From the NCBI GenBank assembly GCA_041576165.1, contig JBFGLM010000019.1, positions 18,715-82,714 on the forward strand: a stretch of DNA of 64,000 nt. The letters are read 5' to 3'. The stretch is from Acidimicrobiia bacterium. GTDB lineage: Bacteria > Actinomycetota > Acidimicrobiia > Spongiisociales > Spongiisociaceae. The first letter of the stretch is position 1. Each line of letters begins with the position of its first letter. The notes beneath the pieces are model-generated. The model saw nothing but the letters and a program-made list of their open reading frames with translations, searched no databases and had not been told where the DNA came from. The position numbers and the translations under genes were made by a program. Shown one piece after another: positions 1 to 64,000 of the stretch.

Positions 1-266
1 GGGCCACCAGCCCTCAGGTTGGGGCGTACCTCCTCGGACTGTGGGGCCTGCCCCCGTCAATCGTGGAGGCAGTGGCCTTCTACCGCGAGCCCGGTGTGCT
101 TCCCGCCACCGAAGGCTTTCGCACTCTGACCGCGCTGCACGCCGCTGCGGCGTTGCGCCCAGGTCAGGAACCCGTGGTCCCGCTCGATCACGGGTATCTG
201 GAATCTATCGGCTTGTCCGACCGGGTTCCGGACTGGACTTCCCGGCTGAACGCGGAGCCGGTATGA
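1..266 (+). CDS. HDOD-domain signalling protein, C-terminal part (truncated by window edge)
   Basis: Frame from nt 3 reads ATSPQVGAYLLGLWGLPPSIVEAVAFYREP, matching the HDOD C-terminal GAYLLxLWGLPxxIVEAVA pattern; its TGA overlaps the kinase ATG (ATGA 263-266). Confidence 0.75.
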   Translation, partial: ATSPQVGAYLLGLWGLPPSIVEAVAFYREPGVLPATEGFRTLTALHAAAALRPGQEPVVPLDHGYLESIGLSDRVPDWTSRLNAEPV

Positions 267-2224
267 CCTCGCGAGCACCGCTCAGCATGGTTGCCGCTTC
301 GGGGGGGCCGGCCCATGGGGTGAGCCGGCGCCAACTTGATTCGTCGGAGATCACCCTCTGGCGCCGCCGGTTCGACTCGATACCCGTTGCGATGTACGAA
401 GAGGACTACTCGAAAGCGGCCGAGTCATTGGAAGCTCTCAGGCGAGAGGGTGTCACCGACCTCACGTCGTACCTCACTGAGCGACCAGACGAGCTCGAAC
501 GGCTCATCTCGCTGATCGTCGTCGAGGCGGCCAACGCGCAGGCCATCCGGTTGGTGGGGGCAGAACGCGAGGAACAATTGGTCGGCAGTCTGCCGCCGGA
601 GATGTTCAAGGACCGAACCCGGCACTCCTTCATCGCCCAATTCCAGGCGATCTGGGACGGCAAGGATCATGTCGCAATCGAGCTGCATGGCCAGCCTTTC
701 GGCGGCGAGTCCATCGACTGCGTCATGAACTGGGCGGCTCCCGTGCTCGATACCGGGCCCGACTACGCACACGTCCAGGTGGGTTTCCTGGACGTCACGG
801 CCCGGGTACGGGCCGAGCGCATTGCAATCGAAACCGCGGCGAAGCTGTCCCAGTTGTACGAGATCGGCACGTCGCTCACAGCTTCGCTCGACGTCGAGGA
901 GATCCTTGCCATGACCCTCGACGGAGCAGTCCGGCTGGTCGACGCCGACAAAGTGGCGCTGTTCATGTTCGATCACGATTCTCGTCAGATCACACAGAGG
1001 ATGGCGCGCGGCATTGACTCGGACGAGCTCGCGCAGCATACGTACGACGAACTGGAAGCCGGTATCACCGGCAGCGTCTGGCGGGACGGTGTCGGCACCA
1101 TCTCGGAAGACATCGCCAGCGACATGCGCAACACGGGCTTGGCCTACGAGCGGGCACTCAGCCACGGCCGATGGTCGGTGATCGTGGCGCCGCTCATCGC
1201 CAACGACCAGGTCTTCGGGACCTTGACGGCGGTGCGGGAAGCCGGTTCTGAAACGCCGCTGGGTGACAACGAGCACCTGTATGTGGAAATGCTCGCCTCA
1301 CAGGCATCAATCGCCATCGAGAACGCCCAGCTGTATTCGGGCCTCCGTGACACGATGAGCGAGCTGCAGCGTACCCAAGCAAGTCTGCTCTCGGCCCAAA
1401 AACTGGAAGCCGTTGGTCAGCTGGCTGCGGGGGTTGCGCATGAGATCAACACTCCGGTGCAGTTCGTGTCGGACAACCTGAGGTTCATGAAGGACGCCTT
1501 CTCGGATGTGATCTCGGCGCTGCAAAGCGCCGCCCAGATCACCGAAGCCGTGAAATCCGGTACCAACGTGGACGCTGCGATTGCCACCCACGAGTCAGCG
1601 CTCGAGGACGCCGATTTCGATTTCCTCGTGGCCGAGCTACCGGACGCGATCGAGCAGTCGCTCGACGGCGTAGAACGGGTAGCAGTGATCGTGCGAGCGT
1701 TGAAGGAGTTCTCACATCCGGGCGGCGAGCAACTCTCGCCGGTCGATATCAACCGGGCTCTCGAGAACACGCTTGCCGTGGCGCGCAACGAGTGGAAATA
1801 CGTCGCCGAGGCCGTCACCAACCTCGATCCCGCCGTGGGCTGCATCCCCGCCCTGTCCGGGCCGCTCAACCAGGTGATCCTCAACCTGCTGGTCAATGCC
1901 GCCCACGCCATCGGTGATGTGGTTGGTGATTCGGGTGACCTGGGCACGATAACGGTGACGACTCGACAGGACTGCAACTACGCCGAGATCCGCATCCAGG
2001 ATACGGGCGGCGGCATACCCGAACACATACGTGACCGGATCTACGACCCCTTCTTCACCACCAAGGACGTGGGCAGGGGCACCGGACAGGGGCTGGCTAT
2101 TGCGCACGACATCATCACGGTCAAACACGGCGGCGAGCTGACATTTGAGGTCGAGGAAGGGGTGGGCACGACCTTCATAATTCGTCTTCCAGTCGAACCA
2201 CCGGATGGCGAGGCGTGCGAATGA
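263..2224 (+). CDS. Sensor histidine kinase (PAS-like + GAF + HisKA + HATPase)
   Basis: H-box LAAGVAHEINTP, N-box NLLVNAAHA, G boxes DTGGGI / FFTTKDVGRGTGQGL; GAF-like segment before it. Start placed at ATG 263. Confidence 0.92.
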   Translation: MTSRAPLSMVAASGGPAHGVSRRQLDSSEITLWRRRFDSIPVAMYEEDYSKAAESLEALRREGVTDLTSYLTERPDELERLISLIVVEAANAQAIRLVGAEREEQLVGSLPPEMFKDRTRHSFIAQFQAIWDGKDHVAIELHGQPFGGESIDCVMNWAAPVLDTGPDYAHVQVGFLDVTARVRAERIAIETAAKLSQLYEIGTSLTASLDVEEILAMTLDGAVRLVDADKVALFMFDHDSRQITQRMARGIDSDELAQHTYDELEAGITGSVWRDGVGTISEDIASDMRNTGLAYERALSHGRWSVIVAPLIANDQVFGTLTAVREAGSETPLGDNEHLYVEMLASQASIAIENAQLYSGLRDTMSELQRTQASLLSAQKLEAVGQLAAGVAHEINTPVQFVSDNLRFMKDAFSDVISALQSAAQITEAVKSGTNVDAAIATHESALEDADFDFLVAELPDAIEQSLDGVERVAVIVRALKEFSHPGGEQLSPVDINRALENTLAVARNEWKYVAEAVTNLDPAVGCIPALSGPLNQVILNLLVNAAHAIGDVVGDSGDLGTITVTTRQDCNYAEIRIQDTGGGIPEHIRDRIYDPFFTTKDVGRGTGQGLAIAHDIITVKHGGELTFEVEEGVGTTFIIRLPVEPPDGEACE

Positions 2225-3357
2225 CCACCAAGATCCTGCTGGTCGACGATGAGAAGAACGTCCTGGATGGTTTTCGACGCAACCTCCGAAGGTACAAGCT
2301 GACAACGGCGCTCGGACCGCGGGAAGGCCTCGAGGAGATCGAGAAGAACGGCCCATTCGCGGTGGTGGTGTCCGACCTGCAAATGCCGCACATGAACGGC
2401 ATCGAGTTTCTCTCCAAGATCGAAGCGGTGGCACCGAAGACGATCCGGATCATGCTCACGGGCCAGGCTGACGTGAACGTCTCCATCGCCGCGGTCAACG
2501 AAGGCCATGTCTTTCGCTTTTTGACCAAACCGTGCCCGCCGGAGCTGCTGGCGGCGACCCTGAACGATGCGCTGGAGCAGTACCGGCTGATCGAAGCCGA
2601 ACGAGAGTTGCTGGAGGAAACACTCCACGGCGCGGTGCAGGTGCTCACCGACGTACTTGCCCTGGTGGACGAGGGAAGTCAAACGTTTGCAGCTCAGGTG
2701 CAAGCGACCGTGACCAAGATGTGCAACGCGGTGGGACTGGAGGGATGGCAATACGAGCTGGCCGCAATGCTCTCGCAACTCGGCAACCTCACGTTGCCCG
2801 GCGAGACAACCGCCAAGCTCAATCGCGGCGCGCCGTTGACCGACCACGAGAAGGCTATGGCCGATCAGGCGCCTCAGGTCGCCTTCCGCCTGCTGGAACG
2901 CATTCCCCGGCTGGATGTAGTCGCGGCCATCGTGCGCGGTCAGGCCGAGCCTCCCCCATTCATCCCCGGTGACCCGACCGACATCGTGGCCGCGGGCGCC
3001 AACCTTCTGCATTTCGCAGTCCGCTACCACCGGCTCGTCGCGTCGGACCGGCCGGATTCCGAGGTCAGAACGGTGCTGGAGAACGCCGCCGACGACGAAT
3101 TTCGCGCTGCGTTGGTGGCCGCCCTGTTCACCACCGACGAAGCTGCGTGGGAGGAGGCGATCCTGCCCGTCCGCTCGCTGGACGTAGGTATGGTTCTCGG
3201 CCAGGCGGTTCGGGCAAACAACGGCGTGTTGCTGCTCTCAGAAGGGCAGGCCCTCAACGCAGCGTTGCTAGAGCGTTTACGGGTGTTCGCCGGCGGCGTC
3301 GGCGTGGAAGAACCACTCCGGGTCCGATACCAGACGAACCGAAGCGTCGCCGCCTGA
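2221..3357 (+). CDS. Response regulator (REC + degenerate HD-like output domain)
   Basis: ILLVDD, phosphoacceptor SDLQMP, MLTG, FLTKP; C-terminal AAMLSQLG is a degenerate HD-like segment; overlaps kinase stop. Confidence 0.88.
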   Translation: MTTKILLVDDEKNVLDGFRRNLRRYKLTTALGPREGLEEIEKNGPFAVVVSDLQMPHMNGIEFLSKIEAVAPKTIRIMLTGQADVNVSIAAVNEGHVFRFLTKPCPPELLAATLNDALEQYRLIEAERELLEETLHGAVQVLTDVLALVDEGSQTFAAQVQATVTKMCNAVGLEGWQYELAAMLSQLGNLTLPGETTAKLNRGAPLTDHEKAMADQAPQVAFRLLERIPRLDVVAAIVRGQAEPPPFIPGDPTDIVAAGANLLHFAVRYHRLVASDRPDSEVRTVLENAADDEFRAALVAALFTTDEAAWEEAILPVRSLDVGMVLGQAVRANNGVLLLSEGQALNAALLERLRVFAGGVGVEEPLRVRYQTNRSVAA

Positions 3358-3398
3358 GGTACCGGCGCCCGGCGTGGTGAGCCGACCGGTCTATTCGT

Positions 3399-3719
3399 TC
3401 ATCCGCCCGGCGGGCGATATTCGACTACCACCTCGGCGATCTCGTCGACTTCCTCCGGCGTGATCAGCACCGTTGTTGACGGGGCCACCGAACCGGACGC
3501 GGCCACGGTCATCGCCACAGCAGCCGCGGTCGTGTTGTCGGGCATGGAACCGATCACGATGACGTCGTCGTCGCCGAATGCGTAGTAGAAAGCGTCGAGG
3601 CTGCCGCCCAGGCTCTCGAACAGCTTCTCGATCGTGGCGCGTCGGGAAGTGCCCCCTTCCTTGAGAGTCCCCTTCAATCCATCGCCGGTCAGCTTGGCCC
3701 GAATCAGATACTTGGGCAT
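3399..3719 (-). CDS. GYD-domain protein
   Basis: 106 aa; ESLGGSLDAFYYAFGDDDV pattern typical of the GYD family. Confidence 0.8.
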   Translation of the reverse strand: MPKYLIRAKLTGDGLKGTLKEGGTSRRATIEKLFESLGGSLDAFYYAFGDDDVIVIGSMPDNTTAAAVAMTVAASGSVAPSTTVLITPEEVDEIAEVVVEYRPPGG

Positions 3720-3789
3720 CCGTTTCCTCCTTGATGGAACCCGACACAGTGTCGCGCCGCGACCTGCGGCACGACAAGTAGCGGTTCGC

Positions 3790-4815
3790 TCAAGGCGACC
3801 TCGGGGTGGCCAGTGTGCCTGCCTGACGGTCTGTTATGTGCCCCGCTCGGTGGAGCCAGACGACGGTGTCGAGCATCGTCGTGTCCAGCGGTGTGAATTC
3901 GATCCCGAGATCGTGCACCGCGGCTGAGGACTCGGCGACGTCGCCGTTGGCCAGCAACCAGGGAGCCTCGAACGAGATTGCCGGCTCTATGCCGAACCGG
4001 TTGCGCGCCCAATCGGCCAGACGTCCCGTCCCTATCGCCACCCCGTGCGGCACCGGGATGGACCATAGGTTGCGCCCGGCCAGCTCGCCGACGCGGGCGA
4101 TGGCGGCACGGAAGTCGATGTTGTGGCCCACAACCACATAACGGCGGGGCCCGCCACCGGGCTCGAGAACAGCGACGAGGGCGGCGGCGACGTCCCGGAC
4201 GTCGCTGATCGGGAGGTTGCCGCCGTTGAGCACCCGCATCTTGCCCTGCAGCGCGTTCTTGACCAGCTGCGCACTCTCGCCGAGGTACGGGTCGTCGGGG
4301 CCCCAGACGGACCCTGGATAGATGATGACCACCGGGTGGCCATCTGCCTGGAGCCGCCGGGCGATCAGGTCCGCCACAGCTTTGGAGTTGCTATAGGCCG
4401 GTTCGGGGGTCCCGACCTCGGAGTCGGGAGTGATCGGGCCGTCGGACGGCAGCAGGGCAACGAAACTCGACACGTGCACGATCGGGTCCAGTCCGGCCTG
4501 GACCGCCTCGCCGAGCACGAGTTCGGTGCCGTGTTGGTTGACGTGGTTCATGGTCTCGACCCGTCCAGGATCGAACGTGAAGACGTTGGCCGCATGGATA
4601 ACCGCCTCACAGCCCGTCAACGCCTTCGTCACGGCGTTACGGTCGGTGACATCCCCGACCTGGACCTCAGAGGGATTGACGCCATGGGGGCTGAGCGCGG
4701 GCTCCACCCGGTCCTCGGAACGGACGAGGAGCCGCACCGAGTGACCCTGCTTGATGAGCGCCGCCACGGTGTGGGAGCCGACAAAGCCGGTACCGCCGGT
4801 TATCAATACCTTCAT
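3790..4815 (-). CDS. NAD-dependent epimerase/dehydratase (extended SDR)
   Basis: TGGTGFVG Rossmann motif, YSNSK catalytic YxxxK. Confidence 0.88.
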   Translation of the reverse strand: MKVLITGGTGFVGSHTVAALIKQGHSVRLLVRSEDRVEPALSPHGVNPSEVQVGDVTDRNAVTKALTGCEAVIHAANVFTFDPGRVETMNHVNQHGTELVLGEAVQAGLDPIVHVSSFVALLPSDGPITPDSEVGTPEPAYSNSKAVADLIARRLQADGHPVVIIYPGSVWGPDDPYLGESAQLVKNALQGKMRVLNGGNLPISDVRDVAAALVAVLEPGGGPRRYVVVGHNIDFRAAIARVGELAGRNLWSIPVPHGVAIGTGRLADWARNRFGIEPAISFEAPWLLANGDVAESSAAVHDLGIEFTPLDTTMLDTVVWLHRAGHITDRQAGTLATPRSP

Positions 4816-4879
4816 AGGGGCCTGCCTCTCGCAAGTGTCCCAATGCTACCGGGAGCGACGCTGGGAACCCCGGGAGCAG

Positions 4880-5419
4880 CTATGAGGCCGAGCCGGACTC
4901 GGGTCCGGGCTGAAGCGTCCGCATGAACACTTGCATCCCGTAGTGAATGGCAATCAGGCCGCCCAGCTCCATGATCTGGGCCTCGGTGAAATGCTTCTTG
5001 CCCTCGTCGTAGAAGGCTGCGTCTACCTTTTTGGGATCCCGGTACATGAGGTGGGCGTAGCGCAGAGCCCATTTCTCGGCATCGGTGAAGTGAGGATCAT
5101 CCTCGAAGTCCTCGCGTCCTGCCTCGATTTGCTCTTCAGTCAGCCCGGCGGTGATCGCCGGTTGGGAACGGAGTGCCGAGAAATAGGGGTCTCGTGCAGT
5201 CCGGGCCAGCTGAATCCGGATGATCTCCTTCAACCGGTGATCGACGCCGCCTTCGAACAACGCCTCCGCCATGGCCCCGGTTATGGCTTCGGCATACCCG
5301 GGCACGTGCGCCAAGATCTTGGCAAACCTCCCGTCAGCGTCTCCCAGGCGTTCCATGAATTCAAAAGCCGGACCTAATCGCTCGGTTTCGTGCTCGTCGA
5401 GGACCTTCGGACTGGGCAT
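4880..5419 (-). CDS. AhpD/carboxymuconolactone decarboxylase-fold protein lacking CxxC
   Basis: DHRLKEIIRIQLARTARDPYF; FTDAEKWALRYA; HFTEAQIMELG; no cysteine in the translation. Confidence 0.8.
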   Translation of the reverse strand: MPSPKVLDEHETERLGPAFEFMERLGDADGRFAKILAHVPGYAEAITGAMAEALFEGGVDHRLKEIIRIQLARTARDPYFSALRSQPAITAGLTEEQIEAGREDFEDDPHFTDAEKWALRYAHLMYRDPKKVDAAFYDEGKKHFTEAQIMELGGLIAIHYGMQVFMRTLQPGPESGSAS

Positions 5420-5427
5420 GTCTTCTC

Positions 5428-6084
5428 CTAAGTCGGTGCGTCCGCCTCGGACTCAGCCAGCGCCTTCAGCACCGCTTCGCTGCGGTGCGAGCCGGGTGTG
5501 TCGCCATAGATCCGTTGCGATTCCTCTTGGCTCACCAGGCGCCCGTCGGGGGAGAACATCGGGTAGAAGTCGAGTGTCCGAAAGAACGTGTGGTAACCGA
5601 CGTTGAAGCCGATGAAGGTCCCAAGCTCCACGATCTCAGCCTCGCTGTAGTACTGACCGAGCCTGGCGTAGAAGACCGGATCGATCTTCTCCGGGGCAAA
5701 CTGCATAAGCTCGCTGTATTCGAGGGCGATCTTCTCGGCTGGCGAGAACTCGGAGCTGTTGCGCCAATTGTCGATCCCCTCGTCGATCCGCTCTTCGGTC
5801 AGTCCGTTCCGCTTCGCCGAAGCGGATCGCACGTTGCCTCAGTAGTTGCAGCTGGCGGCTCGGGAGAGTTGAACCCGGATGATCTCTTTGAGGTTGTGAT
5901 CGATCGCGCCGGTGTTGAACACCGTACCCCACGCGACATAGAGCGCCTTGGACAGTGCCGGATTGTGACCCTGGATGGCGTGGAAGGCCGGGTCAGGGGC
6001 CCGGTGCTTCAGGCACTTCTTGACGAACCCGGCAAGTTCGGACTCCATGAGTTCGTCGATGTCGAGCAAGGTGATATTTGACAC
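5428..6084 (-). CDS. AhpD/CMD-like peroxidase, predicted selenoprotein (CxxU, in-frame UGA at 5839-5841)
   Basis: GTG start at 6084 after GGAGGAG RBS; ...LKEIIRVQLSRAASCNY-TGA-GNVRSASAKRNGLTEERI... continues in the same frame to 5428 (218 aa) and is colinear with the downstream paralogue on both sides of the UGA; SECIS-like hairpin follows. Confidence 0.8.
5808..5826 (-). promoter_or_regulatory. Candidate bacterial SECIS element
   Basis: mRNA UGA-GGCAACGUGCGA-UCCGCUUC-GGC-GAAGCGGA: perfect 8-bp stem starting 12 nt after UGA, apical loop starting with G. Confidence 0.7.
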
Positions 6085-6140
6085 TGGTCTCCTCCGGGTC
6101 TTCCGAGACTCTATCTCACAGCGGTTCGAGTGGAATCGGG

Positions 6141-6590
6141 CTAGGCCTTCCAGCCGGACCCTCCGAACAGGCGAACCGCGTAATAGGCCAGTGTTCGGCG
6201 CCAGGCGGGTACACCTTCCTGTTCCATGATCCGGCGGAAGAGCTGGTCGGCCTCTTTGCGGGTATAGGTCCGGGGTGGCTCGGCTGCGCCCGGCGGTGGA
6301 CGCCCTCCATAGGCGTAGAGCCAATCGTGCATCAGGGGTGCGGTCACCGATAACTCGAACGGCGAGATGAGCCACCAGAAGGCGCGCGGCACCGAAGCCA
6401 AGTCGAACTCGAACCCGGCGGCGACGGTCAGACGAGTCGGCCCGTCCACATACAGGTAGTCCTCTTCGAGTCTCCAGACCTCGCGTTCCGGCAAGTAGGT
6501 GAGGACCGGCGCCGGCAGTCGCGATGCGGTGATGTCGACCGGTTCGTGCTGAAGTCGGTACGCGGATTCGTCCACCGCCTCCCTCCCCAT
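6141..6590 (-). CDS. DUF1353 domain protein
   Basis: AGFEFDLASVPR, MHDWLY, RKEADQLF, YYAVRLFG motifs. Confidence 0.85.
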   Translation of the reverse strand: MGREAVDESAYRLQHEPVDITASRLPAPVLTYLPEREVWRLEEDYLYVDGPTRLTVAAGFEFDLASVPRAFWWLISPFELSVTAPLMHDWLYAYGGRPPPGAAEPPRTYTRKEADQLFRRIMEQEGVPAWRRTLAYYAVRLFGGSGWKA

Positions 6591-6687
6591 GTAGCCATAC
6601 CGCCAAGCCTACGCCCACCGTCCAGGTTTGAGCCGCGGAGCGCGCCGCAGGCGCCAACCCCACCATTGGGTGGTGCACCGCCGCAGA

Positions 6688-8334
6688 TCATCGGACTTCG
6701 CAGTCCGTCACCGGCAGGCCAACCTCGAGCGCGTACGAGCGGATGGCCTCGCGGCGGCTCGATTGGATCTGGATCGCGTCGCATGTCGCCTCCAAAGCCG
6801 CTTCCGGCAACGAAACCGAGGAGTACAGCGACGCGGCCGCCAGCAGCATGGCGGCGCCGTCGAGTGGACCAACCGCATGGCCGAACTCAGTCAAGCTGTC
6901 GGCCGCGCCTACCCGCCCGCGCCGTTCCTCGACCGGCGTGTAGAAGGTGAAGAAGCTGTCGACTTGCTGCTTGGTCCAGCCGGAGACATCGGGTTGGGCT
7001 CCAAGCAGTGCCACGTATACCGGCGCATCCTGTGGCACCAGATTCGGGTCGGCCGCGATGTGCAAACTGAGGGGTGGGCGCAGGTCTCGTCCTGTGTAGC
7101 GGGGCCAGCCGGCGAACGGTGTTCGATATAGGCCGAACGGGCGTACCGAGTCGTACAGGACCACCGCACCATCCGCCGTCTCGGTGTCGAGGACGGCGGA
7201 GACCGCCCGCCAGTCGGGAAACTCCTTGGTGGAGAGCTGAGTCCAGAGCCCGCCCAGAGACCACAACGCCAGACCAGCGACAACCGCTAGGCCTGTTCCC
7301 GCCAACCACCAGCGGGACCGCCCCTCCACTGCGACATGGGTGATGGCTCCGGCCAGCGCCGCCAGCGGTGGCCACCAGGAGAAGACGTAACGGTCGAAGT
7401 ACGGCTGGCTCTCGGGGGTGCGTAGAAAGAAGAGCAGCGCGAAGCCGATCGGCACTGCCACCAGCGGCCAGAACCACCAGAGCCCGGCGACACGAGTTCG
7501 CACCGACGGCCATGCGCCGGCAGTCAACGCGACTACCAGTCCGAAGATGCCAATCTCCTGAGAGAGGACCTCTGGCAATTCGGAACCAAAACGGGAAAGG
7601 CCACCCCAGGACACGCTGGCGTCCACCGTGTACTCGGCCAGCTCTGACGACAGGCGCACAAACACGGGTATCTCGACCAGCACCAACCCGGCAACCGCGG
7701 CGGCAACGGGGAGTTTCCACCGTGTTTGGGTGACCTCATGGTTCTGGATGCGCAAAACCGCGAGCCAGGCGGCAGTGGCGGCCAGCACTATCGGGGGCTC
7801 GACGGTCCGGGACAGCGGGAGCAGGAGAGCGGCCACGACGGCAATCGCTCCGCCGAGCTTGGATCCTTCCCGGAGCCATCGGTCGGACTCCTCCAAGAAC
7901 AGCAACGTGAGAAAGAGGGGGAGCGCGTACGGGCGCGCATACGCGGTCACTGCAACCAGGCCGGGAGCGATGGCCATCAACGCAATCGCCACCGGCGCCC
8001 CGATCCCCAGCCTCGACCCGTTGAGGAGCAAACCCAGAACTATCAATGACCCGATTCCCCATAGCGCCGGCAGCAATCGTTGGTGGATGTCGCCGACACC
8101 GATCACCCGTTGGAAGGTCGCGTTGAGGAGCGGATCGAGGGGCGGCTGCTCTTGCGCAAAACTCGCATCGACGATCTCACCAAACGACCAGCTGTAGGAC
8201 CGAACCTGGCGCAGCTCGTCGATGTTGTATGGCTCCTCCAGGACCGCAATGATGAGCACCAGCGCGCCCACCACCACGCCGAGGACCGAAGCGATCAGAA
8301 CTGCGCGGGACGAGGACTGTGTCACCCGGACCAT
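6688..8334 (-). CDS. GT-C fold membrane glycosyltransferase (PMT/ArnT-like)
   Basis: N-terminal TM then DE motif (YNIDE), QPPL, ARPYAL, many TM segments and a C-terminal soluble domain. Confidence 0.7.
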   Translation of the reverse strand: MVRVTQSSSRAVLIASVLGVVVGALVLIIAVLEEPYNIDELRQVRSYSWSFGEIVDASFAQEQPPLDPLLNATFQRVIGVGDIHQRLLPALWGIGSLIVLGLLLNGSRLGIGAPVAIALMAIAPGLVAVTAYARPYALPLFLTLLFLEESDRWLREGSKLGGAIAVVAALLLPLSRTVEPPIVLAATAAWLAVLRIQNHEVTQTRWKLPVAAAVAGLVLVEIPVFVRLSSELAEYTVDASVSWGGLSRFGSELPEVLSQEIGIFGLVVALTAGAWPSVRTRVAGLWWFWPLVAVPIGFALLFFLRTPESQPYFDRYVFSWWPPLAALAGAITHVAVEGRSRWWLAGTGLAVVAGLALWSLGGLWTQLSTKEFPDWRAVSAVLDTETADGAVVLYDSVRPFGLYRTPFAGWPRYTGRDLRPPLSLHIAADPNLVPQDAPVYVALLGAQPDVSGWTKQQVDSFFTFYTPVEERRGRVGAADSLTEFGHAVGPLDGAAMLLAAASLYSSVSLPEAALEATCDAIQIQSSRREAIRSYALEVGLPVTDCEVR

Positions 8335-8341
8335 GGCTGTG

Positions 8342-9028
8342 TCACCGAGACAATTCGCTCACATACAGCTTGAGAAAACGTAGGCCAGTGGGGATGGCCT
8401 TGGCGTTGGATTCGCCACCAATCCGTTGTCCCTCGTGGGTGGGAAACTCGACCACCTGAGCTCGGCGCTGGTAGGCCCGGATCGATGTCTGGTATTCGAT
8501 CGTGTATCCGGGCCCGTCCGGGTCCAGCCGGTCCCAGGCGTCCATCGTGATCGCGCGGTAACCGTTGATCATGTCGGTGATTCTCGGCTGTCCCCGGCCC
8601 CAGGTGAGATATGCGAGCCAGTTGAAGAACAAGTTCGCCCATTTGCGCGGTCGGAACCAGCTCGAGTCCTCTTCGTTGACCGCTCCCGGCATCATCCGGG
8701 AGGCAATGACCAGGTCGGCGCCCGTCTCCAGGTACGGCCGGAAACGAGGTATGTCGGCCGGATCCTCATTCCCGTCTGAACTGAAGAATATGAGGGCATC
8801 GGCCTTGTCCCGAGCGTGAGCGAATGCCAAACGGAAGGCTTCGCCTCGACCCGGGCTTGTCTGACCGAGAACCTCGATCCCGTGATCCCGCAGGATGTCG
8901 GGCGAGGAATCGGACGAATTGCCGTCGACGGCGAACACCAGATCAACAGCCTCGGTGGGCAGGTGGGGGAGCAGGTGGGGCAGAGCTTCCGCTTCGTTGC
9001 GATTGAGGATGGCCAGCCCGATTCTCAC
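8342..9028 (-). CDS. GT2 glycosyltransferase, polyprenyl-phosphate glycosyltransferase (DPM1/GtrB)-like
   Basis: [37 protein letters not shown]; GTG start overlaps gmd stop (GTGA). Confidence 0.82.
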
Positions 9029-10041
9029 TGCGGGCCGTCCCCGGTCGACTGTCCCGTCTCCAGACTCAGCCCGGCTTCTTGCATCTCTGCATGGACCATT
9101 TCCCTGACCAGCTCGCGGAACGTCACCTCCGGTTTCCAACCCAGCTGTTCCGTGGCTTTGGTCGCATCGGCACACAGGACGTCGACCTCGGCGGGGCGGA
9201 AATAGCGCGGGTCGACCCGAACGTACCGTTCGGGGTCCAAGTTCACCAATGAGAACGCTTCGATCACGAACTCGGCCACGGAGTGGTCTTCGCCGGTCCC
9301 GATCACCCAATCGTCTGGATGCGGATGCTGCACGATCATGTGTACGGCGCGCATGTAATCCCGAGCGTGCCCCCAGTCCCGCCTCGCTTCCAGGTTTCCG
9401 AGGTAGAGGTAGTCCTGGGTGCCTGTGAGCAGACGAGGGATCGCCATGGCGATCTTTCTGGTGACGAAGGTCTCGCCCCGCCGGGGGGACTCGTGGTTGA
9501 ACAGGATCCCGGTGGAGGCGTGCAAGTCGTAAGACTCCCGGTAGTTGATGGTCGCCCAATGGGCGTAGGCCTTGGCGACGGCGTAGGGGGAGCGGGGATG
9601 AAAGGGCGTGTGCTCGTTCTGGGGAGGCGTGGACGCCCCAAACATCTCGGAGCTGGAGGCCTGGTAGAAGCGGCAATCCACCTTGGAGTCACGGATCGCT
9701 TCGAGCAGCCTCGTCGTCCCGAGCGCAACGATGTCCCCGGTGTATTCGGGGACATCGAAGCTGACCCGCACATGGCTTTGTGCTGCCAGGTTGTAGATCT
9801 CGGTCGGTTCGATTCGGGTGATGAGGCGGGCGAGCTGAGACGAAGAAGCCAGGTCCCCGTAATGGAGATGGACCCGAACATCTTCTTCGTGCGGGTCCTG
9901 GAATATGTGCATGATCCGACCCGTATTGAACGACGACGACCGCCGGATGATGCCGTGCACCTCGTAGCCGTGCTCGAGCAAGAGCTCGGCCAGGTAGCTT
10001 CCGTCCTGGCCGGTGATCCCGGTGATGAGGGCTCGTTTCAT
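9025..10041 (-). CDS. gmd: GDP-mannose 4,6-dehydratase
   Basis: [66 protein letters not shown]. Confidence 0.97.
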
Positions 10042-10060
10042 CGTGTCCTTCCTCACGTCA

Positions 10061-11200
10061 TCATCGTGCCAACGAGTCAGTGAGCGCATCCACCATCTCA
10101 ATCGAGACATGGTGCCCGTTGCCGACGTACAGGCCGCACTCGTGGATGTGATCCGCCACGGGAGAGGCTCCCCCGTAGGGGCGCAAACCGTACTCCGCCG
10201 CAAATGGCTGGCGCAAAAGGTTGCCCGCCACCACTGGGCGGCTCTCTATGTCCAGCTTGGCGACGACCTCGACGACCCCGGCGGCTGCTGCCTGGTCCCG
10301 GGCGATCAGCGGGAGCGCGAACGAGCTCATGCCATCGGTTCGGTAGTCGGTCCACAACCACGCCGGGGCAGTATCCAGAAAATGTGCCATGTTCCGATTC
10401 CGAACGCCGATGCGCTCGTCGAGACGCTCGAGCTGACGCAGGCCCAAGAACGCGTTGACTTCGGTTGAACGGAAGTTGAGGCCCGCCGAGACGAACAGGA
10501 AGCGGGCGTCGTGGTTGGGATGCGCTGACGAATGTGCGGCGTATCGGGTTGTTTCGCGGGCCAACCCATGTCCCCGCATCAGTCGAAGCTCTTCGGCCAA
10601 CTCCGGCTCGTTGGTGGAGATCATGCCCCCTTCGATGGTGGACATGTGGTGCCCGTAGTAGAACGAGAAGGTCGAGCCCAGACCGAAAGTGCCGACTTTG
10701 TCGGAACCGTGGCGGGCGCCATGAGCTTCACAGCAGTCCTCGAGGACAACGACGTTGTGGCGATGGGCCGCTTCCAGCACCTCGTCGGTGAGGGCATCGA
10801 GCCCGAGAAGATGAGTGACAAACAAGATGTCGATCTCATCGTGCTCGATGGCCGCCAGCACCTGCTGGGCATCCACTCCCAGGGTTTGGCGATCGACATC
10901 GAAGACCACGACTTCGTGCCCCAGCAGCAGCGACGGCGTGACGTTGGTGCTCCATGTGACTGCGGCCACCCCGACCCGGGGCCGGCGCGACAAACGGCGG
11001 GCGACGGTGGCGACAAGCGCAAAGTTGGCCGTGGTACCCGAGCTGACGAAGACGGAATCGGTGACCCCCAACCATGCCGACCACTGACGCTCGAACTCCC
11101 ACACGAGCTCACCCTGAGTGAGTCGCTGGTGCGTACGGAGCCACGAGGCCAGGGCGTCGACATCGTCTTCGGTGACCGTATCGCTAGCTAGTCGCCACAT
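10061..11200 (-). CDS. PLP-dependent DegT-family enzyme with His at the Schiff-base position; probable GDP-4-keto-6-deoxymannose 3-dehydratase (ColD-like)
   Basis: [10 protein letters not shown]; [15 protein letters not shown] (HH instead of xK); no E1-type Cys-rich Fe-S insert; lies between fcl-like and gmd. Confidence 0.72.
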
Positions 11201-12107
11201 GGTCCCGATACCAGTCGACAGTGGATTTAAGCCCCTCACCCAGACCGGTCTCGATCGCCGGCCACGCCGGAATGAGCGAGCGCAGTCGAGCGGCCGATAC
11301 GTCCTTGCGGATCTGGCCATCGGGCCCACTGCCCGAGAACAGCACCTCGCCTGTGAAGCCGACAGCGTCTGCGGCCATGGCGGCCAGCTGCCGGATCGAA
11401 TGCTGACGGGCGGGTGCCACGTTGAGGGACACGTTCAGCGCCGGCCCGCCGGCGATCTTCGCGACGAGCGCGGCGAGATCCTGGACATACACGTATTGGC
11501 GCAAAGCGATTCCGGTGCCGAAGAACTCGACCTTGTCTTCGCCGGCTACCCGGGCGCGTTCGGTTTTGTCGATAGCGGCCGCCAGAAAATGGCTGCTCTC
11601 TTCCCCGAAGTGGTCGCCGGGACCATAGAGGTTGGCCGGGATCAGAGCCGTGTACGGGACGCCGTATTGTCCGTGGAGCGCTTGGGTTCCGTGCCACAGA
11701 GCACGCTTGGCCGCGGCGTACGCGGCGTTGGTCGGCGGGGGCGGACCCGCCTCGATCATGTCTTCGTTCAGGGGATAGTGGTCGTCGGCCAGCCGGTCTG
11801 GGTACATGCACGTCGACAGCATTGAGATCAGGTGCTGGGGCCGGTGTCGTCGCAGAGCGTTCAGGATGTTGGCGTCGATCCGGAGATTGTCGATGAAGAA
11901 GTCCGCCTGTCGGGCGATGTTGGCGGTGATCCCACCAACCCTAGCGGCCAGGTGCACCACGGTTGCCGGGCGCCACTCGTCAAAGGCGTCATCGACCGCC
12001 TTGCTGTCGGTGAGGTCGAGGTCAGTCGACGAGAGTGCGCGCGCTTCGGGAAGCTGGGCGGAGACGGCGCGCCCGAGGAAACCGCTGCCGCCTGTGATGA
12101 GAAGCAC
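11184..12107 (-). CDS. GDP-L-fucose synthase / GDP-colitose synthase (Fcl/ColC)-like epimerase-reductase
   Basis: TGGSGFLG, HLAARVGGITAN, LSTCMYP, YAAAK, PANLYGPGD, SHFLAA. Confidence 0.88.
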   Translation of the reverse strand: MLLITGGSGFLGRAVSAQLPEARALSSTDLDLTDSKAVDDAFDEWRPATVVHLAARVGGITANIARQADFFIDNLRIDANILNALRRHRPQHLISMLSTCMYPDRLADDHYPLNEDMIEAGPPPPTNAAYAAAKRALWHGTQALHGQYGVPYTALIPANLYGPGDHFGEESSHFLAAAIDKTERARVAGEDKVEFFGTGIALRQYVYVQDLAALVAKIAGGPALNVSLNVAPARQHSIRQLAAMAADAVGFTGEVLFSGSGPDGQIRKDVSAARLRSLIPAWPAIETGLGEGLKSTVDWYRDHVATS

Positions 12108-12194
12108 GAAGTCCTCGCTGAAGATTGAACAAGAGGGTCGGGCCGGAGATTAGCCGCCGCGAACGCTCGCTCAGTCGCAGCCCCCTGGTACGTA

Positions 12195-12554
12195 TTGATT
12201 CGCCGCGAAGCCGGGGGACCGCTTGCCCCGTCGGTCATCGCGGAGCGGATGGTTGTGAGCCGTGCCACAGTGACCGGAATCGTGTCGACCCTGGAGAAGC
12301 GACGCCTGGTGACGCGGCGGCCTCATCCGGTTGACGGCAGGTCGCAACTGGTTGGCATCACCGCCAAAGGTCGGCGGCGCACCAGGGAGTTTCTGGAGGC
12401 GTTGCACCAGGTCGACCGCCAGATCATGAATTCCGTGAGCGAAAATGAGCAGGCGATGTTCTTGTCGTCGTTGGCGCGCATCCAAGCAAACACTCCCACC
12501 GTCGACGTACCACTGCCGCTGGCGCAGTCGGGCGAATGGCGCCGCGGGTCCTAG
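12195..12554 (+). CDS. MarR-family regulator (appears N-terminally short)
   Basis: PSVIAERMVVSRATVTGIVSTLEKRRLVTRRPHPVDGRS: MarR wHTH with DxR wing motif. Confidence 0.7.
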   Translation: MIRREAGGPLAPSVIAERMVVSRATVTGIVSTLEKRRLVTRRPHPVDGRSQLVGITAKGRRRTREFLEALHQVDRQIMNSVSENEQAMFLSSLARIQANTPTVDVPLPLAQSGEWRRGS

Positions 12555-12681
12555 CCGAACGCCACCACGCCGGGAGGCTCGGCGGCTTGCTGCCGGTGGA
12601 AGAGGTGAGACACCGCAAACGTCAGGCTCACCCACCGGGCATTTCGATATTGTGGCCGGGCGATCCTCGAAGGACATTGCT

Positions 12682-13968
12682 GTGGAGCTGATCACGCGAG
12701 AGATCAGGCTGCTGTTCTGGGCGATTCTTGGAGTGATTGTCCCGTTCGGGCTGTTGCTCTATCTCGTGCCGGGGAGCACCGGCCGCTACTGGGCCTGGGA
12801 AATCTCGGCCTTGGAGTCGGCGATTCTGATAGGGGCCGGGTATCTGGGAGCGGTCGTCTATTACGTACTCGCGCTGCGTCGTAACGACTGGCTCCAGGTC
12901 CGGAACGGGATGGGAGGTCTCGTCGTCTTCAGTGCGGTGTTGTTGGTGGCCACCGCCCTTCACTGGGAGCAGTTCCGGTCGTACCACATCACGACCCTCG
13001 TCTGGCTCGCCTTCTATTACGGCGGGCTGTTGCTGGTCCCCATCTTCTGTCGCACCCAGGCCCCGGCCGCAGGGCGGACTGAGATCCCCGAGGCGGAGAC
13101 CGGACCGCTGCTGGCGGGTGGATGGCGGACGTGGCTGGCGGTGCGCGGGTTCCTCTATCTCGGCTTGGCGTTTGGCTTGCTGATATGGGCCGGGAGGGCC
13201 ACCGAGGCCTGGCCGTGGCCAATCGGTGAGTTGGAAGTGCGAGTGTTCGCAGGTCAGATCGCGGTAGTGGGGTGGAATGCAGTGGTCGTCGTCCAACAGC
13301 GAAGGCGCTGGGGCGATCATGTGCTCGGCTTGATTCTCACCGGAGTGATCGGTGTTCTCCAGCTCGTCGGCCTGGCATTCGCCGCCACCACGTACCGGTG
13401 GTCGGCGGATCTGTCGATCATGCTGGTGCTGATGTTCGCTGAATGGGTGGCGACGCCGGCACTGTTGTTGCGGCGCTACGGACTTGGTGATGGGTCCAGA
13501 ATCCCGCCGGAACCGGCCCGGCCAGGTGCGGATCGAGCGCAAGATGTGGCGCGTTTCGGGTTCTTGCTCATTGCGATCACGTACCTGGTGCTGGGCGTGC
13601 TGGGCTTCGCAGGTTTCGACGCTCTCAATCCGTTCGAGGATGCCGGGGTTGGCGCTCGTTACTTGCTGAATCTCATCGCGGTCAATGCCCTGCATAACGT
13701 GGTCCACGTCGGGATCGGCGTGACCGGGCTCCTGTTGTTGCGAGTCGCTTCCCGAACCTGGGCATTGGTCGCAGGTGCGGCCCTCATGGTCCTGTTCGTG
13801 GCCGGCATCATCCAGGCTGCGGTCGACGGTCTGCCCGGGGACCAACTGTTCCTGGGACTGGTGCCGCTCAACGCTCCTGGGCACATTTTGCACGTTGTCA
13901 CGGGTGCGCTGCTTCTCTACTTCGGGCTGACCTGGCGGGAGGATTCGAGCGTGGCGGCATCCGTCTGA
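12682..13968 (+). CDS. Multi-pass membrane protein with C-terminal DUF4383-like domain
   Basis: Two WxWxI-containing TM repeats, then VNALHNVVHVGIG and NAPGHILH. Confidence 0.6.
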   Translation: MELITREIRLLFWAILGVIVPFGLLLYLVPGSTGRYWAWEISALESAILIGAGYLGAVVYYVLALRRNDWLQVRNGMGGLVVFSAVLLVATALHWEQFRSYHITTLVWLAFYYGGLLLVPIFCRTQAPAAGRTEIPEAETGPLLAGGWRTWLAVRGFLYLGLAFGLLIWAGRATEAWPWPIGELEVRVFAGQIAVVGWNAVVVVQQRRRWGDHVLGLILTGVIGVLQLVGLAFAATTYRWSADLSIMLVLMFAEWVATPALLLRRYGLGDGSRIPPEPARPGADRAQDVARFGFLLIAITYLVLGVLGFAGFDALNPFEDAGVGARYLLNLIAVNALHNVVHVGIGVTGLLLLRVASRTWALVAGAALMVLFVAGIIQAAVDGLPGDQLFLGLVPLNAPGHILHVVTGALLLYFGLTWREDSSVAASV

Positions 13969-14058
13969 GAGGCGGCATGTCTCACCATCGCGCGTGTCGG
14001 TGACGGCGATCCCCAGGCTGATTTCGAGCTGGTTGAAAACGGGTAGCGTTGCCCGGCC

Positions 14059-15255
14059 ATGGCCGACCGCACGACCTACCCGACAATCTGGACCGCGCCC
14101 TTCATCCGGGTCTTCATCGCCGCGTTCGGCATGGAGGTGGCATGGGCGCTCACCATCCACCTCCCGCGCTTCTTTCACGACATCGGGGCGTCAGAGGGTC
14201 AGATCGGTTTGTTGTACTCGGTGGCGGCAGGGGCGGGGCTGGCTATGCGCCCCCTGGTGGGACGTCTCCTCGACGTCTGGGGTCGCAAGCCGCTGCTGGT
14301 GGCGGCCGCCATCACTGAGGTCGTATTCCTGGCCGCCTATCTGCTGGTGTCGGCGTTCGCTGCCCCTGCGTTCACGATCCGTGTGATCCAGGCATCGGCC
14401 CAACTGGTGATGTTCACCGCACTGTTCACATACGCTGCCGACGCGCTGCCGGCGGCCCGACGGGCACAGGGCTTGGCGTTGTTTGGCTTGACCGGCCTGA
14501 TACCGATCGGGCTCGGCGGAGCGCTCGGCGATGTCGTGATCGCGACCGGTGGCTTCACTGCCCTGTTCGTCTCGGCGGCGGCCGCCGCCGCGTTCGGTGC
14601 CACCGTGATGATCACGCTGCCTGTCCTGCAGACCGTTTCGCCAGACGACGAAGCGAGACGGTCGGTGTGGGCGGCCGCCATCCAGCGAGATCTGCTCCCC
14701 ATGTGGGTTCTGGGCCTGTCGTTTGCGATCGGCCTCGAGACCCTCTTTGTGTTCATGGCGACTTTCGTTCAGGAGTTTGATGTGGGCTCCGCTGGCCTCT
14801 ACTTCGTTGCGCATTCGGCCAGCGCGGTAACCGTGCGTCTGATTGGCAGCGGCTGGACCGATCGGTTTGGCTACCGCAGGGTGGTGACGCCCTCCATCGC
14901 TCTCTTCGCCACGGCGTTCCCCGCGCTGGCGTTCACCAACTCGGCCACTCTGCTGGTGTTCGCCGGAGTGCTGGCCGGCACTGGTCACGGGATCCTGTTT
15001 CCTGCGATCTCGTCTCAGATCGTGGCTCGCGCCCGCGCGGCGGAACGGGGGAGCGCCATCGCCGTTTTCACCGCCCTCTTCGACCTCGCTCTCCTGGCGG
15101 GGAGTCCGACGGTGGGCCGCATCATCGATACCGCCGGCTACCGCGCGGCGTTCCTCACAGTGGGAGGGATGATCGCGGCCGGGATCTTTGGCTTCGTCCT
15201 GTTGGACCGGCCGGCGGTGGTTGCGTCCCCGGTCGGATCCACCCGCGGCGCCTGA
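14059..15255 (+). CDS. MFS transporter
   Basis: GRLLDVWGRK and GWTDRFGYRR motif-A copies; about 12 TM segments. Confidence 0.88.
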   Translation: MADRTTYPTIWTAPFIRVFIAAFGMEVAWALTIHLPRFFHDIGASEGQIGLLYSVAAGAGLAMRPLVGRLLDVWGRKPLLVAAAITEVVFLAAYLLVSAFAAPAFTIRVIQASAQLVMFTALFTYAADALPAARRAQGLALFGLTGLIPIGLGGALGDVVIATGGFTALFVSAAAAAAFGATVMITLPVLQTVSPDDEARRSVWAAAIQRDLLPMWVLGLSFAIGLETLFVFMATFVQEFDVGSAGLYFVAHSASAVTVRLIGSGWTDRFGYRRVVTPSIALFATAFPALAFTNSATLLVFAGVLAGTGHGILFPAISSQIVARARAAERGSAIAVFTALFDLALLAGSPTVGRIIDTAGYRAAFLTVGGMIAAGIFGFVLLDRPAVVASPVGSTRGA

Positions 15256-15298
15256 CACGGCAGCGAGTCAACATTCAGTCCTGGATGCACCCTGGGCA

Positions 15299-16315
15299 TC
15301 ATGTTCCGAAGACCTCGGCCGAGTTCGTCTCGATCCAATCGTCGACCTTCTCCCACTGGCCGTACAGCCAGTCGACCAGGTCCGTGTGACCTGTCGGCCG
15401 TTCGTCCCGGCCGACGTGCCAGTAGGTGGCGCGAACCGTGCGCCGAATCGGCACTCGTTGCCACAGGTCCCGGAGCGTCAACAGATCGTCCAGCCCGACG
15501 TGCGCCACAAACGCAACACTGGCTTCCTGCGCTGCTCGCAGCGCCTCGATTGTCCCGCCGGTCCGTGGTGGTAGCACGTGGCGCATGTGCCGGGCCCGCT
15601 TCGCCCGGGCGTGCTGTCCTCGTGCCTCGAGCCGATCGATGGCGGCGTGATGACGGCTGGGCGTGTAGTTGCCGCCCTCAGGGAAGATGATCATCGCGCC
15701 GTCGGCTTCGATCGTCGCGGCAGCGCGGCTGACGGCGGCCAGCTCCATCTGTGAGTCCTTGGGGTTTTGCTCGCAGAAGTGGAAGGGCAGGCGCCGAGCG
15801 ATGTGGTTGAAGAACGGATCCCACAGCAGTTTGGTGGTCCCGAGCATCCGGAGCTTGCGCCGGTGGTCGCGCATGACCGAATGAGCCACCAGCAGGGAGT
15901 CGCCCGGCCCGGCGTGCCGGCATAGGACCAGCACCGGTCCTGGAACCGGAGTCTGACGCGGGAATTCGAACTCGAAGCCGATGAACGTCCGCAGGGCCCG
16001 CGTGATCAGCTCCAACCATGTGCGTAACACCCAGGAGTGGGCGCGCTGGACCGGCCCGGTCCGCATCCAGAGTCCGAAACCGCTCGCCACCCAGAGAATG
16101 AACGCCATGACGAGCCCGAACAGCTCCACCACGGAGAACGCGACGCCAAGGCCTCCGATGCGGGTGAAGCGCCAGTTGCGGCGGTCGATCAGGTCAGCTA
16201 TCCCCAAGAGCAGGTGGATGACTGGTGACAGCAGCGTCACCGTCAGCGAACCGACGAACGCCAGCGGGGTAACGGCCAGCGTCCGGACCAGCGGCGGCGG
16301 CACCTTCATGCCCAT
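15299..16315 (-). CDS. PlsC-family phospholipid/glycerol acyltransferase
   Basis: HAGPGD (HxxxxD), IFPEGG, VLPPRTGG. Confidence 0.82.
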   Translation of the reverse strand: MGMKVPPPLVRTLAVTPLAFVGSLTVTLLSPVIHLLLGIADLIDRRNWRFTRIGGLGVAFSVVELFGLVMAFILWVASGFGLWMRTGPVQRAHSWVLRTWLELITRALRTFIGFEFEFPRQTPVPGPVLVLCRHAGPGDSLLVAHSVMRDHRRKLRMLGTTKLLWDPFFNHIARRLPFHFCEQNPKDSQMELAAVSRAAATIEADGAMIIFPEGGNYTPSRHHAAIDRLEARGQHARAKRARHMRHVLPPRTGGTIEALRAAQEASVAFVAHVGLDDLLTLRDLWQRVPIRRTVRATYWHVGRDERPTGHTDLVDWLYGQWEKVDDWIETNSAEVFGT

Positions 16316-16374
16316 CCGGTGAAGCGTATCTCAGCTGGGCGGGGGAAGGGTGTGCCGGATCTAGGCTCTAGCGC

Positions 16375-17220
16375 ATGGAGTCGTTCGGTACCTCGAGAAC
16401 CGCATTCGTCCTCGGCGGCGGTGGGCTGCGTGGGGCGGTGGAGGTCGGCATGCTCCTGGCGCTCGCGGACGCGGGAGTACAGCCCGACATCATCGTTGGT
16501 ACGTCGATTGGTTCGTTCAACGGAGCACTGGTTGCCAGCATGCCCATGGGGGAGGCCACGAGGCGTCTGGAGCTCGCATGGCGCGACATCGCACAGCGAC
16601 GAATCTTGAACGAGAGTCTGATCGCACGCGCCGCCAACGTGGTACGGCATCGTATCCACCTGCATTCGAACGCGCCGCTACGCGCCATGTTCGAGGACTG
16701 GCTGCCGGTGCGCCGTTTTCGTGACACGCTGGTCCACTTCGAGTGCGTGGCGGCATGCATAGAAACATCTGCCGAATACTGGTTCCGCGACGGCTCGCTG
16801 GTCGACGCCATCCTCGCCTCGAGTGCCGTCCCCGGCCTGCTGCCACCGGTCGAGATCGATGGGCGACATTTCATTGACGGCGGTGTGGTCAACTCGATCC
16901 CGGTCTCACGAGCGGTGGAGCTGGGAGCGAGCGAGCTGTACGTGATGCATGTCGGGCATGTCGACGCCGCATTGCGAGTTCCGCGCCATGCGTGGGACGT
17001 CGCGTTCGTGGCGTTCGAGATCGCTCGCCGGCATCGATTCCACCGCGATATGAGAGAGCTCCCCGGGCACGTGACTGCCCATGTCTTGCCCACCGGTGAC
17101 GAAGAGCTCATGCGGTTCAATGATCCGGCCAAGCTGAGATACAACCATCGCACCTCGATCGAACGCGACATCGCACGGGCTCGCGCGGCCACGGCCGCAT
17201 ATCTCGCGGCCCGGGTGTGA
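16375..17220 (+). CDS. Patatin-like phospholipase
   Basis: GGGGLRG, GTSIG, DGG motifs. Confidence 0.9.
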   Translation: MESFGTSRTAFVLGGGGLRGAVEVGMLLALADAGVQPDIIVGTSIGSFNGALVASMPMGEATRRLELAWRDIAQRRILNESLIARAANVVRHRIHLHSNAPLRAMFEDWLPVRRFRDTLVHFECVAACIETSAEYWFRDGSLVDAILASSAVPGLLPPVEIDGRHFIDGGVVNSIPVSRAVELGASELYVMHVGHVDAALRVPRHAWDVAFVAFEIARRHRFHRDMRELPGHVTAHVLPTGDEELMRFNDPAKLRYNHRTSIERDIARARAATAAYLAARV

Positions 17221-17257
17221 CGGCCGGCGGGAGGCGGCCGGGGGCCCGATACCGTAC

Positions 17258-19618
17258 CTAGCCGCTGTGGGTTGTTGTGGAGTGACGGCGAGTGACAAGC
17301 AGATCATTACGCGCATAGTTCTCATCCAACGACGAGTAGAGCTCCTCCTCCTGGTCGAAATGGAGCCGCAAGATCGCATACAGGCTGTAGAGCAGCCGCC
17401 GGAGATCCCGGAAGTCGGCGGGCTCGGGGCCGGATTCGGGCAACGCTGCGAGCGTGCGGGTGTATACGTCGGTCAGATGGAAGATCTCCCGATGCGACCT
17501 ACTCATGCTGGCGAGAGGGTCTTCGCCGCCTAGCGCAGCTGCGATCTCTGGGTATATGACCCTCTCGTCCTCCATCTCGTGGGGGAGAATCTCTCGCTGC
17601 AGAAACTCACTCGTCCGCTGGAGCACCGCCAGTCGTTCTGCGGGAGCCATGCGGTCGAGTTCGTCCGCGGCCACGCGAATGGACTCGAGCTGCGGGATCA
17701 GCTCGTCATGTTCCAATCGCAGGCGCTTGGACAGGTCGAGTGGCAGCTTGGGCACGCCTTCACGCCGACTCTCGCCCCGCAAAGCTCGCAATGCGTTGGC
17801 AATCGCCACGACGTCGATGAGTTCCTGTGTGAGTGCCCCAGCGATAGGTGTGAGATAGCCGGCCGTCGCGACTGCCATCGCTAGGGCGGACAGTGTCATC
17901 CCGATGCCGACGCTCTGAATCGCAATCACACGAGAGCGGCGGGCGATGCGGATGCCGTCGACCAAGCGGTCTAGCCGATCGACCATCAGTACCACATCGG
18001 CTGCTTCGGAGGATGCAGTGGCGCCTCGGGCACCCATGGCTACGCCGACGTCGGCAGCGGCCAGCGCCGGAGCGTCATTGATACCGTCGCCAACCATTGC
18101 GGTCGTTCCTGTCGTACGTAACGCTTCGAGAGTTTCCACCTTCTCTGTGGGGGTGCATTCGGCCAGCACCTCGTCGATCCCGAGAGCGAGTCCCACTGAC
18201 TGAGCGACCTCAGGATGATCGCCGGTGGCCATCACGATATGCTCGACCCCTGTTCTGCGCAGCCGCCTGATCGCGGCTGCCGAGTCGTGGCGGATGACGT
18301 CGTCGAACGAAACGGCTGCTGCGACGACTCCGTCAACCGCGATGTACGTGCTGAGCGGCGCCATCCGCAACATGCGTCGTCGGTGGTGCTGCATGGCGTC
18401 GGGTTCCGGCCGGCCGCCGAGCACCCACGAGGGCTTACCAACGGCAACTGTGTGACCCTTCACCCTTCCGACGATCCCTCCACCCGCTTCCTCAAATGCC
18501 TCGTCCGGCAGGTGAAGCGCCAAACCCCGTCGCCGTGCCTCGGCGACGACGGCCCGGGCGAGCACATGAGTCGACACCTGCTCGACAGACGCGGCCAGCT
18601 GCAGTGTCTCGTCCAGATCGACTCCGTCGTGGAGGCCGGTCACGGACCGCGCCACCGGTTCACCCATCGTCAGTGTCCCCGTCTTGTCGAGGACCGCATT
18701 CTTGGCACGGGCCAGTGTCTCGAGCGGCGCCCCGCCTCGGAAGATGATTCCCTGTCTGGTCGCCCGTGACATCCCCGAAACGATTGCGATTGGTACCGCC
18801 AGCAGCAGCGGGCACGGGGTGGCCACCACCAACACCGCAAGAGCCCGGACCGGGTCGCCCGAGACGCCCCACGCCAGGGCGGCGACGGCGAGCGTCGCGG
18901 GTACGAACCACCCAGCCCACCTGTCGGCCAAGCGCACGACCGGCGCTCGGGACTTCTGCGCATCGCGCACCATCCTGATGATGCCGGCGTAAGTGCTCGT
19001 CTCGGCGGTAGACACAGCCTGCAGGTGAAACGCCCCGCCGGCGTTGACCGTCCCGCTCTGGACAACGTCGCCCGGCGGGTGTTCCACCGGCAGCGGTTCT
19101 CCGGTCAGCGCCGCCTCGTCTATGAGCGCCGGCGATTCGATGACTATGCCGTCGACCGGAATGACTTCGGCGGCCTTGATGAGAAGCTGATCGCCCGGCC
19201 CGATCTGGTCGAGAGGCACATTCTGCACATCGCCCGACATCAGCTTGTGGGCCTCCTGCGGGGCACGGGACAGCAGGGTGGTCAACTCACGTTCAGCGCG
19301 GCCGGCGGCGTACGCGTCGAGGAAGCGTCCGGTGGCGAGCATGAGTCCGATGACACTGGCCGCCAGGAACTCCCCGAGCAGCAGCGCGCCGACCACAGCA
19401 AGCAGCGCAATCACGTCGACCCCAGGTCGTCCCGCCCGCAACTCGGCCACTATGTCGCGGACGAGCCAGGTAAGCGGCGCCAATCCGGCGACCGCCCAGG
19501 CAACCTGGGCGAGTGACTGCAGCTCCGCTGCCCACAGCGCCCCACCAAGGGCGAGTGCAGCCCCAGTGACGGCCAGCATCCACGCGGCGCGACTGGTTGG
19601 TCTCCGCATCATCGTCAA
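17258..19618 (-). CDS. Heavy-metal P1B-type ATPase (P1B-5) with C-terminal hemerythrin-like domain
   Basis: LTGE, VATPCP, DKTGT, VGDGINDAP, QELID; C-terminal EHDEL...HEMEDE...HREI...HFDQEE. Exact start (19618 vs 19612) uncertain. Confidence 0.9.
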   Translation of the reverse strand: MTMMRRPTSRAAWMLAVTGAALALGGALWAAELQSLAQVAWAVAGLAPLTWLVRDIVAELRAGRPGVDVIALLAVVGALLLGEFLAASVIGLMLATGRFLDAYAAGRAERELTTLLSRAPQEAHKLMSGDVQNVPLDQIGPGDQLLIKAAEVIPVDGIVIESPALIDEAALTGEPLPVEHPPGDVVQSGTVNAGGAFHLQAVSTAETSTYAGIIRMVRDAQKSRAPVVRLADRWAGWFVPATLAVAALAWGVSGDPVRALAVLVVATPCPLLLAVPIAIVSGMSRATRQGIIFRGGAPLETLARAKNAVLDKTGTLTMGEPVARSVTGLHDGVDLDETLQLAASVEQVSTHVLARAVVAEARRRGLALHLPDEAFEEAGGGIVGRVKGHTVAVGKPSWVLGGRPEPDAMQHHRRRMLRMAPLSTYIAVDGVVAAAVSFDDVIRHDSAAAIRRLRRTGVEHIVMATGDHPEVAQSVGLALGIDEVLAECTPTEKVETLEALRTTGTTAMVGDGINDAPALAAADVGVAMGARGATASSEAADVVLMVDRLDRLVDGIRIARRSRVIAIQSVGIGMTLSALAMAVATAGYLTPIAGALTQELIDVVAIANALRALRGESRREGVPKLPLDLSKRLRLEHDELIPQLESIRVAADELDRMAPAERLAVLQRTSEFLQREILPHEMEDERVIYPEIAAALGGEDPLASMSRSHREIFHLTDVYTRTLAALPESGPEPADFRDLRRLLYSLYAILRLHFDQEEELYSSLDENYARNDLLVTRRHSTTTHSG

Positions 19619-19913
19619 TTCTCATTTGGAGCCTTCGGTCCGATAAGGGCCGTTGGTCCACGCCTCGCGGCCGACACGCCCTGATCCTCTCACCCGGCCC
19701 GCAGAGACCAGTCGGGCCTCGCCAACTGCGGCTGGCAAGCCGGTGACCTCAACCGACCCGGCACCCGCTCGCCCCGGTGGGCCGCCACCTGCTCGAACTA
19801 TTACGGCCCGCAATCGGCGTTGCCCGAAGTGACAGAATGCTGTAGCCCGCGCCGGATCACCGTGGCAGCCTGAGCTCAGAGACCGGGCTGCAACGGGGTG
19901 AAAGGAGCGGTGT

Positions 19914-20774
19914 ATGTCGATTGATCAACTGGTGATCGGGGTCGACGGCTCTCCCGGCTCCTTGGCGGCCGTGCAGTGGGGGGCCCAACTTGCCAGCCAG
20001 TCCGGGGCGCACGTCACGGCCGTCTATGCGCAGTCACCGTGGCTGGCGATGGTGTTCTCCATTCCACCGCTCGACAGCGACGCGCTGAGGCACGAAGCGG
20101 AGGCCGAGCTGGAGGGCCGGTGGTCAGAGTCGCTGCGGCAAGCCGGCGTCGAGTACGACATCCGGCTCGGCGAAGACAGTCCGGCGCAGCTGTTGCTCGA
20201 CTCTGCCAGCAAGCTCAACGCCGACCTCCTTGTCGTGGGCCGCCATGGGAATGCCCCATGGGCCCCCCACGTTCTCGGATCGGTGCCGCGCAAGCTCCTC
20301 CAAGCGTCTGGCTGCCCGTTGGTCATTGTGCCGCCTGAGGCAACACGCCAGGACGCCGGCGGGCGGGGCATCGTCGTTGGCGTCGATGGCTCGGCCGTTT
20401 CGATCGCTGCCTTGGACTGGGCGATCGCTTTCGCCGCAGAGCGACAGATGGAGCTGCGGGCCATCACGGCGGTCCACGTCCCAGAGCTGGCGCAGGCGCC
20501 ATGGCTGGCCAAATATGAGCTGAGCACCGCCCGCAAGCAGGCCCTGCAGGAGCTCCACACGATCGTAGAAGAGCGGGCCGGAAAGCCGCCGATCGAGATC
20601 CGGAGCGTGGTGAAACTTGGTCATCCCAATCAAGTGTTGACAGAAGAAGCGGCGCAATCGGATCTGGTCGTGGTCGGGTCTCGGGGTCGAGGGGCGACGG
20701 CTGCATTCCTCGGAGGCTCGGTCTCGCAGTACGTGGCCACCCGTGCGCACTGCCCTGTGGTGATCCACCCCTGA
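19914..20774 (+). CDS. Tandem universal stress protein
   Basis: Two VGVDGS...VVGRHG/GSRGRG...GSV USP domains; AAAGGAG RBS. Confidence 0.92.
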   Translation: MSIDQLVIGVDGSPGSLAAVQWGAQLASQSGAHVTAVYAQSPWLAMVFSIPPLDSDALRHEAEAELEGRWSESLRQAGVEYDIRLGEDSPAQLLLDSASKLNADLLVVGRHGNAPWAPHVLGSVPRKLLQASGCPLVIVPPEATRQDAGGRGIVVGVDGSAVSIAALDWAIAFAAERQMELRAITAVHVPELAQAPWLAKYELSTARKQALQELHTIVEERAGKPPIEIRSVVKLGHPNQVLTEEAAQSDLVVVGSRGRGATAAFLGGSVSQYVATRAHCPVVIHP

Positions 20775-20827
20775 GCGGACCCGAAGGGAGAACCTGCATA
20801 CAAGGGGCGACCTGGGTCTCATGCTCC

Positions 20828-20868
20828 TTGATCTGCATGTTGCGCAAGATATACTGCAAAAAGTGCAG
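20828..20868 (+). promoter_or_regulatory. sigma70-type promoter with overlapping inverted repeat
   Basis: TTGATC (20828-33)-N16-TATACT (20850-55); CTGCA-N5-TGCAG at 20854-20868; in-frame GTG at 20863 is positioned for a leaderless start. Confidence 0.6.
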
Positions 20869-21219
20869 AACATTACGCCACTCCTCCGCACCCGAACCTT
20901 GAAGGACCTGCTCGTCGAGTTGTTCTTCTGTTCGAACAAGCCGAGAACGCTGTCGGATCTGGCCCGCTCGATCGACGTTGACCAAACGACAGTCATGCGC
21001 GAAGTGAACCGGCTGCTGAAGACCGGGGTCGTGGTGGAAGAACGGGTTGGTAGGTCGCGAACCATCGCCATCGACCCGGCGAGCCCGGTGGCGGCACCCC
21101 TGCGCGGACTGGTCCGCCTCGCTCATGAGCCTCCACCGGTCACCAACGATCAGGTCTCTGCGTATCACGCAGAAAAGCCGAGCCGGCGGCCGTTGCCTTC
21201 GTCGCGGAGACGGAACTGA
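20863..21219 (+). CDS. Winged-HTH transcriptional regulator
   Basis: RTLSDLARSIDVDQTTVMREVNRLLKTGVVVEERVGRSR; stop overlaps rpiB start (TGATG). Confidence 0.7.
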   Translation: MQNITPLLRTRTLKDLLVELFFCSNKPRTLSDLARSIDVDQTTVMREVNRLLKTGVVVEERVGRSRTIAIDPASPVAAPLRGLVRLAHEPPPVTNDQVSAYHAEKPSRRPLPSSRRRN

Positions 21220-21842
21220 TGGCTGCAGAGCTGCCGTCGGAGAGCGAGGTGCGGGCCTTGGTGAGCCGCATCGTGGCCGGCTTGCTTCCCGATCAGACCG
21301 CATCTTCTGCTCCGGCGTCGGCAGCTCCCGGTCCGGCTGACCCGGCGTCGGGTGCCGCATCGGGCCACCCGACGATCGCGGTGGGCGCCGATCACGGCGG
21401 TTATCCCTTGAAGGAGAAGATCGGGTTTCACCTCAAAGAGTCGGGTCACGAGGTCATCGACTGTGGCACGCAAAGCCACGAGTCGGTCGATTATCCCGAT
21501 TTCGCTCACGCAGTGGCCCGGACGGTGGCCGGGGGCGACGCCACCTACGGAATCATCGTGGATGGAGCCGGGATCGGCTCGGCCATGGTGGCCAACAAGG
21601 TCCCGGGGATCCGCGCCGCGCTGTGTTACGACCTCTCCAGTGCGCGTAACAGCCGGGAGCACAACCACGCCAACGTGTTGACCCTGGGGGCCGGTCTGAT
21701 CGGCACCAACCTGGCAATACAGATCGTGGACACCTGGCTGGCCACTCCGTGGGCAGGCGGCCGCCACGCCAACCGGGTCGAGAAGATCACCGCCGTGGAG
21801 CGGCAGTATGCGGGCCCCCTATCCCTGCGGAGCGCGTCATGA
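21219..21842 (+). CDS. rpiB: Ribose-5-phosphate isomerase B family protein with N-terminal encapsulation peptide
   Basis: [38 protein letters not shown]; N-terminal amphipathic [17 protein letters not shown] then an Ala/Pro linker. Confidence 0.9.
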
Positions 21843-22687
21843 CCAATATGGCGCTGGTCGAAGCCGTCACTCGCGAAGTGCTGGCCGCCTTGACCGGCGA
21901 GGATCCATGTGCTGCCTGTCACGGATCCTGTGCCGCCCACAGCCCCGACGCAGTGCGCAAAGTGGTGGCCAACGGAGCCGACCGGGTCAGCTTCCATGGC
22001 CACGGCTCGGACGTGCCAATCGATCTGGCCAAATACATCGATCACACACTGCTCAAGCCCGACGCCACTACGGCGGACATCGACGAGCTATGTGCCGAAG
22101 CGGTCGAGTACGGATTCGCCGCCGTCTGCGTAAACCCGACCTGGGTGCGGCGAGCCGCCCGCGTCGTGCGGGGTAGCGGGGTGAAGGTCGCGTCGGTTGT
22201 GGCGTTCCCATTTGGTGCCACTCCATCAGAGATGAAGGCCATGGAAACACGGCGGGCGATTCGCGACGGCGCTCGAGAAATCGACATGGTGATCAACATC
22301 GGTGCGCTCAAGTCGGGCGACCACGATCTCGTGCGAAAGGACATCGCCAAGGTTTCTGACGCCTGTCACGAATCGGGAGCGCTCAACAAGGTGATCATCG
22401 AAACCTCGCTCCTGACCGACCAGGAGAAGGTGATCGCTTCGCACCTGGCACAAGAAGCCAGAGCCGATTACGTGAAAACCTCGACAGGATTTGGCGGGGG
22501 AGGGGCCACGATTCCCGATGTGTTGCTGATGCGCGAGACGGTGGGTCCCAAGATGGGCATCAAGGCTTCGGGCGGAGTTCGCAACAGAGAAGATGCCGAG
22601 GAGATGATCGCGGCCGGGGCCACCCGGATCGGTGCCTCCGCCGGCATTGCCATCGTGACGGGAGGCACATCCAGTGAGCGATATTGA
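21839..22687 (+). CDS. deoC: Deoxyribose-phosphate aldolase with N-terminal encapsulation peptide and Cys-rich segment
   Basis: [37 protein letters not shown]; ATGA overlap with rpiB. Confidence 0.93.
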
Positions 22688-23300
22688 TCTACGTTCATTT
22701 GTATTCCTCGACAGCTTGCAGCCGCAATACGCTGCATTCATCGGCACGACCGCCCAGGGGTTCTTGCCGTTGGCGTTTGAGGCAGCGCTGTTCGTCGAGA
22801 TTTCCCCGGGGATCGAAATCAACCGCCTCACCGACGTTGCCCTCAAGTCGAACGAGGTCAAGCCCGGTATGCAGATCGTCGAGAGGGTCTTCGGGCTGCT
22901 CGAGGTCCACTCACCCGAACAAGGCGAAACTCGGGGCGCCGGCGCGGCCATCCTCGAGGCGATCGAGCTCGAAGAGACCGATCGCCTCAAACCCGACATC
23001 CTCTCCAGCCAGATCGTGCGCCGGATCGACGATCACCAGGCCCAGCTCATCAACCGCATGCGCCACGGCCAGATGATCACTCCCGGCCAAACGCTCTACG
23101 TCCTCGAGTGCCTCCCGGCAGCCTATGCCGCGCTGGCGGCCAATGAGGCTGAGAAGGCGGCCGACATCAACGTCCTGGAAGTTCGAGCGTTTGGGGCGGT
23201 GGGCCGGGTCTATCTGGGTGGGGAAGAGGCCGACATCGATGTCGGATGGCAGGCGGCGGTGACCGCCCTCGAAGGGATCGAAGGTCGTCAACAATCGTGA
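22674..23300 (+). CDS. BMC shell trimer, double-stacking (CcmP/BMC-Tdp-like)
   Basis: [60 protein letters not shown]. Confidence 0.88.
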
Positions 23301-23325
23301 CAGAACATATGAGAGGAGAGGCCAG

Positions 23326-23613
23326 ATGGCTGATGCCCTGGGAATGATCGAGGCCAGGAGCTTTCCGGCGATGGTGGAAGCGGCCGACGCAATGGTAAAG
23401 GCGGCCAAAGTCGAGCTGGTGTCGTACGAGGAGACGGGCGGCGGTTACGTCACGGCGGTGATCAGGGGCGATGTAGCCGCTGTCAAGGCGGCCGTTGACG
23501 CCGGGGTTCGTGGCGCCGAGCGGGTCGGCGAAGTCGTCAGCAGCCACGTGATCGCGCGTCCTCACGCCGCGATCGACACGGTGCTACCACTGGGACGTGT
23601 CGCGGCTGAGTAG
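23326..23613 (+). CDS. BMC shell hexamer (BMC-H)
   Basis: ALGMIE, AADAMVKAA, RGDVAAVKAA, HVIARPH. Confidence 0.97.
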   Translation: MADALGMIEARSFPAMVEAADAMVKAAKVELVSYEETGGGYVTAVIRGDVAAVKAAVDAGVRGAERVGEVVSSHVIARPHAAIDTVLPLGRVAAE

Positions 23614-23631
23614 CGGTAGGGGAGGCAGCGC

Positions 23632-23919
23632 ATGCTGTTAGCGCGAGTGGCCGGAACGGTCGTCTCGAGCCGCAAGGAGCCACGCCTCGCCGGTTTGAAG
23701 TTCCTACTGCTGCAGCAGATAGACGTGGACAACACACCCACCGGAGGTTACGTCGTGGCCGCCGATGCGGTCGGGGCCGGACTCGACGAGGTCGTGATGT
23801 ACGCCAGCGGCAGCTCGGCCCGCCAGACGGAGTACACGCACGAGCGGCCGGTGGATTCAGTCGTCATGGCGATCGTGGACATGTGGGAAGTCGACGGCAA
23901 TGAGCAGTACCACAAATAG
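23632..23919 (+). CDS. BMC vertex pentamer (EutN/CcmL family)
   Basis: [34 protein letters not shown]. Confidence 0.96.
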
Positions 23920-23946
23920 CGGCGCCGAACGGAGCGGAGGTCGGCG

Positions 23947-25404
23947 ATGAAAACGCTGAGCGAGGCCGAAATCCAGGGAATCATCGATCGCGTCCGCGGT
24001 CGCTTGGAGTCGGCGCCGGCCGCTCGGCCTGCGACCTCCTTGGCCGCCCAATCCGAACTGGCCGGTGATATCGAGCTGGGCGACGGTATCCACTTGGACG
24101 TGGATGGCGCGGTGGCCGCAGCTCGAAAAGCGCAGGACACGTACTCGCGAATGGGGCTTCGGACCCGTCACACCATCATCGACGCCATCCGGGTCGAGAT
24201 GCTGCGACAGGCCGAGAACCTGGCGATGCTGGCGCACACCGAAACTGGCCTCGGTCGCTACGAAGACAAGGTCATCAAAAACCGGTTGGTGACGACGAAG
24301 GCGCCCGGCCCGGAGGATCTGGAACCGGAGGCGGTGACCGGGGACGCCGGCATGACGGTCACCGAGTGGTCGCCGGTCGGCCTGGTCGGTGCGATCACCC
24401 CAACAACCAACCCGACGTCGACCATCATCAACAACACCATCTCGATCCTGTCCGCCGGCAACGCTGTAGTCTTCAACGTGCATCCCAATGCCAAGAAGTG
24501 CTCGGCTGAGAACGTCCGCCTGCTGAATCGGGCCATCGTCGGCGCCGGCGGTCCGCCAGATCTCGTGACCGCAGTGAGCGTGCCGACCCTCGCGAGCGCC
24601 AAAGCGCTGATGGCCCACCCCGACGTGCGGGTGCTGCTCGTCACCGGTGGTCCCGGCGTCGTACAGGAGGCGCTGCGGGCCGGAAAGCGGGCGGTGACGG
24701 CGGGCCCGGGCAACCCCCCGGCGGTGGTCGACGAGACGGCCGACATCGGAAAAGCTGCCAGGGCGATCGTGGCCGGCGCCTCCCTGGATAACAACATCAT
24801 TTGCACTGACGAGAAGGAGGCCATCGTCGTCGACTCGGTCGCCGACCATTTGGTGAGGGAGATGGCTGCGGCCGGCGCCTATGTGCTCAAAGGGCACGAG
24901 TTGAAGAAGCTGGAGCGGATCATCTTCAAAGAGATGGGCCCGCCCAACAAGCCGGGGGTCATCAATCCTGCCTTCATCGGCAAGAACGCATCGGTCATCC
25001 TCCGCGAGATCGGGGTGACGGTGGGTGATGAAGTCCGCCTCGCCGTGGCCGAAGTCTCCAACGAGCACAACCTTGTCTGGACCGAGCAGATGATGCCGGT
25101 ATTCCCGGTAACCCGCGTGTCCACCGTCGACGCCGGCATTGACCTCGCGGTGCGCGCCGAGCACGGTTTCCGTCACACGGCTGGAATCCACTCCACCAAC
25201 GTTGAGACAATCACCCGGATGGCACGGGCGATGAACTGTTCGATATTCGTCGCCAACGGACCGTTCTACGCCGGGTTGGGCGAGGGCGGCGAGGGGTACA
25301 CATCGTTTTCGATCGCCAGCCCGAGCGGCGACGGCATGAGCCGGCCGCGCACGTTCTCCCGCCCCCGCCGCGTGAGCGTCGTCGGTGCGCTGAGGATCGT
25401 CTGA
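23947..25404 (+). CDS. CoA-acylating aldehyde dehydrogenase (EutE/PduP family) with encapsulation peptide
   Basis: ETGLGRYEDKVIKN, TPTTNPT, AGPGNPP, catalytic DNNIICTDEK, EQMMPV, EHGFRH; N-terminal LSEAEIQGIIDRVRGRL. Confidence 0.94.
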   Translation: MKTLSEAEIQGIIDRVRGRLESAPAARPATSLAAQSELAGDIELGDGIHLDVDGAVAAARKAQDTYSRMGLRTRHTIIDAIRVEMLRQAENLAMLAHTETGLGRYEDKVIKNRLVTTKAPGPEDLEPEAVTGDAGMTVTEWSPVGLVGAITPTTNPTSTIINNTISILSAGNAVVFNVHPNAKKCSAENVRLLNRAIVGAGGPPDLVTAVSVPTLASAKALMAHPDVRVLLVTGGPGVVQEALRAGKRAVTAGPGNPPAVVDETADIGKAARAIVAGASLDNNIICTDEKEAIVVDSVADHLVREMAAAGAYVLKGHELKKLERIIFKEMGPPNKPGVINPAFIGKNASVILREIGVTVGDEVRLAVAEVSNEHNLVWTEQMMPVFPVTRVSTVDAGIDLAVRAEHGFRHTAGIHSTNVETITRMARAMNCSIFVANGPFYAGLGEGGEGYTSFSIASPSGDGMSRPRTFSRPRRVSVVGALRIV

Positions 25405-25407
25405 CCC

Positions 25408-25992
25408 ATGCCGTTCACGGCCGCGATCGCACTCGTGGAATTCGGATCCATCGCGGCCGGCATCGAAGCCGGCGACGCCATGGTCAAGCGGGCGGCGCTC
25501 GGAGTCATCCGGGCCGGTACCGTCCAGCCGGGCCGCTACCTGGTGCTGATCGGGGGCGCGGTCGCTGAACTGGAAGAGGCTATTGATGCGGCGCTGTTGA
25601 TCGGATCCGACCATGTGGTCGACCGCATGTTTCTGCCCGATCCCCACCCGCAGCTGGTGGCCGCACTGACCGGTATCAGAGAAGAGGGCGAGGGCGAGGC
25701 ACTCGGCATCATCGAGACATCTTCAGTGGCGGCAATCATCAACGCTGCCGACGCTGGTCTGAAGGGGGCGGAGGTCACTTTGCGCGAAGTCTTCTTGGCC
25801 GACGGGCTGGGTGGCAAGGGTTACCTGTTGTTTCGCGGGCCGCTGATGGAGGTGGAGGCGGCCGTTGAGATTGGTGCCAGGCAGACCGACGGACGACTGG
25901 TCGGTTCGCGGGTCATCGCCCAACTGCACGACGAGATGGAAGAAAACCTGGCGGCCCATGGCCGGTTCGGGGCCCGGGTGAGGGGAGCGTGA
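25408..25992 (+). CDS. BMC shell trimer, single-layer (PduT-like BMC-T)
   Basis: Tandem BMC domains SIAAGIEAGDAMVK / ALGIIET...AADAGLK...GLGGK. Confidence 0.9.
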   Translation: MPFTAAIALVEFGSIAAGIEAGDAMVKRAALGVIRAGTVQPGRYLVLIGGAVAELEEAIDAALLIGSDHVVDRMFLPDPHPQLVAALTGIREEGEGEALGIIETSSVAAIINAADAGLKGAEVTLREVFLADGLGGKGYLLFRGPLMEVEAAVEIGARQTDGRLVGSRVIAQLHDEMEENLAAHGRFGARVRGA

Positions 25993-25993
25993 G

Positions 25994-26299
25994 GTGCATC
26001 TGGGGCAAGTGATCGGAACCGTGGTGGCCACGCAGAAGACGCCCGATCTAGAGGGCGTGCGATTTCTCATCGTGCAGCCGCTGACACGGGATCTGGAAAA
26101 GCGCGGACGGCCGGTAGTTGCGGGCGACGGGGTCGCCATGGCCGGACCGGGCGAACTGGTGTATTTCGTGGGCTCCCGGGAGGCCGCCCAAGCGATGCCC
26201 GAACGGTTCGTGCCCGTTGACCATGCGGTCGTCGGCATCGTCGACCAACTGGCGGTCGATCCGCTCCCCGAGCCTCGATCCCCCGGGAGTGAGGAGTGA
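25994..26299 (+). CDS. BMC vertex pentamer (EutN/CcmL family)
   Basis: GQVIGTVVATQK, AGPGE, SREAA, PVDHAVVGIVD. Confidence 0.93.
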   Translation: MHLGQVIGTVVATQKTPDLEGVRFLIVQPLTRDLEKRGRPVVAGDGVAMAGPGELVYFVGSREAAQAMPERFVPVDHAVVGIVDQLAVDPLPEPRSPGSEE

Positions 26300-26562
26300 A
26301 GATCGCGCGCGTCGCAGGAACGGTGGTGTCGACCATTTGTGCACCGATCTTCGAGCACCAGCGCCTGCTGCTCTGCGACTATCTGTCTCCGAGCGGTGAT
26401 GCCACCGGGGACTACGTCATAGCAGTCGACGTGGTTGACGCCGGGCCCGGAGAGACCGTCTTGATCCTGGACGAGGGCACGGGCGCTCGCCAGATCATGG
26501 AGACCGACGTGGGACCGATCCGGGCGGTCGTTGTGGGGATCATCGATGAGGTGGATGCATGA
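26296..26562 (+). CDS. BMC vertex pentamer (EutN/CcmL family)
   Basis: [36 protein letters not shown]. Confidence 0.93.
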   Translation: MKIARVAGTVVSTICAPIFEHQRLLLCDYLSPSGDATGDYVIAVDVVDAGPGETVLILDEGTGARQIMETDVGPIRAVVVGIIDEVDA

Positions 26563-26600
26563 GCCGGGCAAGAAGCCGACAAGCGGTACGAATGGCCCGA

Positions 26601-26633
26601 GGGTCAGGTACTAGGGCCCGGCGCGCCTGACCC
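26601..26633 (+). terminator. Possible hairpin after the BMC operon
   Basis: GGGTCAGG...CCTGACCC inverted repeat about 40 nt after the last BMC-P stop; large loop and no U-tract. Confidence 0.3.
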
Positions 26634-26710
26634 CGCCGGGCCCATAAAATGGAAAGGTGGTGGCTGGCGTCACGGGAGGGCCAACACCGCGACCAGAGGG
26701 AATCGGGATA

Positions 26711-27517
26711 ATGACGGTATTCGGGCATCAGATCTTGAGCCCCATGACCGTGGGTTCGCGGTCCGAGCGGGCCGCCGCCCTGGCAGGCTGGCTGGCGGGT
26801 CGGATCGGCGCGGATCTTCGGCTACTGAGCGTCGTGGATCACCAGTCTGAGGCGTCCGCCCGGCAAACGTATCTGGAGCAAGTTGCGGCCTCAATCGCCA
26901 GTCAGTTCGAGGTAGCCCCCACCTGCGGCATCAGCCTCTCCGGAAAGATCGAGTCCGAGCTGGCGCGCGCGTTGCGGGACGACACCGGCGTCGTCATGGC
27001 AACTGCCGCCACCCGGCTCCCGCATGACGGGCACTTCGGTTCGATCGCCGACCACATCGTCCGAGAGGCATACCGGCCGGTCACTCTGGTCGGCCCACAC
27101 GCCACCGCCCGCTTCGTGCCCGGACCCGCCCGGGTGGTCGTACCGGTGGATGGATCAAACCTGGCGGAGCGCGCCGTGCCGGTAGGCGGCTCGCTCGCGG
27201 AAATCCTCGGGCTTCCGCTGTCGATCGTGACGGTCATGCGACGAGGGTCCAGCGGCCACTCCCCAACTTTCGACCAGGCCTATGTCCGCGAGCTGGCCCG
27301 AAAACTGGAAGGTACGGGTCTCATCGTCGAACCCGAGGCCGTCTACGATGCGCGACCGCCGGCGCAAGTCGTGGTCTCGTTGGAAGACGGTAACGCCATC
27401 CCGGTGATCGCCTCCCATGGACGAACGGGTATGAAACGGTTGGTGGCAGGGTCGGTGGCCATCGCGATCGTGCGGTCATCGAGGTGGCCGGTGGTTGTGG
27501 TGCCGCCGTATATGTGA
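26711..27517 (+). CDS. Tandem universal stress protein
   Basis: FGSIADHIVR, VVVPVDGSNLAERA, ASHGRTG...GSVA. Confidence 0.85.
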   Translation: MTVFGHQILSPMTVGSRSERAAALAGWLAGRIGADLRLLSVVDHQSEASARQTYLEQVAASIASQFEVAPTCGISLSGKIESELARALRDDTGVVMATAATRLPHDGHFGSIADHIVREAYRPVTLVGPHATARFVPGPARVVVPVDGSNLAERAVPVGGSLAEILGLPLSIVTVMRRGSSGHSPTFDQAYVRELARKLEGTGLIVEPEAVYDARPPAQVVVSLEDGNAIPVIASHGRTGMKRLVAGSVAIAIVRSSRWPVVVVPPYM

Positions 27518-27578
27518 GACGGCCCGGCACCGGCGCGTGAGCGCGCCCGGGAGGAGGGGTGCCGCCGTTCGGTTCGGC

Positions 27579-27938
27579 TCACCGCCTCAGCCGGCGCAAC
27601 TGCGACTCGATGTAGCTGCGTGCGCGACGCTGACCACCGCGAACTGCGATCGCCGCCTGCAACGATTCGGGGCAATCAACGATGAGGTTTCGGTTCGACG
27701 GCCAGCCGCGGCGCTCGCACTCTCCGAGCCAGTCCCCCAGACTGCGATGACCCCGCTCGCGATTGCACCTGCGGCATGCGGCGACCTCATTCTCCAGCCA
27801 GCTGGGGCCTCCCTTGAGGCGAGGAACGAGGTGTTCGGTGGTGGCCACGACGAGTCCGACGCCCAGGTCCCGCCCGCACCAGACACACTGCTCACCGTCA
27901 CGGCTCAGTATGAGCTCCATCCGCTCTCGGCGATTCAT
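27579..27938 (-). CDS. Small HNH endonuclease
   Basis: RDGEQCVWCG, TTEHLVPR.KGG, NEVAACRRCN. Confidence 0.85.
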   Translation of the reverse strand: MNRRERMELILSRDGEQCVWCGRDLGVGLVVATTEHLVPRLKGGPSWLENEVAACRRCNRERGHRSLGDWLGECERRGWPSNRNLIVDCPESLQAAIAVRGGQRRARSYIESQLRRLRR

Positions 27939-28091
27939 CTCCCATGACCCATCGATGCGCTGCCGGCGGGAAGATTACCGAGAGGGCTTCGAAGAGCGGG
28001 CTGGGGTGCTGTCCGGTCCACCGCTCGGGGGATCAGGCTCGTGACACCCGATTGATTGCCGGCTCCCCGCGAAGGCACATCCGCTTCTCGG

Positions 28092-28829
28092 TCACGGGAA
28101 GTTCACGACGAGTACCAGGCCGAACACGATGATCAGGGCTGTCAGCGAGACCTGGTAGCCCGCCTGGCTGGTCGCCCGAAATGCTCTGTTGCCAATCGAA
28201 ATGTAAGTAGCGCCGGCCAGCATCGGCAGCAGCAGGAGCGGGAGGACGGCCACGACCAGGTTCTCAGCCGCGAACACCAATGTTGCGAGCTGAACGGACG
28301 CCATCAAGCCGTAGGCGAAAGCGATCTGGCGTCGAATGTCGTCTTTGGCCTCGTACACGGCTCCCACGATCACTGTCAGGACCCCACCTCCGAGGTTCGA
28401 CAGCCCATGGATGACCCCCAGCAACGCCAGAAACCCGCGCAGATGGCGCCTCGCCCAGCGGCTCACCATCTCCTTGGCGGGGCCCAACATACGAATGACG
28501 CCGCTGAGGATCAGCATGGCACCGACGATCAGGCGAATGTCGACCCCGGCGCCGACCGTGAGGATCAGCACGGTGCCGGCGAGGACGAGCGGTGCCGTGT
28601 AGACCAGAAACTGGCGACGCATCGAATCCAGCTGCAGCCCTCCGTAACTCCGTAACTGCAGGGCGCTGATCACGATCGAGGAAGGCAACAAGTACGCCAG
28701 CGTTTCCTCAAAGGAGAAGCCCAACAAGAGCAGGGTGGGCGTGCCAAAAACCAGCAGCCCGACCCCGAATACCGACTGGACGACGGCGAACAGAATCACC
28801 ACAACGATCAACAAGAGATCCAACTGCAC
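28092..28829 (-). CDS. TauE/SafE (TSUP) family membrane protein
   Basis: QSVFGVGLLVFGTP, HGLSNLGGG; about 8 TM segments; GTG start after GGGGAGG. Confidence 0.7.
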   Translation of the reverse strand: MQLDLLLIVVVILFAVVQSVFGVGLLVFGTPTLLLLGFSFEETLAYLLPSSIVISALQLRSYGGLQLDSMRRQFLVYTAPLVLAGTVLILTVGAGVDIRLIVGAMLILSGVIRMLGPAKEMVSRWARRHLRGFLALLGVIHGLSNLGGGVLTVIVGAVYEAKDDIRRQIAFAYGLMASVQLATLVFAAENLVVAVLPLLLLPMLAGATYISIGNRAFRATSQAGYQVSLTALIIVFGLVLVVNFP

Positions 28830-29083
28830 CCTCCCCGATGCCCTGGCGTGGCAGCACCACACAGTGTGGCATGGCGCCATCACAAAGCAGAATGGAATCT
28901 GTTCCGGAGCAGCCGGTTTGTTCGGGTCCCGGCGCCCCTTTTTCGCCCTCGCAGGCACTCCCCGCGAGCCGGGTTTCTCCGATGGAGACAATGTCGGCAT
29001 CGCCGCAGGATTCATCACCAGAAACCCGGCGCTACTTCGGCGAGTTCGGGCCGGCGGTAGACCGCCGGCCCGCTCGCTGCGCC

Positions 29084-29861
29084 TCAGACGAGGTTTTCGA
29101 TCTCCTTGGTCTTCTCACAGGCAGTGGCCGTATCGGAGCCTGCGCCACCGGCGCACCGATCCACACCGTCGGCCGGCACCGGCGGTGGAGCCGGCGCGCC
29201 CGGCGGTGGAGGCGGAATGTCTCCGGCCAGGAAGTCATCGCCGCCGCCGCCGATGAGCACGTCGGAATCGGGACCACCTGCGACGAAGTCGTCGCCGGGA
29301 CCACCGCGAAGGTGGTCGTACCCGATGCCACCGATGATGGCGTCGTTGCCACTGCCGCCCAGACCGGTGTCGTTGCCCACTCCCAGCGCGATGAAATCGT
29401 CGCCGGCGTCGCCGCGGATCTTGTCATAGCCGGGACCGCCCAACATCTGGTCGTCGCCGTCACCGCCCCGGATGTTGTCATTTCCTCCCGGTGCATCGAC
29501 GTTGCCGAAGAAGCTGATGTCATCGCCGGTGATATGTCGTTGCCGGCCCCGCCCTCGATGTAATCGTCGCCTTGACAGCCGGCGATCCAGTCATCGCCGC
29601 CGAGGCCCTTGATGGTGTCGTTCCCGTCGAACCCGGCGATGGCGTCGACGCCGTCGGTCCCGACCAGATAGTCGTCGCCGTCGGTGCCGAAGATCGGGTT
29701 GGCCACGATGCCCTCCACCGTTTCCAGCCACTCGACGAATCCTTCCGGGTCGAAACAGGGGTCAGGCTCCTCTTGGGCTGATGCCATCGCGAGTGTCAGA
29801 GCCGAGATCACAAGCGGCATGATGATGAGAGAGAGACAACGGTTCGCCTCGACCGTGTCAT
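29084..29861 (-). pseudogene. Secreted hemolysin-type Ca-binding (GGxGxD) repeat protein with two frameshifts
   Basis: GGxGxD repeats continue across a frame change near 29535; the RBS-preceded ATG (29861) is out of frame across a (TC)5 tract at 29827-29836. Confidence 0.75.
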
Positions 29862-30099
29862 ATCCTCCCCCTTCCGGTAGGCGTTTCCGGCCGTTATGGC
29901 CGCTCCCCTCAGCGAGGTAGTTCCACCCCGCACAAGCGCTGGGCCAAGCGCCCCCCAAACCTACTCCTCGAATTGGCCGGTTTTCGCTGATACCGTCCCC
30001 CGGCGCCGACCGGTTCGTGACTGTTGTGGCCCGATCGAAACCAGCCAAGACTCGGGAGTGGCGCACGACGATCTTCGTCGGCAATCTGAGGGACGCAAT

Positions 30100-30483
30100 G
30101 TGAAGCACTTCACGGTTTCGGTCGTGATTGACGCTCCGGCGGAAAGGGTCTGGACGCTCCTCGCCGAGTTCGCTCGCTGGCCGCAATGGGGCCCATCGAT
30201 TCGAGCGGTTGAGACTGCTACCGAACGCGTCGCACCGGGGGCTGTCGGACGGGTGAAGACGGCGGCTGGCTTCTGGTTGCCATTTGAGATCACCGCCGTG
30301 GAGCCCGGCCGGGCGTGGGACTGGAAGGTTGCCAAGATTCCCGCAACCGGCCATGCCGTGATCCCACTCGGACCGACCAGAAGCCGCGCGACCTTCTCGG
30401 CGCCCTGGCTGGTGGCTCCCTACATGCTCGTGCTGCGGGTTGGCTTGGGTCGGGTGCGGCGACTGGCAGAAGAAGCGCCCTGA
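30100..30483 (+). CDS. SRPBCC/polyketide cyclase family protein
   Basis: VVIDAPAERVWTLL...WPQWGPSI. Confidence 0.8.
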   Translation: MKHFTVSVVIDAPAERVWTLLAEFARWPQWGPSIRAVETATERVAPGAVGRVKTAAGFWLPFEITAVEPGRAWDWKVAKIPATGHAVIPLGPTRSRATFSAPWLVAPYMLVLRVGLGRVRRLAEEAP

Positions 30484-30525
30484 GGGGCGCGGGGTCGATG
30501 GGACGGACGCGCGATCGGGGATCGT

Positions 30526-30960
30526 TCAGCTCATCGCCTGTCTGACCATGGTCAGCGCTACGCCACCCCGCGCTGACCAGAGCGCCGTGCGCACCCAGTT
30601 GGACTGGACCAGGAGACGCTGCAGTTCCACGTCATAGGCGTGTGACAGGCGGCGATGAATGGGTGCCTGCCATGCGGCGGTCGACACCCACAGGGCGACG
30701 ACGAGAAGCAGCCCACCGATCGCGAGCGGAGCGCCGACGGATTCCGGTCGATCGGCGACCTACCAAATGGCGGTGATCGCCTCGACGGGCATGAATACGC
30801 CTACCACCCAGGAGGTGCGCCGTGTGTGGAGGGCTTCGTATCCGACGAAATCAGCCTTTCCGACGGCGCTGAACAATGGGTAATGCACGATCTGCACAAA
30901 CCAAATCAGGCCGACCATGGCCCAGGTGGCGGCGACGTGGAGAACGAGCACCAGACTCAT
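30526..30960 (-). pseudogene. Small membrane protein interrupted by an in-frame TAG
   Basis: LIWFVQIVHYPLF...AIW-TAG(30760-62)-VADRP...WVSTAAWQAPIH...SNWVRTALW stays protein-like after the stop. Confidence 0.65.
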
Positions 30961-30961
30961 C

Positions 30962-31699
30962 TCAGCGGCGCGGCCTGACGGAGGCGAGTCCGCCATCGAC
31001 GGCGAGCACCTGGCCGGTGATCCAGTCATTGGCGGGGTCGAGAAGAAATGCGATCGCGGCTGCTATCTCTTTTGGATCTCCCAGTCTCCCAAGGGCATGC
31101 ATGGCGATGGACGCATCTTCCGCACTCTCGCTGGCAGTGAGCCGCTGGGTGAGCGGAGTCCGCACGAGACCAGGTGCGACCGCATTGACCCGTATTTGGT
31201 CAGAGGCGTAACTGGCGGCGGCGGCCCGCGTCAGACCTTCGATCCCGGCCTTGGCCGCCGCGATGGCCTCGTGATTTGCCAAGCCAACCCGGGCGGCCGC
31301 GGACGATACGAGAACGATCGATCCCCCGGTCGACCGCATCGCCTTGGTTGCGGCGCGCACCGCCGCAAACGCCGACCGCAGGTTGACGGCGATTGTCTCG
31401 TCCCACTCCTCGTCGGTCGTGATGTGGGCCGGCTTGAGTAACAGTGACCCCACGCAGTTGGCGACGCCGTCGATGCGCCCGAAATCGGAGACGGTCATCT
31501 GTACGGCCTGGGCCACTTGGCCCGTATCGGTGGCATCCAGCTGCATCGCGATGCCGCCGGTCTCTCCGGCCAGTCTTTCGAGGGACTCGGCTGTGCGTCC
31601 GGCCAGCACCAATCGCGCGCCACGATCGGCGAGCACGCGGGCGGTTGCCGCCCCGACCCCGCCGGCGGCACCCAACAAGAGGTAGGCACGCTGGTTCAT
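30962..31699 (-). CDS. SDR oxidoreductase (atypical active site)
   Basis: GAAGGVG, NCVGS, NHEAIAAAK, RVNAVAPG, WITGQVLAVDGG. Confidence 0.88.
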   Translation of the reverse strand: MNQRAYLLLGAAGGVGAATARVLADRGARLVLAGRTAESLERLAGETGGIAMQLDATDTGQVAQAVQMTVSDFGRIDGVANCVGSLLLKPAHITTDEEWDETIAVNLRSAFAAVRAATKAMRSTGGSIVLVSSAAARVGLANHEAIAAAKAGIEGLTRAAAASYASDQIRVNAVAPGLVRTPLTQRLTASESAEDASIAMHALGRLGDPKEIAAAIAFLLDPANDWITGQVLAVDGGLASVRPRR

Positions 31700-31837
31700 C
31701 TCCACGTATACGGCGTCGAGGGCGATCTCGGTTGAAGATCCGTGCTGCCGGCGATGCAAACCCGCGCCGAGCAACTCCCGGCCGAGCACAGGCCACCAGG
31801 ACGCGCCGGGGATCGGTGAGTGCGGGTTCGGCCGCGC

Positions 31838-32587
31838 TCAGGAGTGCTTGTCGATGAACGTCAGGGCCCGCTCCCACGCGTCCGTGGACTCGGCTTGGAA
31901 CTCGTCGTATTTGCGATCGAAGAACGAGTGCGGCGCGCCCGGATAGGTGATGACCTCGTTGGCGATCCCGGCGGCGTCGAGCGCGGCCGCGAACTCGTCT
32001 ACTGCTTCCTGGGGGATTCCGGGGTCGTCACCGCCCATCAGAGCCATGATCGGGCATGTCATTTCGCCGACCCGGTCGATCACCGATATGTCATCGTCGT
32101 CTCGTCGAGGTCGACCATAGAAGCCAATCGCACCAGCCAGGTTGAAGCCGTTCGCCGCTTGGTGCCACGAGTTCGATCCGCCGAAGCAGAAACCCACGGT
32201 GAAGAGGGGACGGTCGGGTTCATTGGCCCGCAGCCGCTCGACAGCAGCTGCAACGTCCGCCCGGATCCCATCGAGCGTTGTCGCTTGCACATGTGGCCAG
32301 AAGTCCCAATCGTTCGGTCGGACTCCAATACCTGCGGTGCGGCCGAAGTAGTCGATGGCGATAGCGTCGTGGCCGGCGTGGGCGAATCGCACGGCCAGGT
32401 CCTTGTAGAACTGGAACAAACCGCGCACGTCCGGCAACACGACCACCGCCGCAGATTTCGGTTGGTCGCCCGCAGCTTCGAAAACGGCGAACTCGTTGCC
32501 ATCCCCCGCGCGCAAGGTCAGATCAGAAACCATGACGCGGCCACCGCCGTCTGGAATCGGTGGTTGCGAATCAGCGTCAAAACACAT
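31838..32587 (-). CDS. Dienelactone hydrolase family protein
   Basis: GFCFGG nucleophile elbow, YPGAPHSF. Confidence 0.9.
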   Translation of the reverse strand: MCFDADSQPPIPDGGGRVMVSDLTLRAGDGNEFAVFEAAGDQPKSAAVVVLPDVRGLFQFYKDLAVRFAHAGHDAIAIDYFGRTAGIGVRPNDWDFWPHVQATTLDGIRADVAAAVERLRANEPDRPLFTVGFCFGGSNSWHQAANGFNLAGAIGFYGRPRRDDDDISVIDRVGEMTCPIMALMGGDDPGIPQEAVDEFAAALDAAGIANEVITYPGAPHSFFDRKYDEFQAESTDAWERALTFIDKHS

Positions 32588-32660
32588 CGCCCGGCCTCCA
32601 TTCCGTACTGCGCGAGCGAACCTTACTGCCGGTGGGCGCCCGCCGGCCGAGGACTTCGTC

Positions 32661-33383
32661 TCAGGCCGCGAGGCTGGCGAGCAAACGAATTGTGTATCCG
32701 GCCATCACCGTCCAGAACAACGCCGTGTAGCCGCTCTCGCCGATCGCGTGGTTGAGACTCCGTCCCCGGAGCGTTGCGAAGATCATCAATGGAGCTGCCG
32801 TGGCCGCCAACATGATCGCTGAGCTTCCGATGAGGTCCGCCTCGGCGAACACGGCGGCTTTGGTGGCGTCGCCCACCAGCGACGCGAGCGAGGCGGCGCC
32901 CACGAAGTGGCTCCGGTCCAGGTTGAGTTGGCGGATCGCCATGCCTTTCAGTGGTCCTGAGGTCCCCGAGAACCCGGATGTCGCTCCCGAGCCGAACGCC
33001 AGGATGGGGCCGCCGGCCAGTCGCACCCGCGAGAGGTTCAGTCGTTCGGCGATGAGGGCAAGAGCGAAGCTTGTGATCACCGCCACAGTGACGACGGCCT
33101 CCGGAGATGAGACCAGCATGCGGGCCCCCAGCGCGGCTCCGGCGGCGAGCAAAGCAACCACCACGACCGCCTTGCGGAACGGCAGGGTCTTGCGATAGGC
33201 GAACACCTTCACGACGTTGTTGCCGGCGAGCAGCAACGCGGCCATTGCCACACCCTCTTTGGTGCCCATCACCAGCGCCAGCGCTGGGACCAGGATCAAC
33301 GAGCCGCCGAGCCCGGCGGAGGCCGACACCCCAAAGGCCAGTGTCACCGCCACCAACGTCACGAACACGAGCAGAGGATCCAT
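32661..33383 (-). CDS. TauE/SafE (TSUP) family membrane protein
   Basis: SASAGLGGSLILVP, SGFSGTSGP. Confidence 0.75.
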   Translation of the reverse strand: MDPLLVFVTLVAVTLAFGVSASAGLGGSLILVPALALVMGTKEGVAMAALLLAGNNVVKVFAYRKTLPFRKAVVVVALLAAGAALGARMLVSSPEAVVTVAVITSFALALIAERLNLSRVRLAGGPILAFGSGATSGFSGTSGPLKGMAIRQLNLDRSHFVGAASLASLVGDATKAAVFAEADLIGSSAIMLAATAAPLMIFATLRGRSLNHAIGESGYTALFWTVMAGYTIRLLASLAA

Positions 33384-33468
33384 GACTTAACTGGCTCGAG
33401 GCCGCCGTCTGATGGTCGATCCGCCCGGCACCCGCACCCCCGGTTTGGGCCCACCCCCGGACATGCCG

Positions 33469-36400
33469 CTACTCGACCGGCGGGAGGTCCAGCCCTTTGA
33501 CGAGCTTGTTGAATTCAACGAGATCCGTATCGAGGGTCGCGTGTAGGAGACGCAGCTGGTCATCGATCTGTTCAGAGTAGGCCTCGGCGACCTGGATTGA
33601 CTGAGTGGTGGGCTTGGCGTCGGCGCTGGCCACGACACTGATGACGGAGGCCAGCTTCTCATTGAGTCGCGACCGTTCGTTGAGGCCAAAGGTGTCTGTG
33701 TGTATCCCGGGCACCATCAGCTCGTCCTCGATCTCATCCAGCTTGGCCGCGAGGGCCTCGGCTGCGGCGGCGGCGGCAGAATCCGGAGCCAGCCTTCTGG
33801 CCCATGTCGCAATCTGTTCCTTGACTGACCGCAACCTCGTCACGGCGTTGTGCACCTCGGAGATCTTGTCCCGGATCTCGAGAAGCACGTCGAGTTGCTG
33901 TTGGAGCTCCGCAGGCGAAGCGGTCGAGCGGGAGTCGTTGACCACGTCGAATTCCTGGAGGTGGGTTCGTTCGACACCGTCGTGCACCACCTTGAGCTGC
34001 ACCTGGTAGGTGCCCGGCACCACGAGCGGTCCCTGATTGGCCTCCGCTGCCAGTTTGTTGCCGAGTACCCGGGCGGCGCCCTCGTAGCGCAGATCCCACA
34101 GGAAGCGATTGACTCCCGCATTCACCGGGATCCATGGTCCCGGCTCGAGGCCCTTCTCGTCGTCGGAGCGGTCGTCGTAGTCCGCCGGCCTGGGATGAAA
34201 CTCCCGGACCAGGTCTCCATCCGCATCGAGGAATGCCAGCGAGACGTCGGCCGCACCGCCCTCATCCGCGATCTCATGGCTCAAGACATAGGTGACGGTC
34301 ACGCCGATCGGCGCACCCTGACCGGCGTCGAGAATCGTGCGCACGATGTGACCGGTCTCGTTTTTGGATGCGACGAAGGTCGCGGTCTTGCCGAGCGACA
34401 CCCAATAGTCCTTGCCCTCGTTGCCGATCCACCCGGCGAACAGATCGGGCAGAACCCGCCATGTCCGGCGGGGCTGGAACAGTCGGGCGCCGTCTATGTC
34501 TGTATCCGTCAGTTGATGGAGCGGAGTCAGATCGTCCAGCACCCAGAACGAACGTCCGTGAGTGCCGACGACGAGATCGTTGTCCTTGACGGCGAGGTCG
34601 TATACCGGCGTTACCGGCAGGTTGGACCGCCACCGGTGCCAGCTTGCGCCGTCGTCGGCCGAGACATACAGGCCGGTCTCGGTACCGAGATACAGCAGAC
34701 CGGGCCGCGCCGGATCGGCCCGAATCACCCGCACGAAGTCGTCGTCAGGGAGCGCCCCGTCGTCGTCGCCGGTGATAGATACCCAGCTCTGTCCGTAATC
34801 GCTGCTCTTGAACAGGTAGGGCGTTGTGTCATCGAGCTTGTAACGAGTCGCCGCTACGTACACGGTGGCCGGGTCGTGGGGTGATGGCTCCACCGTACGG
34901 ATGAAACTCCACTCGGGAAGCTCGGGAGGCGTCACGTTGTGCCAGCTGGCACCTCCGTCGCCCGAGAAGTGGACGAGGCCGTCGTCCGTTCCCACCCAGA
35001 AGACACCCGGCTCGTGGCTCGACTCGCGCAGTGTGGAGATCGTGCAGTAGTGCTCGGCGCCGCTCGTGTCCTTGGTGATGGGTCCACCCGACGCCGCCAG
35101 CTTCGTCTCGTCACTGCGGGACAGGTCGGGACTGATCGGCTCCCAGCTGTGGCCCTCGTCGGTGCTGCGGAATACGACGTTGCCGCCCGTGTACAAGATG
35201 TTCGGGTCGTGGGGCGAGAAGAGGATGGGGAACGTCCAGGCAAATCGGTAGGTGAGGTCCTTGGGCCCGATCCCACCGTGCAGCTCAGGGCACACGTTGA
35301 CCAGTTGGATCTGGCCGCTGCGGTGGTCGTATCGCTGGAGCGAGCCGCCACCGCCGGGTGAACTGCCTACCGCGCCGACGAACACAATGTTCGGGTCGTC
35401 GGGGTGCACCGCCATGAATCCGCTCTCTCCAGTGCCGGCCGCATAACAATCCGCCCAGACGATGGCCCCATCGTGGGTGTTGCTCGGTACGGCGATGCTG
35501 GAGTTGTCCTGCTGGGTGCCGTACACGTAGTAGAAGGGTGTGCGGTTGTCTGTGGTCACTGTGTAGAACTGGGCCGTCAGCTGGTTGTAGACCGTGCTCC
35601 ACGACTCCCCGCCGTTGAATGAGATGTTGGCCCCGCCATCGTTGCTCTGGATCATGCGCTGGTTGTCGCGGGGGTCAATCCACAGGTCGTGATTGTCGCC
35701 GTGCGGCGTGCCGATCTGCGTGAACGTCTTACCGGCGTCGGTCGACTTCCACATGTTGAGGTTGTTGACGTAGACCGTGTCAGGGTCCTGTGTGTCGGCA
35801 AAGACGTGCATGTAATACCAGGGCCGGTAGCGCAGCTTCTGGTCTTTGGTCAGCAACTGCCACGTCTCGCCGAAGTCATCGGACCGGTAGAGGCCCCCGG
35901 CGTCGGACGACTCGATGAGCGCCCACACCCGCCCTGCTTTGATCGGTGAGGCCGCAACCCCGACCTTGCCGATGATCCCCGATTGCGGCAAGCCCGGGTG
36001 GCGGGTGATGTCGGTCCAGGTGTCCCCGCCATCGGTCGATTTCCAGATGCCGCTGTCGGGACCGCCACTGCTGAGCTCCCAGAAATTGCGATAGGTCTGC
36101 CACGTGGTGGCGTAGAGCACCTCGGGACTGCGGGGGTCAAATGTGAGGTCCACCGCACCTGCTCGATCGCTGACGTAGAGCACCTTGTCCCAGCTCTCGC
36201 CTCCGTCGATGCTGCGGAACACGCCGCGCTCCTGGTTGGGACCGAACGCGTGGCCCAACGCGGCCACATAGACGTGGTCAGGATTCTTGGGGTGGATCCG
36301 GATCTCGCCGATGTGCCGCGTGTCGCTGAGGCCGCGATGGGTCCATGTCTGACCTCCATCGCCCGACCGGTACACGCCATCTCCATGCGACACGTCGAGG

Positions 36401-36696
36401 CGGATGGTGCTTTCGCCCATCCCGGCGTAGATGACACTGGGATCAGATTCGGAAACCGCCAACGAGCCGACAGACGAGGTCGCCAGGAATCCGTCGCTCA
36501 CGTTGCGCCAGGTAGTGCCCGCATCCTCGGTCTTCCAGATGCCGCCCGCCACCGCTCCGAAGTAGAAAACAGCCCGACTTCGGGGGTCGCCTGCTACCGC
36601 CACTGATCGACCACCCCGGGGCGGGCCGATGCAGCGGAACGTCATGCTCGCGAGCAGGCTTTGAGCGGTCGGGGTGGCGAGCAGCGGCGTGGTCAA
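33469..36696 (-). CDS. VPS10/BNR-repeat beta-propeller glycosyl hydrolase-like protein
   Basis: RCIGPPRGGRS start; many SxDxGxTW Asp-box repeats; HGDNHDLWIDP; C-terminal coiled coil. Confidence 0.85.
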   Translation of the reverse strand: MTTPLLATPTAQSLLASMTFRCIGPPRGGRSVAVAGDPRSRAVFYFGAVAGGIWKTEDAGTTWRNVSDGFLATSSVGSLAVSESDPSVIYAGMGESTIRLDVSHGDGVYRSGDGGQTWTHRGLSDTRHIGEIRIHPKNPDHVYVAALGHAFGPNQERGVFRSIDGGESWDKVLYVSDRAGAVDLTFDPRSPEVLYATTWQTYRNFWELSSGGPDSGIWKSTDGGDTWTDITRHPGLPQSGIIGKVGVAASPIKAGRVWALIESSDAGGLYRSDDFGETWQLLTKDQKLRYRPWYYMHVFADTQDPDTVYVNNLNMWKSTDAGKTFTQIGTPHGDNHDLWIDPRDNQRMIQSNDGGANISFNGGESWSTVYNQLTAQFYTVTTDNRTPFYYVYGTQQDNSSIAVPSNTHDGAIVWADCYAAGTGESGFMAVHPDDPNIVFVGAVGSSPGGGGSLQRYDHRSGQIQLVNVCPELHGGIGPKDLTYRFAWTFPILFSPHDPNILYTGGNVVFRSTDEGHSWEPISPDLSRSDETKLAASGGPITKDTSGAEHYCTISTLRESSHEPGVFWVGTDDGLVHFSGDGGASWHNVTPPELPEWSFIRTVEPSPHDPATVYVAATRYKLDDTTPYLFKSSDYGQSWVSITGDDDGALPDDDFVRVIRADPARPGLLYLGTETGLYVSADDGASWHRWRSNLPVTPVYDLAVKDNDLVVGTHGRSFWVLDDLTPLHQLTDTDIDGARLFQPRRTWRVLPDLFAGWIGNEGKDYWVSLGKTATFVASKNETGHIVRTILDAGQGAPIGVTVTYVLSHEIADEGGAADVSLAFLDADGDLVREFHPRPADYDDRSDDEKGLEPGPWIPVNAGVNRFLWDLRYEGAARVLGNKLAAEANQGPLVVPGTYQVQLKVVHDGVERTHLQEFDVVNDSRSTASPAELQQQLDVLLEIRDKISEVHNAVTRLRSVKEQIATWARRLAPDSAAAAAAEALAAKLDEIEDELMVPGIHTDTFGLNERSRLNEKLASVISVVASADAKPTTQSIQVAEAYSEQIDDQLRLLHATLDTDLVEFNKLVKGLDLPPVE

Positions 36697-36847
36697 GAAG
36701 ACACGTTCCTTTCGTGTGGGTGCGAGAGCGGTGCCGAGACTAGTGAGAGCGCCGCTCCGGCACCGGCGCGCCTGTGGGTCCGGCTCACATTCCTTCCGGG
36801 ACTGGCCCGCCGCAGACGGTTGGCCCGGGGCCTACGCTGGCCCGGTT

Positions 36848-38074
36848 ATGGATTCCCGGAGATCGGCCGACGGCCTCGGCAACAACCAGTTCATTGCGCT
36901 GATGGCATTCGTCATGGCCATGGGCGCCCTGGGGATCGACCTGATGTTGCCGGTCTTCGACGAGATCCGGGCCCACTTTGGCCTGGCGGAGGGGGCGACT
37001 GACATCGCCCAAATCGTGACGGTCTACTTCCTGGGAATGGCGTCGGGCCAGGTGCTGTACGGACCATTTGCCGACCGTTTCGGGCGGCGACCAGTTCTCT
37101 ACGTCGGCCTGGCCGTCTACATGGCCGCCGCCATCGGCTCGACCCTGGCACCTACCTTGACGCTCATGCTCGTCGGGCGGTTCGTGTGGGGGATCGGCGC
37201 AGCCGGGCCCCGGGTCGTCGGCCTCGCCATCGTCCGCGACGTCTACGAAGGTGATTCGATGGCGCGGGCCATGTCATTCATCATGGCCGTGTTCGTCACC
37301 GTACCGATCCTCGCCCCGAGCCTGGGAGCGGCCATCGCGGCCTTCGGTCCGTGGCAACTCGTATTCTGGTTCTGTGTTCTGTACGCCGTCGCGGTCGGCC
37401 TGTGGTCGCTGCGGCTCTCGGAAACGCTCGACGACGCCAATCGTCGACCTCTCCGGCTGCGCCCGGTTCTCGAGGCAGGTCGAGAAGTCCTGGCCACCCG
37501 TCAGGCGCTCGGATACACCCTGGCGATGGCGTTTCTATTCGGAGGGTTCGCCTCCTATCTGGCGAGCTCCGAGTTGATCGTGGGGGAGATCTACGGCCGC
37601 CCGGGTCTGTTTCCGTTCATATTCGGCGGCGCTTCCGCGGTCATGGGTTCCGCCCTGCTGTTCAACGCCAGGTTCGTGGGCCGGATCGGAGCTGTGACGA
37701 TCGTGCGGGGCGCCGTGCGCGCGTACACGGCCCTCGCGGCGGCGCTGCTGGTGTTCACGCTGCTGGTCGGTGGCAAGCCGCCGTTCTGGATCGCCATAAC
37801 GTGGATGACGGCCGTGCTGGTCATGCACGCGGCGATGATTCCCAACCTCAACACACTCGCACTCGAACCGCTGGGCCACATCGCCGGCACCGCGTCCGCG
37901 GTGATTGGCACGATCTCGATGGCCGGCGGGGCCGTCCTCGGAACCCTGATCGACCGCAACCTATCGACCACCATCACCCCGATGGTGGTCGGGTTCGTGG
38001 TCTACGGCCTCATCGCCGGTACCTGGGTGGCCTGGGCCCAGCGGGCCCGGCGCATCGTCTCGACCGTCCCGTAG
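36848..38074 (+). CDS. Bcr/CflA-family multidrug MFS transporter
   Basis: ALGIDLMLP, GPFADRFGRRPV, AIVRDVYEG, AGTASA. Confidence 0.9.
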   Translation: MDSRRSADGLGNNQFIALMAFVMAMGALGIDLMLPVFDEIRAHFGLAEGATDIAQIVTVYFLGMASGQVLYGPFADRFGRRPVLYVGLAVYMAAAIGSTLAPTLTLMLVGRFVWGIGAAGPRVVGLAIVRDVYEGDSMARAMSFIMAVFVTVPILAPSLGAAIAAFGPWQLVFWFCVLYAVAVGLWSLRLSETLDDANRRPLRLRPVLEAGREVLATRQALGYTLAMAFLFGGFASYLASSELIVGEIYGRPGLFPFIFGGASAVMGSALLFNARFVGRIGAVTIVRGAVRAYTALAAALLVFTLLVGGKPPFWIAITWMTAVLVMHAAMIPNLNTLALEPLGHIAGTASAVIGTISMAGGAVLGTLIDRNLSTTITPMVVGFVVYGLIAGTWVAWAQRARRIVSTVP

Positions 38075-38086
38075 CCCTGGTTCGGC

Positions 38087-39052
38087 TCAGCTGAGTGCGA
38101 TGGGCAGGTTGTGTGCTATCTCCTCGATCGCCTGTGCTTCGGCACTTCCATTGGTCTCCTTGTCCATCAAGTGGACGAGCAGTTGGACGGCGGCGAAGAC
38201 ACGAGCCGCGGCCAGACCTTGACGAAATGTGCCGCCATTCGGTAACCCCGCGTTTCCCCGATAGGCGTCCTCACAGTCGGCAACCAGGTCCCGATCCCAG
38301 CTGCCCTGCGTGAGCACGGCGAGGTCGAGCACGCCGGGGCCCCAGCCGGCGCTCTCCCAGTCGAGCACGACGGGCCCGGTCTCGGTGAGGATGACGTTTT
38401 GGGGATACAGCTCACCATGGATGACGGTCTGGGGGGATCGGCGCATGAGATCGAACACCGTTTCCATCGAATCCTCGAATCGTCTCACGGCGGGCCGTGG
38501 CGGGCCGGACCGAAGCAACATGTCCACCTGAGTAGCCCAGCGTTTGAAGTACGTCGCATCGAATGCGTTGAGCTGTGGGACCCTCGGTCCACGCATCCCG
38601 GCGGCGTGAAAGCTCCCCAGGTCGCGACATATATCGAGGAGCCCGCGGGGATAGGGCGAATGGTGTGAGCGGTATCCCTCGACGAAGTCGAGCACGAGAC
38701 AGGATGCTCCTTTTGACACCTCGAACGCTCCATAGCACCTGGGCGTCGCCAGATCGGGGTGGGGCAGCACGATCCGGTAGATGACCGCTTCGTACTCAAC
38801 GCCCCGGCGATGGCCGCTCACCTGATCTGAATACCCCGACCCGTACTTGCACCACAGTTCCCGGGGACCTGAGCTTGTGTCGACCGATACCCGTTCGCAC
38901 GGATAAGTCGACCGGTAGATGCTTGCCGCCCTCGATCGCATCGTCAGTTCTGAACCCAGCAACATTGTCAGCTCGAACTCGAGCTGAAGGTCGGACGGCG
39001 ACGCAACGTGTGACGCAGACGACCCGCGGTCCCGCTTGTCCGTTTCAGCCAT
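38087..39052 (-). CDS. APH/choline-kinase-like phosphotransferase
   Basis: IHGELYPQN, VLDWESAG, DLA. Confidence 0.75.
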   Translation of the reverse strand: MAETDKRDRGSSASHVASPSDLQLEFELTMLLGSELTMRSRAASIYRSTYPCERVSVDTSSGPRELWCKYGSGYSDQVSGHRRGVEYEAVIYRIVLPHPDLATPRCYGAFEVSKGASCLVLDFVEGYRSHHSPYPRGLLDICRDLGSFHAAGMRGPRVPQLNAFDATYFKRWATQVDMLLRSGPPRPAVRRFEDSMETVFDLMRRSPQTVIHGELYPQNVILTETGPVVLDWESAGWGPGVLDLAVLTQGSWDRDLVADCEDAYRGNAGLPNGGTFRQGLAAARVFAAVQLLVHLMDKETNGSAEAQAIEEIAHNLPIALS

Positions 39053-40049
39053 TGCGGTCGCCCATGAGCTTCGACTCGATACAGGTGAGCGCCTTGGCCA
39101 GCCGGACATCGTACAGCGCCATGTTCCGCATCGGGCGTTCGACCCAGGGATAATCGAGCTTCGGAAGCTCCCATTCGATTGCAGAGATGAGCCTGAGGGT
39201 CAGGCTGAGGGACTTCCAGCGCTCGATCGTCGCGATGGGAGACGCCAGACTGGTGGTGCGGACGGCGCGGTGGTACGTAGCGGTGTCCATGCCCCACAGA
39301 TCGATGGCTGCCGGGCCCCAATGCGCCTCTCCCCAGTCGAACACAAGCACCTCCAATTTGCCGTCGCGGACCGCCAGGCCCATGTTGTTGCCTTTGAAAT
39401 CCCCGTGCACGAGCACGACGGGTATGGCCGAGTATGCCTCGGCGATCGGCAGCCACCCGCTCCGCAAGTCGTCCAGCTGAGTTGTCAATCGCTCAAGGAT
39501 CAGTCTGTGGTCCTTCGTGAGTGCCGGGTTCGTCATGCGCCGTGCAATGCCACGCAATGCCTGATCCAGACGGGACTCATAGAAGCCCGGATGGCGCGTC
39601 GGCAGGTGCGCTGCTACCGAGCTGCCCTCAGTCTCGGTTTGTAGGGTGGCGAGCCACTTCGTGGCCAGTTCGACGTGTCTGGGGTTACGTTTGTCAAAGC
39701 CGGGTCCGGGCAGCGCTTCCAGGAAGAGCCACGCTTTGGCGCCGCCTTCGCACGGCAAAGACCCGAGGAAACGTGGCCCGCCGACCGCCAGCTCCGGGAG
39801 GACGTCGCAGTAGATGGTCCGCTCGACGGCGGCCGCCTCAGCATCTGCCTCCTTGGCGATCACTTCCATTCCGCCGGGTCCGACTGAACCGAGGTTGTAG
39901 ACGGCTGACTTGCCCTGCTCGCGAGGAGCCTTGAGTACAACAACCTGAACGGGGCGGGGGCGGTGCGGCGCAAGGGCGGTCCACGCTCGGGCGGCCGGAT
40001 GATCGGACGGCTCACGTCGGTCGACAACACCGGCAATCCCGCTGGACAT
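39045..40049 (-). CDS. APH/choline-kinase-like phosphotransferase
   Basis: VIAK, VHGDFKGNN, FDWGEA. Confidence 0.78.
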   Translation of the reverse strand: MSSGIAGVVDRREPSDHPAARAWTALAPHRPRPVQVVVLKAPREQGKSAVYNLGSVGPGGMEVIAKEADAEAAAVERTIYCDVLPELAVGGPRFLGSLPCEGGAKAWLFLEALPGPGFDKRNPRHVELATKWLATLQTETEGSSVAAHLPTRHPGFYESRLDQALRGIARRMTNPALTKDHRLILERLTTQLDDLRSGWLPIAEAYSAIPVVLVHGDFKGNNMGLAVRDGKLEVLVFDWGEAHWGPAAIDLWGMDTATYHRAVRTTSLASPIATIERWKSLSLTLRLISAIEWELPKLDYPWVERPMRNMALYDVRLAKALTCIESKLMGDRNG

Positions 40050-40052
40050 GGC

Positions 40053-41954
40053 TCAGTCGCTCCGCTCGGCGCCTGGACCATTCTCGGCCAGAGCACGCAG
40101 GCGCAGGATCACGTCGCAGCTCTGGAGGGTCGAGAGACGATGAGCGATCATGAACGTGGTGCGCTGATCCATCAACGCTGCCAGAGCGTCCATGATCTCG
40201 GCCTCCGTGTCGAGATCTACGGAGCTCGTCGGCTCGTCCAGGATGAGAATCGGTGCGTCTTTCAGAAAGGCCCGGGCCAGGGAGATTCGCTGCCGCTCGC
40301 CGCCGGAGAGATGCATGCCGCGCTCCCCAACCAGCGTGTCGTAGCCCTCGGGCAGGGCCGCAATGAATCCGGCGGCCCCGGCCGCCTGCGCCGCATCCAC
40401 AATCTCGGCCATGGAGGCGCCGGGTCTGGCGTAGGCGATGTTCTCCCGGATCGACGTCGAGAAAAGCAGAGGCTCCTGGGGCATGATCGCGAACTGCGCG
40501 CGCAAGTCCTTGAGCCTGTAATCGCGGATGTCGGTCCCGTCCAGTTGGATGCTCCCGGAGTCCACGTCGTAGAAACGGGTCAGCAGCCCTACCAGCGTGG
40601 TCTTGCCGGTCCCGGTCTGCCCGGCAATGCCGAGTTTCGTGCCCGGCTCCACTTCGAACGACAGGCCTGACAGCACCGGCTGTTCCGGCTGGTATGAAAA
40701 CGAGACGTTGACGAGTTGAATATTCCCGTGAGCCCGATCGAGCGGCTGGGCGTTGGGCCGCTCCAACACCTCGGGCAGCTCGTCAATCAGATCGAAGACG
40801 CGGCCGGCGCTCGTCAGCTGGTTCTGCAAGCTGGCAACCTTGCGGCTGATGGTCTTGAGGGGGGTGTAGAGCTGGCCGACGTAGGCGAGAACCAGCAGCA
40901 ACGCCCCGAGGGTGAGTACGCCCGCCTGCACATTGCGGACCCCGACGTAGAGCACGAGCGCCGTGCCGATGGCGGCGATGACGCTGATGAGCACTCCAAA
41001 TGCGCCCTCGGCGACAGCGAGTTGGATGCGGGCCTGGGCGCTCTCCCAGGATCTCGTCTCGTATCGACGATTCTCCCGATCCTCGGTCCCGAACGACTTG
41101 ACCACCCGGAACGACGTGAGAACTTCCTGGACCACCGCAAGCGCCGAGCTCTCCAGGCGTTTGACCTCCCTGTAGCGCGGGCGCATTCGCTGCTGATAGC
41201 CGCGCGCCAGCAGGTACAGCGCGGGTGAGATGGCGAGCGCCACAACCGCGAGTTGCCAATCGATTGTGACCACCACGTAGACCATGGCGACCAGCGTGAA
41301 TGCGGATGTGATGAATGGGATCATCGTCATCACCGCAAGGTTCGAGATTGCCGGTGCGTCGTACTGGATCCGGTAGATCGAATCGGCGGTCCCGCGTTCA
41401 TCGTGAAACGCGAACGACATGCGCTGCGCGTGCTGAAGTAATCGGGCCCTGAATTCGAGTGATAGGCGCTCCACGATCGATGTCGTCCAGACGGTCGAGG
41501 TCGCTGACTGCAGCTGGATGAGCAGCACAATCAACACCTGGAGCACTGCGGCCAGCCATAGGAGCCTTGAGGTCGAAGCCTGAAACCACTCTGGTATGAG
41601 GGCGTCCGAGAGGCCGGACAGCGGTTGCAATCCGAGCACGTTGTCGACGGCCATCTTCAGTGGAACAGGCCCCAGCAGGGCGAGTGGAGCTGCCAGCAGA
41701 CTGAGTGCAAACAGCGCAATGATGCGCCGCCGGTAGGTGCGAGCTTCTCCGAGCGCGCGGCGAAGTAATCCGAGATCGCTGCGTGCTGGAGGTCGAGCGG
41801 TCGGGCGGTGCTGACCTTGCGCCGTTGGCCTTTTGGTCTGCGGTTCCCTGCGCGATTGCCGTGCGGTCTCGGGATCGTCATGGTGGTCTTCGGTGGGCTC
41901 GGCGCCGGACCTCACCGGCTGCGTGGACGGGAGGAAAGTGCGTTTCGTGATCAC
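40053..41954 (-). CDS. ABC exporter, fused permease + ATPase (type IV/MsbA-like)
   Basis: Six-TM domain; Walker A GQTGTGKTT, LSGGERQR, ILILDEPTS, IAHRLST; start inferred from overlap with the upstream stop. Confidence 0.9.
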   Translation of the reverse strand: MITKRTFLPSTQPVRSGAEPTEDHHDDPETARQSRREPQTKRPTAQGQHRPTARPPARSDLGLLRRALGEARTYRRRIIALFALSLLAAPLALLGPVPLKMAVDNVLGLQPLSGLSDALIPEWFQASTSRLLWLAAVLQVLIVLLIQLQSATSTVWTTSIVERLSLEFRARLLQHAQRMSFAFHDERGTADSIYRIQYDAPAISNLAVMTMIPFITSAFTLVAMVYVVVTIDWQLAVVALAISPALYLLARGYQQRMRPRYREVKRLESSALAVVQEVLTSFRVVKSFGTEDRENRRYETRSWESAQARIQLAVAEGAFGVLISVIAAIGTALVLYVGVRNVQAGVLTLGALLLVLAYVGQLYTPLKTISRKVASLQNQLTSAGRVFDLIDELPEVLERPNAQPLDRAHGNIQLVNVSFSYQPEQPVLSGLSFEVEPGTKLGIAGQTGTGKTTLVGLLTRFYDVDSGSIQLDGTDIRDYRLKDLRAQFAIMPQEPLLFSTSIRENIAYARPGASMAEIVDAAQAAGAAGFIAALPEGYDTLVGERGMHLSGGERQRISLARAFLKDAPILILDEPTSSVDLDTEAEIMDALAALMDQRTTFMIAHRLSTLQSCDVILRLRALAENGPGAERSD

Positions 41955-44350
41955 ATCCGCAGTCCTGCAGTTGTGAAAGCAAACGCTCGCTTGATGCGCC
42001 GCCCCAGCGCGACCCTGGCCGCGACGATCCAAATTCCCGTCATGCCGGCCATCGCCCATCCCCAATCGTGGCCGATCGCTCCCACACTTGTTCCGGTGAC
42101 CAATGAAGCTAGGGCGAACCAGCGCAGCCAGTACGAGACCCGCAGGCGCGGCTCCCACTGCCATACGACGGCCGTAGTGAGTCGCGCAGACACGACCGGG
42201 CCGCGACGAACCGCCAGATCCCACGAGGCGCCCGGCGGCCCTGGTCGAACCGAGCAACCGGAACGCTCGAGCGCTACGCGGAAGTCGTCGATCCATCTCA
42301 GCCGGTCGCCAACCCATGCCGGCACCGCTGGGGTAGTCGTGGCCTCGAGTGTTGGGCCCCACAGCCGTCCCCACGCTCGCGCCAGCGGCTGCATCACGTG
42401 GAGAAGGCCAACCAGTGCGCGCAGCCGGACCCGGTGCGGCTCACTCTCCGGGAGTTCGGTGGACAGGGCGATGGCCAACCCGAATGCACCCACCAGCCCG
42501 ATCAGCGCCAGCGGCAGAATCAGCCACAGCGCCGACATCGCAGCCATGGCCAAACCCAGCACCATGGCCGGCACGACCAGCGGCATGAGTGCGGTCATCC
42601 ATGCCGATATGGCCTGCGACCGTCTACGGGCGATGGGCTGGAACGGCGCCGATCCCATCCATCCCGTGTACACGACCGGCCGCACCAGATATGGCAACAG
42701 GCGGCTGCTCCGGTACAGCACTCCGGACCATCGAGCTTGACCTAACCCGTTGAACCGATGCGGGTGGACGGATGCAAGCATCCGCTCTGCTCGTCCGTAG
42801 CCGAGCTGTTGTTTCAGGTAACCCGCGATCGTGTCACGACGGTGATGACGCACCTGGGCAGCCGGAGCGAAGCCAATCTGGTGACCCCGATCGAGGAGCT
42901 TCCAGCAGACATCCACATCGTCACCGGCGGATGTGAAAGCCGGGTTGAATCCTCCGACCTCGCGCAGGGCCTTCGCCTCGAAGGCCATGTTGCAGCCGGG
43001 AACGTGCTCCGCGCGATCCGCTGTGATCAGAACCTCTGCTGCGGTGCCCGGCGACAAACCAACCGCTCGTTCCACGAATCCGGCATTTTCGAATGGCAGA
43101 TTGGGACCACCGGTTGCCGCCACCTCGGGATCCTCGAGCGTCAGAACCAGGTGATACGGCCAGTCGGGATGGCAGGCAGCGTCGGCGTCGAGGTACGCGA
43201 CGATCTGACCGCTGGCGGCCTCGAGGCCGGCGTTGCGTGCTGCGGACAGGCCCATCGGCGGGAGCTCGAGGATCCGGAAAGGGAACTGCTTGGCTATCTC
43301 GAGGGTTCGGTCTTGGGAGCCATCGTCGCACACGATGACTTCGAGTTCCGGGTACGTGGTACGGGTGAGGGAGGTGAGGCACGCACCGATGTATTCCTCT
43401 TCGTCCCGAGCGCAGACGATGACTGAGACCGGCGGCCACTCCTGTCGGAGACCGGCGGGAACTTCGGCGCTTCCCCACGCCTGCACGACGTTCAAAGCTG
43501 GTTTGGGCCTGCGATTGGCATCTGTGATACCGAAACCCCAACCTTCGACCGCCTGGTCGTTGACCGCCCAGTCATCCGTCCAAGCGAAGATCGTTCCGCC
43601 GGCGCTGCCGGTCTCATCGAGGATCATGACTTGGTGTTCCAGCGACTCGGCTTGCGCGACGTAGCCGTGGATTTCGCTGGCTAGTCCAAACTCTGTGACG
43701 AGGAGCGGCCTGCCTCCGGCCACGACCTGCAGGTGCTGCATGTACCGGCGCAGCGCGGCCGGCCGTTCGAGGAACACGTTGAACGCAACGAAATCCTGTC
43801 CGGCCGGTTCCAAATACTCGGTCGTCGGATAGTTGACGTAGGTCGCCAGCATCTCCGGGTCAGCGTCGCGGATCTCGGCGATCAGAGCGGAGAGCGTGTG
43901 CTCGACTGCGCCTGCTCCATGCAGTCGGACGAGGTCGACCGGGATCTCATTGGCCACGGCTATCCCGAGAACGGTGCTGTTGCCGGCCGCAACGTTCATG
44001 GCTTCGTCGACAGCTCTCCGACCGGCATCGAGGATCCGACGCCGCGCCCGCCGCCCGTGATGCGGCTCTGTGCGCCAGTCGTGGTAGTCGAGACCGATCA
44101 GCAATCGGAGTTCTAATTCACCGGCTATTTCGATCATGTCCGGCGGAGGGACGAGATAGGTCCGCACCGTATTGAGACCGACGTCGGCGATGGTCAGCAG
44201 GTCCTCTTTGATTTGGGCCCGGTCGGGAAACTTCCAGCCGTCGACTCGTGTCGCGAAGCTGCCGTAGGTGACACCGCGCGTGCGAAACGGCTCACCGTTT
44301 GCCCGGAAGAAAGCACCGTCGACCGCAATGCGGTCGTTCGCCAAACCCAT
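41951..44350 (-). CDS. Fusion of clan GH-A TIM-barrel glycoside hydrolase domain, GT2 glycosyltransferase and membrane domain
   Basis: RGVTYG, NTVRTY, ANEIP, TEFG; then CDDGSQD, YLDADA, GDDVD, QQLGYG; C-terminal TM helices. Confidence 0.82.
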   Translation of the reverse strand: MGLANDRIAVDGAFFRANGEPFRTRGVTYGSFATRVDGWKFPDRAQIKEDLLTIADVGLNTVRTYLVPPPDMIEIAGELELRLLIGLDYHDWRTEPHHGRRARRRILDAGRRAVDEAMNVAAGNSTVLGIAVANEIPVDLVRLHGAGAVEHTLSALIAEIRDADPEMLATYVNYPTTEYLEPAGQDFVAFNVFLERPAALRRYMQHLQVVAGGRPLLVTEFGLASEIHGYVAQAESLEHQVMILDETGSAGGTIFAWTDDWAVNDQAVEGWGFGITDANRRPKPALNVVQAWGSAEVPAGLRQEWPPVSVIVCARDEEEYIGACLTSLTRTTYPELEVIVCDDGSQDRTLEIAKQFPFRILELPPMGLSAARNAGLEAASGQIVAYLDADAACHPDWPYHLVLTLEDPEVAATGGPNLPFENAGFVERAVGLSPGTAAEVLITADRAEHVPGCNMAFEAKALREVGGFNPAFTSAGDDVDVCWKLLDRGHQIGFAPAAQVRHHRRDTIAGYLKQQLGYGRAERMLASVHPHRFNGLGQARWSGVLYRSSRLLPYLVRPVVYTGWMGSAPFQPIARRRSQAISAWMTALMPLVVPAMVLGLAMAAMSALWLILPLALIGLVGAFGLAIALSTELPESEPHRVRLRALVGLLHVMQPLARAWGRLWGPTLEATTTPAVPAWVGDRLRWIDDFRVALERSGCSVRPGPPGASWDLAVRRGPVVSARLTTAVVWQWEPRLRVSYWLRWFALASLVTGTSVGAIGHDWGWAMAGMTGIWIVAARVALGRRIKRAFAFTTAGLRM

Positions 44351-44675
44351 GGGTACCCTTCCCCGGCTGGAGCTGTGTCGAGAACAGCTCCGCGCCACTC
44401 AGAGACAATAGTCCTAATTCGGTCACTCTGCCCGCTGGATCGGCGCTCGAGGTCAGCGGCTGAGGCCCTTTTTGATTGATCGGTTGCTGGTACGAGACGG
44501 CGGCCCAAATATTGTCCGCGGTCCGGGCGGTCGGAGTGCGCTGCCAGCTGCTGGGCATCGAGCTGACTCATGATCCAGTCACCGGTTTGGCGGCCACCCG
44601 GTTTGATCGCCATGCCGGAGGCGTGAGTTCAGACTGTTCGTTCAATCGGCTCCTCGGCACCGGATTCCGGCGACG

Positions 44676-44890
44676 ATCGAGGGCTTTCGGGCGTGGTTCA
44701 ACGAGTTCCCCTCGAACTTCCCAGATGCGGTGTGGTCGATAGACGACTGCCTACGGCGACCGGGTGGCGCGCCAACAGACGTTCACCGCCACCCACGCCC
44801 CCACCGGCAGGAGGGTGAAGGCCGGCGCGGTGGGCATCGCCCGGCTCGAGACGGGAAGGTCGTCGAATATTGGGGCGTGTTCGACGAAAG
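44676..44890 (+). pseudogene. SnoaL-like ester cyclase remnant
   Basis: Fragments across frame changes: IEGFRAWFNEFPSNFPDAVWSIDD / GDRVARQQTFTATHAPTGRRV / DGKVVEYWGVFD. Confidence 0.55.
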
Positions 44891-45104
44891 GCCCTGGAGC
44901 ACCAGCTTGCCGACAGCGAGCCCGCGGCGGTCTGAGGGCGGGCGGCTACGACGGCCCTTCGGATGGCTTCCAGAACATCCGGGCTGGGGGACGGAGCTTG
45001 GGTGAGAACTCCCCGTCGACCGGCCCGCCGAGCGCGGTTGAGATCCGCAACCAGCGTGGCGGCGCGGCACAGTGCAGCGGGGCGCCGGACTGATACTGAG
45101 CGCG

Positions 45105-45134
45105 GAGGAGCCCCGGCGACGACCGGGGCTCCTC
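45105..45134. terminator. 12-bp GC-rich hairpin downstream of the CHRD gene
   Basis: GAGGAGCCCCGG-CGACGA-CCGGGGCTCCTC, 14 nt beyond the CHRD stop. Confidence 0.65.
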
Positions 45135-45148
45135 TCTGTCCAGCTTTG

Positions 45149-45613
45149 CTACTTGATCTGACCGCGGGTTTCCCCGGGCGGGTTGGCCGGCGTGTGCACG
45201 TTCACGTAGAGCAGCCCAGCGTTGGCGTCTGCGATGAACGCAGGGTACGCGGCCATCGGGAACGAACCCGAGAACACCGTGGTCTTGTTGTTCACCTTGA
45301 CGTTCGGCGCCGGGAACAGCGGCACGACGACCGGCCCGGCCGCTCCGACGGGCGCCTTGTGGATATGCGCCGCCACAACCGGTGCCACGGCCCCATTGAC
45401 CACTACCTTGTAGGAAACCGTGGTCCCGTCCTTCGACACGACGAAGTGAGCCGTCCCGTGCGCCGACGTCGGCGTGATAGGTGCCGGTACCTCGTTGGCG
45501 CTCTTGAGCTGCGCCGTGAAGCTGTTGTTCGCCGCTCCCGTGGAAACTGCCGCCGGCGCTGTTGCCAGCATCGCCATCGCCGCCACCACCGCGACCACCG
45601 TGAGTCGTCTCAT
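45149..45613 (-). CDS. Secreted CHRD-domain protein
   Basis: Signal peptide; ANEVP, AAHIH, GPVV, YVNVHT...PGETRGQI. Confidence 0.9.
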   Translation of the reverse strand: MRRLTVVAVVAAMAMLATAPAAVSTGAANNSFTAQLKSANEVPAPITPTSAHGTAHFVVSKDGTTVSYKVVVNGAVAPVVAAHIHKAPVGAAGPVVVPLFPAPNVKVNNKTTVFSGSFPMAAYPAFIADANAGLLYVNVHTPANPPGETRGQIK

Positions 45614-46036
45614 CGCCTTCCCTCCTTGGCGTATCTATCCAAGACTACGGAGCGTGACTGTATTTAGTTCGACCAAGTCGCGATTCGTTCTCGTCCCATT
45701 CGTGCGGCCACCGTTGTCCCCCAGGTGGGTTCGGTTGAGCCATACCTGCCGCAGCCGGCTCACCGCCAGCACGGCCCAACGGTGTTGGTCCGGAGCGAGA
45801 GGTACCGGTCCGCTACATGCATCACTGTTTCGGAGGGGAAACCCGGGGACGGTCCGCCACCGGGCGGCTGGGTGACGTCCGACCCTAGTGGGTGCCCTTT
45901 CCAACCACGATCGTGGCCAGAAGTACGACTTCAGGGACAGGGGCGAGGGTTTCACACCACCACCGGCTTGCTGTCGCGCGCCGGGAAGTGTCGCTTCCCG
46001 CCCACCCGAGGCAGCGATGTGATGGGAGGTCCGGCA

Positions 46037-48079
46037 ATGGTCAATCGCCGTCAGTTCTTGCAGGGAGCGGCTGCGACAGGGGCGGTGTTGTACTTCGATC
46101 TGCTGGGGGGCATCGGGCGTGCGTTCGCGGCGCCGGCCACGCCGGGCCTGAGCGACCCGGCGGTCCAGCCGAAGTTCGCAAATCTGGTGCCCAACGCGCT
46201 CAATCCGAGCTTCGTGTTCCAATCGCCCAACAACAAATACAAGATTGCCATGCAGGAGATGACCCAGTTCACGGGGCTGCTGCATCCGGTCAGCGGCAAT
46301 GCGCTGGACACCGAGGTGTGGGGCTACGGCAAGAACGGCCCGGGCGGCACCTGGCCGGGGATGACGTTTGTGCAGCGCTCGGGAGAGCCAGTCGAAGTCA
46401 AATGGGAGAACAAGCTTCCTCGCCGGCACCTGTTGCCTGTCGATACTTCCTTGCACTGGGCGTATTCGCTCTCCGGGTACGAGCAGTTCTCCATCGAGGC
46501 TGATGGTCCCCCGGCCGTTGCCCATCTGCATGGTGGCCACTCGGACAGCATCTACGACGGCAACCCCGAGTTCTTCTTCTCGTCCGGTTATAAGGTGCGC
46601 GGGCCCCAGTGGGTGGAGAAGAAGTACGTCTACCAGAACGACCAGCCCGCCGGAACCCTGTGGTATCACGACCACGCGCTGGGCATCACCCGGTTGAATG
46701 TCTACGCCGGTCTGGCCGGTTTCTACATCCTGCGCGACGATGACGACACCGGCCTCCCGGGCAACCCGCTCGACCTGCCGGCCTATCCGTATGAGGCCGC
46801 GCTGGCGATCCAGGACCGCATGTTCACAGCGGACGGCGAACTATTCTATCCGGCCTTCCCGGGCGATCCGTTCTACGACGACTTCATCACCGGCGAAGGC
46901 GCCATGCTCCCGCCGGATATCTTCCCTGGCGGCGGTCCGACCGCCCTGGCGGAGTTCTTCGGTGACCACATGCTGGTCAACGGCAAGATCTGGCCGAAGA
47001 TGGAAGTCGAGCCTCGTAACTACCGGCTGCGGCTCCTCAACGGGTGTGACAGCCGGTTCCTGGCCCTCCAGTTCTTCGAGGTGCCGGCCGGAGCGACGGA
47101 CTCGTCCTCTGCAACGGGCCCGCTTCCTTTCACAGTGGTCGGGAGTGACCAGGGGCTGGCCTCCAGCCCCACCACGGTCGAAACGCTATTGTCGGAGACC
47201 GGCTCCCGCTACGACATCATCTTCGACTTCAAGAATGTCGCCGCGGGAAACCGCGTGATCGTGAGGAATATCGGCGGCGACGAGCCGTTCGGCGGCGATA
47301 TCCCTGGTCCGCAGCTATTTGGCGAGACCGACCGGATCATGGCCTTCGATGTGGCGGTGCCGCTCGATACGGCCGTGCCCGATCTGACACCGGCGGGGAT
47401 CGGTTTCGGCCCGGTCATAGGCACGCCGACTCGGCTGCGCAAGGTGGCGCTGTTCGAGGGTATGGACGAGTTCGGCCGGTTGCAGCCGCTGCTCGGCACC
47501 GCCGAGCCGGCCACCGATTACCTGGGCAATCCGATCAACTGGCCAAACGCTCCGGCGTACGCCACTGCCGGCCTGGTGGGGCAGATGGAAGGGTCGATCG
47601 CCTGGCACAGCCCGACCACCGAGAACCCGGCCTTGGACGCTACCGAGGAGTGGGAGATCTGGAACGTGACCGGCGACGCTCACCCGGTGCACCTGCACCT
47701 GGTGAACTTCGAGATCCTGGGTCGCCGAGAGATCGTCTGGGACTCGCACACGACCGAGGACGACCGGGTCATCCCTAACGACATGTATGCCAGCCCGGCT
47801 GGCGACGGCGGCTACCTCGTCAACCAGCCGGTGGTGCAGCACAACGGCATGCTCGGCACCGGCTTCCGGCTCGTGAACCTGACCTATGGCCCGGTCGTGC
47901 CGCAACCGGCCGGGTACGTGGAAAACGCCCCCAAGGACATGGTGACGGCGCTGCCGGGCCAGATCACCCGGATCAAGGCAACCTTCGACAAGCCGGGACG
48001 TTACGTGTGGCACTGCCACATCCTGTCCCACGAAGACCACGAGATGATGCGAGTCATGCACGTCGGGCCCGGCGCCTGA
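46037..48079 (+). CDS. Tat-exported multicopper oxidase (CotA/bilirubin oxidase-like)
   Basis: NRRQFL Tat motif; HLHG, WYHDH, HPVHLH, WHCHILSHEDHEMM copper motifs; GGAGG RBS. Confidence 0.93.
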   Translation: MVNRRQFLQGAAATGAVLYFDLLGGIGRAFAAPATPGLSDPAVQPKFANLVPNALNPSFVFQSPNNKYKIAMQEMTQFTGLLHPVSGNALDTEVWGYGKNGPGGTWPGMTFVQRSGEPVEVKWENKLPRRHLLPVDTSLHWAYSLSGYEQFSIEADGPPAVAHLHGGHSDSIYDGNPEFFFSSGYKVRGPQWVEKKYVYQNDQPAGTLWYHDHALGITRLNVYAGLAGFYILRDDDDTGLPGNPLDLPAYPYEAALAIQDRMFTADGELFYPAFPGDPFYDDFITGEGAMLPPDIFPGGGPTALAEFFGDHMLVNGKIWPKMEVEPRNYRLRLLNGCDSRFLALQFFEVPAGATDSSSATGPLPFTVVGSDQGLASSPTTVETLLSETGSRYDIIFDFKNVAAGNRVIVRNIGGDEPFGGDIPGPQLFGETDRIMAFDVAVPLDTAVPDLTPAGIGFGPVIGTPTRLRKVALFEGMDEFGRLQPLLGTAEPATDYLGNPINWPNAPAYATAGLVGQMEGSIAWHSPTTENPALDATEEWEIWNVTGDAHPVHLHLVNFEILGRREIVWDSHTTEDDRVIPNDMYASPAGDGGYLVNQPVVQHNGMLGTGFRLVNLTYGPVVPQPAGYVENAPKDMVTALPGQITRIKATFDKPGRYVWHCHILSHEDHEMMRVMHVGPGA

Positions 48080-48111
48080 TCCGATGCCTGATGATGGGCC
48101 GGTGTAGTCGA

Positions 48112-48142
48112 AGCCCGTGGCATCACGCGGATGCCACGGGCT
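48112..48142. terminator. 13-bp hairpin between convergent genes
   Basis: AGCCCGTGGCATC-ACGCG-GATGCCACGGGCT. Confidence 0.6.
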
Positions 48143-48321
48143 CTGGCTCGGGTGTGGTGTCCGCCCCGTTCGGGTCGGCCGGCATACGGTCGAGGTAGCC
48201 GGCGCACATCGCACGCAAGGTCTGATCCATGGTCGAGCCGGCGCGTCATTTGCATGCACAGCGCCGCAAGCGAGCTCGGAGTCAGATGGCTCCGAGGATC
48301 GGGCGGTGACCTCTTTCGGGA

Positions 48322-49341
48322 CTAGCCGCCGCCCGACGGCACAAGCTCGCGGACGTCGCCGGCCGCATCGGATTGAGGCGCAGGTTCCGGTCGGTCGTCG
48401 AGTTCCGCCGCGCGATCCGTTGGGAGCAATGGCCGGCGGCGACGGTGCAAGACAGCCCAGGACACGGCCCCAAGCAGCAGTCCCGCTGCGATTACGACCA
48501 CCAGGCTCGCCGTTCCGAGCACATTCTGCGGATTCGCTGGCGGCTCGCTCGCCGGCGGCGGGGCGGGCGCGCCCGTGCCGGCGGGCGTAGTCGTGGCAAC
48601 CAGCGTTGATGCGGCAGTGGCTGGGGAATCGTCGGCTGCCTCGGGCGGGGTCTGCGGGACCGAACGTGGTGTGTTGGCCGAAGAATTGTCCGCCGCCTCG
48701 GGCAGGGTCTGCGGGACCGGGGTTGGCGCAGCGGTGGCCACAGTTGTGCTGCTCGGGTTCACCGGCTCATCCGGGTTGAGCATGAATTCTGCGGCGCCAG
48801 CCGGGAGGCGGCCCTGTCGGAGGTCCGCCACCACCACCTCGAATCCGGGACCGGCGATCACGGCGTCGTCGGGTAGCTCGGCAATCCGCGGCTCATCGAG
48901 CGGCCACTCGACGTACAGTGGAGAAGCCGGTTGGATACCCACCGCCAGACTGATCCCAATGAGGTCGCCCAACCATCGACCGTCGGGGTCTTGCACGATG
49001 ACTTCGTAGTGACCGGGTTCCAGGCCTTTCGGAAGGTCGAACTCGAGCGACACCCTGGTCGAGAGGTAACCGCGCAGGACGGTTCTCTCGGTACGCACCG
49101 GTCCCAGCTCCAGCCAGATGGGGTCGGGCTGCCGGGTGGCGGGACCGATCGGAATGAGGTTGAGTCGTGCGATGTACGGGCCATCGTCGGGCGCCACCGT
49201 GGCGCCGACATATCCGACGGCGTGCACATGATCTCCCGGTTCATACGACGGTTTCGTGCCGTTCATCCACGCACCGCCGGCCCAGGCAGGAGACGCCATG
49301 GCCGCCACCAGCAGCAACACTGCGATGAGCGTCCGCCGCAT
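48322..49341 (-). CDS. Secreted, C-terminally anchored hypothetical protein with P/T/A-rich linker
   Basis: Signal peptide ending AWA, duplicated VPQTxPEAADxS linker, TM segment followed by RRRR. Confidence 0.65.
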   Translation of the reverse strand: MRRTLIAVLLLVAAMASPAWAGGAWMNGTKPSYEPGDHVHAVGYVGATVAPDDGPYIARLNLIPIGPATRQPDPIWLELGPVRTERTVLRGYLSTRVSLEFDLPKGLEPGHYEVIVQDPDGRWLGDLIGISLAVGIQPASPLYVEWPLDEPRIAELPDDAVIAGPGFEVVVADLRQGRLPAGAAEFMLNPDEPVNPSSTTVATAAPTPVPQTLPEAADNSSANTPRSVPQTPPEAADDSPATAASTLVATTTPAGTGAPAPPPASEPPANPQNVLGTASLVVVIAAGLLLGAVSWAVLHRRRRPLLPTDRAAELDDRPEPAPQSDAAGDVRELVPSGGG

Positions 49342-49550
49342 GTCAGCTCCTCTACGTATCCGATAGCTTCACCGATCAAGACGTCAGGGCACACGCGCCC
49401 GTTCACGGATCGAGATCCCTTTTCCATGATGGCGGCACGCCGGAGGCATGGTCCGTTGGCGCCGCCGACCAGGGTGTGGCCAGATATGGCCGGGTTTGAA
49501 GTCGGGTCAGCCACAGCCCAGCATCCGGCTTTGTCAGTCAGAATGACTGG

Positions 49551-50381
49551 ATGCCCATCACACCCCGCTTGCCTGCGACGATCAGCGCCGACCTGCGGCG
49601 ACTGGGAGTGCAAACCGGCGACCTGCTGATGGTTCACGCGTCCCTGCGCGCCATCGGTCCGGTAGAACTGGGCGCCGAGGGGGTGCTCGACGCCGTGACC
49701 GAAGCCGTCGGGCCGGACGGGACGCTGATGATGGTCCTGGGTGCACGCGATGAATGGGCGTGGGCGAACGAGCACCCCGAAGCAGAAAGGGAACAGCTCC
49801 TCCGTGATGCCGAGCCGTTCGATGCACTACTCACACCGGCCGATCCCGAGGTCGGCGTCCTCGCCGAAGTGTTCCGGACCCGGCCGGGCACGCTCGTGAG
49901 CGATCACCCCGAAGGCCGGTTCGCCTCGTCCGGCCGTCTCGCCGCCCAGCTCACCACCGGCGTGCCATGGGACGATTACTTTGGGCCAGGTTCACCCCTC
50001 GAGCGACTAGTCGAAGCGGGAGGCCGCATTCTCCGGCTGGGTGCCGATCCCGACACGGTCACACTGCTTCACTACGCCGAATACCTCGCTCCGATCCAGG
50101 GGAAACGGCGGATTCGCCGTCATCGGAAGGTGAAGTCTGTGGCCGGGTCACAGCTCCGGGTCGTGGAGAGCCTCGACGATTCGACCGGGATCGTCGACCA
50201 TCCGGGGGAGGACTATTTCGCCTCCATCCTGCGCGCGTACCTGGCGACGGGAAGGCCGGCTCGGGGTCGCGTAGGCGATGCTTCGAGCGAGCTGATCGAC
50301 GGTGCCGACCTGGTTCAGTTCGCCGTCGATTGGATGGCGACAAATCTCGGGAGTGTTCCCCCCGGGGATCGCCCGCTGTGA
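49551..50381 (+). CDS. Aminoglycoside 3-N-acetyltransferase (AAC(3)/Antibiotic_NAT) family protein
   Basis: MVHASLRAIGPV, GVLAEVFR, SDHPEGRF, GPGSPLERL, TLLHYAE. Confidence 0.85.
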   Translation: MPITPRLPATISADLRRLGVQTGDLLMVHASLRAIGPVELGAEGVLDAVTEAVGPDGTLMMVLGARDEWAWANEHPEAEREQLLRDAEPFDALLTPADPEVGVLAEVFRTRPGTLVSDHPEGRFASSGRLAAQLTTGVPWDDYFGPGSPLERLVEAGGRILRLGADPDTVTLLHYAEYLAPIQGKRRIRRHRKVKSVAGSQLRVVESLDDSTGIVDHPGEDYFASILRAYLATGRPARGRVGDASSELIDGADLVQFAVDWMATNLGSVPPGDRPL

Positions 50382-50514
50382 CGGGTAGTTGCGATCAGTC
50401 GAGTGATGATTCCGCCGTATGCCACCAGGCCCGTACGGACCTGCCTTCAGGGCGGCAAGCCGGCGCATGCCGCACGGCCTTCAGGGCCGATTGACAGGCT
50501 GCGAAACTGGCGAG

Positions 50515-51165
50515 ATGAGTGACGTTGCGACTGAGTTGATGCTGCTGGCGGGTGGCGACCCCTTCGAGCGCGTCCGCAAGGATTCGGAGGCGCATCAACG
50601 GAACCATAGCTGCCACTTGCACACCGCAGGCCCAGAGGTCATGCAGCTTGCGGCGTCATACGTCCGAGCCGGGAACGCCACCGACGTGCTCGATCTCGGA
50701 TGCGGTCTCGGGTATTCAACCCTGTGGCTGGCTGCAGCTGCCGGCGCCAACGGACGCGTGATTGGAGTCGATTCCGACGAAGGCCATGTCTCCGGGGCCC
50801 GGCGCTGGGCGGACGTTCTCGGCTTCGAAGACAAGGTGCGGTTTGTGGCCGGGCACGCGGCCGCAGTGCTCGACGAGCTCTCGGGGCCGTTCGATGCAAT
50901 ACACGACGACGCATGGTTCGCATCGGCACCGGACCACGTCGAGGTCATGATCAGCCTGCTTCGCCCTGGTGGTGTTCTGACGATGCCGAACTGGTTCCTG
51001 CTGGTAGACGCGATCACTGGACAGCCCCGCAACGACTGGGAACGGTTCGGCGGCCCCACCTGGGCGGCCGACACGAAGGAATATGCCCGGCAACTGGTCA
51101 GTAGGCCCGACCTCTCGATGAACTGGATCGTCGAGCCCCCGCTGGGTGTCGCCGTGAAGTCCTGA
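50515..51165 (+). CDS. SAM-dependent O-methyltransferase-like protein
   Basis: VLDLGCGLGYS, FDAIHDDA, LRPGG. Confidence 0.82.
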   Translation: MSDVATELMLLAGGDPFERVRKDSEAHQRNHSCHLHTAGPEVMQLAASYVRAGNATDVLDLGCGLGYSTLWLAAAAGANGRVIGVDSDEGHVSGARRWADVLGFEDKVRFVAGHAAAVLDELSGPFDAIHDDAWFASAPDHVEVMISLLRPGGVLTMPNWFLLVDAITGQPRNDWERFGGPTWAADTKEYARQLVSRPDLSMNWIVEPPLGVAVKS

Positions 51166-51291
51166 CGCTCCATCGGCCCAGAAGCGTTCTCGGGCTCTCA
51201 CTCTTCACCGAGGCCTGATTCTCGACAGGGGAATCAACATCTCTCCGAGGTGAGTGGCCGGGTACGCTCCCGTGGACACAGGAGGTGGGGG

Positions 51292-52767
51292 ATGGAGGGC
51301 TGTCGGGTCGGTGTCGGACGAGTGGACATCACGCCGGGCAAGCCGGGCCCCACTATGGGATGGGGTCCCCTCGGCCGCAAGGACGCCGCTCCCCCTCCCG
51401 AAGCTGACCAGCGCCTTCATGTCACGGCGCTTGCCCTGGAAGATCGTGCGGGAGACCGAGTTGTGCTGGTCACTGCCGACCTGCATTGCGGCGGTCTGCG
51501 TCTCTGGCAGGCGGCGGTCGACGAAAGCGGACTAGATCATTCCCGGGTCGTGATGTCGGGAACGCATACGCACGAAGGACCCGGTCAGAGATACGGCGCG
51601 CTGATGTACACCCTGCTGTCCGGACCCTCGCCACTTGCGCCGTGGTCCAGTTCGCGTCGGCTCGGGCCGCTGGTGCGCCAGGCCGTGCGCACCGCGATCT
51701 CATCGCTGAGCCCGGGCGGCGCAACGGTTGTGCGAGGTATCGTGACCGGTGCGGGCAGCAATCGAGCCGTTCCGGCGTGGGATCATTATGAGTCGGCTAT
51801 CCGCCGCGACTTTCTGGAGCACGGCCCGGCATCTTCGAACGACAGCTCGCTCGCCGACCGCCTTCGTGATCCGCGGGTCACCGTACTGGTCGCTCGATCA
51901 GATGACGGGTCGATTGATGCGGCCCTCGCGTGGTATGCGGTGCACGGCACCGCCCTTGGCGCAACTTGGCCGACATTCGGCTCGGACCTGTGGGGTATCG
52001 CCCGCGCCGAAGCCGAACAGGACGGGACATCTGTGGGGTTCGGCGGAGGCTCCAGCGGTGATATCTCGCCCTTGCCTGTAGACGACCAGGGTCGACTGCG
52101 CGAGCGGGATGCAGGTCGACCGTCCATCCAGGGTCGCGACCTCGCCGAGGCGGTCGGACGGCGGCTCGGACCGGCTGTCCGCTCGGTCATCGCCGACGCC
52201 AAGGTGCAGGGGTTCTCTGTGCGGGCGGCGCACGAGCAGTGGGATCCCAGGTCGGCGGGGCTGCCCGGCCCACTCAGCGGCATGGCCACCGCCGGCGGCG
52301 GGGTAGATGGCTCCACCGAGTTGTGGGCAGAGGTGGCAGACGGTGTCCGCTCGCCCCGATACTTGGCGCGACGGCGCTGGGCGCGGCCCGACACGGATGG
52401 TCAAGGCCCCAAGATCAGCATCATCCACGCATATATACCGGTCCCGCTACCGCTTGGCTGGCTGTTTCGACTGCTGGCGCCGCGCCGGGTGCCGCTGCAT
52501 GTTGTTCGGGTCGGGGATCACGCCTTCGCCACGGTGCCCGGGGAGCCGACAACGATGACGGGTTGGCGGATCGAGCAGGCCGTCCGGGCTGTGTCCGGTG
52601 TCCGTTCGGTGTCGGTGATCGGTTTCGCCGGCGACTACGCCGGCTACTGGGCCAGCCCGGAGGAGTATCTCGAACAGCGGTATGAAGCAGCCTCCACGAT
52701 CTACGGGCGAAATGCTTCGACTCGCCTTACCGAGCAGCTGACTGCGCTCGCCGCGACGTTGGCATGA
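51292..52767 (+). CDS. Neutral/alkaline ceramidase family amidohydrolase
   Basis: VDITP, SGTHTHEGPG, AVHGT, GDISP, VPGEPTT, YEAASTIYG. Confidence 0.75.
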   Translation: MEGCRVGVGRVDITPGKPGPTMGWGPLGRKDAAPPPEADQRLHVTALALEDRAGDRVVLVTADLHCGGLRLWQAAVDESGLDHSRVVMSGTHTHEGPGQRYGALMYTLLSGPSPLAPWSSSRRLGPLVRQAVRTAISSLSPGGATVVRGIVTGAGSNRAVPAWDHYESAIRRDFLEHGPASSNDSSLADRLRDPRVTVLVARSDDGSIDAALAWYAVHGTALGATWPTFGSDLWGIARAEAEQDGTSVGFGGGSSGDISPLPVDDQGRLRERDAGRPSIQGRDLAEAVGRRLGPAVRSVIADAKVQGFSVRAAHEQWDPRSAGLPGPLSGMATAGGGVDGSTELWAEVADGVRSPRYLARRRWARPDTDGQGPKISIIHAYIPVPLPLGWLFRLLAPRRVPLHVVRVGDHAFATVPGEPTTMTGWRIEQAVRAVSGVRSVSVIGFAGDYAGYWASPEEYLEQRYEAASTIYGRNASTRLTEQLTALAATLA

Positions 52768-52958
52768 GCGAGTCACAGCGCCCTGGATTTCGACCATCCA
52801 GGCGATGCATCGGCCCTCCGCTTTGTCGCCTTGCGAGGAGGCGACCGGCTGAACGCGGGTTCCCTGACCGTCGGATCCGGTGCGAGGCGCTTGCTGGCCG
52901 CGACCGAATCCCGTCTACGCTTGCCGCCAGAAACCGCGTCCAGCTCGAGAGGCAAGCC

Positions 52959-53834
52959 ATGCAGATCGGACTCCATGTCGCCAGTTTCAGCTGGCCCGAT
53001 ACCCCCTCCGCCACTGCCGACACGTTGAGCGACCTTGCTCGTATCGCCGACGACGGTGGGTTCTCGTGGCTGACGGTGATGGATCACTACTTCCAGATGG
53101 ATCAGTACTTCGACGCCTCGGAGCCGATGCTCGAGGGTTACACCACGTTGGGTTACCTGGCGGGGATCACTGATCGCGTCCGGCTCGGCCTGTTGGTGAC
53201 GGGCGTCACGTATCGCTATCCGGGGCTCCTGGCCAAGATCGTCACCACCCTCGATGTGCTGTCGGGCGGCCGGGCACTGCTCGGCATCGGTGCCGCCTGG
53301 TACCAGCGGGAGCACGACGGACTCGGCGTCCCCTACCCGGAGACCCGGGATCGCTTCGAGCAGCTCGAGGAGACTCTCCAGATCTGCCTCCGAATGTGGT
53401 CAGGCGACACCAGCGGCTATCACGGCAAGCATTATCAGCTCACCGAGACACTCAACTCACCGCCTCCGATCAGCCAGCCGCACCCACCGATCATGATCGG
53501 CGGTAGCGGCGAGAAGAAGACCCTGCGATTCGTCGCCAAATACGCCAACGCCTGCAATCTGTTTGTGAACACTCCAGATGATGCGGTGCACAAACTGGCT
53601 GTGCTGCGCCGACATTGCGAGAACGAGGGTACGGACTACGACCGGATCACGAAGACGTTTCTGTATGCAGGAGCGGCCCTCATGACCGAAGACCTCAACG
53701 GCTTCGTCAAAGAGATGCAGGGATTTGCCGAAGCTGGGATTGATGGTGTCTTCGTCATGCCCCTCGGGCCTGAGCCGGCCGCAATGACGGAGCGCTGGGC
53801 CGCCGAAGTGGTCCCAAAGCTCGCCGAGATGTGA
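52959..53834 (+). CDS. LLM-class F420-dependent oxidoreductase (Rv1855c-like)
   Basis: VMDHYFQ, MLEGYTTLG, LVTGVTYR, TTLDVLSGGR, IGGSGEKKTL. Confidence 0.9.
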   Translation: MQIGLHVASFSWPDTPSATADTLSDLARIADDGGFSWLTVMDHYFQMDQYFDASEPMLEGYTTLGYLAGITDRVRLGLLVTGVTYRYPGLLAKIVTTLDVLSGGRALLGIGAAWYQREHDGLGVPYPETRDRFEQLEETLQICLRMWSGDTSGYHGKHYQLTETLNSPPPISQPHPPIMIGGSGEKKTLRFVAKYANACNLFVNTPDDAVHKLAVLRRHCENEGTDYDRITKTFLYAGAALMTEDLNGFVKEMQGFAEAGIDGVFVMPLGPEPAAMTERWAAEVVPKLAEM

Positions 53835-54018
53835 CAGCGGGCGCAGCTTTGAGGCCGTGCAGGGCCGCCAGCAAGCCGGTCGGGAATCCCGGCCTACCGC
53901 AAGTGCTCGAGGCGGAGATGAGGTGTCGCTACGCGGTCCGAAAACTACTGCTTTGGTTGGCAACTGCGACCGTCGCGCGGGGGCCGCTCGGATTCAACCG
54001 AGCGCTGCTCGGTGCCGA

Positions 54019-54512
54019 TCATCGGAGAGCTCCTGCTCCGGGTTGGGATCTGCCGCCTGCGCGGCCGGCACGCGTTTGATTGCTGGGTTCTCGGTGGGTG
54101 AGCACGCCGGTGACAACGAGTCCGACGGCGAGGATTTCAATGGGTTGGGGGATCTGGGCCAGCGCGATGATGACCGCGGTGGCGGGGAGAAGTGCGAAGA
54201 AGAGGTGGCTCGGGCGAGTCGCTCCATTGCCATCTGGTCGAACACGTAGGGAATGACTGATGAGCTGACACCGACCCCAATTCCGGCGGCCACGGCGACT
54301 GCGTCTACCAGAGCAGGGGCGGCGTCGAGGATCCCCAGGGGCATGATGGCGACGCCGGCGATGAGCATGGATGCGCCGAGCCGATCGATGGAGCTGGTGT
54401 TCGCGTCGGCTCGGGCGATGGCGTGGGCGAGGAGGATGTAGAGGGTGAACAGAGCCCCGTTGGTGAATGCCCAGAAGAACGCGCCGGGATCGCCCTCGAA
54501 TCGGACGTCGTC
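54019..54512 (-). pseudogene. EamA/RhtA-type transporter, 5'-truncated and frameshifted
   Basis: DVRFEGDPGAFFWAFTNGALFTLYILLAH...SSVIPYVFDQMAM.. then a frame change near 54205 to LFFALLPATAVII; the N-terminal half is absent. Confidence 0.65.
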
Positions 54513-54514
54513 GC

Positions 54515-54664
54515 CTCAGCGATCGGAGCCGGCTGAAACACTGCCCAGCCTGCGGGTGGCTCCTTCTCGACCAAACCCGCAACGGCCGCCGTCGCTGGTG
54601 CGACATGGCCGATTGCGGTAGCAGAGCCAAAGCCCGCGGCTACTACCACCGCCACAAGACTTGA
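54515..54664 (+). pseudogene. CGNR zinc-finger protein, C-terminal fragment
   Basis: RLKHCPACGWLLLDQTRNGRRRWCDMADCGSRAK; no N-terminal ABATE domain. Confidence 0.7.
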
Positions 54665-54840
54665 CACGGGGCTACTCGCCGGCGTTCATCGGCCCGTTGC
54701 GCCCGGAGTCCGTAGTGTTGAGTCCCAATGCCCTATCGACTCCCACCTGCTCATCAGTACATTCAGCGCATGGCTTCACACGGTTGCGCCCCCCATCGCC
54801 GGATGGATGTGTGGGCCACCGGCAGCGGATGGAGATGCCG

Positions 54841-55989
54841 ATGACCCAACCTTCCATTCAGCCCTCCATCGACCAAGCGGCTGCCGACGCCCTGCTCGGT
54901 CGGAGCCTCATCACTACCCAAGAGTGGTCGACGGACGACCTGGCCACGGTCCGCGCTTATGCACGACTGATCGCCGACCTCGACCGCCGCGGGATCCGCA
55001 CCCCGCTGTGCCCTGCGGAGCTGGCGTGGGCGGCTTTCTTCGATCAATCGACCCGAACCAAGAGCGCCTGGGGAGGTGCCGCCGCTCGGCTCGGCATGCA
55101 TCCGGTCATCATCGAAGGCTCGACGACACAGGTCTCCCACGGCGAGACGGCGGCGGAGACTGGCGCCATGATCGGGATGAATGCCCACGCTATGGGAATC
55201 CGCCACGACAAGATCCTCGGCGAAGGCAACACCTTCATCCGTGAGCTGAAGCGAGGCATCGACGACTACCTCGCCGCCACCGACGATGCACGTCATGTGC
55301 CGGTGGTCAATCTGCAGTGCGACGTCGACCATCCCACCCAGACGATGGCGGATCTCTTGTGGCTGGAGGACAACTTCGCCGATCTCAGCGATCGCAACAT
55401 CACGGTGAGCTGGGCCTATTCGCCATCGTATGCAAAGCCATTGTCGGTTCCGCAGGGGCTCATCACGTTGCTGACCCGGTTCGGTGCCAACGTCACGCTG
55501 GCTCACCCGCCTGGCTACCGACTAACCGATGAGACGATGGCCGCCGCAGAGGGCAACTCAGCCACCGGCGGATCATTCCGGGTGGTCGACGACATGGACG
55601 AGGCGTTTGCCGACGCCGATGCCGTCTACCCAAAGAGCTGGGGCGCATACGACCTGATGCTCGAGCGGATCGACGCCAATGCCGCCCGCGACGAAGGCGA
55701 ACTGGCGGCCATCGAAGCGCGGGCGCTGCAACGCAACGCCGGCCACAGCGACTGGATCTGTGACGAGCGGCGGATGGGTCTTACCCGGAACGGTGAGGCG
55801 TTGTACCTGCACTGCCTGCCGGCCGATATCGACGCCGAGGTGAGCCCAGGGGTGATGGCTCGACACAAGGTGAACGTCGCCCGTCAGGCCAATTGGAAGA
55901 TGTACGTGATCATGGCGCTGCTTGCCGGGGCCAAGGTCCCGGGCTTGCCAGCGGCGCTGGCGGACCTCGAACAGGAGGGATCCCGATGA
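54841..55989 (+). CDS. ygeW: YgeW-like knotted carbamoyltransferase
   Basis: FDQSTRT, SHGET, GIRHD, NLQCDVDHPTQ, SWAYSPSYAKPLSVPQG, HCLPADI. Confidence 0.8.
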   Translation: MTQPSIQPSIDQAAADALLGRSLITTQEWSTDDLATVRAYARLIADLDRRGIRTPLCPAELAWAAFFDQSTRTKSAWGGAAARLGMHPVIIEGSTTQVSHGETAAETGAMIGMNAHAMGIRHDKILGEGNTFIRELKRGIDDYLAATDDARHVPVVNLQCDVDHPTQTMADLLWLEDNFADLSDRNITVSWAYSPSYAKPLSVPQGLITLLTRFGANVTLAHPPGYRLTDETMAAAEGNSATGGSFRVVDDMDEAFADADAVYPKSWGAYDLMLERIDANAARDEGELAAIEARALQRNAGHSDWICDERRMGLTRNGEALYLHCLPADIDAEVSPGVMARHKVNVARQANWKMYVIMALLAGAKVPGLPAALADLEQEGSR

Positions 55990-57548
55990 CTCAAGTCGAC
56001 CCGCAACAAAGCACCCACCTGGACGCTCGGGTCGCCGAGCTGAGCCAGTTCTACCTACCGCTCGCAGTGTCCATCTTGCGCGAATGCATCCGGATCCCAG
56101 CCGACTACGTCGATCGACCGATCGATGAGGGTGGCGACCCGGATTGCGGCACGAGCAACCACGAAGGTCCACGTCTGGAGTTCTTGAAGCAGACGATCAT
56201 CGACATCGGTGCCGTGCGCCAGCCGGGAGACGTGTGGTTCGACGACTACGGCAACCTGGTGTGGACGGTTTACGATCCCGAAGACGGCGTCTACCCCGAT
56301 CACAAACGGGTTGTGTACTTCGACGGGCACACCGACACGGTGCGTGCGCTGCGGTCGACGTGGAGGGAGAAGCTCGGGGGGATCGATGCCTACGACGGCC
56401 TCGTCGACACCGACGCAGTCGACCGCGACTTCCTCCGCAGCGAGCTGGGTCACCTGCCTCCCGACAACGAATGGGATCAGCTGATCTTCGGAAGGGGTGC
56501 AGCCGACCAGCTCGCCGGCGTGGTCTCGCAGGTCCTGGCCACGAAGATCGCCCTCGAGCTGACCCGGGAAGGCGCGTTGCGCGGAGTGATCGTCCGGTCG
56601 TACGCAACGGTATGCGAGGAGGACAACGACGGCGGCGGGGCGATGTACCTGATGAAGGACGTCCTTCCCGGGGCGAGGCCCGACATGATTCCCGACGTCG
56701 TCATCCTCACGGAAGGAACGGGAGACGCCCACAAGGGTGCGCTCGGGATCTACCGGGGCCAACGGGGCCGGATGCAGATCGAAGTGACGGTCACGGGCCG
56801 CTCGAGCCACGGTTCCATGCCGTGGGAGGGGCTCAATCCTCTCGAGTACGGCGCAGCCATCATCGCGGAGGCCGCCCGGCGCTACGACGAGCGGGACGGC
56901 TTCCTCGACGACCCCTTTCTCAGTCACGGCACCCGGACGGCATCGTGGTCCCAGCTGGAGACCCCCAGCGATTGCGCTGTGCCCGATCGATTCACGTTCC
57001 GGTTCGACCGCCGGCTCACAACCGGCGAGGAGCCCGACCAGGCGGTCGCCGACATCGATTCACTCGATGCGGTACAGGCGGCCCGCGACGCCGGGCTGAC
57101 GGTCGACGTTGGCGTGCCGATCTACAAGGGTGTCACCTGGCGTGGCTATGCGCTTGGGAACGAGCAGACATACCTCGGATGGGTGACACCCGCCGAGCAC
57201 CCGGCGATCGAGACTGCCGCTGCGGTGTACGAGTCGGTCATCTCGCCGAACGTCGACGCAACGTGGTCTGCTGACGGAGGCCTGCGGGCCGAGGCTCGCG
57301 TCGACCGCTGGATCTTCTCGACCGACGGCGTCGGCTATCCGATTCCGAGTTCGAACACCGCCGTCGAGGTGCCGGAGAGCAAGAACTGGGTGGACGCCGG
57401 TACGTTCAAACATGCCGCGATGTTCGGGATCAGCCCAGGGATCGAGCAGAACACTCACAAGATCGGTGAATGTGTGGACCAGCGCGAGCTCCGCTGGGCG
57501 ATCGCATTCTTGGCGAGGTACCCGGGCGCCTACGCTGAGCGGTTGTGA
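55986..57548 (+). CDS. M20-family hydrolase, YgeY-like
   Basis: FDGHTDTV, GRGAADQ, EEDNDG, IYRGQRGRM, GRSSHGS, SDCAVPD, DRRLT, FSTDGV; ATGA coupling to ygeW. Confidence 0.78.
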   Translation: MTQVDPQQSTHLDARVAELSQFYLPLAVSILRECIRIPADYVDRPIDEGGDPDCGTSNHEGPRLEFLKQTIIDIGAVRQPGDVWFDDYGNLVWTVYDPEDGVYPDHKRVVYFDGHTDTVRALRSTWREKLGGIDAYDGLVDTDAVDRDFLRSELGHLPPDNEWDQLIFGRGAADQLAGVVSQVLATKIALELTREGALRGVIVRSYATVCEEDNDGGGAMYLMKDVLPGARPDMIPDVVILTEGTGDAHKGALGIYRGQRGRMQIEVTVTGRSSHGSMPWEGLNPLEYGAAIIAEAARRYDERDGFLDDPFLSHGTRTASWSQLETPSDCAVPDRFTFRFDRRLTTGEEPDQAVADIDSLDAVQAARDAGLTVDVGVPIYKGVTWRGYALGNEQTYLGWVTPAEHPAIETAAAVYESVISPNVDATWSADGGLRAEARVDRWIFSTDGVGYPIPSSNTAVEVPESKNWVDAGTFKHAAMFGISPGIEQNTHKIGECVDQRELRWAIAFLARYPGAYAERL

Positions 57549-57721
57549 CGCCGGTGGGCCTATGGGGCCAGGACGCTGATCCATCTCCGCCAACCCAGAT
57601 TGCCAGCTAGCGGCGCCGGGATCGCTCGCGCTGTTCTACACCGGCGGCCGCCAATGACGATCGCGCTGGATCGGCGCGGGGTGCCGAGGCGGAGAGAACA
57701 CCGGCGATGCCGCCATACTGC

Positions 57722-58552
57722 TCAGCTGCGGCGGCCGCTGGCCACGAGCAGGTTCGGTTCCATGACGAGGGACCCGCGGTCGGTGAATGGCTCGCACCTC
57801 TCGACGATCGCATGCTGCAACGCGATTCGCCTGTCTTCGTCGAGCTCCGCCGCTAGGGCGGCGAGTGGCGTGCTGGTGACGTACTGCCAGATGAAGTCGG
57901 CGGCCGGCGCCACCCGCAGCTGGATGGGGCGGTAGTCGATGTCGGTGTCGGCAAACCCGGCCCGGTCGAGCGCCGAGGCCACGTGGTCGGGGTCGTTCAC
58001 AGAGAACACCGTGCCGATGAATTGGGCTGCCCCCGGCCCCAGGTAGTCGGAGAGGACGACGTCGATGGCCTCGAACAGGGGCGGCGTCGGTCCAACGGTA
58101 GTGAGACTGAGACGGCCGCCGCCGGTGAGCACCCGTCGCATCTCGCCCAGCGCCGCTGCCTTGTCGGCAAAGAACTGAAATCCGAGCGAGCTCACGACGG
58201 CGTCGAAGGCCCCGTCCTCGAATGGCAGATCCTCAGCAGCGCCCTCGTGCCATTCGATCTCGGGCCCGTTCGCACCTGTGCTCCGGGCGACGGCGAGCAT
58301 CGCCGAGTTGATGTCGATACCGGCGACCGTGCCGGTTCTTCCGACGTGGTCGGCGGCGAATCGAGCGGCGACTCCGGTGCCGCAAGCGACGTCGAGCACT
58401 CGGTCCCCCTCTTCAAGGACGGCCGCCGCCACCACGGCTCGGGCGTTGGGCGCGCCGATGTCCGGCACGAAGAAACGTTCGTAGTTTTCGGCGGGGTTGC
58501 CTGCGTACATCTCGTACAAGCTCCTGGCGCCATGTAGTTGTGACCGGGTCAA
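57722..58552 (-). CDS. Class I SAM-dependent methyltransferase
   Basis: AENYERFFVP, VLDVACGTG, LPFEDGAFD; GAGGAGG RBS. Confidence 0.88.
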   Translation of the reverse strand: MTRSQLHGARSLYEMYAGNPAENYERFFVPDIGAPNARAVVAAAVLEEGDRVLDVACGTGVAARFAADHVGRTGTVAGIDINSAMLAVARSTGANGPEIEWHEGAAEDLPFEDGAFDAVVSSLGFQFFADKAAALGEMRRVLTGGGRLSLTTVGPTPPLFEAIDVVLSDYLGPGAAQFIGTVFSVNDPDHVASALDRAGFADTDIDYRPIQLRVAPAADFIWQYVTSTPLAALAAELDEDRRIALQHAIVERCEPFTDRGSLVMEPNLLVASGRRS

Positions 58553-58669
58553 CGAATGCCTCCTCTGGGTCGTTGGCTCGACCGTATGACAGAGGCTGGC
58601 TCCGGCGCTTCGGGCGAATCACGCATTCTGGTTTTGCTGAGAGTCAGGGAAATCCCGTACGCAGAAAGG

Positions 58670-60301
58670 TCAGATGAGCCCGTGGTCGTAGGCGTAGGCG
58701 GTAGCGGCCGCCCGATTCGACACCCCTACCTTGGTGAAGATGTTGCTGACATGCCGCTCGACGGTCTTCTCGCTGATGAAGAGCGTGGTAGCGATCTCCC
58801 GGTTCGTCTTGCCGGCGGCAAGCAACCGGAGTACCTCGCCCTCCCTGGGTGTGACACGGGGAGCCGTCCCGGAGCGATGCGCGGCAAGGACGCCATCCAG
58901 CTGTTCCAGATCCGGCATAGCGCCGAGCTTCTCGAACACGCCACGTGCTGCGCGGTACTCCAGTTCGCATCCATCGCGATCGTCGATCTCCCGGCACGCC
59001 GCGGCGATGAGCACCCGAGACCTTGCCGCTTCGTACGGTGCTCCTAGCGACCGCCACGCCTCCAAAGCTTTCCGCAACGAAATGAGCGCAGCGCTCGGGT
59101 TGTCTTCGGCGAGGAGGACCGCACCCGTGGAGTTGGCGGCGGCGGCCTCGAGATAGTCGATGCCGGCAGTTGACGCGACGTCGACGAGCTCGTCGGCGGC
59201 GGCCCTCGCCTTGTCGACGGCGGCCGCCGCGAGCATGATCTCGACGTAAGCGGGGAGCATTCGCGCTCGGGCGACATGGTCAGGCGCCTCGGCCACCGAC
59301 CGTTCGATCGATGCTGACGCGCTGTCAACCCGATGCTGAGCAAGCCGCAGCAGCGAGAGCCCGGGCTGCGGTGAGCGGCCGTGCTCGTGCGCCCGTTCGA
59401 ACGACCGCTCCGCTTCATCGAAGTCGCCCTGGAGCCGGTAGATCTCACCGAGCTGGTAGTGGGCCATGCCGATCGCTGGATGGGGCGGTTCTTCGAGCCG
59501 GTTCCGTGCTTGGACCGCCTCATCGAACGCCTCCTTCCATGCTCCGTGGAGCTGCAGGATCTCGGAACGGTGCACCAGGCACTGGCCACGGTACGGGACG
59601 AGGCCGGGCTGTGACTCGCACCAGCGATTGAGCGCCGTCGTCCACTCCTGCGCCCGCCGCACGTCGAACACCCCTTGACATTCGTTGATCACTCCGCAGT
59701 AGACGATCCCGGCCACCACTGGCGATACCTCATCCGCCACCACCGACACCATCGCCTGATCGAGGAGTCCAACACCGTCGGCGATCCGACCCAGGTCGAG
59801 CTGTGCCTGGCCGCAGCCGAGTAACCCCAGAGCGTCCAGGTCGGAGTCGCGGAACCGACGAGCGATGGCGACTGCCTCTTCGAAGAGGGCGTGAGCGCGC
59901 GTCGGGTCACCGCCTTCAAGCGCCATCAATGCTTCGGGCATGAGCAGATAGCCGGCCTCCGCGCAGTCGAGCTCGTGTTCGTCGACCAGGCCGCGGGCAC
60001 GGGCGATCCACCCTCCGCCGCGGGCCCTCTCACCGCGTGCAATCAGCCCGTATCCGAGCCAGAAGGCGCACCGTACCGCACCCGCCAGATCGCCGGATTG
60101 GAGCATGGCCTGGTGGGCTCGGGTCCAGGCGGCGGTACTTTCGTCGTCACGCCCCGAGAGGTAGGCGGCGGTGGCCAGTCGTTCGAGGTCGGTGGCGTCG
60201 ACGTTGGCCGAATCGATGGCGGCCGTGAGGAGTTCATAGGCGAGGGCCCATGCTCTCTCCTCGAAGGCCTGCCGTCCTGCTTCGAGCGCATCACCTGTCA
60301 C
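58670..60301 (-). CDS. LuxR-family regulator (TPR-like body + C-terminal HTH)
   Basis: TPREGEVLRLLAAGKTNREIATTLFISEKTVERHVSNIFTK. Confidence 0.9.
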   Translation of the reverse strand: MTGDALEAGRQAFEERAWALAYELLTAAIDSANVDATDLERLATAAYLSGRDDESTAAWTRAHQAMLQSGDLAGAVRCAFWLGYGLIARGERARGGGWIARARGLVDEHELDCAEAGYLLMPEALMALEGGDPTRAHALFEEAVAIARRFRDSDLDALGLLGCGQAQLDLGRIADGVGLLDQAMVSVVADEVSPVVAGIVYCGVINECQGVFDVRRAQEWTTALNRWCESQPGLVPYRGQCLVHRSEILQLHGAWKEAFDEAVQARNRLEEPPHPAIGMAHYQLGEIYRLQGDFDEAERSFERAHEHGRSPQPGLSLLRLAQHRVDSASASIERSVAEAPDHVARARMLPAYVEIMLAAAAVDKARAAADELVDVASTAGIDYLEAAAANSTGAVLLAEDNPSAALISLRKALEAWRSLGAPYEAARSRVLIAAACREIDDRDGCELEYRAARGVFEKLGAMPDLEQLDGVLAAHRSGTAPRVTPREGEVLRLLAAGKTNREIATTLFISEKTVERHVSNIFTKVGVSNRAAATAYAYDHGLI

Positions 60302-60679
60302 ATCCAGGCCGAGTGTACCTGTGGGCGGATGCTGCTCCCGAGGCGGGATGAATGCCGCCCTGTTCTCCGCGCGGCCACCTCCTCTGGCGGGCGTCTCCGT
60401 GCCCGGCACCCGATGAGATGAGAGCGACGTGTGTGACCAAGATCGAACGGGTGCGATCAGTCAGCGGACTCCCAAACGAGTGCTGCACCTGGGGGACGAG
60501 AAGGCAGAGTCGTGCTTCGAGCAGCCGAGCCCCAAGCTTGCCGCGGGTCCAGCGGGCGGATAGGTCCAGCGGCTCATTTGCCGAGAGATCCGCGGAGCGA
60601 TACACGAAGGAACAGTCTCGATCCGGAGGCGCTATGTGAGTCCGCCGCCCCACCCCACCGGTAGATCGTTGCACGCGTG

Positions 60680-60708
60680 GTGGGGCCGGGCGGAATGCCC
60701 GGCCCCAC
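60680..60708. terminator. 12-bp hairpin downstream of the PhoX-like gene
   Basis: GTGGGGCCGGGC-GGAAT-GCCCGGCCCCAC, 17 nt beyond the stop. Confidence 0.65.
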
Positions 60709-60725
60709 AGTTGGTCATCCGGTCG

Positions 60726-62276
60726 TTACGAGCCGGGGATCTTCATAAGGAGGAGTTGGCCTTCCTCGCGTTTGATGGTGGTGCCGGGCTCCGTCGTCGT
60801 ATCGACGTCCACGAACGGCAGGTCGTGCGCCTGCACGTCGAGCAGCCACGACCCGGGACCGAAGTAGGTGGAGGCGTCGACGATGCCGGACGACTCTCCG
60901 CCGGTGTCGACCACGTCGGCGACGGTGCGCCACATGCCGTTGCTGAACTTGTACTGCCAGATCTGGGCGTTGTCGAAGTCCTCTTGCACCATCAGGCTCT
61001 TCTTGGAAGTGTCGATGTTGTCGGGTGCCGAGAAGCCGACGAACTTCGGGTGATCGGCCGGGGCATCGCCGTCGGCCAGCACCGTGAAGCTGTCCACCAG
61101 CAGCGGGTCGTCGTCGTTCAGCACGAACTTGAACATCCGCCCGTTGTCGGCGAGCCCGGCACCGGGATCGCGGTTCAGCCGGCCGGTGTCGGCGTCGGGC
61201 TTGACCCGGCTGGCGCCGGTGTCGGCCACGTACACGATCCGCGGGTCGTTCTTGTCGACCGCCAGGTCCTCTAGCCGGACGAACGTGAACACGTTGTTGG
61301 CGATCGACCACTGTTCGAGGTCGTCTTGCGGCGCTACCGTCGCCGACGTGCCCTTCGCGATGTCCTCCGGCACCTCGATCCACTCCCCGCGCATCTCGTC
61401 GTCCACCCCGAGGTCGAGGTAGTCGTTGGCATCGTTGAACGCGTCGGTCGCTTCAACGGCCACACCGTTCTTGTGGGTGACCCGGAACGCGTACAGCGTG
61501 CCCTCGTCGGCGAACATCGCCTCTTGGTCCTCGACCAGGTACATGTAGAGCTGCGAGGTGGTCGCCGTGAACGTATCGTCGGTCGACCACAGGACCAGAT
61601 CGTCGTACCCGGGCACGGCCACAGTGTTCTCGTGGTTGTGGCGGCCCATACCGGCGATCTGGGTGAAATCGCCCGTCGCCGTGTCGAGCGCCACGGCGTA
61701 GCCGCCCTGGCGGTCGGGCGCAGTCGCCGGATCGGCCCCGTAGGGGGCTCCGGCCGGCACCGGCACGATGTCGTTGGTCTCCTCGTTGGCGAAGAACACG
61801 TGGGTGTCGAAGCCGTCGTCCGGTGTCGCCACCGACGCCGAGCAGAACCGCAAGTAGCCGTTGTCGGATGAGATCGCCACTTCGGCGCTCAGCACGCCGC
61901 CGGTCCGGGTATCGAGGGTCCATCTGGTCACCGACGCATCAACGAAATCCCGCGCGTTGCGGAACGGGACCGTCGACTGCTCGTGCGCCACATACACATC
62001 CACTGTGGCTGGTCGCTGTCCCCTCCGGCCCTTGGAATCGGGATCGCCGTCCTCGTCGGGGACCAGCCCGATGCCGTCGGGGATGCCTTCGAACATCACG
62101 CCGTCGACCGTCTCGCCCACGCTGATGATGGGAAGCACCTTGCCTCCATCGACCGTGACCGTGATCAGTGGCGGATCATCGGTTAAAAAGCCGTGCCCCG
62201 CGGATACGGCCGGCATCGGCAGCGTCGCCGCTACCAGAGCCACGACCGCCGCAAGCAGCCGCCTTCGGTGTTTCAT
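60726..62276 (-). CDS. Secreted PhoX-family (DUF839) alkaline phosphatase-like protein
   Basis: Signal peptide; RFCSA, GRHNHEN, RLED, PDNI, QED, ESSG, DVQAH. Confidence 0.8.
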   Translation of the reverse strand: MKHRRRLLAAVVALVAATLPMPAVSAGHGFLTDDPPLITVTVDGGKVLPIISVGETVDGVMFEGIPDGIGLVPDEDGDPDSKGRRGQRPATVDVYVAHEQSTVPFRNARDFVDASVTRWTLDTRTGGVLSAEVAISSDNGYLRFCSASVATPDDGFDTHVFFANEETNDIVPVPAGAPYGADPATAPDRQGGYAVALDTATGDFTQIAGMGRHNHENTVAVPGYDDLVLWSTDDTFTATTSQLYMYLVEDQEAMFADEGTLYAFRVTHKNGVAVEATDAFNDANDYLDLGVDDEMRGEWIEVPEDIAKGTSATVAPQDDLEQWSIANNVFTFVRLEDLAVDKNDPRIVYVADTGASRVKPDADTGRLNRDPGAGLADNGRMFKFVLNDDDPLLVDSFTVLADGDAPADHPKFVGFSAPDNIDTSKKSLMVQEDFDNAQIWQYKFSNGMWRTVADVVDTGGESSGIVDASTYFGPGSWLLDVQAHDLPFVDVDTTTEPGTTIKREEGQLLLMKIPGS

Positions 62277-62721
62277 TACGAGGCCTCCTCTGTCGCGCCC
62301 GTACCGGCGCGCCACCTGGCAGCTTCCAGTCAGCGGTTTTCCCGGCACGCGCCCCTTACTTCTCACCAAACCTACACCAGCCACCGAGCGCGCGCGTCGA
62401 CGGTTCGGACTCGCCCGCCAACTACATCACGGACGAGGCCGAATGGGTGAATCCCGCCGAGCATGCTCAGCCGGGCGGCCGTGAACGTGCCGAGGAAGAA
62501 ACGGTCGTCACCCGTGTGCGGCTCGGCCGCCCGCACTGCGATTTCAGGGTGAACTGCCCGGCTGTGACGTTCGTTCGGCGCTAGTGGGGATCATGACTCC
62601 GAACCGCGGGCGGCCCGACGACTCACAGCCGCATCACCCGCCGCTGAGCGCCTCCCTACGTCGTGACCGCACCGATCCTCGATGTCAGGGCGCGCTTCGG
62701 CGCTGTAGGTAGCATCTGCGC

Positions 62722-63369
62722 ATGACTAGCTCGAGCGTGAGCTCCGAGCAGACTTCCAGGCTTGCGATCATCGGCTCGGCACTTGTGGTCGTGACCATGT
62801 CTATCACCTTCTTGGCCTTCGCCGAGGTCTTCGGTGACCGAGTCGGGTGGCTGATGGGCTTCTTGGTGTACTGGGTTGTCTGGGGTTTCGGCTTCCCGCT
62901 TTGGCTTCTCGGCCGCAGGCGGGTTTTGGACTTGCTGCGGACGACTCCAAGACGTCCCGGCATCTTCTGGTCCCTGTTGCTGGTCGGCCCCCCTGTGGGC
63001 AGCCTCGCCATGGGATGGGTTCCGCCAGCGGAGTTGAGCCTTGCTGTGATTGCTGTCGCGGTCGGGTTTGCCGTCATCAACGGTATCGCCGAGGAGCTGC
63101 TGTGGCGCGGCGTGTTCATCACATTGTTCCCGAGACAATTGTGGTGGGGGCTCATCTACCCATCGCTTGCGTTCGGCCTCTGGCACCTAGCACCCCAGAT
63201 CATCGATCCGGCGGAAGGCGGACCGATCCCGTTTGCGATTGCCGCCGTCGGCTTGGGACTGCTCTACGGGCTGGTCGCCCGCCATACTGGCAGTGTGCGT
63301 TGGCCCGCCGTCTCGCACATCTTCGCCGACCTCCTTGCACTGGAGACTTTTGTCGAACTTCTGGCCTGA
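62722..63369 (+). CDS. CPBP (CAAX/Abi) intramembrane glutamic protease
   Basis: EELLWRG, FGLWH, SHIFAD. Confidence 0.85.
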   Translation: MTSSSVSSEQTSRLAIIGSALVVVTMSITFLAFAEVFGDRVGWLMGFLVYWVVWGFGFPLWLLGRRRVLDLLRTTPRRPGIFWSLLLVGPPVGSLAMGWVPPAELSLAVIAVAVGFAVINGIAEELLWRGVFITLFPRQLWWGLIYPSLAFGLWHLAPQIIDPAEGGPIPFAIAAVGLGLLYGLVARHTGSVRWPAVSHIFADLLALETFVELLA

Positions 63370-63610
63370 GGCGGCCACGGGCGCGGCGCCATCGGCAGTC
63401 AACACCTACGAGCCGGTCTCCGACCAACCAAGCCAAATCAGCCCAGCGGCCGCGCATCGATGCTCTCCGAGCGGCAGCGCGTCGAGACTGGTTGAGGCGC
63501 CCAAACGGCGTTTGCGTGTCCTCGCTCCCGGCGTAACGGCAAATGGAGATGGGCACCGTCGGAGACCTTCGACCCTGGGTTCGGGCTTCAAGGCGGCACA
63601 TCATGAATTC

Positions 63611-64000
63611 GTGATACCGCAGCGCGACCGCGTCGTGCCGCACACCAGGCCTCGTCCCAGGACCCGCGGCGGCAGGTTCGGCGGGTTCGCCGGTTCGGCC
63701 GCGCTGGTGTTCATTGCGCTTGCGCTGGGCGCCACGCCGCTCCTCGCCCCACCCGCCGACGTGGGCGATGTCTCGATTGAGCGCGCGGTCGAACACGTCA
63801 GCGTGATCGCCTCCGAGCCTCACCCCATGGGCACGGCGGCGAACGCCCGAGTCCGGGACTATCTCATTGCCACGATCGCCGGCATGCAACTCGAGCCCCG
63901 AGTACAGACGGTCGAGGTCCCTGACTACTTCGGCGTCCCGGGCAACACGGTCGAGATCGCCAACGTGATGGCGCGCATTGGTGGGACTGTGAGCGACCGA
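63611..64000 (+). CDS. M28-family peptidase, N-terminal part (truncated by window edge)
   Basis: TM segment then SIERAVEHVSVIASEPHPMGTAANARVRDYL...ANVMARI; start position uncertain. Confidence 0.7.
   Translation, partial: MIPQRDRVVPHTRPRPRTRGGRFGGFAGSAALVFIALALGATPLLAPPADVGDVSIERAVEHVSVIASEPHPMGTAANARVRDYLIATIAGMQLEPRVQTVEVPDYFGVPGNTVEIANVMARIGGTVSDR

Follow-up and report, generated by a model that had tools for sequence, protein, structure and literature searches.

A CxxU selenoprotein of the CMD/AhpD-like class encoded beside a Cys-less paralogue, its probable second subunit

A family of selenoproteins named 'CMD domain-containing protein', with a CxxU motif and the Pfam domain PF02627, was predicted in 2005 (Zhang, Fomenko and Gladyshev, PMC1088965). 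The family is tabulated as 'CMD-like protein' in a 2026 review (PMC13188914), and 'AhpD-like 2' of the GOS survey (PMC2398784) is probably the same family, as suggested by the shared Pfam number and motif. The passages of the 2005 paper that deal with the family give no full-length gene, no covariation and no Cys-less partner (PMC1088965), and a literature search that took in few subscription papers found no experimental study of these proteins. AhpD-like enzymes are described as working with a CxxC motif and a Glu/His relay, PA0269 being a weak peroxidase, and a His four residues after the second Cys has been called invariant in AhpD-like peroxidases (PMC3141380). The literature also discusses bacterial AhpD-like proteins of two domains, one of them lacking Cys (PMC11429811).

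Here, we describe a gene, gene A, whose product belongs to the family predicted in 2005: it has PF02627 with a CxxU motif and is closely homologous to founding sequences. Two Sargasso Sea fragments in the 2005 supplement, AACY01716242 and AACY01688758, fall into the gene A subfamily and agree with gene A in the C-N-Y-U motif, the residues that follow it and the hairpin (PMC1088965); by a count made by eye, AACY01716242 is identical to gene A residues 61-149 at 61 of 89 positions, and two other founding entries belong to a different subfamily. An earlier note on this DNA, made from its letters without database searches, was thus right to call CxxU AhpD/CMD-like selenoproteins a known class, and the subfamily of gene A itself was already in that supplement.

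The window, by which we mean the whole 64-kb stretch of Acidimicrobiia DNA analysed, carries gene A on the minus strand, left unstated in the earlier note, at 5428-6084. Its GTG start (6084-6082), with the Shine-Dalgarno sequence GGAGG 6 nt 5' of it (6091-6095), opens a frame of 219 codons that ends at TAG 5430-5428 and contains a single internal TGA (5841-5839). Translation of 6084-5428 with this TGA as U gives 218 residues with one recoded codon, U82, in the motif C79-N-Y-U82, and the read-through product matches the CMD domain PF02627 with 36.7 bits (cut-off 23) over residues 50-121, thereby spanning the TGA. Hence, the 218-aa product with a GTG start and a strong ribosome-binding site, as well as the TGA at the second Cys of a CxxC motif, stand as the earlier note had proposed them. 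It had also read the ORFs 5839-6678 and 5428-5832 as one gene split by one TGA; they do share a frame, but the start at 6678 is spurious, this ORF being over-extended at its 5' portion into a DUF1353 gene (6141-6590, minus strand, by Pfam) that lies 56 nt upstream of gene A. Scans of 3300-6800 returned no promoters and two terminator-like sites, the same as the shuffle level.

The internal TGA is conserved in every orthologous locus of two scans that spans it. A genome scan with six seed peptides, all chosen outside the motif and the hairpin, gave full-length orthologues (best 80 of 91 relatives) that are 64-84% identical to gene A and come from Acidimicrobiia, Nitrospinota, Alpha- and Betaproteobacteria, SAR324 and others, and column 82 is TGA in all 80. 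In a second, independent scan, of metagenomes and with the partner gene B described below as seed (best 80 of 448), all 66 loci covering the column have TGA. Across these 146 loci the codon is never TAA or TAG, the flanks are 62-84% identical and no other internal stop is found. The in-frame UGA is kept where homologues have Cys: in 69 database alignments of less than 50% identity, column 82 is Cys. As to the question raised in the earlier note, whether Cys or TGA occupies this column in homologues, both are found. Cys was also seen in one close orthologue, P0086, which is 69% identical to the gene A product, has Cys-Val-Phe-Cys in place of CxxU, groups with betaproteobacterial rows in the tree and apparently represents a Sec-to-Cys replacement. 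With respect to the assembly itself, one assembled contig identical to the window spans 5822-6176; past the TGA it extends for only 17 bases, and the run it comes from is possibly the sample that gave the window. Related-strain contigs from three other studies also span the TGA, and among the 40 of 108 contig rows listed (assembled contigs only) 5839-5841 is unchanged, with neither TGC nor TGT, which agrees with a genuine TGA but does not decide the matter. Because the orthologues carry the same TGA, a sequencing error appears implausible. Assemblies often break near the motif and hairpin (L041 and L023 of genome G037; pieces of run X1 ending at 5833 and starting at 5822), perhaps due to near-identity of this stretch across strains.

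The earlier note had described a perfect 8-bp hairpin 12 nt past the UGA, and this is what we find: the stem TCCGCTTC-GGC-GAAGCGGA (5826-5808, minus strand) with the loop GGC. It has the form given for bacterial SECIS elements, in which the UGA is closely followed by a stem-loop whose small apical loop contains a G (PMC1088965), and would be the SECIS upper stem-loop. Fold z-scores are -2.3 to -3.0 in three short windows but only -1.15 when the window is widened to 101 nt. A comparable hairpin, defined as a perfect stem of at least 8 bp that starts 8-16 nt past the TGA and has a G as its first or second loop base, follows 255 of the 132,003 TGA triplets of the genome (0.19%). At 82 codons, at least 76 of the 80 genome loci (best 80 of 91) encode one and the same residue; the only synonymously invariant ones among them are +6 to +9 (GCT, TCG, GCG, AAG), which make up stem and loop of the hairpin and encode residues that are also invariant. 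Stem pair 18-32 is U-A in 57, C-G in 21 and U-G in 2 of the 80 genome loci (best 80 of 91), and C-G in 48 and U-A in 18 of the 66 metagenome loci (best 80 of 448); its switch requires an Arg/Gln change at codon +10, making the locus an example of an RNA structure that constrains a coding sequence. In the hairpin alignment 96.3% of cells pair, compared to 31-62% in slid controls, and the covariation score was reached by none of 500 shuffles, the rows being related rather than independent. The covariation that the earlier note had proposed looking for is thus present in part: one pair covaries among the orthologues, but four of the eight are invariant and the outermost is weak, being unpaired in 16 of 60 distinct rows. 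The CxxU paralogue on contig C48 has a hairpin of identical geometry (12 nt, 8 bp, GGC) in which four stem pairs are exchanged, and at 23 TGA or TGC sites in more distant homologues from this genome and its relatives, a hairpin of at least 6 bp follows 11 of 11 TGA codons and 1 of 12 TGC codons (background 162/4994, 3.2%). Judged by these comparisons, the hairpin is under selection as RNA, with the paralogue hairpins arguing more strongly for this than covariation within the orthologues. Deviations occur in L138, with the loop GTC instead of GGC, and in L207, with a stem mismatch; both keep the TGA.

The genome (5.1 Mb, 96.5% complete, 7.5% contaminated) encodes the machinery for Sec insertion on contigs other than that of the window, where a tRNA scan of the 64 kb gave no genes. 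The selA, selB, selC and selD genes that the earlier note had suggested searching for are all there: two selA and two selB over the cut-off in adjacent pairs (C24:55512-58621 and C100:605-3619), two different tRNA-Sec with the anticodon TCA (C1:33376-33466 and C145:1292-1382) and one selD that bears its own in-frame TGA and hairpin. The two selA copies are 53% identical to each other, and the second selA/B/C set, which lies on small contigs with the same GC, is either bin contamination or a genuine second Sec system. Among 79 carrier genomes, with L061 excluded as the second locus of one genome, 73 have selA over the cut-off and 6 are without such a match, one of these being split across contig ends. 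Because 39 of 41 relatives of this genome, the unpublished G039 among them, have selA anyway, the co-occurrence carries little weight within this lineage.

Bacterial Sec insertion is SelB-dependent and takes place at a UGA with a downstream SECIS, and from the conservation of codon and hairpin we are almost certain that the UGA of gene A is translated as selenocysteine. Two other readings of the codon have to be weighed. If the TGA were a real stop, the locus would be a pseudogene, owing to a nonsense mutation or a sequencing error, or would encode an 81-aa and a 134-aa half, each translated on its own. Such halves are on record from gene callers, in line with the expectation of the earlier note that annotation would split the gene: C-terminal pieces are most of the 120 database matches listed, 10 database proteins end at C-x-Y, and a GTG lies 6 nt downstream of the TGA. 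Nevertheless, we regard a stop as very improbable given the same TGA, with both flanks conserved, in every locus of the two scans that covers the column, a break that would fall within the CxxC helix of a single domain and a hairpin that follows TGA, not TGC. An alternative code, in which TGA is Trp or Gly and residue 82 is not Sec, would account for the W recorded at column 82 in seven close database proteins. One of these, P0003, differs very little from L102, where the codon is TGA; the W is therefore probably an artefact of gene calling, the TGA having been read under another code. Moreover, RF2 is over the cut-off in the genome, Trp tRNAs read CCA, the tRNAs with a TCA anticodon are tRNA-Sec only, and the gene A ORF itself ends at TGA in 44 of 80 orthologues (best 80 of 91), so that TGA is an ordinary stop elsewhere; an alternative code is already refuted by these data, and we give it a negligible chance.

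Gene B (4880-5419, minus strand) encodes a 179-aa CMD paralogue, recognised by Pfam, that is 40% identical to A over 145 aa and has D-P-Y-F in place of C-N-Y-U. The gap between the gene A stop and gene B is 8 nt, and the AGGAG ribosome-binding site of gene B (5425-5429) overlaps the gene A TAG stop; many gene B copies elsewhere overlap or abut the stop codon of gene A. Gene B is directly downstream of A in 79 of 80 genome loci (best 80 of 91), the remaining contig ending after 264 more bases, and none of the 77 complete separate gene B copies has Cys at either motif position. From the B side, A is upstream in 75 of 80 metagenome loci (best 80 of 448); four others are cut by contig ends and one is a 5'-truncated B. 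The linkage is thus two-way and near-perfect across several phyla. The truncated copy (L175:1501-1911) lies without A right behind another gene, which we take, by its motif, to be peroxiredoxin-like. In ten sequences, L105 and nine database proteins, A and B are fused via a variable linker. On a quick tree (96 rows, 120 columns; not a careful search), the fusions fall in two places and need two changes, but starred branches also allow one origin and independent origins are therefore not claimed. In four betaproteobacterial loci the gap between A and B is long; stops in these spacers leave the idea that recoding or a frameshift joins the two genes there without support.

The model of the gene A product (pLDDT 83, pTM 0.80) has the all-helical AhpD/CMD fold with a two-helix CxxC motif, and its matches to solved structures (2pfx, Z 15.5; 3lvy, 14.6; 2gmy, 14.4; Bmp8, 13.8) stand well above unrelated rows. 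For the A:B complex, modelled in the A:B pairing only and on an orthologous pair, P0003 (which has W on record in place of Sec) with the partner protein of L102, ipSAE was 0.94, compared to 0.00 for the best of three controls; the ipSAE mark is reached by 116 of 157 solved pairs and 2 of 215 mismatched pairs. The complex runs agree in at least 98% of contacts, with a partner pLDDT of at least 90. The predicted interface is pseudo-symmetric: corresponding positions of the two chains take part in it, and residues 79-82 stay free of it. As AhpD-like dimers have been solved and A and B are paralogues, the complex score may reflect likeness to such dimers. The natural fusion L105 (model pTM 0.74, linker disordered) has human Sestrin2 (5cuf) as its best match over both domains (Z 21.7, rmsd 3.5, 281 aligned residues, 11% identity) and as its top Foldseek match.

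When 3,651 ORFs from 81 loci were clustered all against all, A and B were the only genes common across lineages, and no reductase or substrate gene conserved beside them across lineages was found (first 40 clusters), so that the neighbourhood offers no substrate clue. In the window, an NAD-dependent epimerase gene (3790-4815) and a GYD-domain gene (3399-3719) lie downstream on the minus strand (both by Pfam), and neither they nor the DUF1353 gene are among the recurrent neighbours of A-B in those clusters. Lineage-specific neighbours recur in Nitrospinota-type loci (L072-L126) and Alphaproteobacteria (L111-L125), with two genes upstream in 25-29 loci and one downstream in 14, which on a look at their sequences we take to be aminotransferase-like and hydrolase-like (upstream) and molybdoenzyme large-subunit-like (downstream). 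Including gene A, the genome has five CMD/AhpD-like selenoprotein genes; the other four are C-x-Y-TGA genes with a hairpin at a similar distance (C48:24391, plus; C18:12169, plus; C15:35198, minus; C93:1905, minus), and the Cys paralogues C15:10162 and C46:6683 are without a hairpin. A different two-domain CMD fusion, P0167 (376 aa), has C-x-x-W in both domains and is a candidate double selenoprotein, if both W are TGA codons.

The active site is that of an AhpD-like enzyme with two replacements. The relay residues E67, C79 and Y81 are kept in 80 of 80 orthologues (best 80 of 91), with Sec82 in place of the second Cys; four residues further on, where the relay His would stand, all 80 (best 80 of 91) have Arg86, and so peroxidase activity is not assured. 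We discarded the idea that Arg replaces His because Sec needs no relay, given that many Cys homologues carry Arg at this position too. His35 and His165 are invariant in the orthologues (best 80 of 91) and could, as far as sequence conservation goes, substitute for the relay His. All NCBIfam matches of gene A are far below their cut-offs, including TIGR00778 (19.3, cut-off 27.8), TIGR01926 (28.9, cut-off 81.8) and NF041047 (19.2, cut-off 110), and NF041238 gave no match at E up to 0.1. Thus, the product most likely works as AhpD-type redox enzymes do but falls outside AhpD in the strict sense. The view of the earlier note that gene A encodes a Sec-containing redox enzyme is supported; what it overlooked are the partner gene B and the missing relay His.

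Altogether, we consider it probable that gene A is read through via SelB and the hairpin to give an AhpD-fold oxidoreductase that, most likely as an A:B heterodimer, would act on a peroxide or a disulfide. In this model, SelB carrying Sec-tRNA would bind the hairpin 12 nt past the UGA, the UGA would be read as Sec, and the product would be an all-helical AhpD/CMD-fold selenol/thiol oxidoreductase, with gene B supplying what would be the second subunit of the usual AhpD-like homodimer. Sec82, as the selenolate, might then attack a substrate in its oxidised form, for which a hydroperoxide or a disulfide (of a protein or of low molecular weight) is the likeliest candidate; Cys79 might resolve the intermediate to give a Cys79-Sec82 selenenylsulfide; and a cellular reductant, encoded elsewhere than nearby, would recycle the selenenylsulfide, with the invariant His165 perhaps taking over the role of the relay His. 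The nucleophile is the second Cys in M. tuberculosis AhpD but the first in Sestrin2, and the order of Sec82 and Cys79 is therefore uncertain. For the substrate itself we lean, by a small margin of belief, towards a peroxide or disulfide.

That A works as a heterodimer with the co-translated Cys-less B, with one active site per dimer, is in our view likely, with linkage and fusion observed and binding modelled; it is also the part of our reading that we did not find in print: a literature search that took in few subscription papers gave no paper on such a heterodimer, and none on the gene pair as far as titles and the openings of abstracts go. If instead A were an ordinary homodimeric AhpD-like selenoenzyme, B would be independent or co-regulated, perhaps ligand-binding or chaperone-like, and no stable heterodimer would form. 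This is what the solved relatives, which are homo-oligomers (PMC3141380), would lead one to expect; the predicted interface, with its equivalent positions, would allow homodimers too, and a profile search showed no partner-like gene for the four other CxxU paralogues in the genome. Against it stand the near-perfect two-way linkage across several phyla, the overlapping or abutting stop and start codons and the fusions via variable linkers in two parts of the tree, and we consider it unlikely. A alone may not fold or work without B. An improbable alternative on the chemical side is a Bmp8-like reductive dehalogenase or other small-molecule reductase, in which the selenolate would attack a halogen or other electrophile on an aromatic substrate and B would shape the pocket. 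Selenolate attack on the halogen of an aromatic substrate is known from iodothyronine deiodinases. Among profile matches to solved structures, Bmp8 shares first place (E 8.8e-19 over 147 positions), but at ~20% identity and jointly with PA0269 and other peroxidase-related entries. It also has a Foldseek TMq of 0.62 and its Z of 13.8 covers 179 residues. The absence of the AhpD relay His would fit such an enzyme, and in the profile alignment, by counting, the invariant His165 stands opposite Asn170 of Bmp8, which has a catalytic role. On the other hand, the Bmp8 His three after the second Cys is Val85 in 80 of 80 orthologues (best 80 of 91), the C82A mutation in 6ohj concerns the first Cys, not the Sec position, and no halogenase or bmp-like cluster was seen among the recurrent neighbours (first 40 clusters; neighbours without library annotation). 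Bmp8 itself has been described as a dehalogenating CMD homologue (PMC7918430).

Going beyond the preferred peroxide or disulfide heterodimer, we tentatively speculate, with more doubt than conviction, that the A:B heterodimer is obligate, with a Sec subunit whose site contains Arg86 and His165 and a dead paralogue as the substrate-selecting or ligand-sensing subunit, and that it forms a two-gene, sometimes fused, counterpart of the sestrin plan. The cassette would have moved among Acidimicrobiia, Nitrospinota, Alpha- and Betaproteobacteria and SAR324, and the substrate of its enzyme would be one particular small molecule, perhaps a halogenated one, in place of generic peroxide. If an obligate heterodimer were true, the 'CMD' selenoprotein of 2005 would be only half of an enzyme.

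The AhpD-like peroxidase-related proteins (PA0269, 2o4d/2ijc; 2pfx, 2prr, 2gmy; M. tuberculosis AhpD) share with gene A the fold (Z 14-15.5), the helix-turn-helix CxxC site and the relay positions Glu67, Cys79 and Tyr81. In contrast to them, at ~20% identity, gene A has Sec for the second Cys, Arg86 for the relay His, an extra conserved C-terminal segment of ~45 aa and a Cys-less paralogue as pair mate. The Bmp8 debrominase (6ohi, 6ohj) has the fold and a C-x-Y-C motif in common with gene A, in which Sec takes the second position, and gives the longest profile alignment, but gene A is without the His after the motif and no bmp-like cluster was seen beside it. Among NCBIfam models, 'YciW-related (seleno)protein' NF053654 is the best match (E 5e-18), but at 65.5 bits against a cut-off of 310 gene A is not a member. 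Sestrin2 (5cuf) resembles the A-B plan in that an active AhpD-like unit is followed by a linker and a Cys-less AhpD-like unit. A and B, however, are usually separate genes, as in the window, and the pseudo-dimer with an active first and a Cys-less second domain is found in the modelled fusion L105 only. In addition, the first Cys and the His are all that remains of the site in sestrin (PMC4674687), whose second domain has a helix-loop instead of the helix-turn-helix, identity to Sestrin2 is 11%, and no sestrin Pfam match was found at E up to 1, where only PF02627 is listed; we therefore treat the likeness, which rests on the model, as an analogy of architecture and not as demonstrated descent. 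Finally, the 'CMD' entries of 2005 are fragments of less than 90 aa (PMC1088965), whereas gene A is full-length. It provides an annotation fix for a family that databases hold as split halves or with a probably false Trp, and the A:B pair is a concrete lead on the function of a family predicted in 2005.
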